Program-made: the position numbers and the translations under genes
DNA from: Longimicrobiales bacterium
GTDB lineage: Bacteria; Gemmatimonadota; Gemmatimonadetes; Longimicrobiales; Gaopeijiaceae
Length of the DNA stretch: 64,000 nucleotides
NCBI GenBank assembly: GCA_963664435.2
Contig: CAXXKM010000001.1
Location: forward strand, 800,001 to 864,000
Reading direction: 5' to 3'
The notes under the pieces: model-generated
Told to the model about the DNA's origin: nothing
What the model saw: only the letters and a program-made list of their open reading frames with translations
Databases searched by the model: none
Shown here: in pieces, positions 1-64,000 of the stretch
Position numbering within the stretch: position 1 is the first letter of the stretch
Layout: each line of letters opens with the position of its first letter

Positions 1-31
1 CCCCGCGCTGATCCTGGGCCGAACCGAAGGC

Positions 32-448
32 GTGGCGATGCTCCACCCGGACATCGGTCTCGCGCGCTGGCTGGGCGCCGGGCTAGCGGGCTTCGGCATC
101 TACCTCTATCTGTGGTCGGCGGTGCAGTTGCTGCGTCGCCGGACGTCCGCCGTCCCCGGGAAGACCGCCGCCGCGCTCCTCACACATGGCTGGTACGGGC
201 GCACCCGTCATCCGCTCTTGCTGGGCGTGGTCGCCATTCTGTTCGGGGAGACCGTCTTCTTCTCGTCGCTGGCCCTGCTCGGCTATGCGCTGGCGTACTG
301 GCTGTGGCTCACCGTGTTCGTGACCGTGAGGGAGGAGCCGGACCTGCGTCGGACCTTCGGTGCGGACTATGATGCGTATTGCCGGGAGGTGCCGCGCTGG
401 ATTCCGAGGGGGGGAGCGCGGCCGGCCTCCGCCTCTTCTTCGACTTGA
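32..448 (+). CDS. Isoprenylcysteine carboxyl methyltransferase (ICMT/PEMT) family membrane protein, probably 5'-truncated by the window edge
   Basis: L..HGWYGRTRHPL, EEPDL..TFGADYDAYCREVPRWIP motifs; hydrophobic segments. Confidence 0.8.
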   Translation: MAMLHPDIGLARWLGAGLAGFGIYLYLWSAVQLLRRRTSAVPGKTAAALLTHGWYGRTRHPLLLGVVAILFGETVFFSSLALLGYALAYWLWLTVFVTVREEPDLRRTFGADYDAYCREVPRWIPRGGARPASASSST

Positions 449-511
449 CCGCAGCGTGTCGATTCCGGATGCTGCCCGGATGATCGCACCCTCCCTTCCC
501 GGAGAGCCTCC

Positions 512-1093
512 TTGCCCACACTGCCCGTGACCATTTGGCGCACCCGCTTCGAGCGCCTGCTCGAGGCCATCGTGCTCGTGCTCGTCGGGGCGCTGGCCGT
601 GGTCGTCGTGATGGGCGTGGGTTTCCGCAAGTTCGGGGCGGCGCTGGTGTGGTACGACGAGGTGGCGTCGATTCTGCTGGCCTGGCTTACCTACTACGGG
701 GCGGCGCTGGCGGCCCTCAAGCGCGCGCACATCGGGTTTCCCAACCTGGTGCGCCGACTGGGGCGGCCATGGCGGATCCCGGTCGTGGTCGCGGGAGAGG
801 CGGTGGTGATCGCGTTCTTCCTGATCGCGGCGTGGGCGGGGTGGCGGGTGCTGGTCATCCTGGAGGGCTCCGGCATGGTGAGCCTGCCGTGGGTGCCCAC
901 CCGGCTGACCCAGTCGGTCATCCCCATCGGGAGCGTGCTCTTCGTCATCGCGCAGCTGCTGAGCCTGCCGGAGATGCTGCGGGCCGGCGAGGTCGGGTCG
1001 CGCGAGGGAACCGGCGGCGGGTCGCCGGATGCGGGCGGCGGGGGCGCGACGGGCCCGGCGGCGGCTGGAGTCCCGAGCGAGGGCGGCCCGTGA
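512..1093 (+). CDS. dctQ: TRAP transporter small permease
   Basis: Four TM segments, WYDEVA..LLAWLTYYGAALA...AHIG motif; stop overlaps the next start (GTGA). Confidence 0.85.
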   Translation: MPTLPVTIWRTRFERLLEAIVLVLVGALAVVVVMGVGFRKFGAALVWYDEVASILLAWLTYYGAALAALKRAHIGFPNLVRRLGRPWRIPVVVAGEAVVIAFFLIAAWAGWRVLVILEGSGMVSLPWVPTRLTQSVIPIGSVLFVIAQLLSLPEMLRAGEVGSREGTGGGSPDAGGGGATGPAAAGVPSEGGP

Positions 1094-2373
1094 CCCTGCT
1101 GCTGATGTTCCTGGGGATGATCGCGCTGGTGACGATCAACGTGCCCATCGCGGTCGCATTGGGCGTCATCGCGCTGATCGCGATGGTGGTGACCTCGGGC
1201 GCCGCGGCCATCCCCAACGCCGGCCTCGTACTCTTCACGGGCGCCACCTCCTTCCCGCTGATCGCCATCCCGCTCTTCATACTCGCGGGCGCGATCATGA
1301 ACGCAACCGGGATCTCGCGCCGCCTGATCGCCTTCGCCTCCGCGCTTTTCGGCGCCATCCGCGGCGGGCTGGCGATGGTGTCCATCTCGGCGTCCCTCTT
1401 CTTCGCCGAGATCTCCGGCTCCGCGGTGGCGGACGTGGCCGCGCTCGGATCGATCCTGATCCCGGCGATGAAAAAGCGCGGCTACTCGACTCCGTTCGCG
1501 GCCGCGGTCACCTCCTCCTCGGCGACGCTCGCGGTCATCATCCCGCCCTCCATCCCCATGATCATCTACGGGGTGATGTCGGAGAGCTCCATCGTCGAGT
1601 TGTTCGTGGCCGGGGTCATCCCCGGCGTCGTCGGCGGCATCCTGCTGATGGCGGTGGCGTACGCGCTGGCGCTGCGGAACGGCTTCCCGGTCGAGCACGC
1701 CTTCCAGCTGCGCCGCGTATGGACCACCTTCCGCGACGCCGGCTGGGCGCTCCTCCTCCCCGTGATCATCCTCGGCGGCATCTTCACCGGGTGGGTCACC
1801 GCCACGGAAGGGGCCGGGCTGGCGGTGGTGGCCGCGCTGGTGGTGGGCGGGCTCATCTACCGGGAAATCGACCTGGCCGCGCTGCGCCGGGCCGCCCTCG
1901 ACGGCGGCGTGCAGACCGCCGTGGTCATGCTGCTGGTGGCCACCTCGGCGCTGCTGGGCGACTACCTCACCGAGGCCCAGGTCCCGCAGCGGGTGGCCGA
2001 CAGCATCATCGGCATCACCGAGTCGCGCTGGGCCATCCTCGCGCTGCTGAACGTCTTCTTCCTGGCGATCGGGCTCTTCCTGCACTCCGCCGCGGCCATC
2101 ATCCTGGTGGTGCCCGTGGTGATGCCGCTGGTGCACGCGGCGGGGATCGATCCGGTGCACTTCGGCCTGGTGGTGACCCTCAACCTGGGGATCGGGCAGC
2201 AGACGCCCCCGGTGGCCAGCGTGCTGGTGACGGCGTGCTCGGTGGCCAAGGCCGACATCTGGGACGTCAGCAAGGTGAACGTCTACTTCGTGGCGGTGCT
2301 GCTGGCGGTGCTGGTGATGGTCACCTACCTCCCCGCCGTGCCCATGAGCCTGGTGGAGCTCTTCTACCGGTAG
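1090..2373 (+). CDS. dctM: TRAP transporter large permease
   Basis: SFPLIAIPLFILAG, ISGSAVAD, IIPPSIPMIIY, GIDPVHFG, TPPV motifs; GTG start at 1090. Confidence 0.93.
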   Translation: MTLLLMFLGMIALVTINVPIAVALGVIALIAMVVTSGAAAIPNAGLVLFTGATSFPLIAIPLFILAGAIMNATGISRRLIAFASALFGAIRGGLAMVSISASLFFAEISGSAVADVAALGSILIPAMKKRGYSTPFAAAVTSSSATLAVIIPPSIPMIIYGVMSESSIVELFVAGVIPGVVGGILLMAVAYALALRNGFPVEHAFQLRRVWTTFRDAGWALLLPVIILGGIFTGWVTATEGAGLAVVAALVVGGLIYREIDLAALRRAALDGGVQTAVVMLLVATSALLGDYLTEAQVPQRVADSIIGITESRWAILALLNVFFLAIGLFLHSAAAIILVVPVVMPLVHAAGIDPVHFGLVVTLNLGIGQQTPPVASVLVTACSVAKADIWDVSKVNVYFVAVLLAVLVMVTYLPAVPMSLVELFYR

Positions 2374-2439
2374 CGGAAGTGCTCACGTCTGCCATTTTGT
2401 CAGGTGGCAACCGGTGAGTCTGTTAAAGGAGGGAACGAC

Positions 2440-2619
2440 ATGAAGATCCTGAAGTCCTGGTGGCCGGTGTTCATCCTCGGAGCAATTGCTTCCTCCGGCG
2501 GCCTGCTCAACTGGTTCTGGGACCGGATCCCACCCGACGTGACGTTGGCCATCGCCGGGATCGGACTGGTCTGCGTGGTGCGGGGAATCGGCACGCGTTT
2601 GTTCCCGGGAGAGGACTGA
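2440..2619 (+). CDS. Small hypothetical membrane protein (59 aa, about 2 TM)
   Basis: Strong RBS AAAGGAGG upstream of the ATG; two hydrophobic stretches. Confidence 0.6.
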   Translation: MKILKSWWPVFILGAIASSGGLLNWFWDRIPPDVTLAIAGIGLVCVVRGIGTRLFPGED

Positions 2620-2655
2620 ACCTTCGGGATCAGCCGGAATGGCGGACACGTCCTC

Positions 2656-3420
2656 TCAGATGGCCTGCTCGCGTACGATGCGCCGCACCCCCTCCTCGAG
2701 CCGCGCCAGGTAGTCGTCGAGGTGCTCCGCCGCGATGGGGTTGCCATGGATGGGCGCTACCCAGGACACGTCACGCGCTTCGACCATCTCCCGCAGCACC
2801 CCCATGAGCACTGCCGGATCCGCGTAGCGAAGCCAGATCAGCGTGTCGCGGTGGAAGGTGTAGATCTCCTCGCTCCGGAAGCCTTCCGGCAGCTGGCGCG
2901 AGGTCAGCCCCGTTTCGTCGTCGGCGTGGTGATAGCCGAAGCCGTCCGCGACGAAGAGCACGCGCGAGGCCCGGTCGTACATCCACGAGGTGTGGGAGCG
3001 GTCCGCGAGCGGCGGGTCGATGAAGTCGATCTCCCGTCCGGCCACTTCCAGGCTCCCCCCGATCCGGCTGCGGCGGGCATACGGAAGCCCCTGGATCTCC
3101 GGCTCACCGGACGAGGCCACGATCTCGAAATCGCCCCACCGGCGCCGGAACGCGGGAATGTTGCCGGAGTGCGGATAGTCGGAGTGGGACAGCACCAGCG
3201 AATGGATGCCTTCCCCGGCGGTGGCGCGCGAGATGCGGCGCACGAGGCTCTCGCGATGATAGAACGAGCCCGAATCGATGAGGATGTTCTTCTCCGCCGC
3301 GCGGATCAGGAACACGCTCACGTGGACGTTCCGCCCCGCGCCGAGCGGATAGTTCTCGGCGATCCAGGAGACGTCTCGCGTGAGCGCCACCTCCGGACCC
3401 GCGCCCGGCGCCGTGGCCAT
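2656..3420 (-). CDS. MBL-fold metallo-protein (FprA/ODP-like di-iron domain)
   Basis: ILIDSG, LSHSDYPHSG, LFVADGFG, VAPIHG motifs; start placed at MATAPG. Confidence 0.8.
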   Translation of the reverse strand: MATAPGAGPEVALTRDVSWIAENYPLGAGRNVHVSVFLIRAAEKNILIDSGSFYHRESLVRRISRATAGEGIHSLVLSHSDYPHSGNIPAFRRRWGDFEIVASSGEPEIQGLPYARRSRIGGSLEVAGREIDFIDPPLADRSHTSWMYDRASRVLFVADGFGYHHADDETGLTSRQLPEGFRSEEIYTFHRDTLIWLRYADPAVLMGVLREMVEARDVSWVAPIHGNPIAAEHLDDYLARLEEGVRRIVREQAI

Positions 3421-3476
3421 CGCCTGCTCCCGCGCCACGGAACTCTCGGCACGCCCGCCCGACCCCGCTACCCCGC

Positions 3477-4280
3477 TCACAACACCCCCGTCCGGCCACC
3501 GGTCGCCACCCGCTCCACGACCTCCTTCATCATCTCGAAGTAGCGCGGCACGTCGGCGCGAATCACGGGCCCGTGCGCGGAGGCGATCATCGCCGGGCGA
3601 TACCTCGCCAGCACCAGATCGATTTCCTTCTGCGTGCGCGCCACATCCACATACCGCATCCAGAACATGACCCGCCCGTGGAACTCTGCGTAGCGGTCCA
3701 CGTCCACGGGAGAGGAGAACTCGTCCGCGAACAGAAGCCCTTCCCCGTCCATCAGCGGCAGCCCCATCCAGTCGACCGGCAGGAGCATCCCCGAGGTCTC
3801 CTCGGTCATCCACATCGACATCGCCGCGTCCAGGAAGGCGGCGTCATGGAAGTGCAGCCGCTGCCCGCCCAGGTCGAGCGAGTCACCGGGGCCCACCTTG
3901 TGCGCGTCTTCCAGGTGATAGAGCTCGTGCGTCCTTCCGAAGCGGGGCGCAACCAGCGTCGCCCCGGGATGGCGCTCCAGGATGCGGAAGGTGTTGCCCG
4001 CGTGGGGAACGTCAGGGTGCGAGAGCGCCAGATAGTCGAGCGCGCGACCGTCCAGCACGGTCTCCAGGTCCGCGAGCATCTGCTCTGCCGCGGCCGGCGA
4101 CAAGGTGTCGAAGAGGAGCGTCCGCTCCCCTGCGAAAAGGAAGGCGTTCTGCGGGACGTGGATCTCGCGCCCGGGGCGATACCAGTGGGCTCCGCGATCG
4201 ACCAGGGACTTCGCGATCCCCGGCCGATCCGGCCCGAACTCCTGAATCCAGTGGATGCCGGGATGAATTTCTCTGGGCAT
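3477..4280 (-). CDS. MBL-fold metallo-protein (FprA/ODP-like di-iron domain), paralogue of the downstream gene
   Basis: LLFDT, LSHPDVPHAG, IASAHGPV motifs. Confidence 0.8.
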   Translation of the reverse strand: MPREIHPGIHWIQEFGPDRPGIAKSLVDRGAHWYRPGREIHVPQNAFLFAGERTLLFDTLSPAAAEQMLADLETVLDGRALDYLALSHPDVPHAGNTFRILERHPGATLVAPRFGRTHELYHLEDAHKVGPGDSLDLGGQRLHFHDAAFLDAAMSMWMTEETSGMLLPVDWMGLPLMDGEGLLFADEFSSPVDVDRYAEFHGRVMFWMRYVDVARTQKEIDLVLARYRPAMIASAHGPVIRADVPRYFEMMKEVVERVATGGRTGVL

Positions 4281-4387
4281 GGCGCGTGTCGAGGAGGATG
4301 ACGCCTCTCCCATGAGAGGCACCCGAAGGTGCAATTGCACGAGCGCCGGCGCCAGAGGTGCGCCGGGTCCGGCCCGTCGCGGGGGCT

Positions 4388-5803
4388 TCAGGCCGCCTCA
4401 TCCTCCGCTCCGGTGGCCGGAATCCTCGCAATCAGCAGCGTGCACATGGCCGCCAGGATCAGAGAGGCCGCGGCCGGGAATCCGCCTCGCGATGCATCGC
4501 CGACCGGGGCAGCCGGCTCGAAGGCGGGCACCTGCTCCCAGTTCACCTGAGGGATCGCCGCGGCCGAGAACAGTGCCGGCTGGAAATGGGCCTTGAGGCG
4601 CTCGTGGTAGCGCCGGACCGCGTCCTGATAGGCGAGTTGGGCAGGCAGATCGGTGGAGGCGAGACGGTCGAGCGCAATTCGTGTTGCGACCGGCGGCACC
4701 AGCAGGGACCATCGGCCGGCCCAGTCGTCCCGTCGTGTCAGGACATCCCGGTAGGCGCGGGAGGCATCCCGGGCGGCCTGATCGCCCCGGTGATTCATCG
4801 CATAATACCAGGCCCAGGAGAACTCGTCTTCCGGGACGGTCCAGTCGCTCCACTGCGGGTAGTCCTCGAAGAAGGCTTCCATCGTCTCGGACGGCGGAAG
4901 ATCCCACGCCTCGTGATATCCCTGACGTTGGCGCACAGTCAGCTCCAGCGCCTCGGGCACGGGGTGCAGGATGGCGTTCGTCAGGCTCAGGACCGCCGGA
5001 GCCAGGAAGGTGAACGTCACCCACACCCCCACCAGGATCATCGCGTTGGCGGTTGAGGAGCGACGTCCGGCGGCGACGCCCACGCACAGCGCGAACCAGA
5101 AAAGGGTGTGCAGGGCGATCAGCGCGGCCGCCCAGCCCGCGTGGCCATCGCCTTCGATGCCCGTCAGCGATGCCCCGATCACCGCCAGTGACGTTACCAG
5201 GCCCCCAATGAGGATCACGCGCGCGCCGATCTTTGCGGCGACCAGCCGCCGGGGTCGGGCGAAGAGCCGCGCCATGTCCCAGGTGCCGCGCTCACGCTCT
5301 CCCGAAACGATGTCGTAGGTGACGGCAATGACGAAGAGGGGAAGCAGGGCGATGAGGATGAAGCTCAGATCGAGGCGCCCCGCGGCTGCGAGGCGCGGAT
5401 TCAGCGTCTCCTGCTCGTAGAGCTGTCCTTCGAGGGCCAGCAGCCTGATGCGCAGGCTGGCCGTCTCGACCTCCGCCCTGCCGCTTGCGAGCACCGACAG
5501 TCGGGATGGCGGCTGTGGTGCAGGAATGGCCAGGTAATACAACAACTCGCCCGCCTCGGTCGTCGGGGGATAGCGGGACATGAGATGGGCGAGCTGATCC
5601 CGGTAGGCGGTTTCGGCCGCTGCCGCGGCGGCCTCGGCCGTCTGGATTCTCAGGTTGCCCTGCCAGCTCGCATGGATGCCGAGCGCCAGCAGGAGAGCCG
5701 CCGCAACCGTTACGCCGCCGGAGCGGATCACCCGGGCGAGTTCAAGCCGAATGAGACGTACCCACGCTCTCGCGCTTTCAGACCCCACCTTGCCGGCTCT
5801 CAT
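4388..5803 (-). CDS. ABC-2 type permease, DUF3526 family
   Basis: NPRL..AGRLDLSFILIALLPL, DIVSGERERGTW; occupies the 3' part of ORF 4388..7459. Confidence 0.8.
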   Translation of the reverse strand: MRAGKVGSESARAWVRLIRLELARVIRSGGVTVAAALLLALGIHASWQGNLRIQTAEAAAAAAETAYRDQLAHLMSRYPPTTEAGELLYYLAIPAPQPPSRLSVLASGRAEVETASLRIRLLALEGQLYEQETLNPRLAAAGRLDLSFILIALLPLFVIAVTYDIVSGERERGTWDMARLFARPRRLVAAKIGARVILIGGLVTSLAVIGASLTGIEGDGHAGWAAALIALHTLFWFALCVGVAAGRRSSTANAMILVGVWVTFTFLAPAVLSLTNAILHPVPEALELTVRQRQGYHEAWDLPPSETMEAFFEDYPQWSDWTVPEDEFSWAWYYAMNHRGDQAARDASRAYRDVLTRRDDWAGRWSLLVPPVATRIALDRLASTDLPAQLAYQDAVRRYHERLKAHFQPALFSAAAIPQVNWEQVPAFEPAAPVGDASRGGFPAAASLILAAMCTLLIARIPATGAEDEAA

Positions 5804-7231
5804 TTCGAGGGGCGGTCCACGCCCACGCGCGGCAGCCGCTTGCGACCCAGACCGAGGCCCGCGAGAGGAAGGGCGATCCACAGCCCCAGCGCGGCCAGCG
5901 AAAGAGGACGGTCGGCCAGGACCCGGCGGAGCGAGGGCGGGTCCGGCCGAAACACCGGGAACTGTGTCCAGCGCTCGCGCGCAATGCGCTGAGCGCGGTC
6001 GTTCTCGAAGTGGATCTCGTGGATGTGCAGGTCGTTCAGCCGCTGGATCATGTCGTAGCGATGGGCCTCGGCCTCGGCGCGGAACGCCTCCACAGCTTCC
6101 GGCCCGCTTCCCGCCGCCGCCATCGACAAGTCCCGCACCGCCAAATGGGGAGAGAGCAGCCCCAGCCACGCCATGACCCGGTCCTGCCTGCGATGAACGG
6201 CGAGCAGCTGTTGCTGATGCTCCTCGTTGATCCGGCTGGTGACCGCCTCTCCCTCGCGGCTTACCACTCCTGCCCAGTTGATCGGAAGCTCCTCGACCGA
6301 CGCCACCTGGTAGCGCGCCAGGTATTCGTCGCGCAGTGCACGGAAGAAGGGATCGTCCGGGTTGTGGCTGTCCCCCACCTGCCTCTGTGCTTCCTCCACC
6401 TCGGCGGTGAACTGGGAGCGCGACGGCAGGGGATGAAGCGCGGCCGCAAGGGAGGCGCCGAGGCGCGGGGCGGCAACGCACAGCACGACCCAGATGGCGA
6501 CGAGCTGGGCGAGAGCGGCCCGGGAAGAGGCTCTGCGCGACGAGACCCACACGGTAAGCAGAACCCACCCTGCCAGGTATGCCGCGTAGGTGGCCGCAAG
6601 CGCCAGCATCCGCGGGATCGAGGCCTGGTCCAGACCTTCGACGGTGACGAATGCGGCCGCGACCAGCCCGATCGGAAGGGCCGCCGCGAGGGCCGCGGCT
6701 CCGACGCCCAGCACCTTCCCCGCCATGATCTGCGCGGGAGTCGCGCCCTGGGCCAATAGTAGCGGAAGAGTCCCCTTTTCCCTCTCGCCGCTTACCGATG
6801 CGAATCCTGCGGCCACCACCAGCAACGGCACGAGCAGCCCCAGCACGGCGGCGCCCGAAACTCAGCATTGCAGTCGCGTGTCGCGCATCGCCGAAGCTGG
6901 CGCTGTTCTGCCGGTGCCCCTCCAGGTAGAGCGACGTCCCCGCGTAGGCGCCGACGCCCGGGTCGAAGAACGCCAGCGGTGCCTCTTCGCGGAAGACCAG
7001 GAACCCGTAGTGGATCACCCGGTGCGGATGCCGGTCCGGCTGCTCCGCCCACTGGCGATCGACCAGCGCCTGATAGCGGGCACGCTGTTCCGTCTCGCTC
7101 GCCGCGTGATGCCGGGCTCCGAGGACGGAGACGACACCCAGCGCGACGACGAGCCCCAGGAGGAACACGACGTAGCGATCCTCGCGCATCGCGCCAACCT
7201 GCCGCCGTGCGATCAACAGGACGTTGCTCAT
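5800..7231 (-). pseudogene. ABC-2 type permease, DUF3526 family, frameshifted near 6853
   Basis: N-terminal part (MSNVLLIARR..QPDRHPHRVIHYG..LEGHRQN..SFG) and C-terminal part (AAVLGLLVPLL..SGEREKGTL) are in different frames; about 11 nt are missing relative to paralogue 8681..10087. Confidence 0.75.
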
Positions 7232-7248
7232 CGTTGGGCGGGGCCCGT

Positions 7249-8679
7249 TCAGTCCGCTCCCCGCACCCGGCCGAGCCCCACCCCCGCGCCCGCGCCCGCC
7301 AGCAGGAGAAGTCCGCCCAGGACCGTGAGCGGAACACCCGCACGGCGTGTGACGTCGGTGGATTCCTCGTCCGCGAGACGGAACCTGGGCAGGTCGGGAA
7401 GGACGCTGGCGTCCATTTGCTCGCTGGCGAGGATTGCGGGCACGAAGAACTCCCGCCATTGCTCGGCGAACGCGCGCACCTGCGACTGGAAGCGGGCGAA
7501 ACGCGCGTCGCCCGTTCCCGCGGCGTCGATGAGCACCTCCTGCGCCAGGAGCGCCGGCGACAGGAATCGGTAACGGCGCACCAGCGCGATCTGCTCGGCG
7601 CGGCGTGCATCGTGTTCTCCCGTCACTTCCTCAAGGCGGCGGTTCACGGCGTCCGTGGCGGCCCAGGCGAGCGCGCCCAGGCCGGGCTCGTCGGCCACCA
7701 CGCCGCCCGCCATCTCCGGATGGTCCTCCAGATAGCGGGCGAGGAGTTCGCTGCGTTGGTTCACGGCGTCGTTGGAGGCCTCGCGCTGGGCGGTGACCAT
7801 CTGAACGCGGGAGGGCAGCGGGTGCAGCAGGCCCGACGCGATGTTGATGGCGGCCGGCAGCACCACCACCAGAACCAGCCACGCGCCCACCAGCACGGTG
7901 GCGTTCCACGCGGAGGATCGCCGCAGGGTGTTCACCCACGCCGCGAGCACGAACCAGAAGAGCGCGTAGGTGACCACCGTGGCGCACCAGAGAAGCACCT
8001 GGCCAGGCGAACCGAAGCCCCCCGTGACCAGAATGCCGAGCAGCGAGGCCGCCAGCACCATGCCCACGACCAGCAGTGCCCGGAAGGCCAGCTTCGCGGT
8101 CACGACGCTGCGGGCCGACACGGGCTGCGAGAGTGTCAGGGCCAGGGTTCCCTGCTCGCGCTCCTCGGACAGAACGTTGTAGCTGAGCGCCAAGACCAGG
8201 AGCGGCAGAAGGTAGATCACCACGAACGCCAGGTCGAAGCGCCCGACCATCAGGTTGAGGGGATTCTCGACCTCGCCGTTCTGGTGGAAGGACGACTCGT
8301 TGGTGTAGATGTTGACGTCGTAGTAGTACGGCAGGAGATCGCTCTGACCGACCGCGAGAGCCGTCAAGGGACCCGGTTCGAGCACCGCGGTGTGGCTGCC
8401 GCGGGCCCCACCCAGCACGTTGGGAGCGCGGGGATCGGCGAAGCGCGACGCCGGCTCGGCGCCGTTCTCGATGGCGGCCAGTTCCTGCTCGATGGCACGG
8501 ACGCGCTCGACGTTGTCGGTCTGCACGGCCTCCACCGTGCGCTCCTGAAACCGCATCCAGACGACGCCGTTGGCCAGCGCGTAGACGAGAAGGACGGCGA
8601 AGAGCCCAAGCACGATGCGGAGCGCCCGATCGGCCATGAGCAGACGCCATTCGTTCCGGAGGACGGTGCGCGCGGTCAT
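7249..8679 (-). CDS. ABC-2 type permease, DUF3526 family
   Basis: LAVGQSDLLP, NPLNLMVGRFDLAFV, SEEREQGTL. Confidence 0.85.
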   Translation of the reverse strand: MTARTVLRNEWRLLMADRALRIVLGLFAVLLVYALANGVVWMRFQERTVEAVQTDNVERVRAIEQELAAIENGAEPASRFADPRAPNVLGGARGSHTAVLEPGPLTALAVGQSDLLPYYYDVNIYTNESSFHQNGEVENPLNLMVGRFDLAFVVIYLLPLLVLALSYNVLSEEREQGTLALTLSQPVSARSVVTAKLAFRALLVVGMVLAASLLGILVTGGFGSPGQVLLWCATVVTYALFWFVLAAWVNTLRRSSAWNATVLVGAWLVLVVVLPAAINIASGLLHPLPSRVQMVTAQREASNDAVNQRSELLARYLEDHPEMAGGVVADEPGLGALAWAATDAVNRRLEEVTGEHDARRAEQIALVRRYRFLSPALLAQEVLIDAAGTGDARFARFQSQVRAFAEQWREFFVPAILASEQMDASVLPDLPRFRLADEESTDVTRRAGVPLTVLGGLLLLAGAGAGVGLGRVRGAD

Positions 8680-8680
8680 G

Positions 8681-10087
8681 CTAACCCACCTCCGCGCGCC
8701 GTACCCGCGCCACGGCCGCCAGGATGGTCCCGACCAGCCACGTCCCCAGAACCAGGATCGACAGGATGCGGTTGCCCAGCACCCAGCCCAGCGTCGGGGC
8801 GGCGTACTGGAGCGGCGGCGTCTCCTCCCAGAGCTCGGGGCCGGCCAGGTAGACCTCGCCGGTGCGGGAGTTCTCGGCCAGGTCGCCGTTCATCCGCCGC
8901 ATCAGATCCCGGCGGTACGCCTCCGCGGCCGTCGCAAAGTGCCGATGCTGCTCTACATCGGTCCCGGCCAGTCCCATCGACAGCGTGCGCACCGCCAGCA
9001 ACGGCGCCACCACCGCGAGCGTCTCGTGCACGGCGCCCTGGCGCTCGAAGGTGTCCCACAACGCGCCGTAGTTGCGGTCGAAGATCCGATTGCCGAACTC
9101 CTCGCTCTCCTGCAGATAGACAGCCACCGCATTCACGGGCAGATCCTCGACCCGCTCCGCTCCGTGCTCGGCCAGCAGGCGCGCGGTCGACGCGTCCCGG
9201 TCCGCCCGGTGGATGTCCTCCACGCCGGAGGCCATCTCGCGTTCGATGTTGCGGGCGAACTCGATTGCCGACGGCGTCGGGTGCAGCCACTTCGACAGAT
9301 CCACCGCGACACGAGGCGCCACCAGCCCGTTCACCACCCACACGCCGAGCAGGATCACCAGCGCGGTGCGCGCGGTGCGCGCCCAGGCGGACACGGCCAG
9401 GGAGAGCGCCAGGAACGCGGTGAAGTAGGCAAGGTAGACGGCGGCCAGGACGGCACTGCGGGCAATCGGGGATGCCGCGGGACCGGGGCTCCCGACAACC
9501 AGGGCCGCCGCGCCCACCAGTGCCGCCGGAACCAGCAGCAACGCCAGCGCCCCGGCGACGCCCAGCGCCTTTCCCAGAGCCAGCTCTCGCCGGCCGATTC
9601 CGGTGGCCAGCAACTGGCGCAGCGTGCCCCGCTCCCGCTCGCCGGCGAGCGCGCCGAAGGTGAGCAGGATGATGAGCAGGGGCACGAGGTGCTGCAGCAC
9701 CTGCGCCGCCGTCAGTACCCCGATGCGCTGGGCTGCCGTTGCATCCTGCGCCGGGCGCAGAAGGAAGTCGTTCTGCCGGTGCGCCTCGAGCCAGACCGAG
9801 GTGCCGGTGTAGGGATCGACGCCCTCGTCGACAAAGGACAGCGCCAGCCTCGGCTTGAACGCGTACACGCCGTAGTGGGCCGCCGAATGGGGATTCTTCT
9901 CGCCCTGCGACTCCCAGTGGTCGCGGGCGGTGTCCTGCGCCGCTGCGTGCTCCTGCTGCGCGCTGCGTGCCTGAACCCACCCGTGGCCCAGGGAAACCAG
10001 CAGGAGCGCGCCCACCAGGACCGAGCACCAGCGGAAGCGCCCGTCCCGGAGGATGTCCGTGAACTCCTTGCGTACTATGTGCTTCAT
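8681..10087 (-). CDS. ABC-2 type permease, DUF3526 family
   Basis: KNPHSAAHYG, WLEAHRQN, AGERERGTLRQL. Confidence 0.85.
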   Translation of the reverse strand: MKHIVRKEFTDILRDGRFRWCSVLVGALLLVSLGHGWVQARSAQQEHAAAQDTARDHWESQGEKNPHSAAHYGVYAFKPRLALSFVDEGVDPYTGTSVWLEAHRQNDFLLRPAQDATAAQRIGVLTAAQVLQHLVPLLIILLTFGALAGERERGTLRQLLATGIGRRELALGKALGVAGALALLLVPAALVGAAALVVGSPGPAASPIARSAVLAAVYLAYFTAFLALSLAVSAWARTARTALVILLGVWVVNGLVAPRVAVDLSKWLHPTPSAIEFARNIEREMASGVEDIHRADRDASTARLLAEHGAERVEDLPVNAVAVYLQESEEFGNRIFDRNYGALWDTFERQGAVHETLAVVAPLLAVRTLSMGLAGTDVEQHRHFATAAEAYRRDLMRRMNGDLAENSRTGEVYLAGPELWEETPPLQYAAPTLGWVLGNRILSILVLGTWLVGTILAAVARVRRAEVG

Positions 10088-10096
10088 CGTCGTCTC

Positions 10097-10864
10097 CTAG
10101 TCGTGCATGTGCTTCAGATAGATGCGCTCGAGATCCGCGTGGCCGATCTCTTCGGTGCCCATCTCCGTGACCAGGCGTCCGTAGCGCATGATGCCCACGC
10201 GCGTCCCGGTCTCCTTGGCGCGAAACAGATCGTGGGTCGCCATCAGCACCGCGACGCCGCGATCCTTGAGCCGTTCGATCAGCTCGGAGAACTCGTTGGA
10301 GGCCTGCGGGTCGAGACCTGAGGTCGGCTCGTCGAGAAGCAGCGCGTCGGCCTCCTTGGCGATCGCGATCGCGATGCCGACCTTCTGCCGCATGCCCTTG
10401 GAGTACCCGGACACGCGGTCCTGGACCGCGGCGCGCTGAAGTCCCGCTTCGACCAGGATGTCGGTGAGCCGGTCCGGGGACAGGGATCCCCTCCCGCCCA
10501 GGGCGGCGAAGTACTCCAGGTTCTCCAGGCCGCTCAGGTTGCGGTAGAGCATGACCTGCTCGGGGATGTACGCGATCCGCTGTTTCGTCTCGCGGTCGTG
10601 GGCGGCCACGTCCAGGCCGGCGATCAGCGCATGTCCGGACGTGGGCGCCACGAATCCGAGGAAGAGGTTGATGGTGGTGGTCTTGCCCGCCCCGTTGGGG
10701 CCGAGGAGGCAGTAGACCTCTCCGGGCGCTATGGCCAGGTCGAGGGAGTCGAGGGCCCGGGTCGCGCCGTAGTTCTTGCTGAGGCCTCGGGCTTCGAGAA
10801 GGGGCGTGCGCCCATTCCCGGATTCGGCGACGTGCCGAGATGCGGGCGTCTGCATGGATTCCAT
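10097..10864 (-). CDS. ABC transporter ATP-binding protein
   Basis: Walker A GPNGAGKTT, signature YSKGMRQ, Walker B LLLDEPT, H-loop; exact start uncertain. Confidence 0.92.
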   Translation of the reverse strand: MESMQTPASRHVAESGNGRTPLLEARGLSKNYGATRALDSLDLAIAPGEVYCLLGPNGAGKTTTINLFLGFVAPTSGHALIAGLDVAAHDRETKQRIAYIPEQVMLYRNLSGLENLEYFAALGGRGSLSPDRLTDILVEAGLQRAAVQDRVSGYSKGMRQKVGIAIAIAKEADALLLDEPTSGLDPQASNEFSELIERLKDRGVAVLMATHDLFRAKETGTRVGIMRYGRLVTEMGTEEIGHADLERIYLKHMHD

Positions 10865-10941
10865 CTCTCGTGTTGGGTGCGCCCTCGCGGACGCAACCAT
10901 CGACAGGGGCGGCCGACGGACGGGTCGGCCGGAGGACTCTG

Positions 10942-11259
10942 CTAGAGAGAGATGAAGAGAGGCGGGGCGCGGCTTCGGCGAGGGGTGAGATGAACGATCC
11001 GGGGAACGAACCGGCGCCCGCGGAACGCGGGAGTCCGCACCAGACTCGATCCCCCGAGGCTCGGAGTACCCGAGGCGATGGTCGGTCCAGGGTTGTGGAC
11101 GACCTGGCACACGGAACACGCGCCCGGAGAATCGGGGCCGTCACCGTGGGTGTGGGAACCTTCCGTGGAGTTGACGAGGAGGAGGAAGAGGATGACCGCC
11201 AGTCCGGTCACCGCACGCACGCGCTCCCGAGATCTCGCTGGATCAAACAGGTGCGCCAT
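10942..11259 (-). CDS. DUF2946/CruR-like leader protein with CxxC and C-terminal RAPP motif (putative metal-responsive arrest peptide)
   Basis: N-terminal TM/signal segment, HTH..CSVCQVVH, low-complexity linker, SRAPPLFISL C-terminus; lies directly upstream of the ABC operon. Confidence 0.7.
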   Translation of the reverse strand: MAHLFDPARSRERVRAVTGLAVILFLLLVNSTEGSHTHGDGPDSPGACSVCQVVHNPGPTIASGTPSLGGSSLVRTPAFRGRRFVPRIVHLTPRRSRAPPLFISL

Positions 11260-11472
11260 CGTTCGCTCCTCCACCTCGCGGACTCCCCATCCACCCACTC
11301 GACCGTCTCCCGGACGTTCGGGACGCGCCGGACGCTACCGTAGCGCGCTGGTCCGGAGAGGTCAATACATGGGCGGCGCCACACGCGGTTGCCCCGACCT
11401 CACCCAAACCCGTTAGATTCATCGAGGTCCGGGCCGCAGGTCCGGCCGGTTCACCCGGAAGACAGGACGACC

Positions 11473-12021
11473 ATGAACGTTGCCGCCGCCATCCTGCTCG
11501 CCACTTCCGCGCTGCACGCCAGCGGCGCGACCCAGGAACCCATGTCCACGGGTCCCTCGCACGCCGGCTACAGCGACGCCGTGACCATGCGGCACTCGCA
11601 CGACGGGCCCCACGGCGAGGACCTTCTCCGCATCGAGCAGATGATCCGCTGCACCTGCGGATGCCTCATGGACACCCACATCTGTCAGTACCAGATGCAG
11701 TGCGCGGAATCCCCGCTCTACACTCAGCGCATCCTGGCGGCGCTGGAGGCGGGCGAGACCGAGGAAGTCATTCTCGCCGGCTTCGTCGCCGACTTCGGCG
11801 CGGACATCATCAGTTCGCCCCCGGTGGAAGGCTTCAACCGGGTGGGCTATTTCATGCCCGCGGTCGCGATCGTCTTCTCGGGCCTTCTCATCGGGCTGTT
11901 CGTGCGCAGAAACGTGGCCCGGGGACGGAGACGCGCGCCGGTGGTGGCGTCGGATATCTCCGACAAGGACTGGGAGCAGCTGCGCAAGGAGATGAAGGCG
12001 CTGGAGAAGGAAGACTGGTAG
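11473..12021 (+). CDS. Cytochrome c biogenesis CcmH/NrfF-like protein
   Basis: Signal peptide, IRCTCGC..C..C, AGETEEVILAGFVADFG..I...PP..GFN followed by a TM segment. Confidence 0.7.
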   Translation: MNVAAAILLATSALHASGATQEPMSTGPSHAGYSDAVTMRHSHDGPHGEDLLRIEQMIRCTCGCLMDTHICQYQMQCAESPLYTQRILAALEAGETEEVILAGFVADFGADIISSPPVEGFNRVGYFMPAVAIVFSGLLIGLFVRRNVARGRRRAPVVASDISDKDWEQLRKEMKALEKEDW

Positions 12022-12087
12022 GCCGGCGGAGCCCCTGAGGGCCGCACGGCCCAGCCGTCTCACCAAAGCCCCGGATCCCGGAACCCG

Positions 12088-12522
12088 ATGCCCGAACCCC
12101 AGAACTACGCCAATCACGCCAAGCGTCCTCCCCGGCTGTTTCTCGTGGCGTGGTTCGCCGCGACGGCCGCGGCCGCGAGCTTCCTCTTCCGACTTTTCGC
12201 CGACTTCAGCGTCGAGACCCTGGCGCTGTTCCTCACCGCGGGTGGGGCCTCGGTCGGAATCATGTTGGCGCGCCGGTTCGCCCTGGGCGTCCAGGACCGG
12301 GTCATCCGCCTCGAGGAGCGCCTGCGCCTGGAGAGACTCCTTCCGGACGAGCTGAAGGGCCACGTCGAGGAGCTGACGACGGATCAGCTGATCGGGCTGC
12401 GCTTTGCTTCGGACGCGGAGCTGCCCGATCTGGCGCGCCGGGTTCTGGATGGCGAGCTGACGGACCGGAAGGCGATCAAGCAGGCCGTAGAGGACTGGCG
12501 GGCCGACCACCAGCGCATCTGA
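12088..12522 (+). CDS. DUF6526-like membrane protein
   Basis: QNYANH..., FALGVQDRVIRLEERLR, QLIGLRFASDAEL, WRADHQRI. Confidence 0.7.
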   Translation: MPEPQNYANHAKRPPRLFLVAWFAATAAAASFLFRLFADFSVETLALFLTAGGASVGIMLARRFALGVQDRVIRLEERLRLERLLPDELKGHVEELTTDQLIGLRFASDAELPDLARRVLDGELTDRKAIKQAVEDWRADHQRI

Positions 12523-12535
12523 TTCGCAGGCCGTC

Positions 12536-13225
12536 GTGAGCCACCCCCAGTGCTGCGGGCTCGAACGGCAGTTCGACGACGGCCACGCGGAGCGCAACCT
12601 GCGCCGATACCGCCGCAAGGGACCGGCCAAAGCGACCCGCTGGCTGCTGGGGGCCCTCTCCGAGGACGGCGTCGCGGGCCGCACCTTCATCGACATCGGC
12701 GGGGGCATCGGAGCCATCCAGCATGAGCTGATGGCGCGTGGCGCCGCCGGGGGGACGCATTCGGACGCGGCTCCGGCGTTTCTGCGCGCCGCGCGCTCCG
12801 AAGCCGAGGCCCGGGGCTATGCCGACCGCATTCGCTACGTGGACGGCGATTTCGTGGAGCGGGCAGGCGAACTCCCCGCCGCCGACCTGGTGACCCTGGA
12901 CCGGGTGGTGTGCTGCTATCCCGACATGCCGGCCCTTCTGGGCGCGGCGGCGCCTCTGGCGAAGCGGACGCTCGGGCTGGTGATGCCGCATGGCGGACCG
13001 CTGGCGCGCTTCGGCGTCGGGCTGGTCAACTTCATCCAGCGCCTCAGGCGGCATCCGTTCCGGGTCTTCGCGCACGAACCTGCCGCGGTGGAGGCGGTGC
13101 TGGAGAGCCATGGGCTCGCGAAGCGATTCGAACGCGCCGGCGTGGTATGGCGGGTGTTGGTCTTTACCAGGCCGAAGACCGGCCGGATCCGAGCTTCAGA
13201 CGAAGGCTGTTCAGGACCACGCTGA
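12536..13225 (+). CDS. Class I SAM-dependent methyltransferase
   Basis: FIDIGGGIG motif [16 protein letters not shown]. Confidence 0.85.
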
Positions 13226-15461
13226 CGCTCGAGAACGCCATTGCCAGGGCGGCCAGAACCGGGTGCAGCTGGCTGCTGGCGGCGGCCACCGGAATAAGCG
13301 CCACATTGTAGCCGAAGGCCCAGAAGAGATTCTGGCGAATCGTACGCATGGTGGCGCGCGATAGCTGGATGGCGTCGTTCACTCCGACCAGATCATCCCG
13401 CATCAGGGTGATGTCGGCGCTCTCGATGGCCACGTCGGTCCCGGTCCCTATGGCGATGCCGACATCCGCCCGCGCCAACGCGGGTGCGTCGTTGGTGCCG
13501 TCGCCCACCATGGCGACCGTTGCGCCCGTTTCCTCCTGAAGCGCGCTCACCACCTCGGCCTTCTCGCGCGGCGGCACGCCGGCCCGCACCTCCTGGATGC
13601 CGGCCTCGTCGGCGATGGCGGCGGCGGTCGGGGCGTTGTCGCCGGTGACCATGACCACGCGCATTCGCGTTCGCAGGTTCTCGATCGCGTCACGGGCACC
13701 CGGCTTGAGTTCGTCCGCGATGGCGATCAGGCCCATCGCGCGCCCGTCGACCGCCACCCAGACCACCGTATGCGCCCGCGCCTCCAGGCGCTCCGCCTCC
13801 GCTGCGAAACCGTATCCGTGACTGCCGTGGACGCCCGCGAACTGCTTCTTCCCCACCACCACCCGATGGTAGTCCACCGTGGCGACCACGCCGTATCCGG
13901 GAACGGCCTCGAAGTCGCGCGGAGGCTCCAGTGCGATCCCGCGCGCCTCCGCCTCCCGCACCACCGCGCGCGCGAGCGGATGCTCGCTGCCCCATTCGGC
14001 GGAGCCCGCCATCCGAAGGATCTTGCGCGGGTCGCTTCCCACCACCGCGCGCACCGCCGGCTTGCCCCGGGTGATCGTGCCGGTCTTGTCGAGCACCACC
14101 ACCCGCAGCTGCCGGGCGAGTTCGAGCGCCCCGCTGTTCCTGAACAGGATGCCCTTCCCCGCCCCCAACCCCATCCCGACCATGACCGCCGTGGGGGTCG
14201 CCAGCCCCAGCGCGCACGGGCACGCGATCACCAGCACGGCCACCATCCGGATCAACGCGGCCGGAAAGCCGGCGCCCGCGGCCATCCACCACACCAGGAA
14301 GGTGCCGACCGCGATCGCGATCACGATCGGCACGAAGATCCCCGCCACCCGGTCGGCCAGCCGCTGCACCGGCGCCTTGCTGCCCTGGGCCTCGCGAACC
14401 AGGCGCACAATCCCCGCCAGGGCGGTGTCGGCGCCCACCCGGGTCGCGCGCACCTGCAGCAGACCCTCGTGGTTGAGGGTGCCGCCGATCACCTCCACCC
14501 CCGGCTCCTTGTCCACCGGGAGGCTCTCGCCGGTGAAGGTGCTCTCATCCACCGAGGACCGCCCGTCGAGCACGACGCCGTCCACCGGAATCCGCTCGCC
14601 GGGCCGCACCAGCACGACCTGGTCCACCTGTACCCGGTCGACCGGCACTTCCCGTTCCTCCCCGTCCGCGAGAAGGGTCGCCGTGCGCGGGCGCAACGCC
14701 ATCATCCGGCGAATGGCGTCGCCGGTCTCGCCCCTGGCTCGAACCTCCAGCCACTTGCCCAGCTTGATGAGCGTGATGATGGCCGCGGCCGTCTCGAAGT
14801 AGACGTGCTCGCCCAGCGTCGTCACCCCGAGGGTGAGCGCGACCGTCACGGCCACGCTGTAGAAGAAGGCCGCCGAAGACCCCAGCGCCACCAGCACGTC
14901 CATGTTGGCGCCGCGATTGCGCAGCGCCTTGAAGGACCCCGTGTAGTAGCTCCGCCCAACGTAGAACTGGACCGGAGTCGCGAGGACGAGGAAGGCCCAG
15001 TTCACCCATGGCGCGTGCGCCCACGCGCCCACCAGCCCGAAGTCGCGGGCCATGCTGGCCAGGAAGAGGGGCAGGGTGAACGCGAGCCCGGTGCGGAACT
15101 CGCGGGCGTGGCGGTCGATCTCGCGTGCGCGGGCCTTCGCCTCGGCGTCCTCCGCCGCTGCCCCGGAACCCCCGTCCTCCGCCGCCACCGCTTCGGTGAC
15201 CACCCCGTAGCCGGCCTCTTCGATGACGCGCGTCACCTCGGCGGGGGTCACGGCGTCGGGCAGGTACTGGATGGTCGCGCGCCCGGAGGCGAAGTTCACG
15301 TCCGCGCTCACCACCCCGGCGACGCCCGCGCGCAGGACGTTCTCGATCGTGGCCGCGCAACCCATGCACGACATCCCCGTGACGGGAAGCTCCAGCCGGG
15401 TGGGCGCGGCGCCATCGCCCGCGGGGCCGGAGGGTGGTGCGGTTCGGCTTGCAACCGACAA
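13164..15461 (-). CDS. copA: Cu(I)-translocating P1B-type ATPase
   Basis: N-terminal GMSCMGC HMA domain, [33 protein letters not shown] and MAFSS motifs. Confidence 0.93.
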
Positions 15462-15624
15462 GGGTCACCTCGTTTTCGCGGTCTGTTCGCGACTGCCGCA
15501 GTCGCTTGCACGACGCGATGCGCTGGCGTAGCGCGCGAAGACCGAAAATGTTCACGTAAACTTTCACCGGGATCCGGAACAAGCCAATCCCGACCTTCAC
15601 GCATTCTACCCCGATTACACCGAT

Positions 15625-16473
15625 ATGTCCTTCACCACGCTTGTAACCTCGGACGAACTGTCCCGGCACCTCGACGACCCCGACTGGGTGATCCTCGACT
15701 GCCGCTTTTCCCTGGTCGACGCGGAACACGGCCGGCGCGCGTATGAGGAGGGGCACGTCCCGGGCGCCGCCTATGCGCACCTGGAAGAAGATCTCTCCGG
15801 TCCCATCCTCCCGGGCGTGACCGGTCGCCACCCCCTTCCCGAGGTCGCCGATTTCGCGCGCACGCTCGGCTCCTGGGGCGTGGACGAGCGGGCCCAGGTC
15901 GTGGTCTACGACGACATGGGAGGCGCCATGGCGGGACGGCTCTGGTGGATGCTCGGGTGGGTCGGCCACGACGCCGTCGCCCTGCTCGACGGCGGCTGGC
16001 AGCGCTGGGGCGGCGAGGGGCGGCCAGTCACGGCGGAACCTGGCGCGCGGCCCTCACGTGTCTTCAGGGCGGCACCGCGACCCGAGCGTCTCGTCCCCGT
16101 GGCCGAAGTGCTGGACCGCCTGGGCGACGCCTCCATCCCCCTCATCGACGCGCGCGCCGGCGAACGCTACCGCGGCGAGGTCGAACCGCTCGACCCGGTG
16201 GCGGGCCACATCCCGGGAGCGGTGTGCGCGGCCTTCGAGGAAAACCTCTCGCCCGACGGGACCTTCAAGTCCCCCGAGCAGCTCCGGCAGCGCTTCCGGG
16301 CCATCCTCGGCGACACGCCCCCGGAGGACTCGGTGTCCTACTGCGGCTCCGGCGTCACCGCGTGCCACAACCTGCTCGCCATGGAGCACGCGGGGCTGAC
16401 CGGCGGACGGCTCTACGCGGGCTCCTGGAGCGACTGGGTCACCGACCCCGACCGTCCGGTCGAACGCGGCTGA
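15625..16473 (+). CDS. Tandem-domain sulfurtransferase (rhodanese / 3-mercaptopyruvate sulfurtransferase, SseA-like)
   Basis: GHVPGA, GRHPLP, LDGG, GHIPGA, YCGSGVTAC, YAGSWSDW. Confidence 0.92.
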   Translation: MSFTTLVTSDELSRHLDDPDWVILDCRFSLVDAEHGRRAYEEGHVPGAAYAHLEEDLSGPILPGVTGRHPLPEVADFARTLGSWGVDERAQVVVYDDMGGAMAGRLWWMLGWVGHDAVALLDGGWQRWGGEGRPVTAEPGARPSRVFRAAPRPERLVPVAEVLDRLGDASIPLIDARAGERYRGEVEPLDPVAGHIPGAVCAAFEENLSPDGTFKSPEQLRQRFRAILGDTPPEDSVSYCGSGVTACHNLLAMEHAGLTGGRLYAGSWSDWVTDPDRPVERG

Positions 16474-16532
16474 GGGGTCCGCGCCCGTTTCGACGCGGCG
16501 CGGCTCGACCGGAGGCGCCCCACCGGCAGCAA

Positions 16533-16600
16533 GAGCCCTCACCGGGACCGAGCACCCTCACCCCGGATCGAGCACTCTCACCCGGGCCCGAGCACCCTCG
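16533..16600. repeat. Degenerate tandem repeat of about 20 bp (3 to 4 copies) of the 3' end of the PLD gene
   Basis: Minus strand reads GGTGCTCGGGCCCGGGTGA / GAGTGCTCGATCCGGGGTGA / GGGTGCTCGGTCCCGGTGA. Confidence 0.6.
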
Positions 16601-17720
16601 CCACCCGTCTGGCGACCCGGATCGGCATCGCGCGCAGCGCTCTCCCCAGCCTTCCCGCTCCGGAATCGCCATCGTCCTCGAACCGGCGCGAGGCTCGCAG
16701 ATCCGGTTCCAGCACCCGGCGGCGGAACGCCTCGATGACCTCCCTCGACCGGAACACGGCCACGACCTCGGCCAGAAACCCGTTGTAGCTCATCAGGTCA
16801 AAGTTGGACGATCCAGTCACGAGCGTTCCGTCGTCGATCAGCATGCACTTCATGTGGATCATGCCACCCTCGAACAGCCAGACCTCGAAGCCGGCCCGCG
16901 CCGCCATCGCCAGCAGGTACTTCTGCAAATAGGCCTTGTTGTTCGAGCGCGGCGTCACGATCCGAACCCGGATGCCACGCGCTGCGGCGGCCGCCAGGTG
17001 GTCCGTGAAGGGCGGGCTCACGTACGGGCTGATGACGTCGATCGAACGCTCGGCGGCATCGATGAGCCCGAGAAGGTCGCGGTATTCCGCTCGGTTGCCC
17101 GCGCCCGGCAGCAGGTGCAGGTCCAGTTCCCGCTCAGGGAAGGAAGCGCGCCCGCGCTCCGAACGTCCCTCCCACGAGGACTCGAAGTCCCGCCTGAGAA
17201 AGCGCGCGACCTCCGCATCCTCGACCCGCACCATGAGATCGTGCCACGCGAAATTGTGCTCCGAGAAGTTGATGCCTCCGATGTAGGACACGCGGTCGTC
17301 GAAGAGGATGAGCTTCTTGTGGTCGCGGTTGAGGAAGTGCTGGCCGAGGATGCCGAACGGGCGGCCGAAGCGCACCCCCACGCCTCCCGCGCGCAGCAGG
17401 CGCACCAGCCGGCCCGTGTTGCGCACCTCCGCCCGAAACGCGGGATCGAAGAGCGTTCCGGGCATGGCGATCCAGCGGTCGTTCTGGTTGGCGCGCGTAT
17501 ACGAGTCGACGAGCAGGCGGCGGTCGGGAGCAGGGGCGTCGAGCAGGGCGTCCGAAAGCGCCGTCCCCACCCAATCCCCCTCGAACGAGTAGGTCTGGAT
17601 GAAGGCGTATTCGCGCGCCGCGGCCAGGTCGGCCTGCACCGATGCCCAGACCGCCTCGGAATCGACCAGAACCTCGGCTCGTGCGTCGCCTCGCGGGAGG
17701 CGCACACCGTCGTTGGGCAT
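16578..17720 (-). CDS. Phospholipase D / cardiolipin synthase family protein
   Basis: Two HKD motifs: DHKKLILFDD..GGIN and IHMKCMLIDD..GSSNFD. Confidence 0.88.
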   Translation of the reverse strand: MPNDGVRLPRGDARAEVLVDSEAVWASVQADLAAAREYAFIQTYSFEGDWVGTALSDALLDAPAPDRRLLVDSYTRANQNDRWIAMPGTLFDPAFRAEVRNTGRLVRLLRAGGVGVRFGRPFGILGQHFLNRDHKKLILFDDRVSYIGGINFSEHNFAWHDLMVRVEDAEVARFLRRDFESSWEGRSERGRASFPERELDLHLLPGAGNRAEYRDLLGLIDAAERSIDVISPYVSPPFTDHLAAAAARGIRVRIVTPRSNNKAYLQKYLLAMAARAGFEVWLFEGGMIHMKCMLIDDGTLVTGSSNFDLMSYNGFLAEVVAVFRSREVIEAFRRRVLEPDLRASRRFEDDGDSGAGRLGRALRAMPIRVARRVARVLGPG

Positions 17721-17723
17721 CTT

Positions 17724-19196
17724 CTAGAAGAGCCCCTGCAGCCAGAGCACCACGAACGCGCCGTAGAATACCGACGTCGCGACCAGCGCGACCCTGCGCC
17801 ACATCGGTGGCCGAATCTCCTCCGGCAGGAAACGGGTGTTGATGTACAGCAGGTGGAGCGAGGAGATCACGAAGACGATGCCCGCCATGTTGGCGCCCAG
17901 CTGCAGCAGCACGATCGGCTGCGCCAGCCCCAGGCCGACGATCCCCCAACCGGCGATCCCCACGAGCACCGTGTAGTAGACGAAGCGCACATCGCCCCCG
18001 CGCCAGCGCCGCACGCGCCGGGACCCAGTCCACAGGATGTCGGTGATGGCGCGCGTCATTCCGTCGACGATGTCCAGTTGCGTCTTGAACAGGATCCAGA
18101 CCCCCATCAGAGCGATGATGCCCCCGAAGAGGGCGCCCGCCCGCGTGGCCATGGCGTCGGCCAGCGCCGCCGCAACCGACAGGCCGCGGATGTCGGTGCC
18201 GCCCTCGATGAAGGTCACGTAGAGGACGGCGGGCAGGATCATTCCCAGCAGCGCGCCCCCGAAGTAGACCCCCCACTGGTCGGCGCGCACGATGCGCCAC
18301 CACCCCCGCCACCGCCCCAGGGCGTCCGGGGTAGGATCGAAGATGTAGCCGGTCGGGGCCAGGCGCACCTGCTTCCCCCCCACCGCGGCCGGAATGTAGC
18401 CCACCACGCTGCCCATCCCGTACCCCTTGTCGCGCGCCCAGTTGGAGAGGGTCAGGTTGGTCATGCCACCCGCGCCCGAGTAGGCCGCGAAGGCCCCGAT
18501 CAGGAAGAAGTCGGCGCCCGCCGGCATGAAGCGGAACGCCCCCTGCGCCGGGTCGTAGCCGACCAGCCCCGCCGCCCCCGCGACCCATGTCTCCGGGGCC
18601 ACGAACATGAGCGCCAGCACCAGGAAGGTCCCGAGGATCGCCACCACCAGGATCCAGTTCAGGATCTCAAGCGTCCGTTCGATGCGCCGCCCGAAGAGCA
18701 GGATGGCGACGCACAGGACGAACGTCCCCACCCCGAAGGCATGCACCAGACCGGCGTTCTCCGGCCCCGCCAGGTCGCGGAACACCAGGAAGAACACCGC
18801 GCCCGCCGCCGTGCCCGCCCAGGCCGGCCATCCCAGCTGCAGGAAGTAGAGCAGGGCGTAGACCACCGCCCAGAACGGCGCCGCCGGCCGCGTGCGCATG
18901 AAGCCGGTGAAGACGGGCTCGCCGGTGGCGATGGTCCAGCGCATGAGCTCGGTGTTGAACACGGTCTGCAGGAAGGTGGCGACCAGCGTCACCCACAGCA
19001 GCACCAGGCCGTAGCGCACGAAGGCGGAGGGGCCCAGCAGGAATTCGCCGCCCCCGATGGAGGCGCCCAGCACGATCACTCCGGGGCCCACGACCCCCAT
19101 CCACGCCAGTCCCCGGGGCCGGGGCGGGACCGGCAGCTCGGCGCTCCGGAAGGGAGCCAGGCCGGTCCGCGATTCGGGGGTCTGTCGTTCAGGCAC
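17724..19196 (-). CDS. Nramp-like (APC superfamily) membrane transporter
   Basis: VGPGVIVLGASIGGGEFLLGP, ATGE motif, about 11 TM segments. Confidence 0.7.
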   Translation of the reverse strand: MPERQTPESRTGLAPFRSAELPVPPRPRGLAWMGVVGPGVIVLGASIGGGEFLLGPSAFVRYGLVLLWVTLVATFLQTVFNTELMRWTIATGEPVFTGFMRTRPAAPFWAVVYALLYFLQLGWPAWAGTAAGAVFFLVFRDLAGPENAGLVHAFGVGTFVLCVAILLFGRRIERTLEILNWILVVAILGTFLVLALMFVAPETWVAGAAGLVGYDPAQGAFRFMPAGADFFLIGAFAAYSGAGGMTNLTLSNWARDKGYGMGSVVGYIPAAVGGKQVRLAPTGYIFDPTPDALGRWRGWWRIVRADQWGVYFGGALLGMILPAVLYVTFIEGGTDIRGLSVAAALADAMATRAGALFGGIIALMGVWILFKTQLDIVDGMTRAITDILWTGSRRVRRWRGGDVRFVYYTVLVGIAGWGIVGLGLAQPIVLLQLGANMAGIVFVISSLHLLYINTRFLPEEIRPPMWRRVALVATSVFYGAFVVLWLQGLF

Positions 19197-19500
19197 GGGT
19201 CACCGCCCTCTGTTTCGGTTTGACCGCGAATCGGCAACAGGACGCACGGCGTCCCAAATCTTGCACTCGGGGCCGTTCTGGTACATCATTGGGGGCAACC
19301 GGGGTCGGATGCGACCCCCAGAGCCAACGGGCCTTCCGGCCCAGCTTCGAACGGGGTCGAACCCAGCCAAGCCGTTTTCTTGACGAACACTCGGCCCCTT
19401 CTCCGCTTCCGTCTCGCCTCCGGCTGCCCCGGCGGCTTTCCGCGCTGACGCCAACTCGGCGGAGTCGCCCGCGCCCCTTCAGGTCCACGGCCAAGGACTG

Positions 19501-21300
19501 ATGCAACCCACGGACGTCAGCAACCCCGACTACTACCACAAGGTGGTAGACTGCCAGTGGGGCTGTCCGGCCCACACCAACGTTCCCGAGTACATCCGGC
19601 TGATCGCCAACGGTCGCTACACGGATTCGTACTGGCTGAACCGGTCGTCGAACGTCTTCCCGGGCATCCTGGGCCGCACCTGCGACCGTCCCTGCGAGCC
19701 CGCCTGCCGGCGCACCCGCATCGACGGCAAGCCGGTCGCCATCTGCCGCCTGAAGCGCGTGGCCGCCGACCTGCGCGATCCGACCGACGACCGCCTGCCC
19801 GAGATCCCCGCGGTCAAGAACGGCAAGCGCATCGCCCTGGTCGGGGCCGGCCCGGCGTCGCTCACCGTGTGCAACGACCTCATGCCGCTCGGCTACGAGT
19901 GCGTCATCTTCGAGGCGCTCGACCGTCCCGGCGGGCTCATGCGCACCAACATCCCCGCCTTCCGGCTCCCGTGGCAGGTGCTGGACGAAGAGATCGACAT
20001 GATCCTCGACATGGGCGTGAAGGTCCACTACAGCACGCGCATCGAGTCGATGAAGGCGCTGCTCGAGGAGGGCTACGACGCCGTCTTCGTGGGCACCGGG
20101 GCTCCCAAGGGCAAGGAGCTCAACATCCCGGGCCGCCAGGAAGCCGCCGACAACATCCACATCGGCATCGAGTGGCTGGAGTCGGTGCACTTCGGGCACG
20201 TGGACTCCATCGGCGAGCGCGTGCTGGTCATCGGGGTGGGCAACACGGCGATGGACTGCTGCCGCTCCTCGAAGCGCCTGGGCGGCGTCGACATCAAGGT
20301 GATGGCGCGCAAGTCGCGGCCGTACTTCAAGGCGTCGCCGTGGGAGCTCGAGGACGCCGAGGAGGAGCTGGTCGAGATCGTCGAGAACTACTCCCCGAAG
20401 CGCTTCGTGCTGGAGGACGGCAAGCTCGTCGGGATGGAGTTCGAACTCGTCAGCTGGCACGAGGACGAAGAGAGCGGCCGGCTGAAGGCGACCGTCCACG
20501 GCACCGAGATCCTCCCCTGCGACGACGTCATCCTCGCCATCGGCCAGGACAACGCCTTCCCCTGGATCGAGCGCGACATCGGCATCGAGTTCAACCACTG
20601 GGAGATGCCCGAGGTCGACCGAACGACCTTCATGACCAGCCGCGAAGGGATCTTCGTGGGCGGCGACGCGGCCTGGGGCCCGGAGAACATCATCTGGGCG
20701 GTGGAGCACGGCCACCAGGCGGCCATCTCCATCCACAACTACTGCCAGGGACTGTCCCTGACCGAAGACCGCCCGCCCCAGGACCACAACCTCATCTCCG
20801 CCAAGATGGGGATGCACGAGTGGGCCTACTCCAACGACTACAATCCCTCGGCGCGCCAGAAGATGCAGCACGTCGAGCTGGTGCGCCGCTTCGAGGAGCT
20901 CTCCATCGAAGTGGAGATGGGATTCGACGCCGAACAGACCGCGCGTGAGGTGGAACGCTGCCTCAACTGCGACATCCAGACCCACTTCGAGGCGAAGCTG
21001 TGCATCGAATGCGACGCCTGCATCGACATCTGCCCGGTGCACTGCCTCACGATCACCGTGAACGGCGATGAGCCCGATCTGCGCAGCCGCCTCATGGCCC
21101 CCGCGGAGAACCTCACCCAGGATCTGATGGTATCAGAAGGACTCCCCCAGACCGGACGCGTGATGGTGAAGGACGAGGATCTCTGCGTCCACTGCGGACT
21201 CTGCGCGGAGCGATGCCCCACGGCGGCGTGGGACATGCGCAAGTTCGAACTGTTGATCCCCTACGCGGGGCAGGAAGCGGCATGCCCGAGCCACGTCTAG
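19501..21300 (+). CDS. GltD/SudA-like FAD/NAD(P)-dependent Fe-S oxidoreductase with C-terminal ferredoxin domain
   Basis: CQWGCP, GRTCDRPCEPAC, GAGPA, GVGNTAMDC, CIECDACIDICP, CVHCGLCAERCP. Confidence 0.9.
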   Translation: MQPTDVSNPDYYHKVVDCQWGCPAHTNVPEYIRLIANGRYTDSYWLNRSSNVFPGILGRTCDRPCEPACRRTRIDGKPVAICRLKRVAADLRDPTDDRLPEIPAVKNGKRIALVGAGPASLTVCNDLMPLGYECVIFEALDRPGGLMRTNIPAFRLPWQVLDEEIDMILDMGVKVHYSTRIESMKALLEEGYDAVFVGTGAPKGKELNIPGRQEAADNIHIGIEWLESVHFGHVDSIGERVLVIGVGNTAMDCCRSSKRLGGVDIKVMARKSRPYFKASPWELEDAEEELVEIVENYSPKRFVLEDGKLVGMEFELVSWHEDEESGRLKATVHGTEILPCDDVILAIGQDNAFPWIERDIGIEFNHWEMPEVDRTTFMTSREGIFVGGDAAWGPENIIWAVEHGHQAAISIHNYCQGLSLTEDRPPQDHNLISAKMGMHEWAYSNDYNPSARQKMQHVELVRRFEELSIEVEMGFDAEQTAREVERCLNCDIQTHFEAKLCIECDACIDICPVHCLTITVNGDEPDLRSRLMAPAENLTQDLMVSEGLPQTGRVMVKDEDLCVHCGLCAERCPTAAWDMRKFELLIPYAGQEAACPSHV

Positions 21301-21302
21301 AT

Positions 21303-23153
21303 ATGGCTGACCGGACCAACGACTTCGCGTTCAAGATCGGGACCGTCAACGGGACGGGGTCGGCGAGCGCGAACGGCCTCATCATGCAGGCGATCTTCCG
21401 CATGGGAATCCCCTGTACCGGCAAGAACGTCTTCCCCTCCAACATCCAGGGGCTCCCGACCTGGTACGAAGTCCGCGTGAGCGGCGACGGCTACTCGGCG
21501 CGCACCCCCGAATTCGACCTCATCGTGGCCATGAACCCGGCCACCTACGAGCGCGACATCGCCGACGTGCGTCCGGGCGGATACCTGCTGCACGACTCCT
21601 CCTGGCCCATGGCGAAGGAGTTCCTGCGCGACGACATCAACTTCCTGGGGGTCCCTCTGGGAGAGATGTGCGTGCGGGAGTTCAAGGGCGCGCGCGTGCG
21701 CATCCTGATGAAGAACATCGCCTACGCCGGGGCGCTGGCCGCGCTGCTGTCGATGGACCTGGACGTGATCCGCAGGATGATCCGCGAGAAGTTCGCGGCG
21801 AAGCCCAAGCTCATCGGCTCCAACTACAAGGCGATCGAGCTCGGCTACGACTACGCGATGGAGCACTTCGACTGCCCGCTGCCCATCCGGCTCGAGACGA
21901 TGGACGCGACCTCGGACCATGTGCTCATGGACGGCAACACCGCGGCCGCGCTCGGCTGCGTATTCGCCGGGGCGACGGTGGGCGCGTGGTACCCGATCAC
22001 GCCTTCGACCTCGCTCATGGACGGCTTCCAGCGCTTCTGCGAGCGCTTCCGCAAGGATCCTGAGACCGGCGAGCGCAACTTCTTCATCGCCCAGGCCGAG
22101 GACGAACTGGCGGCGGCCGGCGTGGTGGTGGGCGCGGGATGGGCGGGCGCGCGCGCCTTCACCCCGACCAGCGGCCCGGGCATCTCGCTGATGAGCGAGT
22201 TCATCGGGCTGGCCTACTACGCGGAGGTGCCGTCGGTCTTCGTGGACGTGCAGCGGGTAGGGCCGTCGACGGGCATGCCGACCCGGACGCAGCAGGGCGA
22301 CATCGCGGCGGTGGCGTACGCCTCGCACGGCGACACCAAGCACATCGCGCTCTTCCCGGCCAACCCGGAGGAGTCGTTCCACATGGCGGTGGAGGCCTTC
22401 GACCTCGCCGAGCGCTTCCAGACCCCGGTGTTCCTGGTGCAGGACCTGGACATCGGCATGAACGACTGGATGATCCCGAAGCTCACCTGGGACGACAACT
22501 TCGCGCCCGACCGCGGCAAGGTGCTCGGGGCCGACGAACTCGAGCGGATCAAGAAGTTCTACCGCTACATGGATGTGGACGGCGACGGGATCCCCTACCG
22601 CTCGCTTCCGGGCGTGCATCCCAAGGGTGCGTACTTCACGCGCGGTTCGGGACACACCAGCCGCGGTACCTACACCGAGGATGCCGACGAGTACACCGAA
22701 GTGATGGACCGGCTGCGGAAGAAGATCGACTCGGCGGCGAGCGAAGTGCCCTCCCCGGCGATCGAGATGCGCGAGGGCGCCGGCATGGCGCTGGTCACCA
22801 TCGGTTCTTGCGACGGGGCGGTGCGCGAGGCGGCCGACATCCTGGAGAGCCAGGGCGTGCCCGTGGACTACATGCGCGTGCGCGGCTTCCCCTTCGACCC
22901 GCTCGTGCGTGAATTCCTGGACGCGCACGAGCTCAACTTCGTGGTGGAGCAGAACCGGGACGCGCAGCTGAAGAGGTTGCTGGTGACCGAGACCGAGGTC
23001 GACCCGGCCCGCATCCATTCGGTTCTGGACTACGGGGGTTTCCCGTTGAGCGCGGCCTTCGTAGCGGGCGAGGTGAACGAGCGCCTGGGCCTCACGCCCG
23101 ATGACAGGAAGTTGCGGCCGGCGGCGGAGCGGCCGGAAGGAGCGGTGGCATGA
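21303..23153 (+). CDS. korA: 2-oxoacid:ferredoxin oxidoreductase alpha subunit (gamma-alpha fusion)
   Basis: FPSNIQG, WYPITPST, QAEDELAA, TSGPGISLM, QRVGPSTGMPT; substrate specificity not determined. Confidence 0.9.
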   Translation: MADRTNDFAFKIGTVNGTGSASANGLIMQAIFRMGIPCTGKNVFPSNIQGLPTWYEVRVSGDGYSARTPEFDLIVAMNPATYERDIADVRPGGYLLHDSSWPMAKEFLRDDINFLGVPLGEMCVREFKGARVRILMKNIAYAGALAALLSMDLDVIRRMIREKFAAKPKLIGSNYKAIELGYDYAMEHFDCPLPIRLETMDATSDHVLMDGNTAAALGCVFAGATVGAWYPITPSTSLMDGFQRFCERFRKDPETGERNFFIAQAEDELAAAGVVVGAGWAGARAFTPTSGPGISLMSEFIGLAYYAEVPSVFVDVQRVGPSTGMPTRTQQGDIAAVAYASHGDTKHIALFPANPEESFHMAVEAFDLAERFQTPVFLVQDLDIGMNDWMIPKLTWDDNFAPDRGKVLGADELERIKKFYRYMDVDGDGIPYRSLPGVHPKGAYFTRGSGHTSRGTYTEDADEYTEVMDRLRKKIDSAASEVPSPAIEMREGAGMALVTIGSCDGAVREAADILESQGVPVDYMRVRGFPFDPLVREFLDAHELNFVVEQNRDAQLKRLLVTETEVDPARIHSVLDYGGFPLSAAFVAGEVNERLGLTPDDRKLRPAAERPEGAVA

Positions 23154-24205
23154 CCTACATCCCCAAGCCCGCAGTCAGGCATCCCGGCCTCGGCGCCAAC
23201 GAGCTCGGCCTGCACATGCGCGACTACGAAGGCACAATCTCGACCCTGTGCGCGGGGTGCGGCCACGACTCGGTCACGGCCGCGGTCATCCAGGCCTTCT
23301 ACGAGCTGTCCATCCCGCCGCACCGCATCGCCAAGATGAGCGGCATCGGCTGCTCGGCGAAGACGCCCGCGTACTTCGTGGAGCAGGCGCACGGCTTCAA
23401 CGGGGTGCATGGGCGCATGCCCGCCCTCGCCACCGGAGCCAACGCCGCCAACCGGGACCTGTACTACATCGGAATCTCCGGCGACGGCGACTCGCTCTCC
23501 ATCGGCCTGGGCCAGTTCTGCCACGCGATCCGCCGCAACGTCAACATGCTGTACGTGCTGGAGAACAACGGAGTCTACGGGCTCACCAAGGGCCAGTTCT
23601 CCGCCTCGGCCGACATAGGCTCGCGCTCCAAGCGCGGCGTGCCCAACAAGAGCGAGCCCATCGACCCGGTGGCGCTGGCGCTGACCCTGGGCGCCACCTT
23701 CGTCGCCCGAGGCTTCTCCGGTGACAAGCAGCAGCTCATCCCGCTGCTCAAGGCGGGGCTGATGCACAAGGGCTTCGCCTTCATCGACGTGATCTCCCCG
23801 TGCGTCACCTTCAACGACCACGTCGGGTCCACGAAGAGCTACCTCTACACGCGCCACCACGGACACGAGCTCGTGCCCGTGGACTTCGTGCCCATCCGCT
23901 CGGAGATCTCCGCGCCGTCCGACAACGGTGGCCGCACCTCCATCACCATGCACGACGGCAGCATGGTGCGCTTCCGCAAGGTGCCCGAGGACTACGATCC
24001 CACCGACCGCCTGTCCGCCTACGAGCACTACCGCTCCCTGCAGAACCGTGGCGAGGTGGTGACCGGGCTCCTCTACCTGGACCCTTCAGGCGAGGACATG
24101 CACGACGACAACGCAACCACCTCGACGCCGCTGTCAGAAATGTCCCACGAGGACCTCTGCCCGGGCAGCGAGCAGATGGACGCGCTGATGGAGGAGTTCA
24201 GGTAG
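23150..24205 (+). CDS. korB: 2-oxoacid:ferredoxin oxidoreductase beta subunit
   Basis: CAGCG, SGIGCS, HGR, TPP motif GDGD..NNGVYGLTKGQ; ATGA overlap with the alpha gene. Confidence 0.9.
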   Translation: MTYIPKPAVRHPGLGANELGLHMRDYEGTISTLCAGCGHDSVTAAVIQAFYELSIPPHRIAKMSGIGCSAKTPAYFVEQAHGFNGVHGRMPALATGANAANRDLYYIGISGDGDSLSIGLGQFCHAIRRNVNMLYVLENNGVYGLTKGQFSASADIGSRSKRGVPNKSEPIDPVALALTLGATFVARGFSGDKQQLIPLLKAGLMHKGFAFIDVISPCVTFNDHVGSTKSYLYTRHHGHELVPVDFVPIRSEISAPSDNGGRTSITMHDGSMVRFRKVPEDYDPTDRLSAYEHYRSLQNRGEVVTGLLYLDPSGEDMHDDNATTSTPLSEMSHEDLCPGSEQMDALMEEFR

Positions 24206-24220
24206 AGGGAAGGTACTGGC

Positions 24221-25036
24221 TTATTCCTCTCCCGCGTCTTCCATCCGCGCCGGTTTGCGAGTGATGGACTGCTTGAGTGCGTCCAGATTCGCGTTGACGA
24301 CTGCCTTCACCAACTCGAAGTCCGCCTCACTCAATGGGATCGGGATTCTCAGGACAGCCTGACCCCCGCTCATGAGCGGGATATTCAGGTCCCAATCCTT
24401 CGTTGTCGCCGCATCCGTTGACGGCATGGGCCGGTCAGCGGTCCTCGGGCTGCTCTCGGGTTCTTCTGCAGCGGGATCGGGTTCCGGTTCGCCGGGGTCT
24501 GATGCGTCGCTGCCACCCGAAGGCGCATCGCGAACGCCATCATCAAGCAGGTTGGCGAACTCCAGGGTATCCCGGAAGGTAGCGCTGAAGCCGTCGATCG
24601 CCTTCCGATTAAACCCACGATTCGCCAATTCCCATCGAATCGTGCTGTCAGAAGGCAGCCGCCGATTCCCTTCCCACTTGTCCCAAAGCTGCGCGTGGAT
24701 CGATGGAGCCAGCGCCGCTTCCTGACATGCCTTGACCCACTCTGGGTCATCACGGTCCTTTAGCACCAGCACCTTGCCGATGTCCGAGAGCCACACCACC
24801 CGCTGTTGGCCGCTCCCCTTCTCCTCCAAGAGGCCGTAGTGTCTCAGTGCCGCGAGTATTCGTTGTCCTAGACCGCTCCTGCGGGTGTAACCCCAGTGGT
24901 CCAAGACGGTTGCGACTGGGACTTGGTTAAGATCCTCTTTGTTGTAGAGGATCTCAGTACGCCGGATCGCTTCCTCCAGCGTAATCGCCGGGTGTTCCGG
25001 GCTCCGGGTTCTCGTCGTCTTCGTCGTGTCAGGCAT
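24221..25036 (-). CDS. Hypothetical protein, probable winged-helix DNA-binding protein (DUF5343-like), in a lower-GC islet
   Basis: RSPEHPAITLEEAI, ILAALRHYGLLE..VWLSDIG wHTH-like pattern; AAGGAG upstream; codon usage differs from flanks. Confidence 0.55.
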   Translation of the reverse strand: MPDTTKTTRTRSPEHPAITLEEAIRRTEILYNKEDLNQVPVATVLDHWGYTRRSGLGQRILAALRHYGLLEEKGSGQQRVVWLSDIGKVLVLKDRDDPEWVKACQEAALAPSIHAQLWDKWEGNRRLPSDSTIRWELANRGFNRKAIDGFSATFRDTLEFANLLDDGVRDAPSGGSDASDPGEPEPDPAAEEPESSPRTADRPMPSTDAATTKDWDLNIPLMSGGQAVLRIPIPLSEADFELVKAVVNANLDALKQSITRKPARMEDAGEE

Positions 25037-25076
25037 CTCATGTCCCCATTTGCGTTAAGGAGTCGCGCATAGATGA

Positions 25077-25105
25077 AACATGGGATACCTCGGCGTGTAT
25101 GTCAA
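25077..25105 (-). promoter_or_regulatory. Putative sigma70 promoter for 24221..25036
   Basis: TTGACA (25105-25100), 17 bp, CATGTT (25082-25077); back-to-back with the + strand promoter. Confidence 0.45.
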
Positions 25106-25125
25106 GATAGTCTAGCTTGCCGTTC

Positions 25126-25154
25126 TTGACACGGTATCACAGTTTTGCTAAGAT
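25126..25154 (+). promoter_or_regulatory. Near-consensus sigma70 promoter (P1) facing higA antisense and higB sense
   Basis: TTGACA 25126-25131, 17 bp spacer, TGc-extended TAAGAT 25149-25154. Confidence 0.7.
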
Positions 25155-25261
25155 AGTAGTGATCGCAGGCCGATCCGAGACACGTCAGGAGAACATCGAG
25201 ACAGGTGAATCTGCTCCCAACCCTCTTAAGCTGAAAACGAAGGAACTGCGATGTCCTCACC

Positions 25262-25606
25262 TCAAGAACCCAAAGCGTGCGCTGGGTGTGCCTCGGCCTC
25301 TGGATTGGCTAGTGTCTCTATCCGGTCGACTGCGCCAGTAGTCGTCGCTTCGCGCATCTGGTGCCAGAGATCCCAGGCGAGCTGGGCTGTTAGCCAGAAG
25401 CCTGCGGACACGGCGAACATCTTCTCAAGGCGAAGCGCCGTGTCCGGAGTTACGCCTCGGCGCCCGTTGATGATCGCGTTCAAACGCTGGAAGGACATAC
25501 CAAGCGCCTGGGCAGCCTTGGTCTGCGTGAGGCCGTGCTTGCGTAGGACCCTCGCTAGATGCACGCCGGGATGCGTTGGGGGGCGGTATTTCGGCAACCG
25601 AATCAT
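25262..25606 (-). CDS. higA: HigA family antitoxin (XRE HTH)
   Basis: RPPTHPG..L, LTQTKAAQALGMSFQRLNAIINGRRGVTPDTALRL..FWLTAQLAWDLW; RBS AAAGGAAG. Confidence 0.92.
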   Translation of the reverse strand: MIRLPKYRPPTHPGVHLARVLRKHGLTQTKAAQALGMSFQRLNAIINGRRGVTPDTALRLEKMFAVSAGFWLTAQLAWDLWHQMREATTTGAVDRIETLANPEAEAHPAHALGS

Positions 25607-25633
25607 GGAATCTTCCTTTGGGGAATCGCTACC

Positions 25634-25924
25634 GTGATCGCGTCATTCGCCAACAAGGGGACAGAGAATGTCTTCGACGGAGAGAACACAAAAGCTGCGC
25701 GAAAGGTTTGCCCCACGGATCTCTTCCCCGCCGCCAAGGAGGCGCTGGACGCACTGAACTCCGCGATGAGCCTCCAAGATCTCAAGGGCCTTGGGTACGG
25801 ACTTCATAAACTGCACCGTGAGCGATCGGGGCAGCTGGCCATCAAGATCAACAAGCAATATCGAGTCTGCTTCGTTTGGGCTTCCGATGGTCCGACGGCA
25901 GTGGAGATCACTGACTACCACTAG
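25634..25924 (+). CDS. higB: HigB (RelE/ParE superfamily) toxin, oriented opposite to higA
   Basis: MIASFANKGTENVFDG..LHKL..RSGQLAIKINKQYRVCFVW..VEITDYH; GTG start with GGGGA upstream. Confidence 0.9.
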   Translation: MIASFANKGTENVFDGENTKAARKVCPTDLFPAAKEALDALNSAMSLQDLKGLGYGLHKLHRERSGQLAIKINKQYRVCFVWASDGPTAVEITDYH

Positions 25925-25931
25925 GATCCGG

Positions 25932-25976
25932 GTTCTCTTGAGAACGTAGTATAACGTAGCCCGTGCTATGTGTCAA
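25932..25976 (-). promoter_or_regulatory. Near-consensus sigma70 promoter (P2) with palindromic operator-like sites, facing higB antisense and higA sense
   Basis: TTGACA (25976-25971), 17 bp, TATACT (25953-25948); palindromes TAGC-CCGT-GCTA (25957-25968) and GTTCTC-TT-GAGAAC (25932-25945). Confidence 0.75.
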
Positions 25977-25989
25977 AACGGGCTTGCCG

Positions 25990-27492
25990 TCATTCCGCCG
26001 TTGCTTTTCCGTCCCCGTACACGAAGCGCTCCACCTCGCCGTGCACGCGCTCGACCGTGTCGGCCGAGGGTCCTGCGGTGACGCGCGATACGGCGAGGGC
26101 CACCGCGAAGTTCGCCGCGAGCCCCCAGAGCCCGCCGTGGACGCCCATCGGGTTCGGATTGAGCAGGAGGGACCACCACAGGGTGGCCACGCCGGCGGCC
26201 AGTCCGGCCAGCACGCCGGCCTTGCTGAGCGAGCGGCCGCCCGGGAAGCACACCCCGATGATGGCGGGCAGCAGCTGCAGGGCGCCCGAGCCCGACAGGT
26301 TGATGATGCTCACCAGCAGGGCGCTCTCCTGCAGCGCCAGCCAATAGGCCAACCCCAGCAGCGCCAGCACGATGCCCTGGCCGACGCGCACGTAGTGCCT
26401 CTGGCTCGCGTCGCGAACGAGGTAGCGCTGGTATACGTCGCGCGTGAGCACCGTCATGTTGGCGTGCAGGATGGAGTCGAGGGTGGACATGGCGGCGGCC
26501 GCGGCGCCGGCCAGGATCAGGCCGGTGAGCCATGGGGGCGCGAAGGAGAAGAGCAGCTCAGGGAAGATGCGGTCCGCCTGGGCGAGGTCGGGCAGGACCA
26601 GCGCGCCTCCGAGACCGACCAGCGCGGCCGGGATATACAGCGTCATCAGGTAGATGGGCGTAGTAGCCCCCAGCAGCTTGAGCGTCCTGCCGTCCACCGC
26701 CGTGTAGTAGCGGATCATCATGTGGGGCTGCAGGACGATGCCGAAGGACAGCGTGATGACCATCCCCACCCAGATTCCGGGCGTGAAGAGGCCTTCGGGG
26801 CCGGGCAGCGTGAGCAGGTCGGGGCGTTCGCTCGCGACCGCTCGCCACAACTCGAGCGGACCCCCGAACAACTCGAAGGAGAGGACGAGCGCGCCCGCCC
26901 ACACCGCCACGTACATCCAGACGCCCTGCATGACGTCGGTCCAGTAGACGGCCCGCAGCCCGCCGATCGCCAGGTGCACCGCCGCCACGGCCAACATCAC
27001 GAACACGCCCACTTCGAACGAAATGCGCCCGTCGGAGGCAACTTCCACGATGTAGCCCAGCGCGAGGGCCTGCACCTGGATGTAGAGGATGGTGAAGAGT
27101 ACCGAGAACAACGCGATCGCCACCCGCACCGCCTCGGATTCGTAGAAGTCGGCCAGCATGTCCGCCGGGGTGATGTAGCCGAACGTCTTGCCCAGCGCCC
27201 AGATGCGGGTGCCGACGACATAGGTGATGGCCCCGACCAGCACCGTCCACGCCCCGGCGGCCCAGAACCCGATGCCGTGGGTGTAGAAGAACCCGCCCGA
27301 CCCCAGGAAGGCGAAGGCCGAGTGGAAGGTGGCCACCACCGTGAGGTAGAGGACAACGAAGCCGGTGCCCCGCCCGCACAGCAGGAAGTCCTCCAAGTTC
27401 ACCGACATGTGCCGGTTGGCCACCACCGCCACCCCGAGCGTCACCAGCAGATAGATGAAGATCAGGCTGGTGGCGACGACCCAGGTTTCCAT
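25990..27492 (-). CDS. Sodium:solute symporter (SSS) family protein
   Basis: ATFHSAFAFLGSGG, GGLRAVYWTDVMQG, AAAMSTLDS. Confidence 0.9.
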   Translation of the reverse strand: METWVVATSLIFIYLLVTLGVAVVANRHMSVNLEDFLLCGRGTGFVVLYLTVVATFHSAFAFLGSGGFFYTHGIGFWAAGAWTVLVGAITYVVGTRIWALGKTFGYITPADMLADFYESEAVRVAIALFSVLFTILYIQVQALALGYIVEVASDGRISFEVGVFVMLAVAAVHLAIGGLRAVYWTDVMQGVWMYVAVWAGALVLSFELFGGPLELWRAVASERPDLLTLPGPEGLFTPGIWVGMVITLSFGIVLQPHMMIRYYTAVDGRTLKLLGATTPIYLMTLYIPAALVGLGGALVLPDLAQADRIFPELLFSFAPPWLTGLILAGAAAAAMSTLDSILHANMTVLTRDVYQRYLVRDASQRHYVRVGQGIVLALLGLAYWLALQESALLVSIINLSGSGALQLLPAIIGVCFPGGRSLSKAGVLAGLAAGVATLWWSLLLNPNPMGVHGGLWGLAANFAVALAVSRVTAGPSADTVERVHGEVERFVYGDGKATAE

Positions 27493-27569
27493 CAGCGGGT
27501 GACTCCGGCGCGACCACGCGACCGCGCAGGACGGCTACGGGCTCGGCCCTGATCTGCGGAGCGGGTCAC

Positions 27570-27803
27570 CTATAGCCCCCGCCGATAGGCCCAGATCAGC
27601 ACGCCGATGAGCACCGTGTAGACCACGAAGAGGGCGACGTAGAAGAACGGGAGCCCGAGGAAGGTCGGCTCGATCCGGTTCAGCACCCTGTGCGTCACCG
27701 GCGGCATCGCCAGCATGAAGAGCGCGACGAACGCGACGATGGCGATGCGCCCGTTGCGGGTGCGCGGCCGGAAATGGCTGCGGGGAGTGTCGGGCCTGGA
27801 CAT
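27570..27803 (-). CDS. Small 2-TM partner protein of the SSS transporter (DUF3311-like)
   Basis: NRIEPTFLGLPFFY motif; directly upstream of the SSS gene. Confidence 0.75.
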   Translation of the reverse strand: MSRPDTPRSHFRPRTRNGRIAIVAFVALFMLAMPPVTHRVLNRIEPTFLGLPFFYVALFVVYTVLIGVLIWAYRRGL

Positions 27804-27856
27804 GGCGGGCAAGATGCCCGCGAAGAGGGCGGCGGGCAAGCACGCCCGCCCGCCCC

Positions 27857-29032
27857 TCAGTTCAGCAGCATCGGCTGACCCAGCAGCCTGCCCGGGTCGG
27901 CTCCCGGCCTGGGAACGAACTTCTGCACGTGCCCGCCGTTGTAGGAGGCTACGTAGAGGTTGCCCTCCTGGTCGACGGCCGCCTGGTGGGGCAGCACCAG
28001 CCCGCCCGCCCACGGCGGCCGGCCGATCGCTCCCGCCTCGCCGTACGCCCCCCAGGTGTCCTGCAGCCGCCCGTCGCGGTCGTACCTGAGCAGCCGGTTG
28101 AGGGTCGCGTCCAGCACCCAGACGGCGTGGCTCTCGTCAATGTAGATGTTCACCGGGTCGAAGATGTCGGGCCACTCCTCGATGAACTCCCCGTCCTCGG
28201 TAAACACCTGAATCCGGCTGTTGCGGCGATCCGCCACGTAGACGCGCCGGTCCGCGTCCACTGCGATGCTGTGCAGCAGGTTGAACTCCCCGGGTCCGTC
28301 CCCCGGCCTGCCCCACTCCATCAGGTACTCGCCCCCGGCGCTGAACTTCACGACCCGGGTCTTCCAGTAGCCGTCCGCCACGTAGAAGCTCCCGTCCGGC
28401 AGGAAGGCGATGTCGGCCTGGCGCCCGAACACGTACGGCTCATCGTTGGCCCGCGCTTCCTCCATGGTCTCGGGATAGTTCGCGCGCCCGATCTCCATCA
28501 CCAGCTCGCTGCCGTCGTTGGTGAACTTGTAGATCTGCATGCGGCGGTTGTCGATGACCCAGACGTGCCGCTCGGGATCGTAGGGGCTGATGTAGACCGT
28601 GTGCGGCTCGCGCATGATCGAGTCCCACTGGCTCCAGTTCTCGATGATGTTGCCGTTGCGGTCGACCACCACGATGAAGTTGCCCGGGCGCGCCTGCTCC
28701 GCCCAGGGCCGGTCGTCGTCGAAGTCCACCGGCAGGTCGCCCCGGGTCACCACGATGATGCGGTCGGGGTTGTCCACGGCCACGCCTGCGACACGCCCCC
28801 AGGTCCACTCCTCGTCGTGGCTGGCCGCGGCCTTCCACCACCCCTCCACCACCTGGTAGTGACCGGTGCGGTCGTCGCCCCCCTTCGGGCCGCCGGCCTC
28901 CGCGGTTGCGGACGATGCCTCCGGGGCGGGGCCGCAGCCCGCGAAAACCGCCAGCAGCGCGACCGCTGTCCACCGGCGCCGCAATGCCCGCGACCGTCCA
29001 TCGCCCGACGTCTGAAGTGAACCCATCCTCAT
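27857..29032 (-). CDS. NHL-repeat beta-propeller lipoprotein (peptidyl-alpha-hydroxyglycine lyase-like)
   Basis: Lipobox FAGC; YVADGYWKTRVVKF, GPGEFNLLHSIAVD..VYVADRRNSRIQVF. Confidence 0.82.
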   Translation of the reverse strand: MRMGSLQTSGDGRSRALRRRWTAVALLAVFAGCGPAPEASSATAEAGGPKGGDDRTGHYQVVEGWWKAAASHDEEWTWGRVAGVAVDNPDRIIVVTRGDLPVDFDDDRPWAEQARPGNFIVVVDRNGNIIENWSQWDSIMREPHTVYISPYDPERHVWVIDNRRMQIYKFTNDGSELVMEIGRANYPETMEEARANDEPYVFGRQADIAFLPDGSFYVADGYWKTRVVKFSAGGEYLMEWGRPGDGPGEFNLLHSIAVDADRRVYVADRRNSRIQVFTEDGEFIEEWPDIFDPVNIYIDESHAVWVLDATLNRLLRYDRDGRLQDTWGAYGEAGAIGRPPWAGGLVLPHQAAVDQEGNLYVASYNGGHVQKFVPRPGADPGRLLGQPMLLN

Positions 29033-29139
29033 GACTCCCTCCTCGGACCGTAATCCTGCCCGGCCAGCCGGATATGGTTGTATGGCTCGGCGATATCGCA
29101 ATATGGCTCCTTGCCGTCTCGGCGCGGCCCGGAAACGAA

Positions 29140-29171
29140 CCGACCCCGGAGCCGGCAAGCCCCGGGGTCGG
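29140..29171 (-). terminator. GC-rich hairpin downstream of the susD-like gene
   Basis: Perfect 10-bp stem CCGACCCCGG..CCGGGGTCGG. Confidence 0.45.
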
Positions 29172-29195
29172 CGCATCTGAACCGTCCGGCCGTCG

Positions 29196-30674
29196 CTAGA
29201 AGTTGACGGGCCGCGTCGCCGGATCACAGAGCGTGCCCCGATCGGCGATGGTCACGTTCTCGTTCAGGTGGAACTCGTTCTCGGGCATGAGGAAGCGGAC
29301 CCCGCCCTGCAGCTGATGGCCGCCGCGCAGCGTCGCGCCCACGTCCCTCGGGAACCAGAGCAGATCCGGATTCTGGAGCTTGGTCATGAAGTAGCGGGCC
29401 TCCAGGAACAGTGCCCGGCGCCGTTCCTCGATGATCATGTAGCGGATCTCCTCGGCGTCCCCCGGATTCGCGTAGGTCACCAGCGGAAGCCCGTCGGCAG
29501 TCCGGAGTTCGTTGACCAGGTCGATCGCCCTCTGGCCGCCCTCGACCTCGGCGCGAATCAGGACCATCTCCTTCCAGTTGATAAGGGGGATGTCCGCGCC
29601 TTCCTCGTCGTACTTCGCGTTGACGAAGGACTCCACCCCGACGCCCTGGATCTCCGCCTCCATGTGCTGTACCCGCGTGTCGGGTACCGCGCCATCCTCG
29701 TCCATCATGCGGTGTGCGCCCGCCGTCCGGATCGGAATGCCGTCGTCCCGGATCGCCCGCCCGTCCGGCAGGATCCCGAGGTTGAGATAACCGGTGAAGG
29801 GGATCACATCGGGCCAGGGCTGGCCGGTCACCGGGTTGGCCGGGCCCTCCCACCAGTCGATCACGTCGTACAGCTCGCCGTAGTGAATGAAGGTGCCCGC
29901 GTAGAAGGGCTTGTTGCGCCGCACCGGGTCTCCTCCGTCCCGGGTGACGTACGCGGCGAATCCCTGCGGCACCTGCTGCGCGTCGGCCAGCGCGCCCGAG
30001 CCGTCGCCGGCCATCCAGCGCACCTGCGCCCGCAGCCCGTAGGCCATCGCCTGGGCGCTCGAGGCGATTCCGAAGGGCATCTCGAAGTCCCCCGAGCTGC
30101 CGATCTCGCCGAGCGCCCGCGTGAGACGATCCTCGGCCATGCCCAGCGTTTCCGCGGGCGTCATCAGCGAACCGCCGTCGACCGCCAGCTCGCACATCGT
30201 GGAGCCCATCAGGCTGAATACGGCCCCCTCGTAGAGGGAAGCGATCGCCAGATACCGGGCGCGGTTGGAGACCTGATCGGCGGTCCACTCGTTCTCGAGC
30301 TTGTCGTGCAGCCCGGCGGCGAAGCTGCGCGCGGTCATGAAGTCGAGGAATCCGAATTCGTAGTTGTACTGGAAGTGTCCGCAGTCGGTCCCGCCGCTGC
30401 AGAGATAGACTTCACCGCCGTCTTCGCGGCCGTGAATCTCCCATACGTAGTCGTTGTAGGTGTTCTGGAAGTGGGTAATGATGGTGTTGACCTGCGTTTG
30501 GGCGCCCGCCGGGTCGATAAGCGCCTCGTCGGTCAGCTGGGCGGGCAGATCGACCTCCAGCACGTCGCTGCAGGCGCCGAGAACCGTGAGGCAGGAACCG
30601 GCTACCAGGACGGCGAGCGTTCGCCGCATCCAATGCGCGGTGCGCGCGAAATCAAAGAAGTTCTTCATATTCAT
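29196..30674 (-). CDS. RagB/SusD-like nutrient-binding lipoprotein
   Basis: Lipobox LGAC, EMVLIRAEV..AIDLVNELR, IIEERRRALFLE; follows a SusC-like gene. Confidence 0.82.
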   Translation of the reverse strand: MNMKNFFDFARTAHWMRRTLAVLVAGSCLTVLGACSDVLEVDLPAQLTDEALIDPAGAQTQVNTIITHFQNTYNDYVWEIHGREDGGEVYLCSGGTDCGHFQYNYEFGFLDFMTARSFAAGLHDKLENEWTADQVSNRARYLAIASLYEGAVFSLMGSTMCELAVDGGSLMTPAETLGMAEDRLTRALGEIGSSGDFEMPFGIASSAQAMAYGLRAQVRWMAGDGSGALADAQQVPQGFAAYVTRDGGDPVRRNKPFYAGTFIHYGELYDVIDWWEGPANPVTGQPWPDVIPFTGYLNLGILPDGRAIRDDGIPIRTAGAHRMMDEDGAVPDTRVQHMEAEIQGVGVESFVNAKYDEEGADIPLINWKEMVLIRAEVEGGQRAIDLVNELRTADGLPLVTYANPGDAEEIRYMIIEERRRALFLEARYFMTKLQNPDLLWFPRDVGATLRGGHQLQGGVRFLMPENEFHLNENVTIADRGTLCDPATRPVNF

Positions 30675-30708
30675 CTGTCCTCCGACAGTATTCGTTCCCG
30701 GAAACAAC

Positions 30709-33700
30709 TCAGAAGGTGACCCGCAGCTCGAGGTGCATGCTGGTGAGCGGTGCCATGAGCCGGTGGTTGGCGCTCCCGAAATCGGATGTGCCCATCTCGG
30801 GATCCAGTACCGGAAGACCGGGATTCCCCGCCTGCGTGCCGAGGAAGTTCCCCACCTCCTTCTGCCGCTGCCAGATGGTCAGCAGCTCGCGGCCCGAGAA
30901 GGACATGGACGCCCGGTCCGCCCCGATTCGATTCGCCATCGCCTCGGTGAAGTTGTAGCGGACTCCGACCTCGCGCAGCTTCCAGAAGTCGGCGTCGAAG
31001 TACCCCCAGGTCGCCTGGGAACGATAGCGGTCGCCCGCGACCCAGACCGGGTCGCACTCGCAGCGGGAGTCGTAGCTGTTGTTGTAGCGGTGCCCCCACT
31101 CCTGGGCCCCGTCCAGCCCGACCTTGCCGTAGCCGCCATCCGCCAGGATGTGGATGGAGACGGCGTTGTCGAGAAGACTGATGCTGGGGTTGACGGAGAA
31201 CCTGTATGGGAAGAAGGCCGGCCCCGCCATGATGTTGTATCCGGCGTCGCCACAGGGAACGACGGGACCGCCAAGGACTACGCCATACTGGTCGGTGGGC
31301 CCGGTGCCGGAGGGAACGGTGGCCGGAGTGCCGTCGGGACCCACGATCACACCCGCGTCGCACATGGCGCTCACGTTCTCGCCGTACGCGTTGCGGACAG
31401 GACCGTTGGGGTCGAACTGGGCCGACATCACGTAGTACCGGGGTTCGGAGTAGTTCGGGTACGGCAGCCCGATCCGGATCTCGCGCGTGCCCGCGAAGCT
31501 CCCCAGGTCCTTGATCCGGTTCATGACGTAGGATCCGGTGAGGCCCAGGTTGATGGAGAGGCCGGGTCGCTCGTAGAGCCGGGTGTTGACCGAAGCCTCC
31601 CACCCCCAGTTGTCGATGCGGCCCAGGTTGCGCTGGGTGAATCCGCCGAAGCCGAGGCTGGGCGGCAGCGGCACGGCCAGGAGCGCGTCCTCGTTCTTCT
31701 GGTCGAAGTAGGTGAACTCGGCCGAGACGCGGTCGTCCAGCAGCGCGACGTCGAACCCGACTTCGAGCTCGGTGCTGCGCTCGGGACCCACCGCGGGGTT
31801 GCCCGGGTTGCTCGGATCGAGCGCCGTCGTCCCGCCGGCCCCGGGGATGACGCTGTACTGGTTGGTGCCGGCAAAGGCGTCCGGCTGCCGGCCCGCCTGG
31901 CCCCACGCTCCGCGCAGGCGGAACGAGTTGATCATGTCGAAGTTCCAGAAACTCTCCTCGGAAATGACCCAGGTGGACGAGACCTTGGGATAGGTCTCCG
32001 GCTCGAGCTCGGCGCCGAAGGCCGAATTGTCGTCGAAACGCACGGCGCCGGTCAGGAACAGCCGGTCGTTGTAGCTGAACTCCTCCTGCACGTAGAAGCC
32101 GATGGACTTGTTCTCGATGTAATCGAAGTTGAGATCGGCGCTCGCCGGCGGAGTCTGGTTGACGGTGCGCGAGAACGGAGAGGCGAATCCGCGTCCGGTG
32201 GTGCCGAGCATGGAGAGGCGCTCGGAGTAGTACTGCGCGCCCACCGAGGTGGCGCTGCCCCATGAGTCGGTTACCGGCAATCTGGCGGTCGCGGACCAGT
32301 CCGCGGTGAGGTTGGTGGTGACCGGCCTCTCGAGAACGACCAGCCCGGAGGCGGTCTCCTCGTATACCGGCGAAAGCTGAACCTCCAGCGGCCACAGCAC
32401 GTTGTTCTCGTCCCAGCCCTTGTCGATCCCCACCACGACCCGTGACGAGAGCCAGTCGCCGGTGGTGAAGTTGAGCGTTCCGCTTCCGGTGAAGCGGCTG
32501 AACTCACGCGTCGCCTCCAGCTTGGCCACGTCGGAGGGGAGGTGCTCCTGGAAGCCCATCAGCCGAGCGCAGGCGTTGCGCCCGTTGATGCGCGGATAGC
32601 AGAAGCCGTTGCCCCAGGCCAGGTCCTCCCAGATGCCGCCGTCGCCGTCCGCGGGCGAGAGGAACCTCGTCTTCCCGTCCACATATCCCGTGGAGACGTC
32701 GAGCGCGAAGTTCTCCGAGAAGACGACCCCCAGGTTGGCGCGCAACCGCAGCGCCTTGTTCCAGTTGTAGTAGGTGATGCCTTCGTCGTTGTCGTAGTTG
32801 CCGGAGAGGAAGTAGCGGTAGTTCTGGGTTCCCCCGCGAACGCCCAGGTTGTAGCTCTGGCTGAGCCCGCGCTGGAACAGCTCTTCCTGCGGCCAGGGGA
32901 AGGCGCCCTGCTCGATCAGGACGTTGGACTCCTCGTAGGCGTTGTAGGACACGAGCCCCTCGCCCTCGCGGCAAGGCGGGTCGAAGCTGTTCTGGCACGT
33001 CCACTTGGTGCCGATTCGCGCCGCCGGATTCCGCAGGTAGTTGGTGCCCATGCGTACCGAGGCGTCGAACTGGGCCTCGCCCTCGGCGCCGCGCTTGGTG
33101 ATGATCTGGATCACTCCGGCGGATGCCTCGGTCCCGTACAGCGTCGCCGCGGCGGGCCCCTTGATGATCTCGATGCTCTCGATGTCCTGGGGATTGAAGT
33201 CGTTGAGGACGTTGACCTCACGCTCATTCCCCAGATCGGGCCCGGCCTGCGAGTTGTTGTTGACCCGCACGCCGTCGACGTAGATGAGCGGGTTGGAGCC
33301 GAGATTGAAGCTCCCCGTGCCCCGCACCTCGATGGCCGAACCCGTGCCGACGTTTCCGCTGGCGCGGGCAAACTGGACCCCGGGGGTCCGGGCGGTCAGC
33401 AGGTCCTGCATGTTGAGGATCGCGACCTCCTGGGTGACCTGTGCCGCCTCCAGGGTCGCGACCGCGTTCCCGATCGCGCGCCGCTGGGTGCCGCCGGGCG
33501 TTCCGGTCACGATGATCTCGTCGAGCCCGAGCGCCTCCTCGGTCAGCTGGAACTCCAGCAGAGCGGTCTCGTCGGCCGCCACCGTCACCTCGATGGTCGA
33601 GGAGGTGTAACCGATGCGCTGGGCCGTGACCGAGTGAGTTCCGGCGGGCACGCCCGGCATCAGGAAGCGCCCGTTCTGCTGGGTGAGCGCGCCGATGCTG

Positions 33701-33855
33701 GGTTCCGCGATGAAGACCTGCACGGCGGCGAGCGGCTCGCCGGTCTGCCGGTCGGTTACCGTGCCCGTCAGGGTAGCCTGTTGCGCGTGCGCCCCCGGCA
33801 CAAACACCAGGAAGGCCACCGCGTACAGCGGTAAGAGACAAAGTGGTCGAAGCAT
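30709..33855 (-). CDS. SusC/RagA-type TonB-dependent outer-membrane transporter
   Basis: Signal peptide, carboxypeptidase-regulatory-like domain, LDEIIVTG, PLIYVDG, IESIEIIKGPAAATLYGTEASAGVIQIITKRG, C-terminal F. Confidence 0.92.
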   Translation of the reverse strand: MLRPLCLLPLYAVAFLVFVPGAHAQQATLTGTVTDRQTGEPLAAVQVFIAEPSIGALTQQNGRFLMPGVPAGTHSVTAQRIGYTSSTIEVTVAADETALLEFQLTEEALGLDEIIVTGTPGGTQRRAIGNAVATLEAAQVTQEVAILNMQDLLTARTPGVQFARASGNVGTGSAIEVRGTGSFNLGSNPLIYVDGVRVNNNSQAGPDLGNEREVNVLNDFNPQDIESIEIIKGPAAATLYGTEASAGVIQIITKRGAEGEAQFDASVRMGTNYLRNPAARIGTKWTCQNSFDPPCREGEGLVSYNAYEESNVLIEQGAFPWPQEELFQRGLSQSYNLGVRGGTQNYRYFLSGNYDNDEGITYYNWNKALRLRANLGVVFSENFALDVSTGYVDGKTRFLSPADGDGGIWEDLAWGNGFCYPRINGRNACARLMGFQEHLPSDVAKLEATREFSRFTGSGTLNFTTGDWLSSRVVVGIDKGWDENNVLWPLEVQLSPVYEETASGLVVLERPVTTNLTADWSATARLPVTDSWGSATSVGAQYYSERLSMLGTTGRGFASPFSRTVNQTPPASADLNFDYIENKSIGFYVQEEFSYNDRLFLTGAVRFDDNSAFGAELEPETYPKVSSTWVISEESFWNFDMINSFRLRGAWGQAGRQPDAFAGTNQYSVIPGAGGTTALDPSNPGNPAVGPERSTELEVGFDVALLDDRVSAEFTYFDQKNEDALLAVPLPPSLGFGGFTQRNLGRIDNWGWEASVNTRLYERPGLSINLGLTGSYVMNRIKDLGSFAGTREIRIGLPYPNYSEPRYYVMSAQFDPNGPVRNAYGENVSAMCDAGVIVGPDGTPATVPSGTGPTDQYGVVLGGPVVPCGDAGYNIMAGPAFFPYRFSVNPSISLLDNAVSIHILADGGYGKVGLDGAQEWGHRYNNSYDSRCECDPVWVAGDRYRSQATWGYFDADFWKLREVGVRYNFTEAMANRIGADRASMSFSGRELLTIWQRQKEVGNFLGTQAGNPGLPVLDPEMGTSDFGSANHRLMAPLTSMHLELRVTF

Positions 33856-34041
33856 GGATCCTCCAAGGCAGGAGATGTGTTGGGATGCGCCACGGCGAGA
33901 CGGTACCCGAAGGCGGCGCCAGGCGCGAAGAGGGCACGAGATTAGTGCACCGGGAGGTGGGTCACGCGGGACGCGCTGCAGGCGAGGGAAACAGGCAGCG
34001 CTACCAGTCCCGGCGACTCCGGCAGCGGAAATCCTCCGGCA

Positions 34042-34075
34042 GTCCGCGAATCGCGATCGTCCGCGAATCGCGATC
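34042..34075. repeat. Perfect 17-bp tandem duplication upstream of the susC-like gene
   Basis: GTCCGCGAATCGCGATC x2. Confidence 0.6.
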
Positions 34076-34175
34076 GGTGAAGCTGATCGCCCGTCTGACT
34101 GATACGGAGCGGGGTTCCGCGTGTCAAACTTCAGGGTTTTCGGCGGTTACGTGCGCCGGCGGCGGATGTGCGAGC

Positions 34176-34889
34176 TCAGCCCGGACCCGATCGGGTTTCG
34201 ATATGGATGGAGCCGTCCGCGGATCCCTGGAGAAAGCCCGAAGCCGGACCGCGCAGCACCCGGATGTTGCGCACGTCCCGTGCCGGAATCTGGCTCAGCA
34301 CCTCCATCGCCGGGCCGAAGGTTCCGATCCGCACGCCGTCGAGAAACACCGTCGGCTCACCGCCGGGCCCGAAGGTCCCGGTCCCGCGCAGGCGCACCGG
34401 GTTCGTGTTCAGGCCCAGGTTCCCCGAGTTCGGGTTCATGTCCAGCACCTTGCGGGCCACCAGTTCGGCGGCGGTTCTGGCCTCGCTCACGCCGACGGGG
34501 GGGGTCACGAGCTCTCCCAGGATGACGTCGGCCCTGGGCATCATGACCTGCATGTAGAGGACGACGTCCTGCACCACCTCGACCTGCTCCACCATCACAG
34601 GATAGCCCGGCGCCTCGATGCGCACGGCCAGCGAGCCGAGCGGCACGCCCTCGAACGAGAATGTGCCGTCTCCCCCGGTCACCGCCTCGAGCCCGGTTCC
34701 CACCACCGTCACGCGGGCCGAGTCGATGAGGGACATCGTGGCCTGGTCGGCGACCACCCCGTGGAGCGGGCGCTGGGCGGCGGCCGGGCCCGTCGCGAAC
34801 CCGATCCCGGACACGAGGAGGGCCGGAAGGCCGGGATTCGCACGCAGCAGGCGAAGCAAGCGGATTGGCGGGCCGGAGAGCAGCTTCAT
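34176..34889 (-). CDS. Secreted protein with carboxypeptidase-regulatory-like and TonB-dependent receptor plug domains, no beta-barrel
   Basis: VRLRGT..EPTVFLDG..IRVLRGPAS..ADGSIHIET followed by stop. Confidence 0.75.
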   Translation of the reverse strand: MKLLSGPPIRLLRLLRANPGLPALLVSGIGFATGPAAAQRPLHGVVADQATMSLIDSARVTVVGTGLEAVTGGDGTFSFEGVPLGSLAVRIEAPGYPVMVEQVEVVQDVVLYMQVMMPRADVILGELVTPPVGVSEARTAAELVARKVLDMNPNSGNLGLNTNPVRLRGTGTFGPGGEPTVFLDGVRIGTFGPAMEVLSQIPARDVRNIRVLRGPASGFLQGSADGSIHIETRSGPG

Positions 34890-35031
34890 CGGACCTCCAT
34901 CGGTCCATGTGGCCTATCAGTACCTATGATTATACGCGCACGGGGAGCATTGCGCCCGGTGCGCCCCCGGGTGCGGGCCGGCTTCCTCCGGGGAGCCGCG
35001 TCTTCGGTAACCCCAGGACCAGGGTATCCAC

Positions 35032-35472
35032 ATGCCGCGAGCCAGCCGGCGCATGTCGCGAGTCAGCCGCAGGATGTGGTCTCTGCCAGCGATCCCGCTG
35101 CGCGTGCTCCCGGTCGTGCTGCTGTCGTCCGCGCTGGCCGGCTGTGCCTCCGCCCGGGGGGACGGTCTCGGGCCGCCCGGCCGCGCGGAAGGCATATCCC
35201 TGGAGGTGCAGAACCAGAGCCGCAACGCGGTCACCATCTACGTATGGAGCGAGACCTACCAGAACCGCCTGGGGATGGTCGAGGCGCTCAACCGCGACAC
35301 CTTCAGCTTTCGCTGGAATCTGGCCGGTCGCGTGTACTTCATGATGGACTTTCTGGCACAGGGATGCGTGCTGTCGGAGCCCATCGACGTCATCGACGGC
35401 GACGAGTTGATCCTCACCGTGCAGCCGATCGACCAACGGCGCGCCTCCCGCGCCGCCTGCCGCAGGCCGTAG
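35032..35472 (+). CDS. Hypothetical lipoprotein
   Basis: Lipobox LAGC; beta-rich LEVQNQ..VTIYV; start uncertain. Confidence 0.6.
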   Translation: MPRASRRMSRVSRRMWSLPAIPLRVLPVVLLSSALAGCASARGDGLGPPGRAEGISLEVQNQSRNAVTIYVWSETYQNRLGMVEALNRDTFSFRWNLAGRVYFMMDFLAQGCVLSEPIDVIDGDELILTVQPIDQRRASRAACRRP

Positions 35473-35541
35473 CTCCGCCCGCACAGGAGCCGCGGGGCTT
35501 GAGCCGCGGACAGGGTGCACCGCCGAGCGCCGGCGCACGGT

Positions 35542-36930
35542 CTACGGTGTCCCGCCCCTCTCCAACTCGTAGCGGTACCCGAGCGCCCGTCCCTCGATGG
35601 AAACGCGAAAGTCCGCGCTGGCGCCCGGACCCGGAGCGCTGGCCTCCAGAAACCTCTCTCCCAGCGAGCCCGCGTTGTCGTAGAAGATAAAGCGCAGCCG
35701 AACGGGCGCCCCCTCCGGCAGCGCGTTCCCGACGAGGCGCCCCTGGACCACGGTCCCCTCCTCGGTCACGCTCAGCCTCAGCCCGTCGAGGTGGATGGGG
35801 AGGCTGTCGGAACGGGCCACTCCGGCGCGCGCTCCGGCTTCATCCCCTGTCTCCAGCCGGGCCCGCGCCGTGATGAGATGCGCGGGTTCGCTCAGGGGGT
35901 CGACCGCCAGCAGTCGATCGCCTGCGTCGGCCAGCGCCGCCCATGCCTCGGTGGCGAACAGCGCGTTCGCGTAGTTGAACCACGCATCCCGCGAGTCGGG
36001 CTGCTTGTCCGTGAGAAGCTCGAACGCCCGCGCGGCCTGGTCGTAGCGCGAGGAGCGGAAGAGCGTGATTCCCAGGTTGAACAGGTCGGCCGCGGCCAGT
36101 GATTCGTCGGTCAGAAGCGACGCGTAGAGTTCCGTGGCCTCGTCCGCGCGTCCCAGCTCCACGAGGGTCCTCGCGAGATCGCTCCGCGCCCGGATGCTCG
36201 CGGGATCCCGGGCCAGCTGCCGCCGCAGCAGCGGTTCGGCGTCGGCGAAGCGCCCCGTGGCCAGGAGGAGCTGCACGAGTCGATCCTCCGTGTCGGCGCG
36301 CACTTCGGCGCGCACGCGGACCTCGTCCTCCTCCAGCACGCGCGTCGCGGGCCGCCGCTCCAGCCCGCGCAGCGCATCCTGATACACCCGGATCGCCTCG
36401 TCCCGGCGCCCCAGCTCCACCAGAAGGCTGGCGAGGTTTCGATGCGCCGCGGGCTGCAGGTCATAGATCGCGGTTGCCTGCAGCCAATGCTCGGCGGCGC
36501 CATTTAGTTCTCCGCGCGCATAGGCCTCCAGGCCCGCGTTGAAGGCCCGGGCCCATGCGGCCTCCCGCTCCGGCTCGATGTCGAGCTCGTACGCGGGGTA
36601 GATGCGCCGGGCTTCCCGGAACCAGCCGTGGGCGTCCCCGTACTCCCCGAGCCTGGCCCCGGCCACCCCGGCCAGGAAGTAATGGATCGAGTTGCCCGGA
36701 TCGGCGTCGATCCCCTCCAGGGCCTGTTGGAGGGCAGCCTCCTCCTCGCCGTCGATGTTCAGGTAGAGGGTGGCGGTCTGGGAAAACCGGGTCTCGACGG
36801 GTGGCACGCCCGGAGGGTAGACGATCCCGGTCGGGGACCGCACCGGCCCCCGCGGCCCGCGTCCGCCCACGCACCCCGCGAGGATCAGCGTCGCCAGCAC
36901 GGCGGCGCACGCGGGATGCCGGCGCATCAT
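35542..36930 (-). CDS. Tetratricopeptide-repeat lipoprotein
   Basis: Lipobox LAGC; multiple TPR-like helices (AHRNLA, LFNLG, AWFNYA); overlaps the tonB stop. Confidence 0.8.
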   Translation of the reverse strand: MMRRHPACAAVLATLILAGCVGGRGPRGPVRSPTGIVYPPGVPPVETRFSQTATLYLNIDGEEEAALQQALEGIDADPGNSIHYFLAGVAGARLGEYGDAHGWFREARRIYPAYELDIEPEREAAWARAFNAGLEAYARGELNGAAEHWLQATAIYDLQPAAHRNLASLLVELGRRDEAIRVYQDALRGLERRPATRVLEEDEVRVRAEVRADTEDRLVQLLLATGRFADAEPLLRRQLARDPASIRARSDLARTLVELGRADEATELYASLLTDESLAAADLFNLGITLFRSSRYDQAARAFELLTDKQPDSRDAWFNYANALFATEAWAALADAGDRLLAVDPLSEPAHLITARARLETGDEAGARAGVARSDSLPIHLDGLRLSVTEEGTVVQGRLVGNALPEGAPVRLRFIFYDNAGSLGERFLEASAPGPGASADFRVSIEGRALGYRYELERGGTP

Positions 36931-37796
36931 GTCCACGGGAAGGGGATGCTGAAGACCGCGGATCGGGCCACCGCCACGCCCTGCTCCCTGGCGGGCCGAA
37001 ACAGGATCACTTCGTTCACGAGTTCCAGCGCAATCTCGTCGACGCGCCGATCTCCACTGGACTCCATGACCTCTGACCATTCCACGGACCCCGTGCGGTC
37101 GATCCACAGGGTAATGCGCACGGTCCGGAAGTCCTCCTCGGCCAGACCCGCGCCCGCCGCGGACCGGCGCATGAACTCCATCACTTCGTCGGGATTGCGC
37201 ACCAGCACCCAGGCCGAGAGCGACGTCAGAGACAGTTCGGGTTCGAGAACGGAGAGCCGGTCCAGATCCAGTTCGTCGGGATCCGGCAGAGACTCCAGCG
37301 ACGCCGTCGAAGCTCTGCCGTCGATGGAAAGCGGGTCTTCCCCGGGGGTTCCGTCGCTCTCGGAGTCGACGGGGGTCTCGGGTTCGTCAACGTCCAGCTC
37401 CGGTTCGGCGAGAACGGGCCGGGGGGCGGAGCGCCCGCGCAGACGGTCCAGGAAGCTTCCCCCGCGACCCTCGCGGCCGCCATCCGCGAACTCGGCGGGA
37501 TTCCCGTCCGCCGCCTCTTCCTCTTCGGCTTCCCCTGCGGACGCCGAGTCCTCACCTGCGCCCGACACGGCCGCGGCCACGATGGCCTCCACCCCCGGAC
37601 CCCGCCCGGGCGGCTGGAGGAGAATCCACTCCGTTCCCCGGGCGCCGAAGACGGGCTGGGGCGCAAGGTCCCGCAACCTCCACCCCGGGAACAAGGCGAA
37701 GCCGGCCACGTGAACGAACACGGCGACCACGATCGACCAGGCCAGCCGGTCGTCCCACTGCGCCTTGAAGCGGTCGTTGGCGGTGGGCGCGAACAT
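36927..37796 (-). CDS. tonB: Energy transducer TonB-like protein
   Basis: N-terminal TM segment with His, acidic/Pro-rich linker, C-terminal SSGDRRVDEIAL..FRPAREQGVAV. Confidence 0.75.
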   Translation of the reverse strand: MFAPTANDRFKAQWDDRLAWSIVVAVFVHVAGFALFPGWRLRDLAPQPVFGARGTEWILLQPPGRGPGVEAIVAAAVSGAGEDSASAGEAEEEEAADGNPAEFADGGREGRGGSFLDRLRGRSAPRPVLAEPELDVDEPETPVDSESDGTPGEDPLSIDGRASTASLESLPDPDELDLDRLSVLEPELSLTSLSAWVLVRNPDEVMEFMRRSAAGAGLAEEDFRTVRITLWIDRTGSVEWSEVMESSGDRRVDEIALELVNEVILFRPAREQGVAVARSAVFSIPFPWT

Positions 37797-37909
37797 GGGT
37801 CACACTAGGGAGCGGCGTGCGGAAAGGACAAGCCCGCCCGAAGCCTGCATCACGGCGGAGGCCGTGCCCGGTGCGCGTCCAGCCCGGGACCGTCCCGGAA
37901 CGGAGCCAC

Positions 37910-38674
37910 ATGAAGATACCCTTCCCCTGGGTGGCGGCGATCCTGACGATGGCCGGGTTCATGATCTGGTTGTGGTCAGCGCAACGCGACCGTGTCGCGG
38001 ACGTGCCCCTGCCACCCTCGGCTCCGGCCGAGCCGGACCGGACCGACCTTCCGACCGAGGGATCGTCGATGCCGTGCCAGGTCCCTCTCGCGTGGCGAAT
38101 CGCGCGGCTGGACGAGGAGTTCGGGCTCGACGCCGCCACCGCGGAAACGGTGCTCAGGGAGGCTGCCGGACTCTGGGAGGCAGCGCTCGGGCAGCCACTC
38201 TTCCTGCATGATCCGGAGGCTGGCATGCCGGTCCGGTTCATCTACGACGAGCGTCAGGCGCGCACCAACGAACGCAGGCGCCTGGAGGCGGCGCTCGAGA
38301 CAGAGCGCGCGACCCTGGATTCGGCGGGATTCGCGGCTCGCACACGCGAGCTGTCCGAACTCCTTCCTCCCGATACCGCGGAGGCGGGCGTCTACCGCGA
38401 AGCGGTGGTCCGCGACGGCGCGGGCGGGGTCGACGTGAGCCGCGAAATCCGCATCCATCGCTTCGCCGGACTGGACGAGCTGCGGCGGGTCGCGGCACAC
38501 GAACTGGGTCATGCGCTGGGGCTCGGCCACGTGTCCGAGCCGGGGTCGCTGATGCGGGGCGGGCCGGCACGCGGGGAAGCGGATCCGGAAGATGCCGGCG
38601 TCGCCCCCGGAGACCGCGACCGACTGCGCGCGCTGTGTCCCGAAATCCGGGAGGGAAGCGCAGGCCCGAACTGA
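37910..38674 (+). CDS. Matrixin-family (M10-like) zinc metalloprotease
   Basis: AHELGHALGLGH..SLM metzincin motif; N-terminal TM segment. Confidence 0.85.
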   Translation: MKIPFPWVAAILTMAGFMIWLWSAQRDRVADVPLPPSAPAEPDRTDLPTEGSSMPCQVPLAWRIARLDEEFGLDAATAETVLREAAGLWEAALGQPLFLHDPEAGMPVRFIYDERQARTNERRRLEAALETERATLDSAGFAARTRELSELLPPDTAEAGVYREAVVRDGAGGVDVSREIRIHRFAGLDELRRVAAHELGHALGLGHVSEPGSLMRGGPARGEADPEDAGVAPGDRDRLRALCPEIREGSAGPN

Positions 38675-38757
38675 CTTGACCGCTTTGCGACTCCCGCTTG
38701 TCTACCCTATACTGGAGGCTGGTGTGGAGTGTCTCGTCGCGGCGAGGCGGGTCCCCT

Positions 38758-41204
38758 ATGGTTCAGGCGGAGGCAATGAGAACACTCGTCATCGGAACGG
38801 CTCTGGGTGCGGCGCTGACTCTGCTTGGCGACCCCCCTTCCCTTCCTTCCGGGGAATCCCGACCCGCAGGTTCGGGCGGCGCCAGCGCGGCTTACGCGTC
38901 ATCGATCGAATCCCCGGCCCTGACCCGGGTGGTGGTCCAGTACTGCCAGGTCTGCCACAACGACGCGCTGCTCACGGGCAACGTCTCGCTTCAGGGGTTC
39001 GACGTGGAACGCGCCCCTGAGCTGGCGGAGACCGCGGAACGCATGATCCGCAAGCTGCGCGCGGGCATGATGCCGCCCCCCGGGATGCCACGCCCCTCGG
39101 GCGACACCCTCCAGGTGCTGGTGGAGACGCTGGAGCAGCTGGTCGACGAAACCGCCGCCGCCCGCCCCAATCCCGGGATCCGGCGCTTCCAGAGGCTGAG
39201 CCGCGCGGAGTACGAGCGCGTCATCCGCGACATGCTTGACCTCGAGATCGACGCGGGACGCTGGCTCCCCGCCGACGTGCTGCTCGGCAGCTTCGACAAC
39301 CTGTCGGCGGCCCAGGGGCTGTCGACGACGCTGCTGGCCGCCTATATGCGCGCCGCGACCGAAGTGAGCCGCCTCGCGGTGGGCAACCCGGATGCGGTTC
39401 CCGTGTCGGCCAAGTACACCAACCCAATCGAGGTGTCGCAGCACGCGTGGGACCACATCGACGGGACCCCGTTCGGCACGCGCGGCGGGATGGTGGTCAC
39501 CCACGATTTCCCGGCCGACGGCGAGTACGTCCTGACCGTGGAGACCCTGTTCGGACAGGGCACCGGCTTCGAGGACCTCGACATCTCCGTCGACGGTGAG
39601 GGCGTTGCGGTCATCCGATCCCGCACAACGGCGAGCGCGGCGTGCCGCTCAAGACCGATCCCGTCTTCGTGCGCGCGGGCCAGCGCCAGGTGGCGGCGGC
39701 GTTCGTGCGGCGCATGGACGGTCCCTACGACGACCGCTTCAGCCCCTTCGACTGGTCGTTCGTAGGCGGCGAGGACGCCCAGCAGTGGGCCAACTACGGC
39801 ATCACCGCGCTTCCGCACCTCTCGAACCTGATGATCACCGGGCCCACGGCCGTCGCCGGCGTCTCCGACACACCGACCCGGGACAGGATATTCAGCTGCC
39901 GGCCCGCGTCCGAGTCCGAGGAGCGGCCCTGCGCCGAGTCCATCGTGGCGCGGCTCGCGGAACAGGCCTACCGCCGCCCTGTCAACGACCAGGACCTGCA
40001 GGGGCTGATGGCCTTCTACGACCAGGGGTCGGACGGCGGCGGGTTCGAGATCGGCGTGCGCACCGCGCTCCAGGCACTGCTCGCCAGCCCCTCGTTCGTG
40101 TTCCGGCTCGAGCGGGAGCCGGCCGGCCGGGGTGAAGGCGAGAACTACTACCTGAACGACCTCGACCTGGCTTCCCGGCTGTCCTTCCTCCTCTGGGCCT
40201 CGGCGCCCGACCAGGAGCTGCTCGATGTCGCCGCCCGCGGACGGCTTTCCGACGACGCCGTGCTCGAAGCGCAGGTGCGGCGCATGCTCGCCGATCCGCG
40301 CTCCGACGCGCTGGGCACGCGCTTCGCGCATCAGTGGCTGCGCCTGCAGGACGCCGCCAAGAACAACCCGGAGCCGTACCTCTATCCCGATTTCACCGGC
40401 CAGTTGAGCGACGACCTGGTGCGGGAAACCGAGCTCTTCTTCAACCACCTGGTGCAGGAAGACCGCAGCCTGCTCGAGTTCTTCAGCGCGGATTACACCT
40501 TCCTGAACGAGCGCCTGGCGCGCCACTACGGGATCGACGGCGTCACGGGCGACGATTACCGCCTGGTCACGTATCCCGACGACAAGCGGCGCGGCATCCT
40601 CGGGCACGGGAGCGTCCTGCTGCTGACCTCGATGTCGGCGCGCACCTCTCCGGTTCTGCGCGGGAAGTGGGTCATGGAGGTCCTGATGGGTACGCCTCCG
40701 CCGCATCCTCCGCCCAACGTTCCCGCCTTCGACCAGACCGAGGGAACGGCGGACGGCCGCCGCCTCACCACGCGCGAGCGCATGGAGCGTCACCGCGCCA
40801 ATCCGACCTGCAACGCTTGTCATCGCTTCATGGATCCCATCGGCCTCGCGCTCGACAACTACGACGTGACCGGCCGCTGGCGCATCCGCGAGAACATGGT
40901 GGCGCTGGACACGCGCGGCGACTTCTACGACGGAACGCCCATTACCACACCGGCCGAACTGACCCAGGTCATCCTCAAGCGTCCGATCCCGCTGGTGCGC
41001 AATTTCACGGCGCATCTGCTGGCGTACGCGATCGGCCGCCCCGTGGAGTACTTCGATCAACCAACCATTCGAGCCATCGCGCGCGACGCGGAGGCCGAAG
41101 GATACAGCATGTCCGCCTTTGTTCTGGGGATCGTGAAGAGCGATCCGTTCCGGATGAGACGAACCGAGGCGACCGCCGACACGGAAGCCAACCAGGGAGT
41201 GTAA
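38758..41204 (+). pseudogene. DUF1592/1588/1585/1587/1595 (PSD/PSCyt) cytochrome-c-like protein, frameshifted near 39617
   Basis: CQVCH and CNACH heme motifs, RLSRAEY, LASRLSFLLW, RTSPVLRGKWV; one base missing at GTC ATC CG ATC CCG. Confidence 0.8.
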
Positions 41205-41210
41205 GCGACC

Positions 41211-42641
41211 ATGAACTTCATTACGGGAAAGCACCTTTCTCGCCGTACCTTCCTTCGCGGGATGGGCACTACGGTTGCGCTCCCCCTGCTGGACGCAATG
41301 GTCCCCGCCGGCAGGCTGTGGCGGGACCGCGCCGCCAGCGACTTCACGCGCTTCGTGGGCATCGAAGAATCGATGGGATGCGCGGGCGGGAGCGACTGGG
41401 GAGACCAGCAGTTCCTGTTCGCGCCCGAGAAAGTCGGCCGCGACTTCGAGTTCGCGGCGACCAGCCAGCTCAAGCCGCTCGAGCCCTACCGCGACTACCT
41501 GACGGTGATCAGCAACACCGACTCGCGGATGGCGGAGGCGTACCGCGCGGAGGAGATCGGCGGCGACCACGACCGCACCACCGCCGTCTTCCTGACGCAG
41601 GCCCATCCCAAGCAGACCCAGGGATCGGACGTCTATCTCGGGACCTCGCTGGACCAGTTGCACGCGTGCCGCTTCGGCCAGGACACCGCACTTCCCTCGC
41701 TGGAGCTCACCACCGAGTCGATCGACCGCGGGGGCGGATGCGCCTACAACTACCACTGCGCCTACACGACCTCGGTGGCGTGGGCCTCCCCGACCCAGCC
41801 GCTTCCGGCCATCCGCGAGCCGCGCGCGGTCTTCGAGCAGCTCTTCGGAGCGGGCGACTCCGCCGCCGACCGCGCCGCCCGCCGCCGCACGGACCGCAGC
41901 GTCATCGACTGGATCGCCGCCGAGGTGGCGCGCCTGAAGCGAGAGCTGGGGGCTGTCGACCGCCGGGCCATGGACGAGTACCTGACCCACATCCGCGAGC
42001 TGGAGCGCCGCATCGAGCTGGTCGAGGAGCGCAACACCAGCGGCGAGGAGCGGGCGATGCCGGAAGCTCCCTCCGGGGTCCCGGATTCCTGGGAAGAGCA
42101 CATGGAACTCATGTTCGATCTCCAGCTGCTTGCGCTGCAGACCGACATGACCCGGGTCATCACCTTCAAGATCGGCTTCGACCAGTCGAACCGGACGTTC
42201 CCGGTCAGCGGCACCAACAAGTCGTTCCACGGCGCGTCGCACCACGGCAACGTCCCCGCCGACATCATGGACTTCAACCTCATCAATACCCACAGGCTGA
42301 GCCTGATGGGGTACTTCCTGGAGAAGATGAAGAACACGATGGAGGGCGACGCTTCGCTGCTGGACAAGACCGCCATCGTCTGGGGTTCCTCGATGGGCGA
42401 CCCCAACCTGCACAACCACCGCCGCTGCCCGCTCATCCTGATGGGGCACGCCAACGGCGCCCTGGAAGGCAACATGCACTTGCGGGCGCCCAAGGGAACG
42501 CCGATGGCCGACGCGTTCGTAAGCCTGATGCAGGGCATCGGACACGACGACCTGCGGTCGTTCGGGGACAGCGTGAGCCCGTTCCCGCTCTCGTTCCCCA
42601 GAGGCGGCTTTGCCGACGCGCTGCGGGAGGCCGGATCGTGA
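41211..42641 (+). CDS. DUF1552 (HXXSHH) family Tat-exported protein
   Basis: LSRRTFLRG..ALPLLDAM, FHGASHH, GDPNLHNH. Confidence 0.88.
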   Translation: MNFITGKHLSRRTFLRGMGTTVALPLLDAMVPAGRLWRDRAASDFTRFVGIEESMGCAGGSDWGDQQFLFAPEKVGRDFEFAATSQLKPLEPYRDYLTVISNTDSRMAEAYRAEEIGGDHDRTTAVFLTQAHPKQTQGSDVYLGTSLDQLHACRFGQDTALPSLELTTESIDRGGGCAYNYHCAYTTSVAWASPTQPLPAIREPRAVFEQLFGAGDSAADRAARRRTDRSVIDWIAAEVARLKRELGAVDRRAMDEYLTHIRELERRIELVEERNTSGEERAMPEAPSGVPDSWEEHMELMFDLQLLALQTDMTRVITFKIGFDQSNRTFPVSGTNKSFHGASHHGNVPADIMDFNLINTHRLSLMGYFLEKMKNTMEGDASLLDKTAIVWGSSMGDPNLHNHRRCPLILMGHANGALEGNMHLRAPKGTPMADAFVSLMQGIGHDDLRSFGDSVSPFPLSFPRGGFADALREAGS

Positions 42642-44605
42642 GGGGCCCCGGCGAGGTGGTGACGCGCCGCCGCATGGGCGTGCTGGGCGCGACCCTGCTC
42701 CTGGCGTCGCTGGCCGCCTCTGTTGAGGCTCAGGATGCCGGGCTGATGGGCGCGGCAAGGCAGGGCGACGCGGAAGCGGTTCAGACGCTGCTCGCCGGAG
42801 GGGCGGACCCGAGTCAGGCGCAGGGCGACGGCATGACCGCGTTGCACACGGCCGCGCTCGAGGGCCACGGCGATGTCGTGGACGTGCTGCTGGCCGCGGG
42901 TGCCGAGGTCGGCGCGACGACCCGCATCGGGGCGTACACGCCACTCCACCTGGCCAGCCAGGCCGGACACGGGGCGGTGGTGCGCTCTCTCCTCGAGAGG
43001 GGCGCGGATGCGAACCTCTCCACCACCAACAGCGGGGCCACCCCGCTCCACCTGGCCGCGCGCGTAGTGGCCGGCGAGGACGCGGTAGCCGCGTTGCTGG
43101 AACACGGTGCCGACGTCAACGCGCGAGAGGGCTCCGCGGGGCAGACCCCATTGATGTTTGCGGCCTCGTACAGCCGGACACCGGCGATTCAGGTACTCCT
43201 GAAGCACGGAGCCGACCCGAACGTGGCCACCAGGGTGGTGGACGTGCTGCACAGCGTGGCCATCGACCGCGAGGCCAGCCAGCTCCTGCGCGACCGCATC
43301 GAAGGGCTCCGCTTCGAAGCCGAACCGGGCACGGAGCCGGAATTGACCCCCGCACAGGTGCAGGAAGCGATCGCCGCCCAGCGCGAGTTCCTGAGCGCCG
43401 ACCACGCGCAGCGGCAGTTCAATGCCGACGATCTGGTCCAGCACCGCGCGGACTACCCCGGCGGCCCGCCGCTCGCGCGTCCTCCCTACCGGGAGACGCT
43501 GGTGGGCATGACCGGCGGCATGACCGCGCTGCTGCACGCCGCTCGCGAGGGCCATGTCGAAGCGGCACTCGCGCTGCTGGACGGCGGAGCCGACATCGAC
43601 CAGGTCAGCGGCGACGGCACCAGCCCGCTGCTGATGACCATCATCAACGGCCAGTTCGACCTGGCGATGGAGCTGGTCGAGCGTGGCGCCGATCCCGACC
43701 GGGCCGCCGACACCGACGGCATCTCCCCGGTGTTCGCGGTGCTGCAGACCCACTGGGCGCCCAAGTCCAACTACCCGCAGCCGCGCGCGCAGGACAACGA
43801 GCAGACCGAATACCTGGAGTTGCTGCAGGCGCTTCTGGACGCGGGCGCGGACCCGAACGTCCAGCTCAACACGCATCTGTGGTACTGGGAGTTCGGACTC
43901 ACCAAGATGGGCATCAACCTGGAGGGCGCCACGCCGTTCTACCGGGCCGCCTTCGCGCAGGACATCGAGGCGATGAAGATGCTGGCCGCCCACGGCGCCG
44001 ACCCCAACATCCCCACGCGCTGGCCGGCGGTGGGCATGCGGGAGCGCCGCCAGCAGGACGGGCGCCAGCAGGAGGATTCAGGCCTTCCCTGGATTCCCGA
44101 GGACTCGTACAACGCGTACCCCATCCATGCCGCAGCGGGTGGCGGCTGGCAGGGGCTCGGCGCGTTCAGCGTGCGCGCAGTCCCCGACAACTTCCTCAAC
44201 GCGGTCAAGTACCTGGTCGACGAGCACGGGGCGGATGTGAATCTGGCCGACTCCTGGCTGTACCGGCCGATCCACTACGCCGCGGCCCGTGGCGACAACG
44301 AACTCATCATGTACCTGGTCGAGCAGGGCGCGGACGTGACCGCCATCACCCGGCTGGGTCAGTCCGCGGCCGACATGGCGAGGGGCGGACGCTCCGGATT
44401 CTTCGTACGGGTCGCCTACCCGGAAACGGAGGAGTTGCTGGTGAACCTCGGCTCCAGCCGCGAGTGCGAGCACACCCACTTCCTGGACACGGGCGACTTC
44501 TGCGAGGGTCTCGGCGTCTTCGACCCGTGGAAGGAAAAGGGGATTCCGCAGACGACGGAGGCCGTGGTGCCGCCTCCCCCTCCGCCGGGAGGAAACCGGA
44601 GGTAG
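42638..44605 (+). CDS. Secreted ankyrin-repeat protein
   Basis: Signal peptide; repeated GMTALH/TPLHLA/GADVN motifs; GTGA coupling to DUF1552. Confidence 0.88.
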   Translation: MRGPGEVVTRRRMGVLGATLLLASLAASVEAQDAGLMGAARQGDAEAVQTLLAGGADPSQAQGDGMTALHTAALEGHGDVVDVLLAAGAEVGATTRIGAYTPLHLASQAGHGAVVRSLLERGADANLSTTNSGATPLHLAARVVAGEDAVAALLEHGADVNAREGSAGQTPLMFAASYSRTPAIQVLLKHGADPNVATRVVDVLHSVAIDREASQLLRDRIEGLRFEAEPGTEPELTPAQVQEAIAAQREFLSADHAQRQFNADDLVQHRADYPGGPPLARPPYRETLVGMTGGMTALLHAAREGHVEAALALLDGGADIDQVSGDGTSPLLMTIINGQFDLAMELVERGADPDRAADTDGISPVFAVLQTHWAPKSNYPQPRAQDNEQTEYLELLQALLDAGADPNVQLNTHLWYWEFGLTKMGINLEGATPFYRAAFAQDIEAMKMLAAHGADPNIPTRWPAVGMRERRQQDGRQQEDSGLPWIPEDSYNAYPIHAAAGGGWQGLGAFSVRAVPDNFLNAVKYLVDEHGADVNLADSWLYRPIHYAAARGDNELIMYLVEQGADVTAITRLGQSAADMARGGRSGFFVRVAYPETEELLVNLGSSRECEHTHFLDTGDFCEGLGVFDPWKEKGIPQTTEAVVPPPPPPGGNRR

Positions 44606-44699
44606 AAGGGCCTCCAGAGGAGTGCGGGCCGGGGAGATGAGGCGGAATCGGTAGAATCCGCCACAAGCCCCATTGCAGGCGGAATCTTGCCGTATCTAC

Positions 44700-44736
44700 A
44701 CTTGAAATATGAACAGGCGTCATTCATATTTCAAGT
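44700..44736 (+). promoter_or_regulatory. Perfect 14-bp inverted repeat overlapping a putative promoter for a leaderless AAA gene
   Basis: ACTTGAAATATGAA-9nt-TTCATATTTCAAGT directly before the ATG; TTGAAA, 17 bp, CATATT. Confidence 0.7.
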
Positions 44737-45906
44737 ATGATGGAGATAGCCCGAGAAAACCACCTGCAGCGCCTGCGCCTGCTAATCGGCGAGTTTCCGG
44801 TCGTCGCCCTTCTGGGTGCGCGACAAGTCGGCAAGACCACACTCGCCCGTCATCTTCAGGCCTCGACACAGGATCCGACCACGTGGTTCGATCTCGAAGA
44901 TCCAGCCGATCTGGCGCGGCTGGCGGACCCCGGCCTGGAACTGAGGCCGCTCCGTGGGCTCGTCGTCCTGGATGAGATCCAGAGGCTGCCCGACCTGTTT
45001 CCGCTCTTGCGCGTGCTCGCGGATCGTCCCGCAACCCCGGCCAGGTTTCTGGTGCTGGGCAGCGCATCACCGGAGCTCCTCCGGCAGACATCCGAATCCC
45101 TTGCGGGCCGCGTGGCGTTTCACGAACTCGACGGCCTCAGCCTGGAAGAGGTCGACGACCTCGAACACCTGTGGCTGCGGGGAGGGTTTCCACGCTCCTA
45201 TCTGGCTCGTACGGAACCTGCCAGCCGGCGCTGGCGCGATGGCTTTGTCAGCACGTTCCTGTCGCGCGATCTCCCTGGCCTGGGAAGCCGGATTCCGCCC
45301 ACAACCCTCCGCCGCTTCTGGACGATGCTCGCACACTGGCACGGGCAGGTCTGGAACGGCGCTGAATTCGGACGCGCGTTCGGAATCTCGCACACGACGG
45401 TACGGCGCTACCTGGATCTGCTGACTTCAGTGTACGTGGTGAGACAGCTGCAGCCTTGGTTCGAGAACATCCGCAAGCGGCAAGTACGCTCGCCCAAGAT
45501 ATACATCGCCGATTCGGGCCTTCTTCACGCGCTTCTCGGATTGACCAGCCGGGAGGATGTTGTGTCGCATCCCAAGGTGGGAGCGTCCTGGGAGGGATTC
45601 GTCATTCAGCAGGTGATTCACCTGCTCCGCGTCCCGCCGGAGCAGTGCTTCCACTGGTCCACACACGCGGGTGCGGAGCTGGACCTGCTGGTGATGTCCG
45701 GCGGGCGCCGCCTCGGCTTCGAGGTCAAACGAACGGAAGCACCTCGCGTAACCCGCTCGATGCGTTCAGCTAACGAGACACTTGGTCTGTCGCAGCTCTT
45801 TGTCGTGCACGCCGGAACAGGGACGTATCGGATGGCGCCGAATATGCTCGCCCTGCCCGCGACTCAGCTTCGGGATACGCTCCACCCCATGCGCGTCGGG
45901 AGCTAG
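44737..45906 (+). CDS. AAA_14 ATPase with DUF4143 domain
   Basis: GARQVGKTT, VVLDEIQ, LGSAS..SESLAGR, RGGFP, SPKIYIADSGL, ELDLL..FEVK. Confidence 0.9.
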   Translation: MMEIARENHLQRLRLLIGEFPVVALLGARQVGKTTLARHLQASTQDPTTWFDLEDPADLARLADPGLELRPLRGLVVLDEIQRLPDLFPLLRVLADRPATPARFLVLGSASPELLRQTSESLAGRVAFHELDGLSLEEVDDLEHLWLRGGFPRSYLARTEPASRRWRDGFVSTFLSRDLPGLGSRIPPTTLRRFWTMLAHWHGQVWNGAEFGRAFGISHTTVRRYLDLLTSVYVVRQLQPWFENIRKRQVRSPKIYIADSGLLHALLGLTSREDVVSHPKVGASWEGFVIQQVIHLLRVPPEQCFHWSTHAGAELDLLVMSGGRRLGFEVKRTEAPRVTRSMRSANETLGLSQLFVVHAGTGTYRMAPNMLALPATQLRDTLHPMRVGS

Positions 45907-46982
45907 TGTTGTGCCGCTAAAGCGGTGTTGGCACGGTTGACCTTAGCCAGGATGTCGCGAACGGTGGCGGTCCAGACGAAGGGTTTCGGGGCGCGGTTCC
46001 TGTGGTCGATGTAGGACGTGATCGCGTGGACGAGCTGGCCGACGCTGTGGACGGCGAGGCGTTTGAGCTGGCGCTGCGTGAGTTCGGAGAAGAAGCGCTC
46101 GACGAGATTGAGCCACGAGGACGAGGTGGGCACGAAGTGGAAGTGGACTCGGGGGTGCCGGTCCAGCCAGTCCTTCACTCGGGCATGCTTGTGGGTGGCG
46201 TAGTTGTCGAGGATGAAGTGCAGGTCGAGTTCCGGGTCGCATTGTTTTTCGACGGTGCGCAGGAAGCGGAGGAACTCCTGGTGCCGGTGACGGGGCAGAC
46301 ACTGGTGGATGACCTCTCCGGTGGCGACGTCCAGCGCCGCGAACAGCGTCGTGGTCCCGTGGCGCTTGTAGTCGTGCGTCATGGTGCCCGCCCGTCCCTT
46401 CTTGAGCGGCAACCCCGGCTGGGTCCGGTCCAGGGCCTGGATCTGGCTCTTCTCGTCGAAGGAGAAGACGATCGCCCGCTCCGGCGGCGCCACGTAGAGC
46501 CCCACCACGTCGCGGAGCTTCTCGACGAAGCGGGGATCGGTGGAGAGCTTGAAGTAGCGCACCCTGTGGGGCTTCAGTCCGTGGGCGTTCCAGATCCGCC
46601 CCACCTGGCTGTGATGCAGCCCCATGCCCTCGGCCATCAGGCGGGTGCTCCAGTGCGTCCCCCGCGGCGGTTTCTCCTCGAGCGTGCGGCGCACGACCTC
46701 GGCCTCGACTTCGGGCGTGATCGTACTTCGCGGCCGACCGGGGCGGGACCGATCCTCAAGTCCCGCGAGCCCCTCTTCGTCGTACCGGTCCAGCCATCTT
46801 TGCACGGTCGGCAGCGAGACGCCGATCTCGCGGGCCAGCGTCCGGCCCGGCAAACCTCCGGCCGAACCCAGTATGATCCGGGCGCGCTCCACGCGCCGCT
46901 GCGGGGTCGTGCGGGCTCGAACCCATCCCTCGAGCTCCTTGCGGTCCCCGGGTCGCAATCGAATCCTTCGCAGAGCAGGCAT
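45903..46982 (-). CDS. IS630-family DDE transposase
   Basis: HTH, SRPGRP, THWSTR, SFDEK, DYKRHGTTTLFAALD, ILDNYATHK, SSWLNLVERFF. Confidence 0.95.
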   Translation of the reverse strand: MPALRRIRLRPGDRKELEGWVRARTTPQRRVERARIILGSAGGLPGRTLAREIGVSLPTVQRWLDRYDEEGLAGLEDRSRPGRPRSTITPEVEAEVVRRTLEEKPPRGTHWSTRLMAEGMGLHHSQVGRIWNAHGLKPHRVRYFKLSTDPRFVEKLRDVVGLYVAPPERAIVFSFDEKSQIQALDRTQPGLPLKKGRAGTMTHDYKRHGTTTLFAALDVATGEVIHQCLPRHRHQEFLRFLRTVEKQCDPELDLHFILDNYATHKHARVKDWLDRHPRVHFHFVPTSSSWLNLVERFFSELTQRQLKRLAVHSVGQLVHAITSYIDHRNRAPKPFVWTATVRDILAKVNRANTALAAQH

Positions 46983-47041
46983 GCATGGAAGATAGCGGCT
47001 TCTCCATGCGTTAACCCTGCCACTTATGCGACACTACACTA
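45904..47041 (-). mobile_element. IS630-family insertion sequence with TA target duplication
   Basis: Imperfect terminal inverted repeats (CTA)GTGTTGTGCCGCTAAAGCG and (CTA)GTGTAGTGTCGCATAAGTG; TA at 45904-45905 and 47040-47041. Confidence 0.9.
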
Positions 47042-47479
47042 GTCCTCCCAGCTCACCGCATCCCCGACCTGGATGCGCGCGTCGCTCAGCACCGTGCAGA
47101 AGACCCCGCCGCGCCAGCCGGGGTCGAGGGCGTCCCGCAGCCCGGTGAGCTGTTCCTCCATGATCGTGCACGGCCGGGTCTCGCCGCGGATTTGTAACAG
47201 GCAGTCGCCGATACGGATCTTGCGGTCGCGGGTTTCGGCCAGCCTCACGCCGCTCACCATCAGGTTCGCACGCCTGAGGGCCGGATCGACGGACGTGCCG
47301 AGTTCGTCGTTGAGGTCGTCGAAGACTTCCTTCTCGATCAATGTGACCTGACGCCGGGTACGTCCGAAGTTCGCATCACCGGCGAGCCCGCCTCCCGCTT
47401 CGGCGGCGGCTTCGGAGACGGCGCTCATTTCGCCCCCACGTTGCCGCTTGAGCCAGATCGCCTCGAGTCTTCCGCTCAT
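47039..47479 (-). CDS. MOSC-domain protein
   Basis: RQVTLI, LRRANL.VSG, ETRPC..M, RGGVFCTVL..IQVGD. Confidence 0.85.
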   Translation of the reverse strand: MSGRLEAIWLKRQRGGEMSAVSEAAAEAGGGLAGDANFGRTRRQVTLIEKEVFDDLNDELGTSVDPALRRANLMVSGVRLAETRDRKIRIGDCLLQIRGETRPCTIMEEQLTGLRDALDPGWRGGVFCTVLSDARIQVGDAVSWED

Positions 47480-47508
47480 CCGTATCGCTCCTGTCGGTTC
47501 CGTTCTGT

Positions 47509-47590
47509 TTCCGGATGTATGGTCGTGTTCCGGTTGTGTCGCCGTTCCCCCGATGTGTCGCCGGCCGGTGTTCCGGATGCGTCGTCCGTG
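47509..47590. repeat. Degenerate repeats of about 19 bp (4 copies) upstream of the MOSC gene
   Basis: Approximate consensus TTCCGGATGTGTCGCCG; cores at about 47512, 47531, 47550 and 47574. Confidence 0.45.
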
Positions 47591-47870
47591 CCGCCCCTGG
47601 CTCGAACCGCTCCAGAATACCCAATCGAGCCGCTGAAGGCGAGAGACGGTTTCCGCCGGTCGGGTGACCGGCCCGGGACGCGGGGCGCGCCTGTCCGGAT
47701 CGCCCGGCGGCGAGGCCGCGGTGAAGGCGTCCCATCCAGCCATGGACTCGCCCCGGCATCCGGGTTCGGTGTGGTTCATGAGGGCACCTCAGGCCAAGGA
47801 CGAGCGGGGCGGTCGATGGCCACGGACTCGCGCCCGCCAGGAGCGTACCCTCAATCCGGAGACGATGGAC

Positions 47871-48089
47871 ATGACTACTCGACGCAAGACCCCGAACCGC
47901 CTCACGATGGCCGCGCTTTCCCTCGCGGCCGCCCTGGCCCTGCAGACCGGACCGGCGGCCGCGCAGTTCGCTGATCACGCCCCACCTGTCGAAGACGAGA
48001 TCATCGATGGGCGTCCGGACGCCGACGGCAACGGCAACTGGATCCTGTGCTGGCCGCTGCATTGGCTCATTTACTGCTGGACCAGATAG
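47871..48089 (+). CDS. Small secreted peptide with a Cys/Trp-rich C-terminus
   Basis: GGAGA RBS; signal peptide ending PAAA; C-terminus WILCWPLHWLIYCWTR; hairpin downstream. Confidence 0.55.
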   Translation: MTTRRKTPNRLTMAALSLAAALALQTGPAAAQFADHAPPVEDEIIDGRPDADGNGNWILCWPLHWLIYCWTR

Positions 48090-48165
48090 GAGGCTACCTG
48101 ATTGCGGCGCAGTCGCCCCGCCGGTGGCACCGGTCGTCCTGGCCGCTGCCACCGGCGAGTGCGGT

Positions 48166-48239
48166 CGCGCACGGACCGCGTTGAGGGCCGCGCAGGGACG
48201 GCGTTGAGGGCCGCGCACGGACCGCGTTGAGGGCCGCGC
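48166..48239. repeat. 23-bp tandem repeat x3 between convergent genes
   Basis: CGCGCACGGACCGCGTTGAGGGC; the middle copy has 2 substitutions. Confidence 0.8.
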
Positions 48240-48263
48240 CTCGCCCGCGCGTTGGCTTCGCCT

Positions 48264-49778
48264 TCAGTTCGCCGGCACCGCCTCCATCAGCAGGCGCAGA
48301 GCCTCGTCGAGCGCCTGGCCCCCAGGTCCGGAGCCGCTGTAGTGTCCGATGCGCACCACCACCATGTCGTGCGTGGGGATGATGATGGTGCTTTGGCCCC
48401 CTGCTCCCGCCATGCGGAAGGCGCTCGTCGGGATCGGATAGCGGCCGTCACCGTTCACCCAGAAGAAGGCGCCTCCGTAGACCGGGCGCCCGTCGGCCAC
48501 CCAGGCGGGCGCGAGCGTGGACGCGTACTCGACGTATCCCTCCGGGAGAATGCGCTCGCCGTTCACGACGCCGTCCTGCAGATACAGGTTGCCGAGCCGC
48601 GCCCAGTCGCGCCCGCTCCCGAACCCGTATCCCTGCAGCAGGAAGTTGCCGTAGGGATCGGTCATCGCCACGAAGTTGCGCATCCCCAGCTTGTCGAAGA
48701 GATGGCGCTGCGGGAACTGGTGATAGTTCTCGCCCAGCTCCCCTTCAACGCCCAGGCGGACCAGGTAGTTGGTGAGCACGGGGTCGCAGTTCCGGTACCG
48801 CCCTACCGTGTCGGGCTCCCACTGCTGGTCCTTGCCGGCCGCCCACTCGAACGAGTTGACGGTGCCCGTATACAGGTACAGATGATCGGGGTATCCGATG
48901 TCCGGGTCATCGCCCGGATCGCCCAGGTTGCGGCAGCGCAGCCCGGAAGACATGCGCATGATGTCGCCGATGCGGATCGCCTGGCGCGGGTCGCCTTCGG
49001 ACTGCCACTCGGGAACGGGCGCGGACTGCCAGAGGTCGTAGACCCCCTTCTGGATCAGGATGCCCATGAGCGTGCCGGTCAGGCTCTTGTTCATCGACCA
49101 GCTTTCCAGCGGCGTGGTGTGGTCGATGCCCTCGCGGTAGCGCTCCCCGAGCAGGCGGCCCCGGTGGGTGACCACGAAGGCCGCGGTCAGCGCCTCGGGG
49201 GGCGCGAAGGCCGCCTCCACCGCCTGCGCGACCTTGTCCATGTCCACGTCGGCCGGGAAGGGCTCGTCCGGGAGCAGGTCGCCCAGCGGCCAGGGCGTGG
49301 TCTCCGCGTCGGGCAGGGTCGATACCACCTCGACCGTCTCGTAGTACGGCTCGTCCTCACCGATGGGGAGCGCCAGGCATCCCTGGTCGCCGTGCAGCTT
49401 GGCCGACCGCACCGTGCCGTCCGCGAGGGTGAGGTGCACGCGCCGGTTCTCGGAGTCGATCACCCGGTCGGTCACCGCGCCGCGGTACCGGGCGGGCGCG
49501 CTGAAGAAGCCGACGTGCTCGGCGGCGAAGTCCGGATCCAGCCCGGACAGGAAGACGTTGGAGCACAGGATCTTCGCGAACCCCGCCGTCGAATGCACCA
49601 CCGCGTCTCCCGGCGGCAGCACGTACGCTCCGGGCAGCTCGAGCTCGGCGGCGCGGGCGAGGAGTTGCGCCTGCGGATCTTCGGCTACCGGGTCGGGCGC
49701 GTCATCAGCCGGGGCGCAGCCGGCGGCGAGAATCGTGAGGCCGGCGAGGGAGGGCATCAGGCGGTGCAGCATCTTCAT
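48264..49778 (-). CDS. Serine hydrolase lipoprotein (beta-lactamase class C / NylB-like)
   Basis: Lipobox AAGC, SWSMNKS (SxxK), YRN, RDWARLG, MAGAGGQ. Confidence 0.87.
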   Translation of the reverse strand: MKMLHRLMPSLAGLTILAAGCAPADDAPDPVAEDPQAQLLARAAELELPGAYVLPPGDAVVHSTAGFAKILCSNVFLSGLDPDFAAEHVGFFSAPARYRGAVTDRVIDSENRRVHLTLADGTVRSAKLHGDQGCLALPIGEDEPYYETVEVVSTLPDAETTPWPLGDLLPDEPFPADVDMDKVAQAVEAAFAPPEALTAAFVVTHRGRLLGERYREGIDHTTPLESWSMNKSLTGTLMGILIQKGVYDLWQSAPVPEWQSEGDPRQAIRIGDIMRMSSGLRCRNLGDPGDDPDIGYPDHLYLYTGTVNSFEWAAGKDQQWEPDTVGRYRNCDPVLTNYLVRLGVEGELGENYHQFPQRHLFDKLGMRNFVAMTDPYGNFLLQGYGFGSGRDWARLGNLYLQDGVVNGERILPEGYVEYASTLAPAWVADGRPVYGGAFFWVNGDGRYPIPTSAFRMAGAGGQSTIIIPTHDMVVVRIGHYSGSGPGGQALDEALRLLMEAVPAN

Positions 49779-50002
49779 GACTCCGCTTGCGGGATGTGGC
49801 AAGGTGGAAACTCACCATAAGGAGGGGTAACCGGAGCAACAAGCGGAGTGGACGGATGCGCTGCCGCGTCGCCGCGGGCCGGAGGAGCAGCGGGCGGGCC
49901 TCAACTCCCTTTCCCGGCCCGGTGCGGAGCGCTAGTCTGAGCCTTCCGATCCGGGCTTCTTCCGGGCCCCGTGGAAGCACGAACTCTGGGGAGGCAGGCG
50001 TC

Positions 50003-50713
50003 CTGGATTCCTTCTTGGCCTCCGGCGACCCGGTGCGTCCGTTCGTGATCTTCGGGCGCACGCATCTGTTCTCGCTGGCCGTGCTCGCCGTGTTCGGCTT
50101 TGTGACCGTCCGCCTCGGGCAATCGGGAAGCGAAGGGACCCGGCGCCGGATCAAGCGGGGCATGAGCGCCGTGCTCCTGATCACCTTCGTGGAAGGACAC
50201 TTCTGGTACGCGTTCCACGGGGCATGGGTGGTGGCGGAGCGCCTCCCGCTGCACATGTGCGGAGCCATGGTCTGGGTCACCATCTACGGGTTGTGGACGG
50301 ACCGGCCGTGGACCCGTCCGCTCATGTACTATCTGGGAATCGCCGGGGCGGTCCAGGGGATCCTCCAGCCCGACAGCCCGTACGCACTGCCCCACGTGCG
50401 CTTCGTGTCGACGATGTTGTCCCACACCACGCTGGTGGTCGCGGGGCTGTGGGTGATCCTGGTGGAGAAGTACATGCCGGATCTTCGCTCGACCCTGCGC
50501 ACCTTCGCGCTGGTCCATGTCTACGCGGCGGTCATCTTCGTCTTCAACCTGCTCGTGGGCTCGAACTACCTGTACATCCTGGAGAAGCCGGCGTCCGCGT
50601 CGCTCATGGACATCTTCCCGGAGTGGCCGTGGTACCTGCTGGTGCTCGAGGGACTCCTCCTCGTCATCGTCGCCGGAATGTACCTGCCGTTCGCGCGCCC
50701 GCGCAGGGCCTGA
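50003..50713 (+). CDS. TIGR02206/YwaF family integral membrane protein
   Basis: FGRTHL, LPLHMC, NYLYILEKP..SLMDIF..WPWY; start uncertain (possible CTG after GGGGAGG). Confidence 0.8.
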   Translation: MDSFLASGDPVRPFVIFGRTHLFSLAVLAVFGFVTVRLGQSGSEGTRRRIKRGMSAVLLITFVEGHFWYAFHGAWVVAERLPLHMCGAMVWVTIYGLWTDRPWTRPLMYYLGIAGAVQGILQPDSPYALPHVRFVSTMLSHTTLVVAGLWVILVEKYMPDLRSTLRTFALVHVYAAVIFVFNLLVGSNYLYILEKPASASLMDIFPEWPWYLLVLEGLLLVIVAGMYLPFARPRRA

Positions 50714-50879
50714 GGCCGACTCGGCCCGGGTTCCGCCTCCCACCCTGCGTGGAATCCGGCCGAGCCGGGCCTGCTCTTTCCCTGCCTGTCCGGCAACGCT
50801 AATCTGACTGGTCCCGTCCGGGCTCCCTCTTCCGCTCCCTCGGGAAGCCCGCGCGCAAGGAGGCACATGTTGGATGTTC

Positions 50880-51194
50880 TTCCCCCCGGGCCCTCCGCAG
50901 TCCCTCTCGTGCTGCTCGACAGCGCCAACCTTCTCAACAACACCAGCCTCGCGGTCCTCGGGTTGCCGGTCATTTGCCCCGGCACCAAGCCCGGCGAGCC
51001 AGTCCGACAGAGGCGCCCGCTGGCGGGCACCCATTGCCCCGTACGCTGCGGCCAGGCCGCAGTCGGCGTCGCCTGATGGACACCTTTCCCGCCGTCCCTC
51101 GTATCTGCTCTTCTATCCGCTGATCCTCGAAGGACTCGTAACTCTCGTCGTAGTCGGGATGTACCTGCCGTTCGCGCGCCCGCGCGGCGTGTGA
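50880..51194 (+). pseudogene. Degenerate partial duplicate of the 3' half of the YwaF-like gene
   Basis: LILEGLVTLVVVGMYLPFARPRGV versus LVLEGLLLVIVAGMYLPFARPRRA; identical ATGTACCTGCCGTTCGCGCGCCCGCGC in both. Confidence 0.7.
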
Positions 51195-51236
51195 ACCGCG
51201 GTACACCGGGTTCCATCCTCAACCATGGAGGTCCTG

Positions 51237-52268
51237 ATGAAAGCAGGCACCAGAGAGGGCCGCGCCATCGCTGTCCTCCTGATCCTCGCGGTGCTGCCGT
51301 GCTGGATGCCGGCAGACGTAGCCGCGCAGGAGGACGATCCCGACTATCTGGCAACCTACTCCATCATCGCGCGCGACCCGGGCACCGGCCAACTGGGCAT
51401 GGGGGTTCAGTCCAAGGCCTTCGCGGCCGGCAACCGGGCCATGCACGCGAAAGGTGGTGTGGCGGTCATCGCCCACCAGGCGTCCGCCAACCCCATGTAC
51501 GGTGCCATCGGCGTCGACCTGATCGAGCGCGGCTACAGTCCGCAGGAAGCGCTCGACATGATGGTGGCGAGCGACGAGGGGCGCGACCGGCGCCAGGTGG
51601 CAATCCTCGACATGGAGGGCCGCACGGCGGCCTGGACCGGCACCGGCGCCAGCGACTGGAAGGGCCACCGCTGCGGCATGGACTACTGCGCGCAGGGCAA
51701 CATTCTGGCGGGTCCCGAAGTGGTCGACGCCATGGCGGCTTCCTTCGAGTCGTCCAGCGGTCCGCTGGCGGAGCGGCTCATGGACGCCCTCGACGCCGCT
51801 GAGGCTGCCGGGGGCGATGCACGCGGCAAGCAGTCGGGCGCCATCCTGGTGGTGGTTCCGCACGCGGGGAGCGGTGGGTTCAGCGACCGGGTGGTGGACA
51901 TCCGGGTGGACGACCATCCCCGGCCGCTGGAGGAACTGCGGCGCGTGCTCAACCTCTTCCGGTCCGGCCAGATGGTGCGCAGCGCCAATGCGAGCATGGC
52001 GCAGGGGAACCTGGAGGAGGCCCTGGCCACCGCCGCCGCCGCGCGCGACCAGTCGCCTGAAAACGACAACGCCTGGGTGGCCCTGGCCGCCGTACAGGCG
52101 CGGATGGGACGGGATGCCGACGCGCTCGATTCACTCCGCCGGGCGGTCGAACTGAATCCCGGTCGCATGCGCACCCTGCCCCGGGACCGAAACTTCGAGA
52201 GTCTCCACGAGAGCCCGGACTTCCGGCGGCTGGTTGGCGCCGATGATCCCGGTGCGAGTGCTCGTTGA
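51237..52268 (+). CDS. DUF1028 (Ntn-hydrolase-like) secreted protein with C-terminal TPR
   Basis: ATYSIIARDP.TGQLG.GVQS, RRQVAI, AQGNILAG, AGGDARGKQSGA, DIRVDDH. Confidence 0.87.
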   Translation: MKAGTREGRAIAVLLILAVLPCWMPADVAAQEDDPDYLATYSIIARDPGTGQLGMGVQSKAFAAGNRAMHAKGGVAVIAHQASANPMYGAIGVDLIERGYSPQEALDMMVASDEGRDRRQVAILDMEGRTAAWTGTGASDWKGHRCGMDYCAQGNILAGPEVVDAMAASFESSSGPLAERLMDALDAAEAAGGDARGKQSGAILVVVPHAGSGGFSDRVVDIRVDDHPRPLEELRRVLNLFRSGQMVRSANASMAQGNLEEALATAAAARDQSPENDNAWVALAAVQARMGRDADALDSLRRAVELNPGRMRTLPRDRNFESLHESPDFRRLVGADDPGASAR

Positions 52269-52348
52269 TGGATAGTGTAGCGAATAATCATCGTGGGGGT
52301 CTCGCTCGAATCAAGTTTCCCCCAAGTACCATGAGCCCGGAGGTCCTG

Positions 52349-55300
52349 ATGTTCGACTTTTGTCTGCGAGGTCTAAACGCAAACTGGACGGCTGTGCGGG
52401 GAGTTGCGCGAAGTACGCCATTCTTCGTGGCGTGCCTTTTCGCGCTGTTGCCCGGCGCCGCGGTGGCGCAGAACACCGCAACGGTGACCGGTCTGGTCTC
52501 CGACCCGAACAGCCTTACGCCCCTGAGCGGTGTCGAGATCCAGGTCGAGGGTACCGGCATCAATGTGGCCACGAACAACGACGGGAGATTCATTCTCCTG
52601 AACGTCCCGGTCGGGGACGTCGTTATCACGGCTACGCTGATCGGCCGCCGCACCGTGGAGCAGGCGGTGACGGTCACGGCCGACACCCCGACTGAAGTGA
52701 ACTTCCTCCTGGTCGAGACCGCCATCAACCTCGATGAGATCGTGGTTACCGGGACGGCAGGGGAGCAGCAGGCCCGTTCGCTCGGGACCACGGTCGGATC
52801 CCTCCCGGTGGCCGAAACGCAGATGATCGCTCCCCGGGACAACTTCGAGACCATGCTGGGGGGCGCTGTTCCGGGCGTGAACGTGGCCTACGGCGGCGGC
52901 CACGTCGGGGGCGGCAACAACATCCGCATCCGGGGAGCCGGATCCATGGTCCTCTCGGGGCAGCCGCTCATCTACATTGACGGTGTCCGGGTGAACAGCG
53001 GCGGACCGGGAGCCGAGGGATCTCTCGGCGTGGGCACGCAGAGTCCGTCCACGCGACTGAACGACATCAGCCCGGAACTCATCGAGTCCCTCGAGATCAT
53101 CAAGGGTCCGGCGGCGGCTACGCTCTACGGGACGGAGGCGTCGAACGGGGTCATCAACATCATCACCAAGCGAGGCGCCCGGGGAGCCCCCGTATTCACT
53201 CTGACGACGAAGGTCGGGCAGAACTGGTATCGGGATCCCAAGGAGCATTGGCCGGGGAGCTTCTACACCTGCACTGGCCGCGGGACGGATCCGTGCACTC
53301 CCGGCGAGATCGTGGAGGTGAACGTCTTCAAGCGCGACTACGAGGTCCTCGGCATGGAGCACTTCCAGGTCGGCATGCCCATGGGAAGCGTTGGTACCGT
53401 CTCGGGAGGCACCGACGCGGTCCGGTATCACTTCACGCTGGGCTGGGACTTTGATGAAGGACCCGTCCCGAACAATACCAACAACAGGTTGGACGCGCGC
53501 GCGAACCTCAACTGGCTGCCCCGCGACGACCTGACGGTGGACTTCGGCTTCGGGGGGATTCGCTCCGAGCTGCACACCACGACGGGGCGCCAGCCCGCGC
53601 GTGTCACCGGGTTCCACTGGTCGTGCCCCGGCGGCGGTTGCGAGATCGGTACCGGGACGCCCAACGCCCTTGATGGTGCTTTCCGCGGCTATATCGCGTA
53701 TCTGCCGGACCTGTACGACGAGTTGCTCGATTCCGGTCAGAAGGTCTATCGCAACATCTATACGCTTTCGGCCACGCATCGCCCGTTCGAATGGCTCACC
53801 CACCGGTTGGTCGTGGGACTGGACCAGGCGGAGACCAACGGTTTCCGGCTCAACCGCCACTCGTCGGGGCGGGTTGGCATCAGCGGCCGTCAGGGCGACA
53901 AGAGACTCGAGTTTCGCAACACGGACAACTACAGCTTCGACTACTCCGGCACGTTGACCTACGAGCCTTTTGCCGGGCTCTCGCTGGCGACATCGTCCGG
54001 CGCCCAGTACTACGAGCGGTCCTCGGAGTGGCTCGCGGGGCGTGGCTCACGTTTTGCGGTTCCCAGTCTGGAGACGATCTCCGCCGGAGAAGTCCGAGAG
54101 ACATCCGACGGGTTTTCAAGCAACAAGACCGTCGGGGTGTATGTCCAGGAACAAGCCTCCTGGCAGAACCGGATCTTCCTGACCGGTGCTCTCCGGGGAG
54201 ACGACAACTCGGCCTTCGGGGCGGACTACGACTTCGTGGTCTATCCCAAGCTGAGCGCAAGCTGGGTGGTCTCGGAGGAGGCCGCGCTGGAGGGGTTGGA
54301 CTGGCTCAACTCGCTGCGGCTCCGGGCAGCCTGGGGGAAAGCCGGACAGCAGCCCGATCAGTTCGCTGCGGTGAGGCTCTATAACCCGGAGCCGGGATTC
54401 CAGGGCGCGGGCGGCGTGACTCCCGCGACGATCGGAAACTCCGACGTGCAACCCGAGGTTGGCGTGGAGACCGAGATCGGCTTCGATGCCGGGTTCTTCA
54501 ACGACCGGGTCGGCCTCGAGTTCACCTACTACGACCAGAGGCGGACGGACGCCCTGATCAGCGTTCCGGTGAAGCCTTCGACCGGCTTCCCCGGCTCCCA
54601 GCTGAGGAATATCGGAGAGATTCAGAACGAAGGAATCGAGCTGGGCCTCAATGTGGATGCATACCAGGGTTCGATGCTGGGGGTCGAGTTCGGCCTGGCG
54701 GTCCACATGAACAGGAACGAGGTGCTCGATCTGGGCGGACTGGCACCGATTCCGGTGTTCGGACGAAACTTCACCACCGGGTGGACGGGCCAGCGCCACG
54801 CAGTGGGCTTCCCGCTCGGGTCAATTTTCCTGCCCGTGGTGGTGTCGTCCGACATCGTGGGCACGGGCTTGCAGGCACGCGCGACAAACGTGATGTGCGA
54901 GAGCGGTCCGATCGCAGCTCCGGGCACCCGAATCACCCGGGGAGGAGGTCCTCCCGTGCCGTGCACGAGCGGAGAGACCGCTCCCGAGGTCTACCGAGGC
55001 TCGACTGTTCCAACACGCGAACTGGCTTTCAACGCGACCGTTTCGGTACAGGACAACACTCGCTTCTACGTCGACCTGCAATACGTCGGCGGGCACACCA
55101 TGGTGGACGGGATCACGGCCGGCTCCCACCTGTTCTTCCGGAACACGAAGGCGATCAACGAGAAAACCGACCCGATCTTCCTCGGCTACGACGAAATCGG
55201 CGAAGTCAACCCGTCGGGGATCTTCGACGCCTCCCAACTCACGATGCGCAGCGTGTCGCTGAGCCACACCTTCTCGGGTGAGATGGCCGCGAGACTCGGT

Positions 55301-55507
55301 GCCTCCCGGCTCAACCTGACGCTCTCGGGTCAGAACCTGTGGAGGGTCTGGAGAGCGCAGGGTGAGGCCTTCGGGCACCCCATCGTCGATTCGGAGATTC
55401 GGGATACTGGTGCAAGGAGCACCGACCCCGGAGGGATTTCGGCCTATACGCAGGACGGTTTCCCGATGTTCAAGCGTTTCCTGGCGACCGTGCGGGTGAC
55501 CTGGTGA
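52349..55507 (+). CDS. SusC/RagA-type TonB-dependent outer-membrane transporter
   Basis: LDEIVVTG, PLIYIDG, IESLEIIKGPAAATLYGTEASNGVINIITKRG, C-terminal W; RBS GGAGG. Confidence 0.92.
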   Translation: MFDFCLRGLNANWTAVRGVARSTPFFVACLFALLPGAAVAQNTATVTGLVSDPNSLTPLSGVEIQVEGTGINVATNNDGRFILLNVPVGDVVITATLIGRRTVEQAVTVTADTPTEVNFLLVETAINLDEIVVTGTAGEQQARSLGTTVGSLPVAETQMIAPRDNFETMLGGAVPGVNVAYGGGHVGGGNNIRIRGAGSMVLSGQPLIYIDGVRVNSGGPGAEGSLGVGTQSPSTRLNDISPELIESLEIIKGPAAATLYGTEASNGVINIITKRGARGAPVFTLTTKVGQNWYRDPKEHWPGSFYTCTGRGTDPCTPGEIVEVNVFKRDYEVLGMEHFQVGMPMGSVGTVSGGTDAVRYHFTLGWDFDEGPVPNNTNNRLDARANLNWLPRDDLTVDFGFGGIRSELHTTTGRQPARVTGFHWSCPGGGCEIGTGTPNALDGAFRGYIAYLPDLYDELLDSGQKVYRNIYTLSATHRPFEWLTHRLVVGLDQAETNGFRLNRHSSGRVGISGRQGDKRLEFRNTDNYSFDYSGTLTYEPFAGLSLATSSGAQYYERSSEWLAGRGSRFAVPSLETISAGEVRETSDGFSSNKTVGVYVQEQASWQNRIFLTGALRGDDNSAFGADYDFVVYPKLSASWVVSEEAALEGLDWLNSLRLRAAWGKAGQQPDQFAAVRLYNPEPGFQGAGGVTPATIGNSDVQPEVGVETEIGFDAGFFNDRVGLEFTYYDQRRTDALISVPVKPSTGFPGSQLRNIGEIQNEGIELGLNVDAYQGSMLGVEFGLAVHMNRNEVLDLGGLAPIPVFGRNFTTGWTGQRHAVGFPLGSIFLPVVVSSDIVGTGLQARATNVMCESGPIAAPGTRITRGGGPPVPCTSGETAPEVYRGSTVPTRELAFNATVSVQDNTRFYVDLQYVGGHTMVDGITAGSHLFFRNTKAINEKTDPIFLGYDEIGEVNPSGIFDASQLTMRSVSLSHTFSGEMAARLGASRLNLTLSGQNLWRVWRAQGEAFGHPIVDSEIRDTGARSTDPGGISAYTQDGFPMFKRFLATVRVTW

Positions 55508-55575
55508 TGGGCGCGCGGATGGAGGGATCCGGAAACGGATTGTTGATTCCAGACGAAACCACAGAGGGACCTGTC

Positions 55576-56907
55576 ATGAATAGATTGATCGAGATGGTGC
55601 CGTGGTCGTGGAGGCTGCGCGGCGTTGTGGCGCTTTTTGTGGCCCTTGGGCTGGCGGGGTGCGACACTGCCGACCTCCTCGAAGTGGATCTTCCGGGTAA
55701 TGTCACGGCCGAGGACATCGAGGATCCCGGCTTGGCGGGGACCCTGCGGGTATCCGCCATCGGCGACTTCGAGTGGGCGTGGGATGAGTACGTGGATTTC
55801 GCAGCCAAACACTCGGACGAGTACATTCAGTCATCAGGGAACTTCACCGGAAGGCGGCTGCAGCTCCGCGACATTCCGGCGAATCTCCCACAGTATCAGG
55901 ACAATATCTTTGGCCGGCTCCATCGGGCGAGGGTCATGCTCGAGAGCCATTTTGACCGTCTTCAGACCTTTTCCGACGCCGATGTCCCGAACCGGACCCA
56001 ATACCTGGCCGAGATGCGGACGTACGGGGGCTTCATCTACGTGGTCTTCGGCGAGGGCTTCTGCGGAACGCCGCTCAACGGAGACGGGGTGGTCCGGACA
56101 CCGGAACAGCTCCTGGAGATCGCCGTGGAGCAGTTCTCGGAGGCCCTGAGTATCGCGGGGTCGCTGGGGACGGGCCGGGGTCAGGCACTGGTGCAGGCGG
56201 CACGTATTGGCCGCGCCCGGGCGTATCTCGACCTGCAGCAGTACTCCAGCGCCATCGCCGACGCGCAGTCGATAGTGGACGATCCCGCTCTTGATTTCTA
56301 CGCGACCCGGGAGTATGGCGAAAACCGGCGCGAGAACTCGATGGCGAACACGAACGAACTCGATACCAACCAGCAGTCGACGGTAGCCCCGAGCTACCGC
56401 AACGTACAATGGAAGGGCATGCCCGACCCCCGGGTGACGGTCATGGAAACCGGACTTATCGGCCACGACAACGCGACGATCGTCTGGCGCCACAACAAGA
56501 CGCCCGAGAGTTTTGTCGCGGGCGCGGCTCAGGACGTCATCATTGCCTCGTCGCGTGAGGCGCGCATGATCATTGCCGAGGCCTCGGCAATCACAGGAGA
56601 CCTGGCCACGGCGATCAGTATTCTCGACGGCTTCCACACCGCTGCCGGAATTCCGCCGGTGACCGCTGAAGACCTGCCCACCCAGGACGATGTCATTCGG
56701 CAAGTGATCGAAGAGCGCCGGCGAGAGTTTTTCGTTGAAGGCGGTCATCGCCAGAGAGACCATCTGCGCTGGCGGGGTACGCAGTTCAATATCCCATACC
56801 TCGGTGAACCCGGCTCCGATCACCCGGACGGGGTCGACCAGTATGGTCAGGTGTACGGCACGACCACTTGTTTCCCAATCGCTCAGAACGAGCAGGTAGG
56901 AAGCTGA
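55576..56907 (+). CDS. RagB/SusD-like lipoprotein
   Basis: Lipobox LAGC, ARAYL, EARMIIAEA, IEERRREFFVEGGHR.RD. Confidence 0.85.
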   Translation: MNRLIEMVPWSWRLRGVVALFVALGLAGCDTADLLEVDLPGNVTAEDIEDPGLAGTLRVSAIGDFEWAWDEYVDFAAKHSDEYIQSSGNFTGRRLQLRDIPANLPQYQDNIFGRLHRARVMLESHFDRLQTFSDADVPNRTQYLAEMRTYGGFIYVVFGEGFCGTPLNGDGVVRTPEQLLEIAVEQFSEALSIAGSLGTGRGQALVQAARIGRARAYLDLQQYSSAIADAQSIVDDPALDFYATREYGENRRENSMANTNELDTNQQSTVAPSYRNVQWKGMPDPRVTVMETGLIGHDNATIVWRHNKTPESFVAGAAQDVIIASSREARMIIAEASAITGDLATAISILDGFHTAAGIPPVTAEDLPTQDDVIRQVIEERRREFFVEGGHRQRDHLRWRGTQFNIPYLGEPGSDHPDGVDQYGQVYGTTTCFPIAQNEQVGS

Positions 56908-57038
56908 TCTGACATCCTGCGGAAGCCGATTCGGCTCTCCCTCGCGGGGGGCCGGAGGCTTCCGCAGGGTGCGGAGGCCGGTACCAGCCTGGCAGGCGAG
57001 AGTTCGGGTCCATCGTGCGGCCCCGGGCTCTCCGCCGT

Positions 57039-57809
57039 CTATCCGCCCCGGTTCATCGTTTCAACGAGGATGACGCCCGCTGCGGCACCCGGGTACCGCG
57101 ATGTCGATGCGGGTCCGCGCAGCACCCGGATCCGCGTCACGGACGTGGCGGGTATCTGCTCGAGGGTCAACATCGCCCGATCCTGTCCGCCGGCGTCGAT
57201 TCGGACGCCGTCCAGGAAGATCTGCGGTTCCTCGCTGAGGAGGAACGAGTTCACGCCCCGAAGCCGAATCCTCACTCCGGTCCCGACTCCACCCTGCGGC
57301 TGCTGGGCCGCGACGCCCGGCACGCCGGTCAGCAGAAGGTCGGCGGCGGTTCGTGACCTCGCACCCGTCCCTGTTACGCGCGCTTCCGAGTGTCCGCGCC
57401 CACGATCGTCGACTCGCGGCACTTCCACCAGGAGCTGATCGAGCACGACCGAGACACGATGGACATGAAAGTGGATCAGCGACTCCTCCATGGGAGCGAT
57501 TTCCACCGTTTCGACCAGGGTGCTGAATCCGTCCCCTTCGACGCGCACCACCACCTCCCCGGCGGGTACGTTGAGGAGCCGAAACCACCCGTCGGCGTCC
57601 GTACGAGTGCGGTGGTGGATGAATTCCGGGAGCGCCACAAGGGCATCGGACACCGGCTCAAGGCCCTCCTGATCCAGCACCAGGCCCATGACCGAGCCGG
57701 TGTCCTGAAGCCCGGCTGCGCCCTGGGCAGGCGTAAGAAAAGCCACCAGCGCAAACACGCCGGAGGAGACTCGTCGCGCGGCTTGGAGTGGACGCGTTAC
57801 CACTGGCAC
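57039..57809 (-). CDS. Secreted protein with carboxypeptidase-regulatory-like and TonB plug domains, no beta-barrel
   Basis: IRLRGVNS..EPQIFLDG..IRVLRGPAS..AAAGVILVET followed by stop; start approximate. Confidence 0.75.
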   Translation of the reverse strand: MPVVTRPLQAARRVSSGVFALVAFLTPAQGAAGLQDTGSVMGLVLDQEGLEPVSDALVALPEFIHHRTRTDADGWFRLLNVPAGEVVVRVEGDGFSTLVETVEIAPMEESLIHFHVHRVSVVLDQLLVEVPRVDDRGRGHSEARVTGTGARSRTAADLLLTGVPGVAAQQPQGGVGTGVRIRLRGVNSFLLSEEPQIFLDGVRIDAGGQDRAMLTLEQIPATSVTRIRVLRGPASTSRYPGAAAGVILVETMNRGG

Positions 57810-57891
57810 TCTTTCCAACCGGTGTTCCTTCCCTCTGGACACTTCCTCTACCGGTACCCACTCAAGACGAAAAGCTTCCGCATCCGGCCCC

Positions 57892-58578
57892 TCAATACCC
57901 CACCCCGATCGCCCCGCACAGCCACCGCTGGAAAGGCGCGGCGGCGCGGCACAGTCGGGTGAACTCATCGAGGAATCCCTCGGACCAGACGTCGTCCTCA
58001 GTGAGGTGCGCGACTCCGATGAAGTCCTTGCGCCGAAGATCGACGATGAGCGGATGGTCGACGCTGAAGCCCCTGGGCGCGCGGACGAGGGAATCGCCCG
58101 ACAGCTCGAACGACGCCCGAAAGCCTTTGTCCCGCGAGGCCTCCAGCCACGCATCCGGGTCATCGTCGATGGCTTCCCGGATCTTCCGCAGCGCGGGGCC
58201 GCCGGGGCGCCAGCTGCCGCAGCCCACGAAGACGCTGCCCGGCTCCAGGTGCAGATAGAAGCCGGGCGCGTGCGCGTCCCTTCCGGCCTCGTGGCGGAAC
58301 TGGATGCCCGTGTATGTCTTGTAGGGGCTCTTGTCCCTGGAGAAGCGCGTGTCCCGGTAGATGCGGAACAGGGATCCGCCGTTGGCCCTGGGATCCGCGC
58401 GAAAACGGGCGCTGATGCGCGCGAGGTGGGGGCCGAAATCCGAGATGAACCGGAGGGCCGGCGCCTTCACATCTCCCTCGTAGCGCGGCTTGTTCAACGC
58501 GAACCACTCGCGGTTGTTGTTTGCGGCGAGCTCAGTGAGGAATTCGAAGGTGGCCTGGGTGAAGTGGGCGCGGTCCAT
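57892..58578 (-). CDS. DUF2461 / TIGR02453 family protein
   Basis: FLTELAANNNREWF, FRIYRDTRFSRDKSPYK, FYLHL, PRGF..LRRK. Confidence 0.9.
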   Translation of the reverse strand: MDRAHFTQATFEFLTELAANNNREWFALNKPRYEGDVKAPALRFISDFGPHLARISARFRADPRANGGSLFRIYRDTRFSRDKSPYKTYTGIQFRHEAGRDAHAPGFYLHLEPGSVFVGCGSWRPGGPALRKIREAIDDDPDAWLEASRDKGFRASFELSGDSLVRAPRGFSVDHPLIVDLRRKDFIGVAHLTEDDVWSEGFLDEFTRLCRAAAPFQRWLCGAIGVGY

Positions 58579-58657
58579 GGGCGTGTAGGAGTTGGAGGGT
58601 GATCGATGCGGGCGCCTAAGCTAACACCGTGGACCGGGGTGTCGGGTCAGTGCGCCG

Positions 58658-59542
58658 TCAGGCCCGGCAACCGGAGTGGGTGTCCCAGTAGGCGCCCATC
58701 CGTGCGATGAAGCGGCCCGGCCTCTCCGCGTAGACCAGCCCGCCGACCGACGTGGCGCGTGCCTCCAGTTCGCGCGACCGACGTTCCGTCGACGCCAGCA
58801 CCGATTCACGTTCGCGGCCGCCTCCGGCGAGTCCGGGCGACCTTGAAAGCAGGGCGCGCAGCTCGTGCAGATCATGATGATCTCCGAGCAGATCCCCGAG
58901 CCGCCGGGCCGTCGCAGCCGCCCCCGTCATGACATCGGGCCACAGAGGGACCAGCAGCTCCAGATGGTGGCGGTGGTACTTGACGTCCTTCCTCCACTCA
59001 TGCAGTTCCGTCGCGGACGAACCCCGCAGCGCCCGCCGGAAGCCCCGTCGTCCCCTTCGGTAGGTGGCGTGCATGCCGGACTCGAAGACCTCGAACCCCT
59101 CCCCGGCGAGGGGCCACTCCGCGACTCGCTCCCCGGCATCCTCCAGATCGGCCACCAGCACCGCCAGGGAATGGGTGCCCTCGAACTGGAGCCCGCGTCG
59201 AGCTTCGTAGCGGGCCTCCAGTTCCCGGCGCAGGGCGGCATCTTCGGGGTCCCCCAGCCGGTCCAGCGTCTCCAGGCTCGCCTGAGCCTCGCGCACACCC
59301 GCCAGCTGCCGGGCGGCGTCCCGATACCAGCGGTTCTCCCGGCGGAAGGCCGGCCCGAGCCGGGGCGCCGCGAGCCGAAGCAGCGCGCGAATGGCCTTGA
59401 AGCGCTTGCGCGCGTCGTGAACGCCTTTGGACCGTCCCTCGCGGGCTCCCTGGAGCGACTCGATGGCGCGGTCCACGGCCTCCCGCGCGACACGGCGGAC
59501 TTCATCGGAAACGTCGCGGCCCGGTCTGATCTCGAACGCCAT
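58658..59542 (-). CDS. CHAD-domain protein (polyphosphate-binding family)
   Basis: VHDARKRFKAIRALLRL, LHEWRKDVKY, LGDLLGDHHDL. Confidence 0.87.
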   Translation of the reverse strand: MAFEIRPGRDVSDEVRRVAREAVDRAIESLQGAREGRSKGVHDARKRFKAIRALLRLAAPRLGPAFRRENRWYRDAARQLAGVREAQASLETLDRLGDPEDAALRRELEARYEARRGLQFEGTHSLAVLVADLEDAGERVAEWPLAGEGFEVFESGMHATYRRGRRGFRRALRGSSATELHEWRKDVKYHRHHLELLVPLWPDVMTGAAATARRLGDLLGDHHDLHELRALLSRSPGLAGGGRERESVLASTERRSRELEARATSVGGLVYAERPGRFIARMGAYWDTHSGCRA

Positions 59543-59749
59543 GCGAATCCTGCTGTTCCTGGGCAACTCCCACAGAAGGAGAATGCGGATGAGGTGCCGG
59601 ATCGGACAACAGTCCGGGCTTCGGAGGCCGCTGACGGAAAGCTTCACGGCACCTTGGCCTGCACGCTCGTGGAACCCCGTCGCCGCATGTCTGCGGATGC
59701 GCGCGGCGACAGGCTCGCGAGCCCGGTCGCAGGGCCTCCACATCCGTCG

Positions 59750-59778
59750 TTGACACACCTTCCGGGGGTCGGCAGATT
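59750..59778 (+). promoter_or_regulatory. Putative sigma70 promoter for the 59851-61609 operon
   Basis: TTGACA, 17 bp, CAGATT. Confidence 0.5.
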
Positions 59779-59850
59779 CGACATTAAGAACCCCGTCCCG
59801 GCACGTACGGACGGGCTCCCTCCGCGCCTTCCCAGACGAGAGACCTGTCG

Positions 59851-60021
59851 ATGACCGCTGTTCGCCACAATCCTCTGATCTTCTATGTCCTGCTGATCGC
59901 CACCTTCGTGATGTCCGCCGGGGTGATCTGGTTCGTCGTCAGTTCCAGCGCGGCATCCGTCGGCGTCACCCTGGTGGGCGGGGCGGTCGTATTCCTCACC
60001 GGCCGGAAGATCTGCCAGTGA
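59851..60021 (+). CDS. Small 2-TM membrane protein (56 aa), absent from the ORF track
   Basis: [58 protein letters not shown]3-rich codons; stop overlaps the next GTG. Confidence 0.6.
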   Translation: MTAVRHNPLIFYVLLIATFVMSAGVIWFVVSSSAASVGVTLVGGAVVFLTGRKICQ

Positions 60022-60923
60022 GGCCCGGGGCGCGCTTGCCGCGCGCGATGCTGGTCGCGGTGGCCGCACTGGGGCTTGCCCCGCTGTCGGCCGCGGCCCA
60101 GCAGGATTTCTCCCAGGTCGAGATCCGCACCGAGCAGGTCGCCGACGGGCTGTACGTGCTCTTCGGCGCGGGCGGCAACATCGGCCTCTCGGTAGGAGAT
60201 GACGGCGCCTTTCTGGTCGACGACCAGTTCGCACCCCTCACCGGGAAGATCCTCGCCGCCGTGGCGGAGGTCACCGACATGCCCGTGCGCTGGGTACTGA
60301 ACACACACTGGCACGGCGACCACACCGGCGGGAACGAGAACCTCGGCCGCGAGGGCGCCCTGATCGTCGCGCACGAGAACGTGTACCGCCGCCTGAATCC
60401 CGCCGAGTTCGCCGACCTGGTGGGGCGTTCCCAGCAGTCCGCGCCGGAGGGGCTGCCGGTGGTGACCTTCAACGACCGGGTCAGCTTCCACTGGAACGGC
60501 GAGGACATCCGCGTAACCCACATGCCCAGTGCCCACACCGACGGCGACGCGCTGGTGTTCTTCACGAACGCCAACGCCGTGCACATGGGGGACACGTTCT
60601 TCAACGGGCGCTATCCGTTCATCGATGTGGACAGTGGCGGGAACGTCGACGGGGTCATCGCCATCGCCGAGTACGCGCTCGCCAACACGACGCCGGAGAC
60701 CCGCATCATCCCGGGGCATGGCGAGATCACCGACCAGACCTCCCTCCAGGCGTACCGTGACATGCTCTCCACCGTGCGCGAGCGCGTGAGCGGCATGATC
60801 GCCGAAGGGATGTCGGAGGACGACGTGGTCGCGGCCGGTCCTACCGCCGACCTGGACGCCATGTGGGGCGAGGATCCCGAGCGCTTCGTGCGCGGCGTCT
60901 ACGTCAGCCTTACCAGGAACTGA
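60018..60923 (+). CDS. Secreted MBL-fold metallo-hydrolase (cyclase-like)
   Basis: Signal peptide, [27 protein letters not shown]. Confidence 0.9.
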
Positions 60924-60946
60924 GCCAGATCCATCCCCGGAGGAAG

Positions 60947-61609
60947 ATGATGTCGCGTCGAAGCGCCATGACCATCGTGCTGGCCGTGCTGCTGCTGGGT
61001 GGATTCTACCTGGCAGTCGGCCGCCAGGGCGCCGCGCCACCCTCGGCTGAGGGAATGCCCGAAGCCGGCAGCCAGGCGGCGAACCTGGGCCCCGCCGACG
61101 GACGCGACCTGCCCGGGCAGGACACCGGTCGCGTGATGGTCGGCAATCCCGCCCCCGACTTCTCCCTCCTCGCCTACTCCGGCGAGGTCGTCACCCTCTC
61201 CGACTTCCGCGGCCAGAAGAACGTCGTCCTCGCCTTCTACCGCGGCCACTGGTGACCATGGTGCGCCGGTCAGCTCGGGGAGCTGAGTGAAATGCTGGAC
61301 GCCAACCAGCAGGCGGACGCGGAGATCCTCGCCATCTCCGTGGATGAGCGCCCGGAACAGCAGATGATGATCGACCGGGTCGCCGAGGAGCAGAACCGCA
61401 CCATCGACTACCACATCCTGGCCGACCCGGACCACGCCGTCATCGACCGCTACGGCCTCTTCAACGCCGACAGCCGCCGTCCGGTCCCCCACCCCGCCGT
61501 CTACGTGATCGACAGGGAGGGCGTGGTGCGCTGGAAGTTCATCGAGGTCAACTACCGCATCCGTCCCAGCAACGAGGACGTGATGGCGGCCCTGGCGGAG
61601 ATCGGCTAG
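60947..61609 (+). CDS. AhpC/TSA peroxiredoxin-like selenoprotein (UGA at 61253-61255 read as Sec, UxxC motif)
   Basis: [30 protein letters not shown] continues in frame to [19 protein letters not shown]; hairpin CAGCTC-GGG-GAGCTG downstream. Confidence 0.85.
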
Positions 61610-61653
61610 CGAGGTTGCACGGCCGCGACGATCATCGACTGGCCACTCCAGGA

Positions 61654-61716
61654 ACACGCCATATACGGCGTGTACTCGTCCTTTTTTCCGTGATTACACG
61701 CCATATCTGACGTTGT
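61654..61716. promoter_or_regulatory. Palindromic operator-like sites upstream of the hipB-like gene
   Basis: ACACGCC-ATATAC-GGCGTGT (61654-61673) and a second ACACGCCATAT at 61696. Confidence 0.6.
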
Positions 61717-61770
61717 GGCCAACGACACGTCCTTGACCTATCTTCGATGTGTTGAAGGGAGGTCAAGATT

Positions 61771-62088
61771 ATGGCTACGATCATTGCCACAAGCCGCACG
61801 CCCGACGTCCTGCGCGAGGTCGGCGCGCGCCTGAAGGCGCTGCGTCTCCAGCAGAACCTGCGGGTCCAGGACCTGGCCGCCGACTCGGGCGTGAGCCCGC
61901 GCACCATCGACCGCCTCGAGGCCGGGCACAGCATCGGCACGGAGAAGCTGGTCCGGGTCATGCGCGGACTGGGTCGTCTCCAGGCCTTCGAGGCCTTCGT
62001 CCCGATGCCCGAAGTTTCCCCCTACGAAATCGCCAGGCTCAGGGGAAGAGTGCGCCAACGGGCTTCGAGGAGGGCGGCCCGTGACTGA
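61771..62088 (+). CDS. XRE-family HTH regulator, HipB-like antitoxin
   Basis: GARLKALRLQQNL..DLAADSGVSPRTIDRLEAG; RBS GGGAGG; overlaps the hipA-like start. Confidence 0.85.
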   Translation: MATIIATSRTPDVLREVGARLKALRLQQNLRVQDLAADSGVSPRTIDRLEAGHSIGTEKLVRVMRGLGRLQAFEAFVPMPEVSPYEIARLRGRVRQRASRRAARD

Positions 62089-62518
62089 CTACGCCGTGGT
62101 GCGGGTGCGACTCTGGGAGCGGGATGTCGGCATCCTGGGAGAGTCCTCGACGGGACGCGTAACCTTCGAATACGATCCGGATTTTCGCGGGTCCGGGCTC
62201 GTCATTTCCCCACTACACCTGCCCCTCCATCGTCGCGGTCCGGTAGCCTTCCCCGAACTGGCACGCAAGCCGGCGTTTCTGGGCCTGCCCGGTGTCTTTG
62301 CCGACGCCCTTCCGGACCGATTCGGCAACGCCATCATCCGCCGCTTTTTCGCGGATCGCGGGCGCTCGGCCGACGCCATGTCGCCGCTCCAGCGCCTTCT
62401 CTACATCGGAGACCGGGCGATGGGAGCGCTCGAGTTTCGCCCGCCCGGAATCCGGCGAAGAGCCGTGGCTCATCAAGTTCGATGGAGTGACGAGTACCCG
62501 CTCGTGGCGCTGGGCTGA
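62081..62518 (+). pseudogene. hipA: HipA-like (YjjJ/HipA) toxin remnant with internal deletions
   Basis: Intact N-terminal FEYDP..ISPL.LP..GLPGVFADALPDRFGN..RLLYIGDRAMGALEFRP; WLIKFDGV fragment out of frame; kinase core missing. Confidence 0.8.
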
Positions 62519-62522
62519 GGGG

Positions 62523-64000
62523 TCAGTCCCCGAGCAGCTCGCGCATCTCCTCTTCGGTGAGGCCGATGCTGTCGAAGTCGATGTCTTCCTCGGGGTCGGC
62601 GGGACCGGGAGGAGGAGGAGGGGCGGCTCCGCGTGCGGCTGCGCCGGTAGTGACGCCGGGCATCGTCACGCCGGGTGTGGTGCGGGATGGCGTCGTCGCC
62701 GCTGGCCCGCCGGATGTCGTTGCTCCAGGCCCCGTCGCTGCGGGCGCGCCCCGGGTCGCCTCAGCAGCTTGCTCTGCCTTCCGCGACCTTCTGCGCTTCT
62801 TCAGCGGACGCTGTGATATGGGCCTTCCCCACCACGAGCCCAGCACTTCCGCCAGTTCCGCCGTGTCCCGGCCGCGGAAGAAGTAGCTGCGTCCCTTGAC
62901 CGGGCGGAGGTGGATGCCGGGGCGGATCAGCCCGAACGCGAGCGGAGGGCTTCGCAGGACTCCCCGGTTGAGCCACGCGCCGGAGCCGCGCTCCATCGCG
63001 ATCTCCTCGATGTCGTCGGCCTTGAGGATGCGCGAGCGCCAGGCGCGCGACTTGATGCGGATGTGATCCTCGAAGAGCAGCAGCTTGCGCGGAGGCCAGG
63101 CCGCGAGGACCGCGACGCCGGCGAGCAGGACGACGAGGAGGCCGCCGATGCCGGCGTGCTGAATGAGGTAGTCGTCGACGGGCGTAATCCAGCGGTCCAC
63201 CCCCCACCCGATCCCGACTGCGGCGATGCGCCCCAGAGCGAGCGCGAACCCCACCATTCCGAGGGTGTACGCCGTCCGCAGGAGGACGGGCAGCCGGAAA
63301 TGCGCTACGTAGCGGATCGCCTTCATCTCAACCGGGCGGGTCAGCGCCCACGCGACCACCTTCAGCGTGATCCAGACCAGCACCGCAACCGCAACCACCG
63401 CCATCCCCTGGCTGAGCGGCTGCGTGCGCGTCACCGTCAACACCTGCCGGGACTCGTCGAATGTGCGGGCCGCGAAGGACGCGACCTGGCTCTGGGTCAG
63501 GTTCTCGTAGAAGGAGAGGACGTCCGGGAAGTCGGTGAAGGTGGCCGGGTCGTAGAAGAGCTGCCGGGTCCAGGCGTTGAGGGACTCCGCGGTCTGGTTG
63601 GCGCCGCGAAGACGTTCGATCACGGCGGCGCGATCCGTTTCGAACTCGGCGGTGGCAAGCGAGCCTGACCGAAGGTATTCGATCTCCTCGTCGATGATGG
63701 CCGTGGCGAAGTCGTAGTCGTCTTCGTCGATGCGGCTGCTCACCTGCAGGTACGCCGCCGGACCGCGCATGACCAGGTTGGCGCTCGCGCCGTACACGGC
63801 CTTGCGTTCCCCGTAGCGCAGTCGCTGGTTGAGCCTGCGGTTGAGGAGGTCGCGGACGAACAGCGCCGTCAGCAGCTCGTCGGAGTTGGCATAGAAGAGC
63901 TTGTGGCGGGATTGGTACTGCGCCGTGGACTGGAAGCCCCAGCGGTAGATGGACTTCCCGCGCCCCGGGTCCTCGGCCGCCGTCGCCCAGCGCTCGACCG
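62523..64000 (-). CDS. C-terminal part of an M16 (insulinase)-like peptidase with an appended membrane domain; starts beyond the window
   Basis: Frame is open to the window end; LNRRLNQRLRYGERKAVY resembles the M16 C-domain R/Y motif; LTQSQVASFAARTF; three TM segments follow. Confidence 0.6.
   Translation of the reverse strand, partial: VERWATAAEDPGRGKSIYRWGFQSTAQYQSRHKLFYANSDELLTALFVRDLLNRRLNQRLRYGERKAVYGASANLVMRGPAAYLQVSSRIDEDDYDFATAIIDEEIEYLRSGSLATAEFETDRAAVIERLRGANQTAESLNAWTRQLFYDPATFTDFPDVLSFYENLTQSQVASFAARTFDESRQVLTVTRTQPLSQGMAVVAVAVLVWITLKVVAWALTRPVEMKAIRYVAHFRLPVLLRTAYTLGMVGFALALGRIAAVGIGWGVDRWITPVDDYLIQHAGIGGLLVVLLAGVAVLAAWPPRKLLLFEDHIRIKSRAWRSRILKADDIEEIAMERGSGAWLNRGVLRSPPLAFGLIRPGIHLRPVKGRSYFFRGRDTAELAEVLGSWWGRPISQRPLKKRRRSRKAEQAAEATRGAPAATGPGATTSGGPAATTPSRTTPGVTMPGVTTGAAARGAAPPPPPGPADPEEDIDFDSIGLTEEEMRELLGD

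Follow-up and report, generated by a model that had tools for sequence, protein, structure and literature searches.

A HigBA-type toxin–antitoxin pair held on opposite strands between two inward-facing promoters in a Longimicrobiales genus

The window analysed here, a 64,000-nucleotide stretch of one contig of a Longimicrobiales genome (G000), contains an antitoxin gene and a toxin gene that face away from each other. The antitoxin gene higA (25262..25606, minus strand) encodes a 114-aa helix-turn-helix protein of the XRE type that matches PF01381 and, in a profile search, TIGR02607 with 81 bits (cut-off 47.7). The toxin gene higB (25634..25924, plus strand) begins with GTG and encodes 96 aa that match PF05015 with 34.4 bits (cut-off 27). 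The genes lie head-to-head with 27 bp between their start codons, higB being inverted relative to higA and to the promoter P2 described below. A helix-turn-helix HigA gene thus adjoins the toxin gene as in HigBA loci, but in place of the bicistronic order, in which higB precedes higA on a common strand, 7/7 junction-bearing congeners have the two genes on opposite strands. On the left, korB (23150..24205, plus strand; beta subunit of a 2-oxoacid:ferredoxin oxidoreductase according to PF02775 and source names) is a possible source of plus-strand read-through and is followed by a gene for a 271-aa protein whose N-terminal part contains a winged helix (24221..25036, minus strand). On the right, the sodium:solute symporter gene ssf (25990..27492, minus strand; PF00474) ends 14 bp before P2 and reads in the same direction as P2 and higA, and a sequence scan found no terminator-like site between ssf and P2. 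The order ssf (-), higB (+), higA (-), 271-aa gene (-) opposes higB to its co-directional flanks, as in excludons and noncontiguous operons, co-transcription across higB being putative.

Open reading frames, families and spacing were as a sequence-only reading of this DNA had described them. Its question of a possible misassembly was addressed with contigs of sequencing runs: those of two of four runs cover 23800-26400 unbroken with 0 differences (this assembly may itself derive from either run), and X5, a run of a second study, yielded one contig across 25091-25770, spanning the higA/higB junction. These contigs and the same junction in other species of the genus rule out misassembly.

The best PDB match of HigB is 6f8s_B (E 5e-11), and its residues H58, D94, Y95 and H96 align with H54, D90, Y91 and H92 of P. 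vulgaris HigB, which are described as critical in that toxin (PMC5027501). The catalytic His and the C-terminal Asp-Tyr-His expected of a RelE-fold HigB are invariant in four species; among the clade proteins, H58 is kept in 20/20 and the terminal D-Y-H in 19/20. In the four species with intact higB, the dN/dS of this gene is 0.10-0.18 at a dS of 0.43-0.86, compared with 0.05-0.15 for korB and 0.05-0.14 for ssf, and that of higA is 0.04-0.18 (first 84 codons, six congeners). Private higB changes are skewed to synonymous ones on 4/4 terminal branches (p 1e-5 to 0.011); the four genomes are related to one another and do not count as independent cases. No frameshift or stop was found in the intact higB of the four species, at dS up to 0.86. 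Judged by these substitution patterns, higB and higA are both under purifying selection, and the toxin gene is not silenced, because its dN/dS resembles that of the flanking housekeeping genes and the catalytic H/D/Y/H are kept.

The 27-bp gap (25607..25633) holds two opposed ribosome-binding sites, as had been proposed: the Shine-Dalgarno (SD) site of higA at 25613-25618 on the minus strand and that of higB at 25620-25624 on the plus strand, with duplex energies to the anti-SD of -5.5 and -5.8 kcal/mol. SD-like sites on both sides arise by chance in 1-2% of shuffled gaps, and they occur on both strands in 6/6 congeners scored. Canonical loci with the operator at most 12 nt from the start are leaderless and have an SD in only 2/77 cases, versus 6/6 for the inverted higB. 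In RNA of the higB sense, the higB SD is predicted to pair with the stretch complementary to the higA SD, and the computed cost of opening the higB SD exceeded that of the higA SD in 5/5 cases, by 0.5-5.0 kcal/mol.

Two promoters outside the genes point inward. P2 (25976-25948, minus strand; TTGACA-17-TATACT, 11/12 consensus) points through higB in antisense into higA, and its -35 and -10 elements are identical in 4/4 genomes with intact higB. A predicted HigA operator (25950..25968), a 7-N5-7 palindrome, overlaps the P2 spacer and -10. Scored with a matrix whose consensus, TAGCACG-N5-CGTGCTA, comes from 84 of the 131 regions upstream of canonical higB genes, it reaches 16.9 bits and is the top site in the 4.5-Mb genome, the next scoring 12.2. 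The operator is present at P2 in 4/4 genomes with intact higB and in 0/3 with broken higB, and the P2 architecture is that of the canonical loci L115 and L121. P1 (25126-25154, plus strand; TTGACA-17-TAAGAT, 10/12 consensus) points through higA in antisense into higB and carries no HigA operator (score below 0). The palindromic antitoxin operator typical of HigBA promoters is therefore predicted at P2 only, and the idea that HigA controls both promoters found no support. Since P2 carries the family operator and P1 none, P2 is, on operator evidence, the ancestral higBA promoter.

P1 and P2 are the sole promoter-like sites between 23000 and 28000, where shuffled sequence averages 0.8 (sd 0.9). 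The whole genome has 40 copies of TTGACN-17-TANNNT, 27 of them outside crude ORF calls, versus 8 in equal-length Markov-simulated sequence. P1 has counterparts at the corresponding position in G007 (10/12) and in G009 (8/12), where the promoter scan missed it, and among the three genomes with the full island 8/12 hexamer positions are invariant versus 1/17 in the spacer, in a test anchored on the motif itself. The inward-facing promoters are thus conserved beyond this genome. P1 and its neighbour P0 are gone in G002, although intact higB and P2 remain; because of this, P1 is by comparison either not strictly required or was lost there recently. Internal promoters for the two genes were rejected: no promoter-like site within higA or higB is common to the four intact genomes, only three single-genome sites being found. 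Long crossing transcripts are therefore the simplest route to express both genes.

P1 lies back-to-back with P0 (25077..25105, minus strand; 9/12 consensus), the promoter of the 271-aa gene, which stands 65-69 nt upstream of that gene's start in G000, G007 and G009. Such pairs are uncommon here (5/83 loose promoter-like sites), and P1 may serve another purpose as the mirror of P0. The 271-aa protein has no Pfam, NCBIfam or PADLOC family, and neither a PDB sequence search nor Foldseek gave a clear match; its nearest named Atlas cluster is DUF5343, a label on 42% of the members. The model (pLDDT 75.8) matches folds of winged-helix proteins at Z 7.8-8.4 (MarR, the FokI recognition domain, BrxA), and the gene has a dN/dS of 0.14-0.19. 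On the strength of the modelled fold, the protein is a candidate regulator of P0 and P1.

The head-to-head junction occurs at the same korB-ssf site in 7/16 genus genomes where korB was found, always in the same orientation (7/7); higB is intact in four of these species and cut in three. The higA gene is retained in 3/3 cases of broken higB, and a higB without higA does not occur there. This order of loss, toxin first, and the selection on the genes are indirect signs that HigB may be toxic by itself and neutralised by HigA. Across 401 genomes of the order, a DNA match across both genes at the junction was confined to the genus; no match was found in plasmids, no relatives in viral contigs and no Rfam match. 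Outside the genus, every classifiable HigB relative belongs to a canonical higB-higA locus. This held for 76/80 loci in a first set (three without a nearby higA and one being a congener), for 28/30 in a second (the remaining two being G000 and G001) and for 76/80 in a third (four cut by contig ends). Locus L049, flagged divergent from a weak match (E 0.003), lies upstream of a strong co-directional higA and was classed as canonical; L001 is the same contig as one congener and was not taken as an independent case. By these comparisons the layout is real and shared with congeners rather than a one-off. Loss or breakage of the module is frequent in the genus, 4/16 genomes keeping it intact, and because of this its selective value may be modest.

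We think it somewhat more probable than not that the two genes are a cognate HigBA pair in which higB was inverted once between P2 and higA, kept working and rewired the circuit. The most likely origin, as far as sequence comparison can tell, is that higB was inverted and gained an SD site; the event would have taken place once, between the ancestral P2 and higA, in an ancestor of part of the genus, and P1 would have been taken over from the 271-aa gene, as one half of its back-to-back promoter pair. As inferred from promoter positions, the P2 RNA would start near 25941 and comprise about 335 nt antisense to higB followed by the higA message, the P1 RNA would start near 25161 with about 470 nt antisense to higA followed by the higB message, and the two would overlap by about 780 nt. 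Rho is present in the genome and both long leaders would have to escape it; their computed Rho-site composition gave no distinguishing signal.

In the rewired circuit, HigA would bind P2 only. With free HigA plentiful, P2 would be off and higB could be transcribed but poorly translated, its SD being folded. HigB would titrate HigA off the operator, in line with the toxin-bound derepression described for GraTA and P. vulgaris HigBA (PMC6393540, PMC7167474), whereupon P2 would fire and antitoxin alone would be made. Active P2 would also damp higB, either by polymerase collision or by RNA pairing over its ribosome-binding site, neither of which needs RNase III. Compared with a normal higBA operon, the sign of the feedback on higB would be reversed, giving an antitoxin-biased homeostat in which strong P1 induction is a possible route to toxin release.

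A further feature lies opposite higA: an open frame of 128 codons (25251..25637, plus strand) with an SD and ATG, whose TGA overlaps the higB GTG (GTGA). It may be a translated leader or a chance shadow frame. The frame is open in 6/8 higA genes of congeners, G011 and G004 being the exceptions, versus 5/103 canonical ones, and a column test, made post hoc, gave p=0.027; when one sequence is resampled synonymously, the frame is expected to stay open in 14-25% of cases. The frame was rejected as a real protein gene and kept only as a weak lead: it has no family, is not called in the protein collection, and its only two homologues look like shadow frames antisense to canonical higBA. We tentatively entertain, as a possibility on the unlikely side, a hybrid type I/type II circuit independent of RNase III. 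Here the 5' leader of the antitoxin mRNA would be the antisense RNA against the toxin, and HigA, by repressing its own promoter, would switch toxin transcription on. The toxin message may also need ribosomes on the higA-antisense strand that re-initiate at GTGA and open the hairpin of opposed ribosome-binding sites, with the winged-helix neighbour setting P1.

The best-surviving rival, fairly unlikely in our judgement, is that this is a working toxin–antitoxin pair whose layout is a frozen accident: the overlap would regulate nothing and addiction alone would keep both genes, with HigA made from P2 and ssf read-through and a trickle of higB from korAB read-through or weak sites. The intact higB of G002 without P1 fits this, as do the absence in G002 of a terminator-like site between korB and the higA remnant (a single such site is found within higB, on the other strand), the possibility that P1 serves the 271-aa gene module, and the frequent loss in the genus. 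Against it, the P1 hexamers are kept in 3/3 full-island genomes while the spacer and other intergenic DNA diverge, P1 has no other gene downstream, and the strong P2 must traverse the entire higB whatever drives that gene.

Improbable, by comparison, is a non-cognate assembly in which higB from another operon was inserted head-to-head beside a resident P2-higA and replaced the original toxin, with or without neutralisation. Trees recovered no sister group for either HigA or HigB and placed neither with a shared canonical sister; nearest neighbours common to both number 2/20, and their distances correlate weakly (rho 0.15, p 0.08). Co-phylogeny was accordingly dropped as support, which leaves adjacency and the operator as the grounds for a cognate origin. 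An inverted repeat spotted by eye at the inversion ends was likewise discarded, being non-significant against shuffles (p 0.09, 0.24, 0.78, 0.92); like the trees, the lack of such a mark counts in favour of this assembly. Insertion from elsewhere is countered by the closest HigB relatives, which share the operator family of P2, and by the constant company of higA at the korB-ssf site.

The earlier reading proposed an excludon-like, mutually exclusive switch; in the classic form, the two mRNAs pair, RNase III cuts the duplex and toxin or antitoxin is made exclusively. The geometry is of the long 5' UTR overlap type (PMC7154746) and the predicted overlap is long, but the operator sits on one promoter only, and RNase III processing, usual although not obligatory for excludons, has no apparent enzyme here: RNase III was not found in G000 with three models, nor in 19/19 genus and 66/66 class genomes, whereas 14/15 genomes of other classes of the phylum have it. 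Because the searches of the genus did not find it, a classic RNase III excludon is unlikely, indeed very improbable, and collision or pairing interference is more plausible. A strictly exclusive switch would also suit a protein antitoxin poorly, since HigA must coexist with its toxin.

The alternative set against the excludon, that an inversion silenced higB and left it a passenger beside an orphan regulator HigA, holds for the inversion as the likely origin; silencing itself we consider highly improbable. Broken higB in 3/7 junction genomes and loss of the final His in the metagenome variant P0031 speak for it, but purifying selection on each terminal branch, reading frames unbroken in four species and the kept SD contradict it. 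The two readings first opposed are probably both partly true. Least credible is phase variation, with higB an invertible segment selected in its canonical phase: a short imperfect inverted repeat surrounds higB in G002 (8/9 matches), but it is not significant or kept in all four genomes, the seven genomes show one orientation in place of the two that an invertible element would present, no recombinase was noticed at the site, and no inversion joint was seen in the contigs of four runs, which drop rare variants.

The pair resembles P. vulgaris HigBA and P. putida GraTA in protein families, catalytic residues and an antitoxin operator over a sigma-70 promoter, and in those systems the toxin is reported as the derepressor (PMC6393540, PMC7167474). 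Known type II systems are, however, described as bicistronic, antitoxin-first or toxin-first (PMC7167474), whereas here the genes lie on opposite strands and the autoregulated P2 cannot make toxin mRNA. Tha-1/Ith-1 of Staphylococcus aureus phage 80alpha likewise combines a toxic RNase and a protein inhibitor in antisense overlapping units of a noncontiguous operon, where the weaker promoter suffers interference from the stronger one (PMC11087260). In that account, Tha is a HEPN anti-phage effector, the phage cI promoter acts as the switch, the ith promoter is constitutive and no antitoxin operator loop features (PMC11087260); here the operator of the antitoxin itself is the predicted switch, and RNase III was not detected on the chromosome. 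Long UTRs across a neighbour, predicted in our case, and a gene opposed to its flanks are shared with the excludons and noncontiguous operons of Listeria, the S. aureus menE operon, E. coli ydfV-relBE and Synechocystis slr1767-ssr2962 (PMC7154746, PMC12288877, PMC11034616, PMC4963859); in the toxin–antitoxin examples described there, a whole operon opposes an unrelated transcript rather than toxin opposing antitoxin, and the cases described use RNase III, not found in this lineage. Antisense transcription on a protein toxin–antitoxin pair, inferred here, is described for M. tuberculosis relBE2-asrelE2, E. coli aMEF on mazEF, which works without RNase III, and the EcoRI reverse promoters (PMC9325379, PMC8749433, PMC3874152). 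Those loci, as reported, are normal operons with a separate non-coding antisense RNA, whereas in our case the antitoxin mRNA itself would supply the antisense RNA, as its 5' leader.

A cognate pair held on opposite strands across several species would represent a third stable layout of type II toxin–antitoxin systems, and searches for same-strand neighbours would miss such pairs or call two orphans. The unit is smaller than 0.9 kb and has sigma-70-type promoters, which makes it testable in E. coli, and in a lineage seemingly without RNase III it would provide a natural case of antisense control lacking that enzyme. If the proposed wiring is true, one inversion converted the usual loop, with its joint output of toxin and antitoxin, into one that meets toxin excess with antitoxin and toxin silencing. 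Toxin release would then be possible by transcription alone, which bears on how chromosomal toxin–antitoxin toxins get freed.

The higA (25262-25606, minus strand) and higB (25634-25924, plus strand) genes lie on opposite strands with 27 bp between their start codons, as the sequence-only reading had it, and their products pass the family models TIGR02607 and PF05015, respectively. The pair lies in a low-GC patch (57-61% versus about 68%) between korB, the 2-oxoacid:ferredoxin oxidoreductase beta subunit gene, and the sodium:solute symporter gene ssf. Both proposed inward-facing sites, P1 (TTGACA-17-TAAGAT, plus strand, 25126-25154) and P2 (TTGACA-17-TATACT, minus strand, 25976-25948), were recovered, and 5 kb of sequence showed no other promoter-like site; genome-wide there are 40 such motifs versus 8 in simulated sequence. 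A misassembly is not the explanation, since contigs of two of the four sequencing runs, both a possible source of the assembly, cross the locus unbroken, the higA/higB junction is also covered in a run from a second study, and none of the contigs of the four runs showed an inversion joint.

We located korB in 16 of the 19 genus genomes. The intact head-to-head pair occupies the korB-ssf site in four (G000, which holds the window, and its congeners G002, G007 and G009), while three keep the junction with higB cut after about 60 (G001), 4 (G005) or 8 codons (G011, by a transposase-like insertion); all three broken cases have kept higA and lost higB. G004 has a distant higA alone (47%), in G014 a short remnant of the start of higA was recognised by eye, five sites are empty and two hold other DNA. 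The layout is thus no one-off inversion among canonical relatives, those with higB upstream of higA on one strand. As the intact pair is scattered over several branches of the korB tree, it was either acquired early and lost repeatedly or exchanged laterally. In three further protein records (P0029, P0154 and P0162), the called N-terminus is extended by reading through the higA/higB gap. The interval is an insertion hot spot in congeners (L101-L107, L261-L268), where the other contents, judging by the translations, are a 248-aa gene resembling a membrane protein, an ORF resembling a transposase (G011), two unrelated genes (G004) and a methyltransferase-like and nuclease-like pair (G017).

Outside the genus, the head-to-head layout was not seen in the genome, family-level or metagenome loci compared. 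Canonical loci made up 76 of the best 80 of 117 genome loci (three had no nearby higA and one was a congener), 28 of 30 family-level loci, drawn from 61 genomes that gave a match (the other two being G000 and G001), and 76 of the best 80 of 369 metagenome loci (four were cut by contig ends). Junction DNA across both genes matched only within the genus among 401 genomes of the order.

In canonical relatives a 7-N5-7 palindrome overlaps the -10 box, and higB starts about 10 nt further on. A matrix built from 84 of 131 canonical higB upstream regions predicts a HigA operator at 25950-25968, within P2, which at 16.9 bits is the top site of the genome, the runner-up reaching 12.2. In G000, G007 and G009 the score of P1 is negative, which speaks against operators at both promoters. 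The predicted operator is present in 4/4 genomes with intact higB and in 0/3 with broken higB. Its position inside P2, as in canonical relatives, marks P2 as the ancestral promoter and argues that the P2-higA relation was kept and higB alone reversed. Canonical loci of this operator type are leaderless, with a Shine-Dalgarno-like (SD) site in 2/77 versus 6/6 for reversed higB, which suggests that the higB SD is an adaptation after inversion, although 25/54 other canonical loci have one too. No significant repeats were found at the inversion breakpoints, and the parent operon did not emerge from the trees.

A large HigBA subfamily (L002-L043, L109-L137, L150-L229) shares the 7-N5-7 operator overlapping the -10 box, and its higB mRNA appears to be leaderless: at 53 of the 84 sites, the start lies about 10 nt past the operator. 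G000 holds two further HigB-family genes (C2:221302-221568 and C3:1755737-1756000), each followed by a higA in the same direction and lacking a P2-type operator, as well as higA-like genes at C1:1139521 and C1:982835.

The reading that we favor, by a modest degree over even chances, is an asymmetric loop around P2. HigA, presumed to bind the predicted operator and to neutralise HigB, would repress P2 only, and toxin excess would derepress it, as described for the promoters of GraTA and P. vulgaris HigBA (PMC6393540, PMC7167474). If both promoters are active and their transcripts extend far enough, the P2 RNA would be at once antisense to higB and HigA-coding, P1 would read higB while P2 is quiet, and interference would act through polymerase collision or pairing over the RBS. 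The higB SD is costlier to unfold than the higA SD in 5/5 genomes, two of which differ by only 0.5-0.6 kcal/mol. On the plus strand, opposite higA, a frame with an SD and an ATG at 25251 ends in a TGA overlapping the higB GTG and is open in 6/8 congeners versus 5/103 canonical higA genes (column test p=0.027, post hoc and on related sequences). Its translation could be coupled to that of higB and could protect the leader from Rho; given the relatedness of the sequences, and the shadow frames also called in canonical loci, this is a weak lead.

P1 forms a back-to-back pair with P0, promoter of the gene (24221-25036, minus strand) for a 271-aa protein. In the three genomes keeping this intergenic region, 8/12 hexamer positions and 1/17 spacer positions of P1 are invariant; the G009 copy matches the consensus at only 8/12. 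Inside higA and higB the four genomes have no promoter-like site in common, and no terminator-like site was found on the plus strand from P1 to higB in G000; G007 has one within higA. The search of relatives bore out a recurring layout but not a uniformly conserved P1: in G002 P1 is deleted and higB intact, which counts against a strict need for P1, and korAB read-through could replace it there. The predicted architecture of the 271-aa protein is an N-terminal winged-helix region followed by a disordered linker and a small domain at the C-terminus; its 23 homologues are patchy in the class (10/251 genomes), and a tRNA-like call lies near two homologue loci.

An excludon, as originally proposed from the opposed promoters, would usually act through RNase III (PMC7154746, PMC11034616). 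Three models did not find this enzyme in G000, nor was it found in 19/19 genus genomes or 66/66 searched class genomes; it was found in 14/15 genomes from other classes of the phylum. This suggests a class-wide loss, one that no paper listed in a literature search obviously covers. The RNase III route is thus unlikely here, so that any interference would come from polymerase collision or from pairing over the RBS. Rho is present; two matches to the Rho RNA-binding domain pass the cut-off in G000 (C1:1328457 and C3:795124).

That the inversion silenced the toxin is very unlikely: higB is indeed reversed, but its sequence indicates a gene that is not silenced. Pairwise dN/dS is 0.10-0.18 at dS 0.43-0.86, in the same range as korB and ssf, private changes are skewed to synonymous on 4/4 terminal branches (9:5, 7:3, 8:7 and 14:6; tested against neutrality, p 1e-5 to 0.011), and third positions make up 49 of the 76 variable columns. 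HigB H58, D94, Y95 and H96 align with H54, D90, Y91 and H92 of P. vulgaris HigB, reported as critical for activity (PMC5027501); the last His is missing in one of 20 clade HigB proteins.

In its proteins and operator the locus is HigBA, but the two genes do not form an operon; the pair would behave as a noncontiguous operon does. Functionally, the nearest precedent is phage Tha-1/Ith-1, described as an RNase toxin and its inhibitor encoded on antisense units (PMC11087260), and the general idea is therefore not new. In the TA excludons described, a whole TA operon opposes another transcript (PMC4963859, PMC12288877), and the operon is kept in the accounts of antisense-regulated type II loci (PMC9325379, PMC8749433) and EcoRI reverse promoters (PMC3874152). 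Titles and abstract starts of the papers listed, in a coverage that leaves out most subscription journals, yielded no description of a head-to-head higA/higB pair. From comparative sequence evidence, we conclude that this HigBA rearrangement is real, genus-restricted and selected, and the rearranged module gives a clear, testable prediction: sign-reversed feedback.
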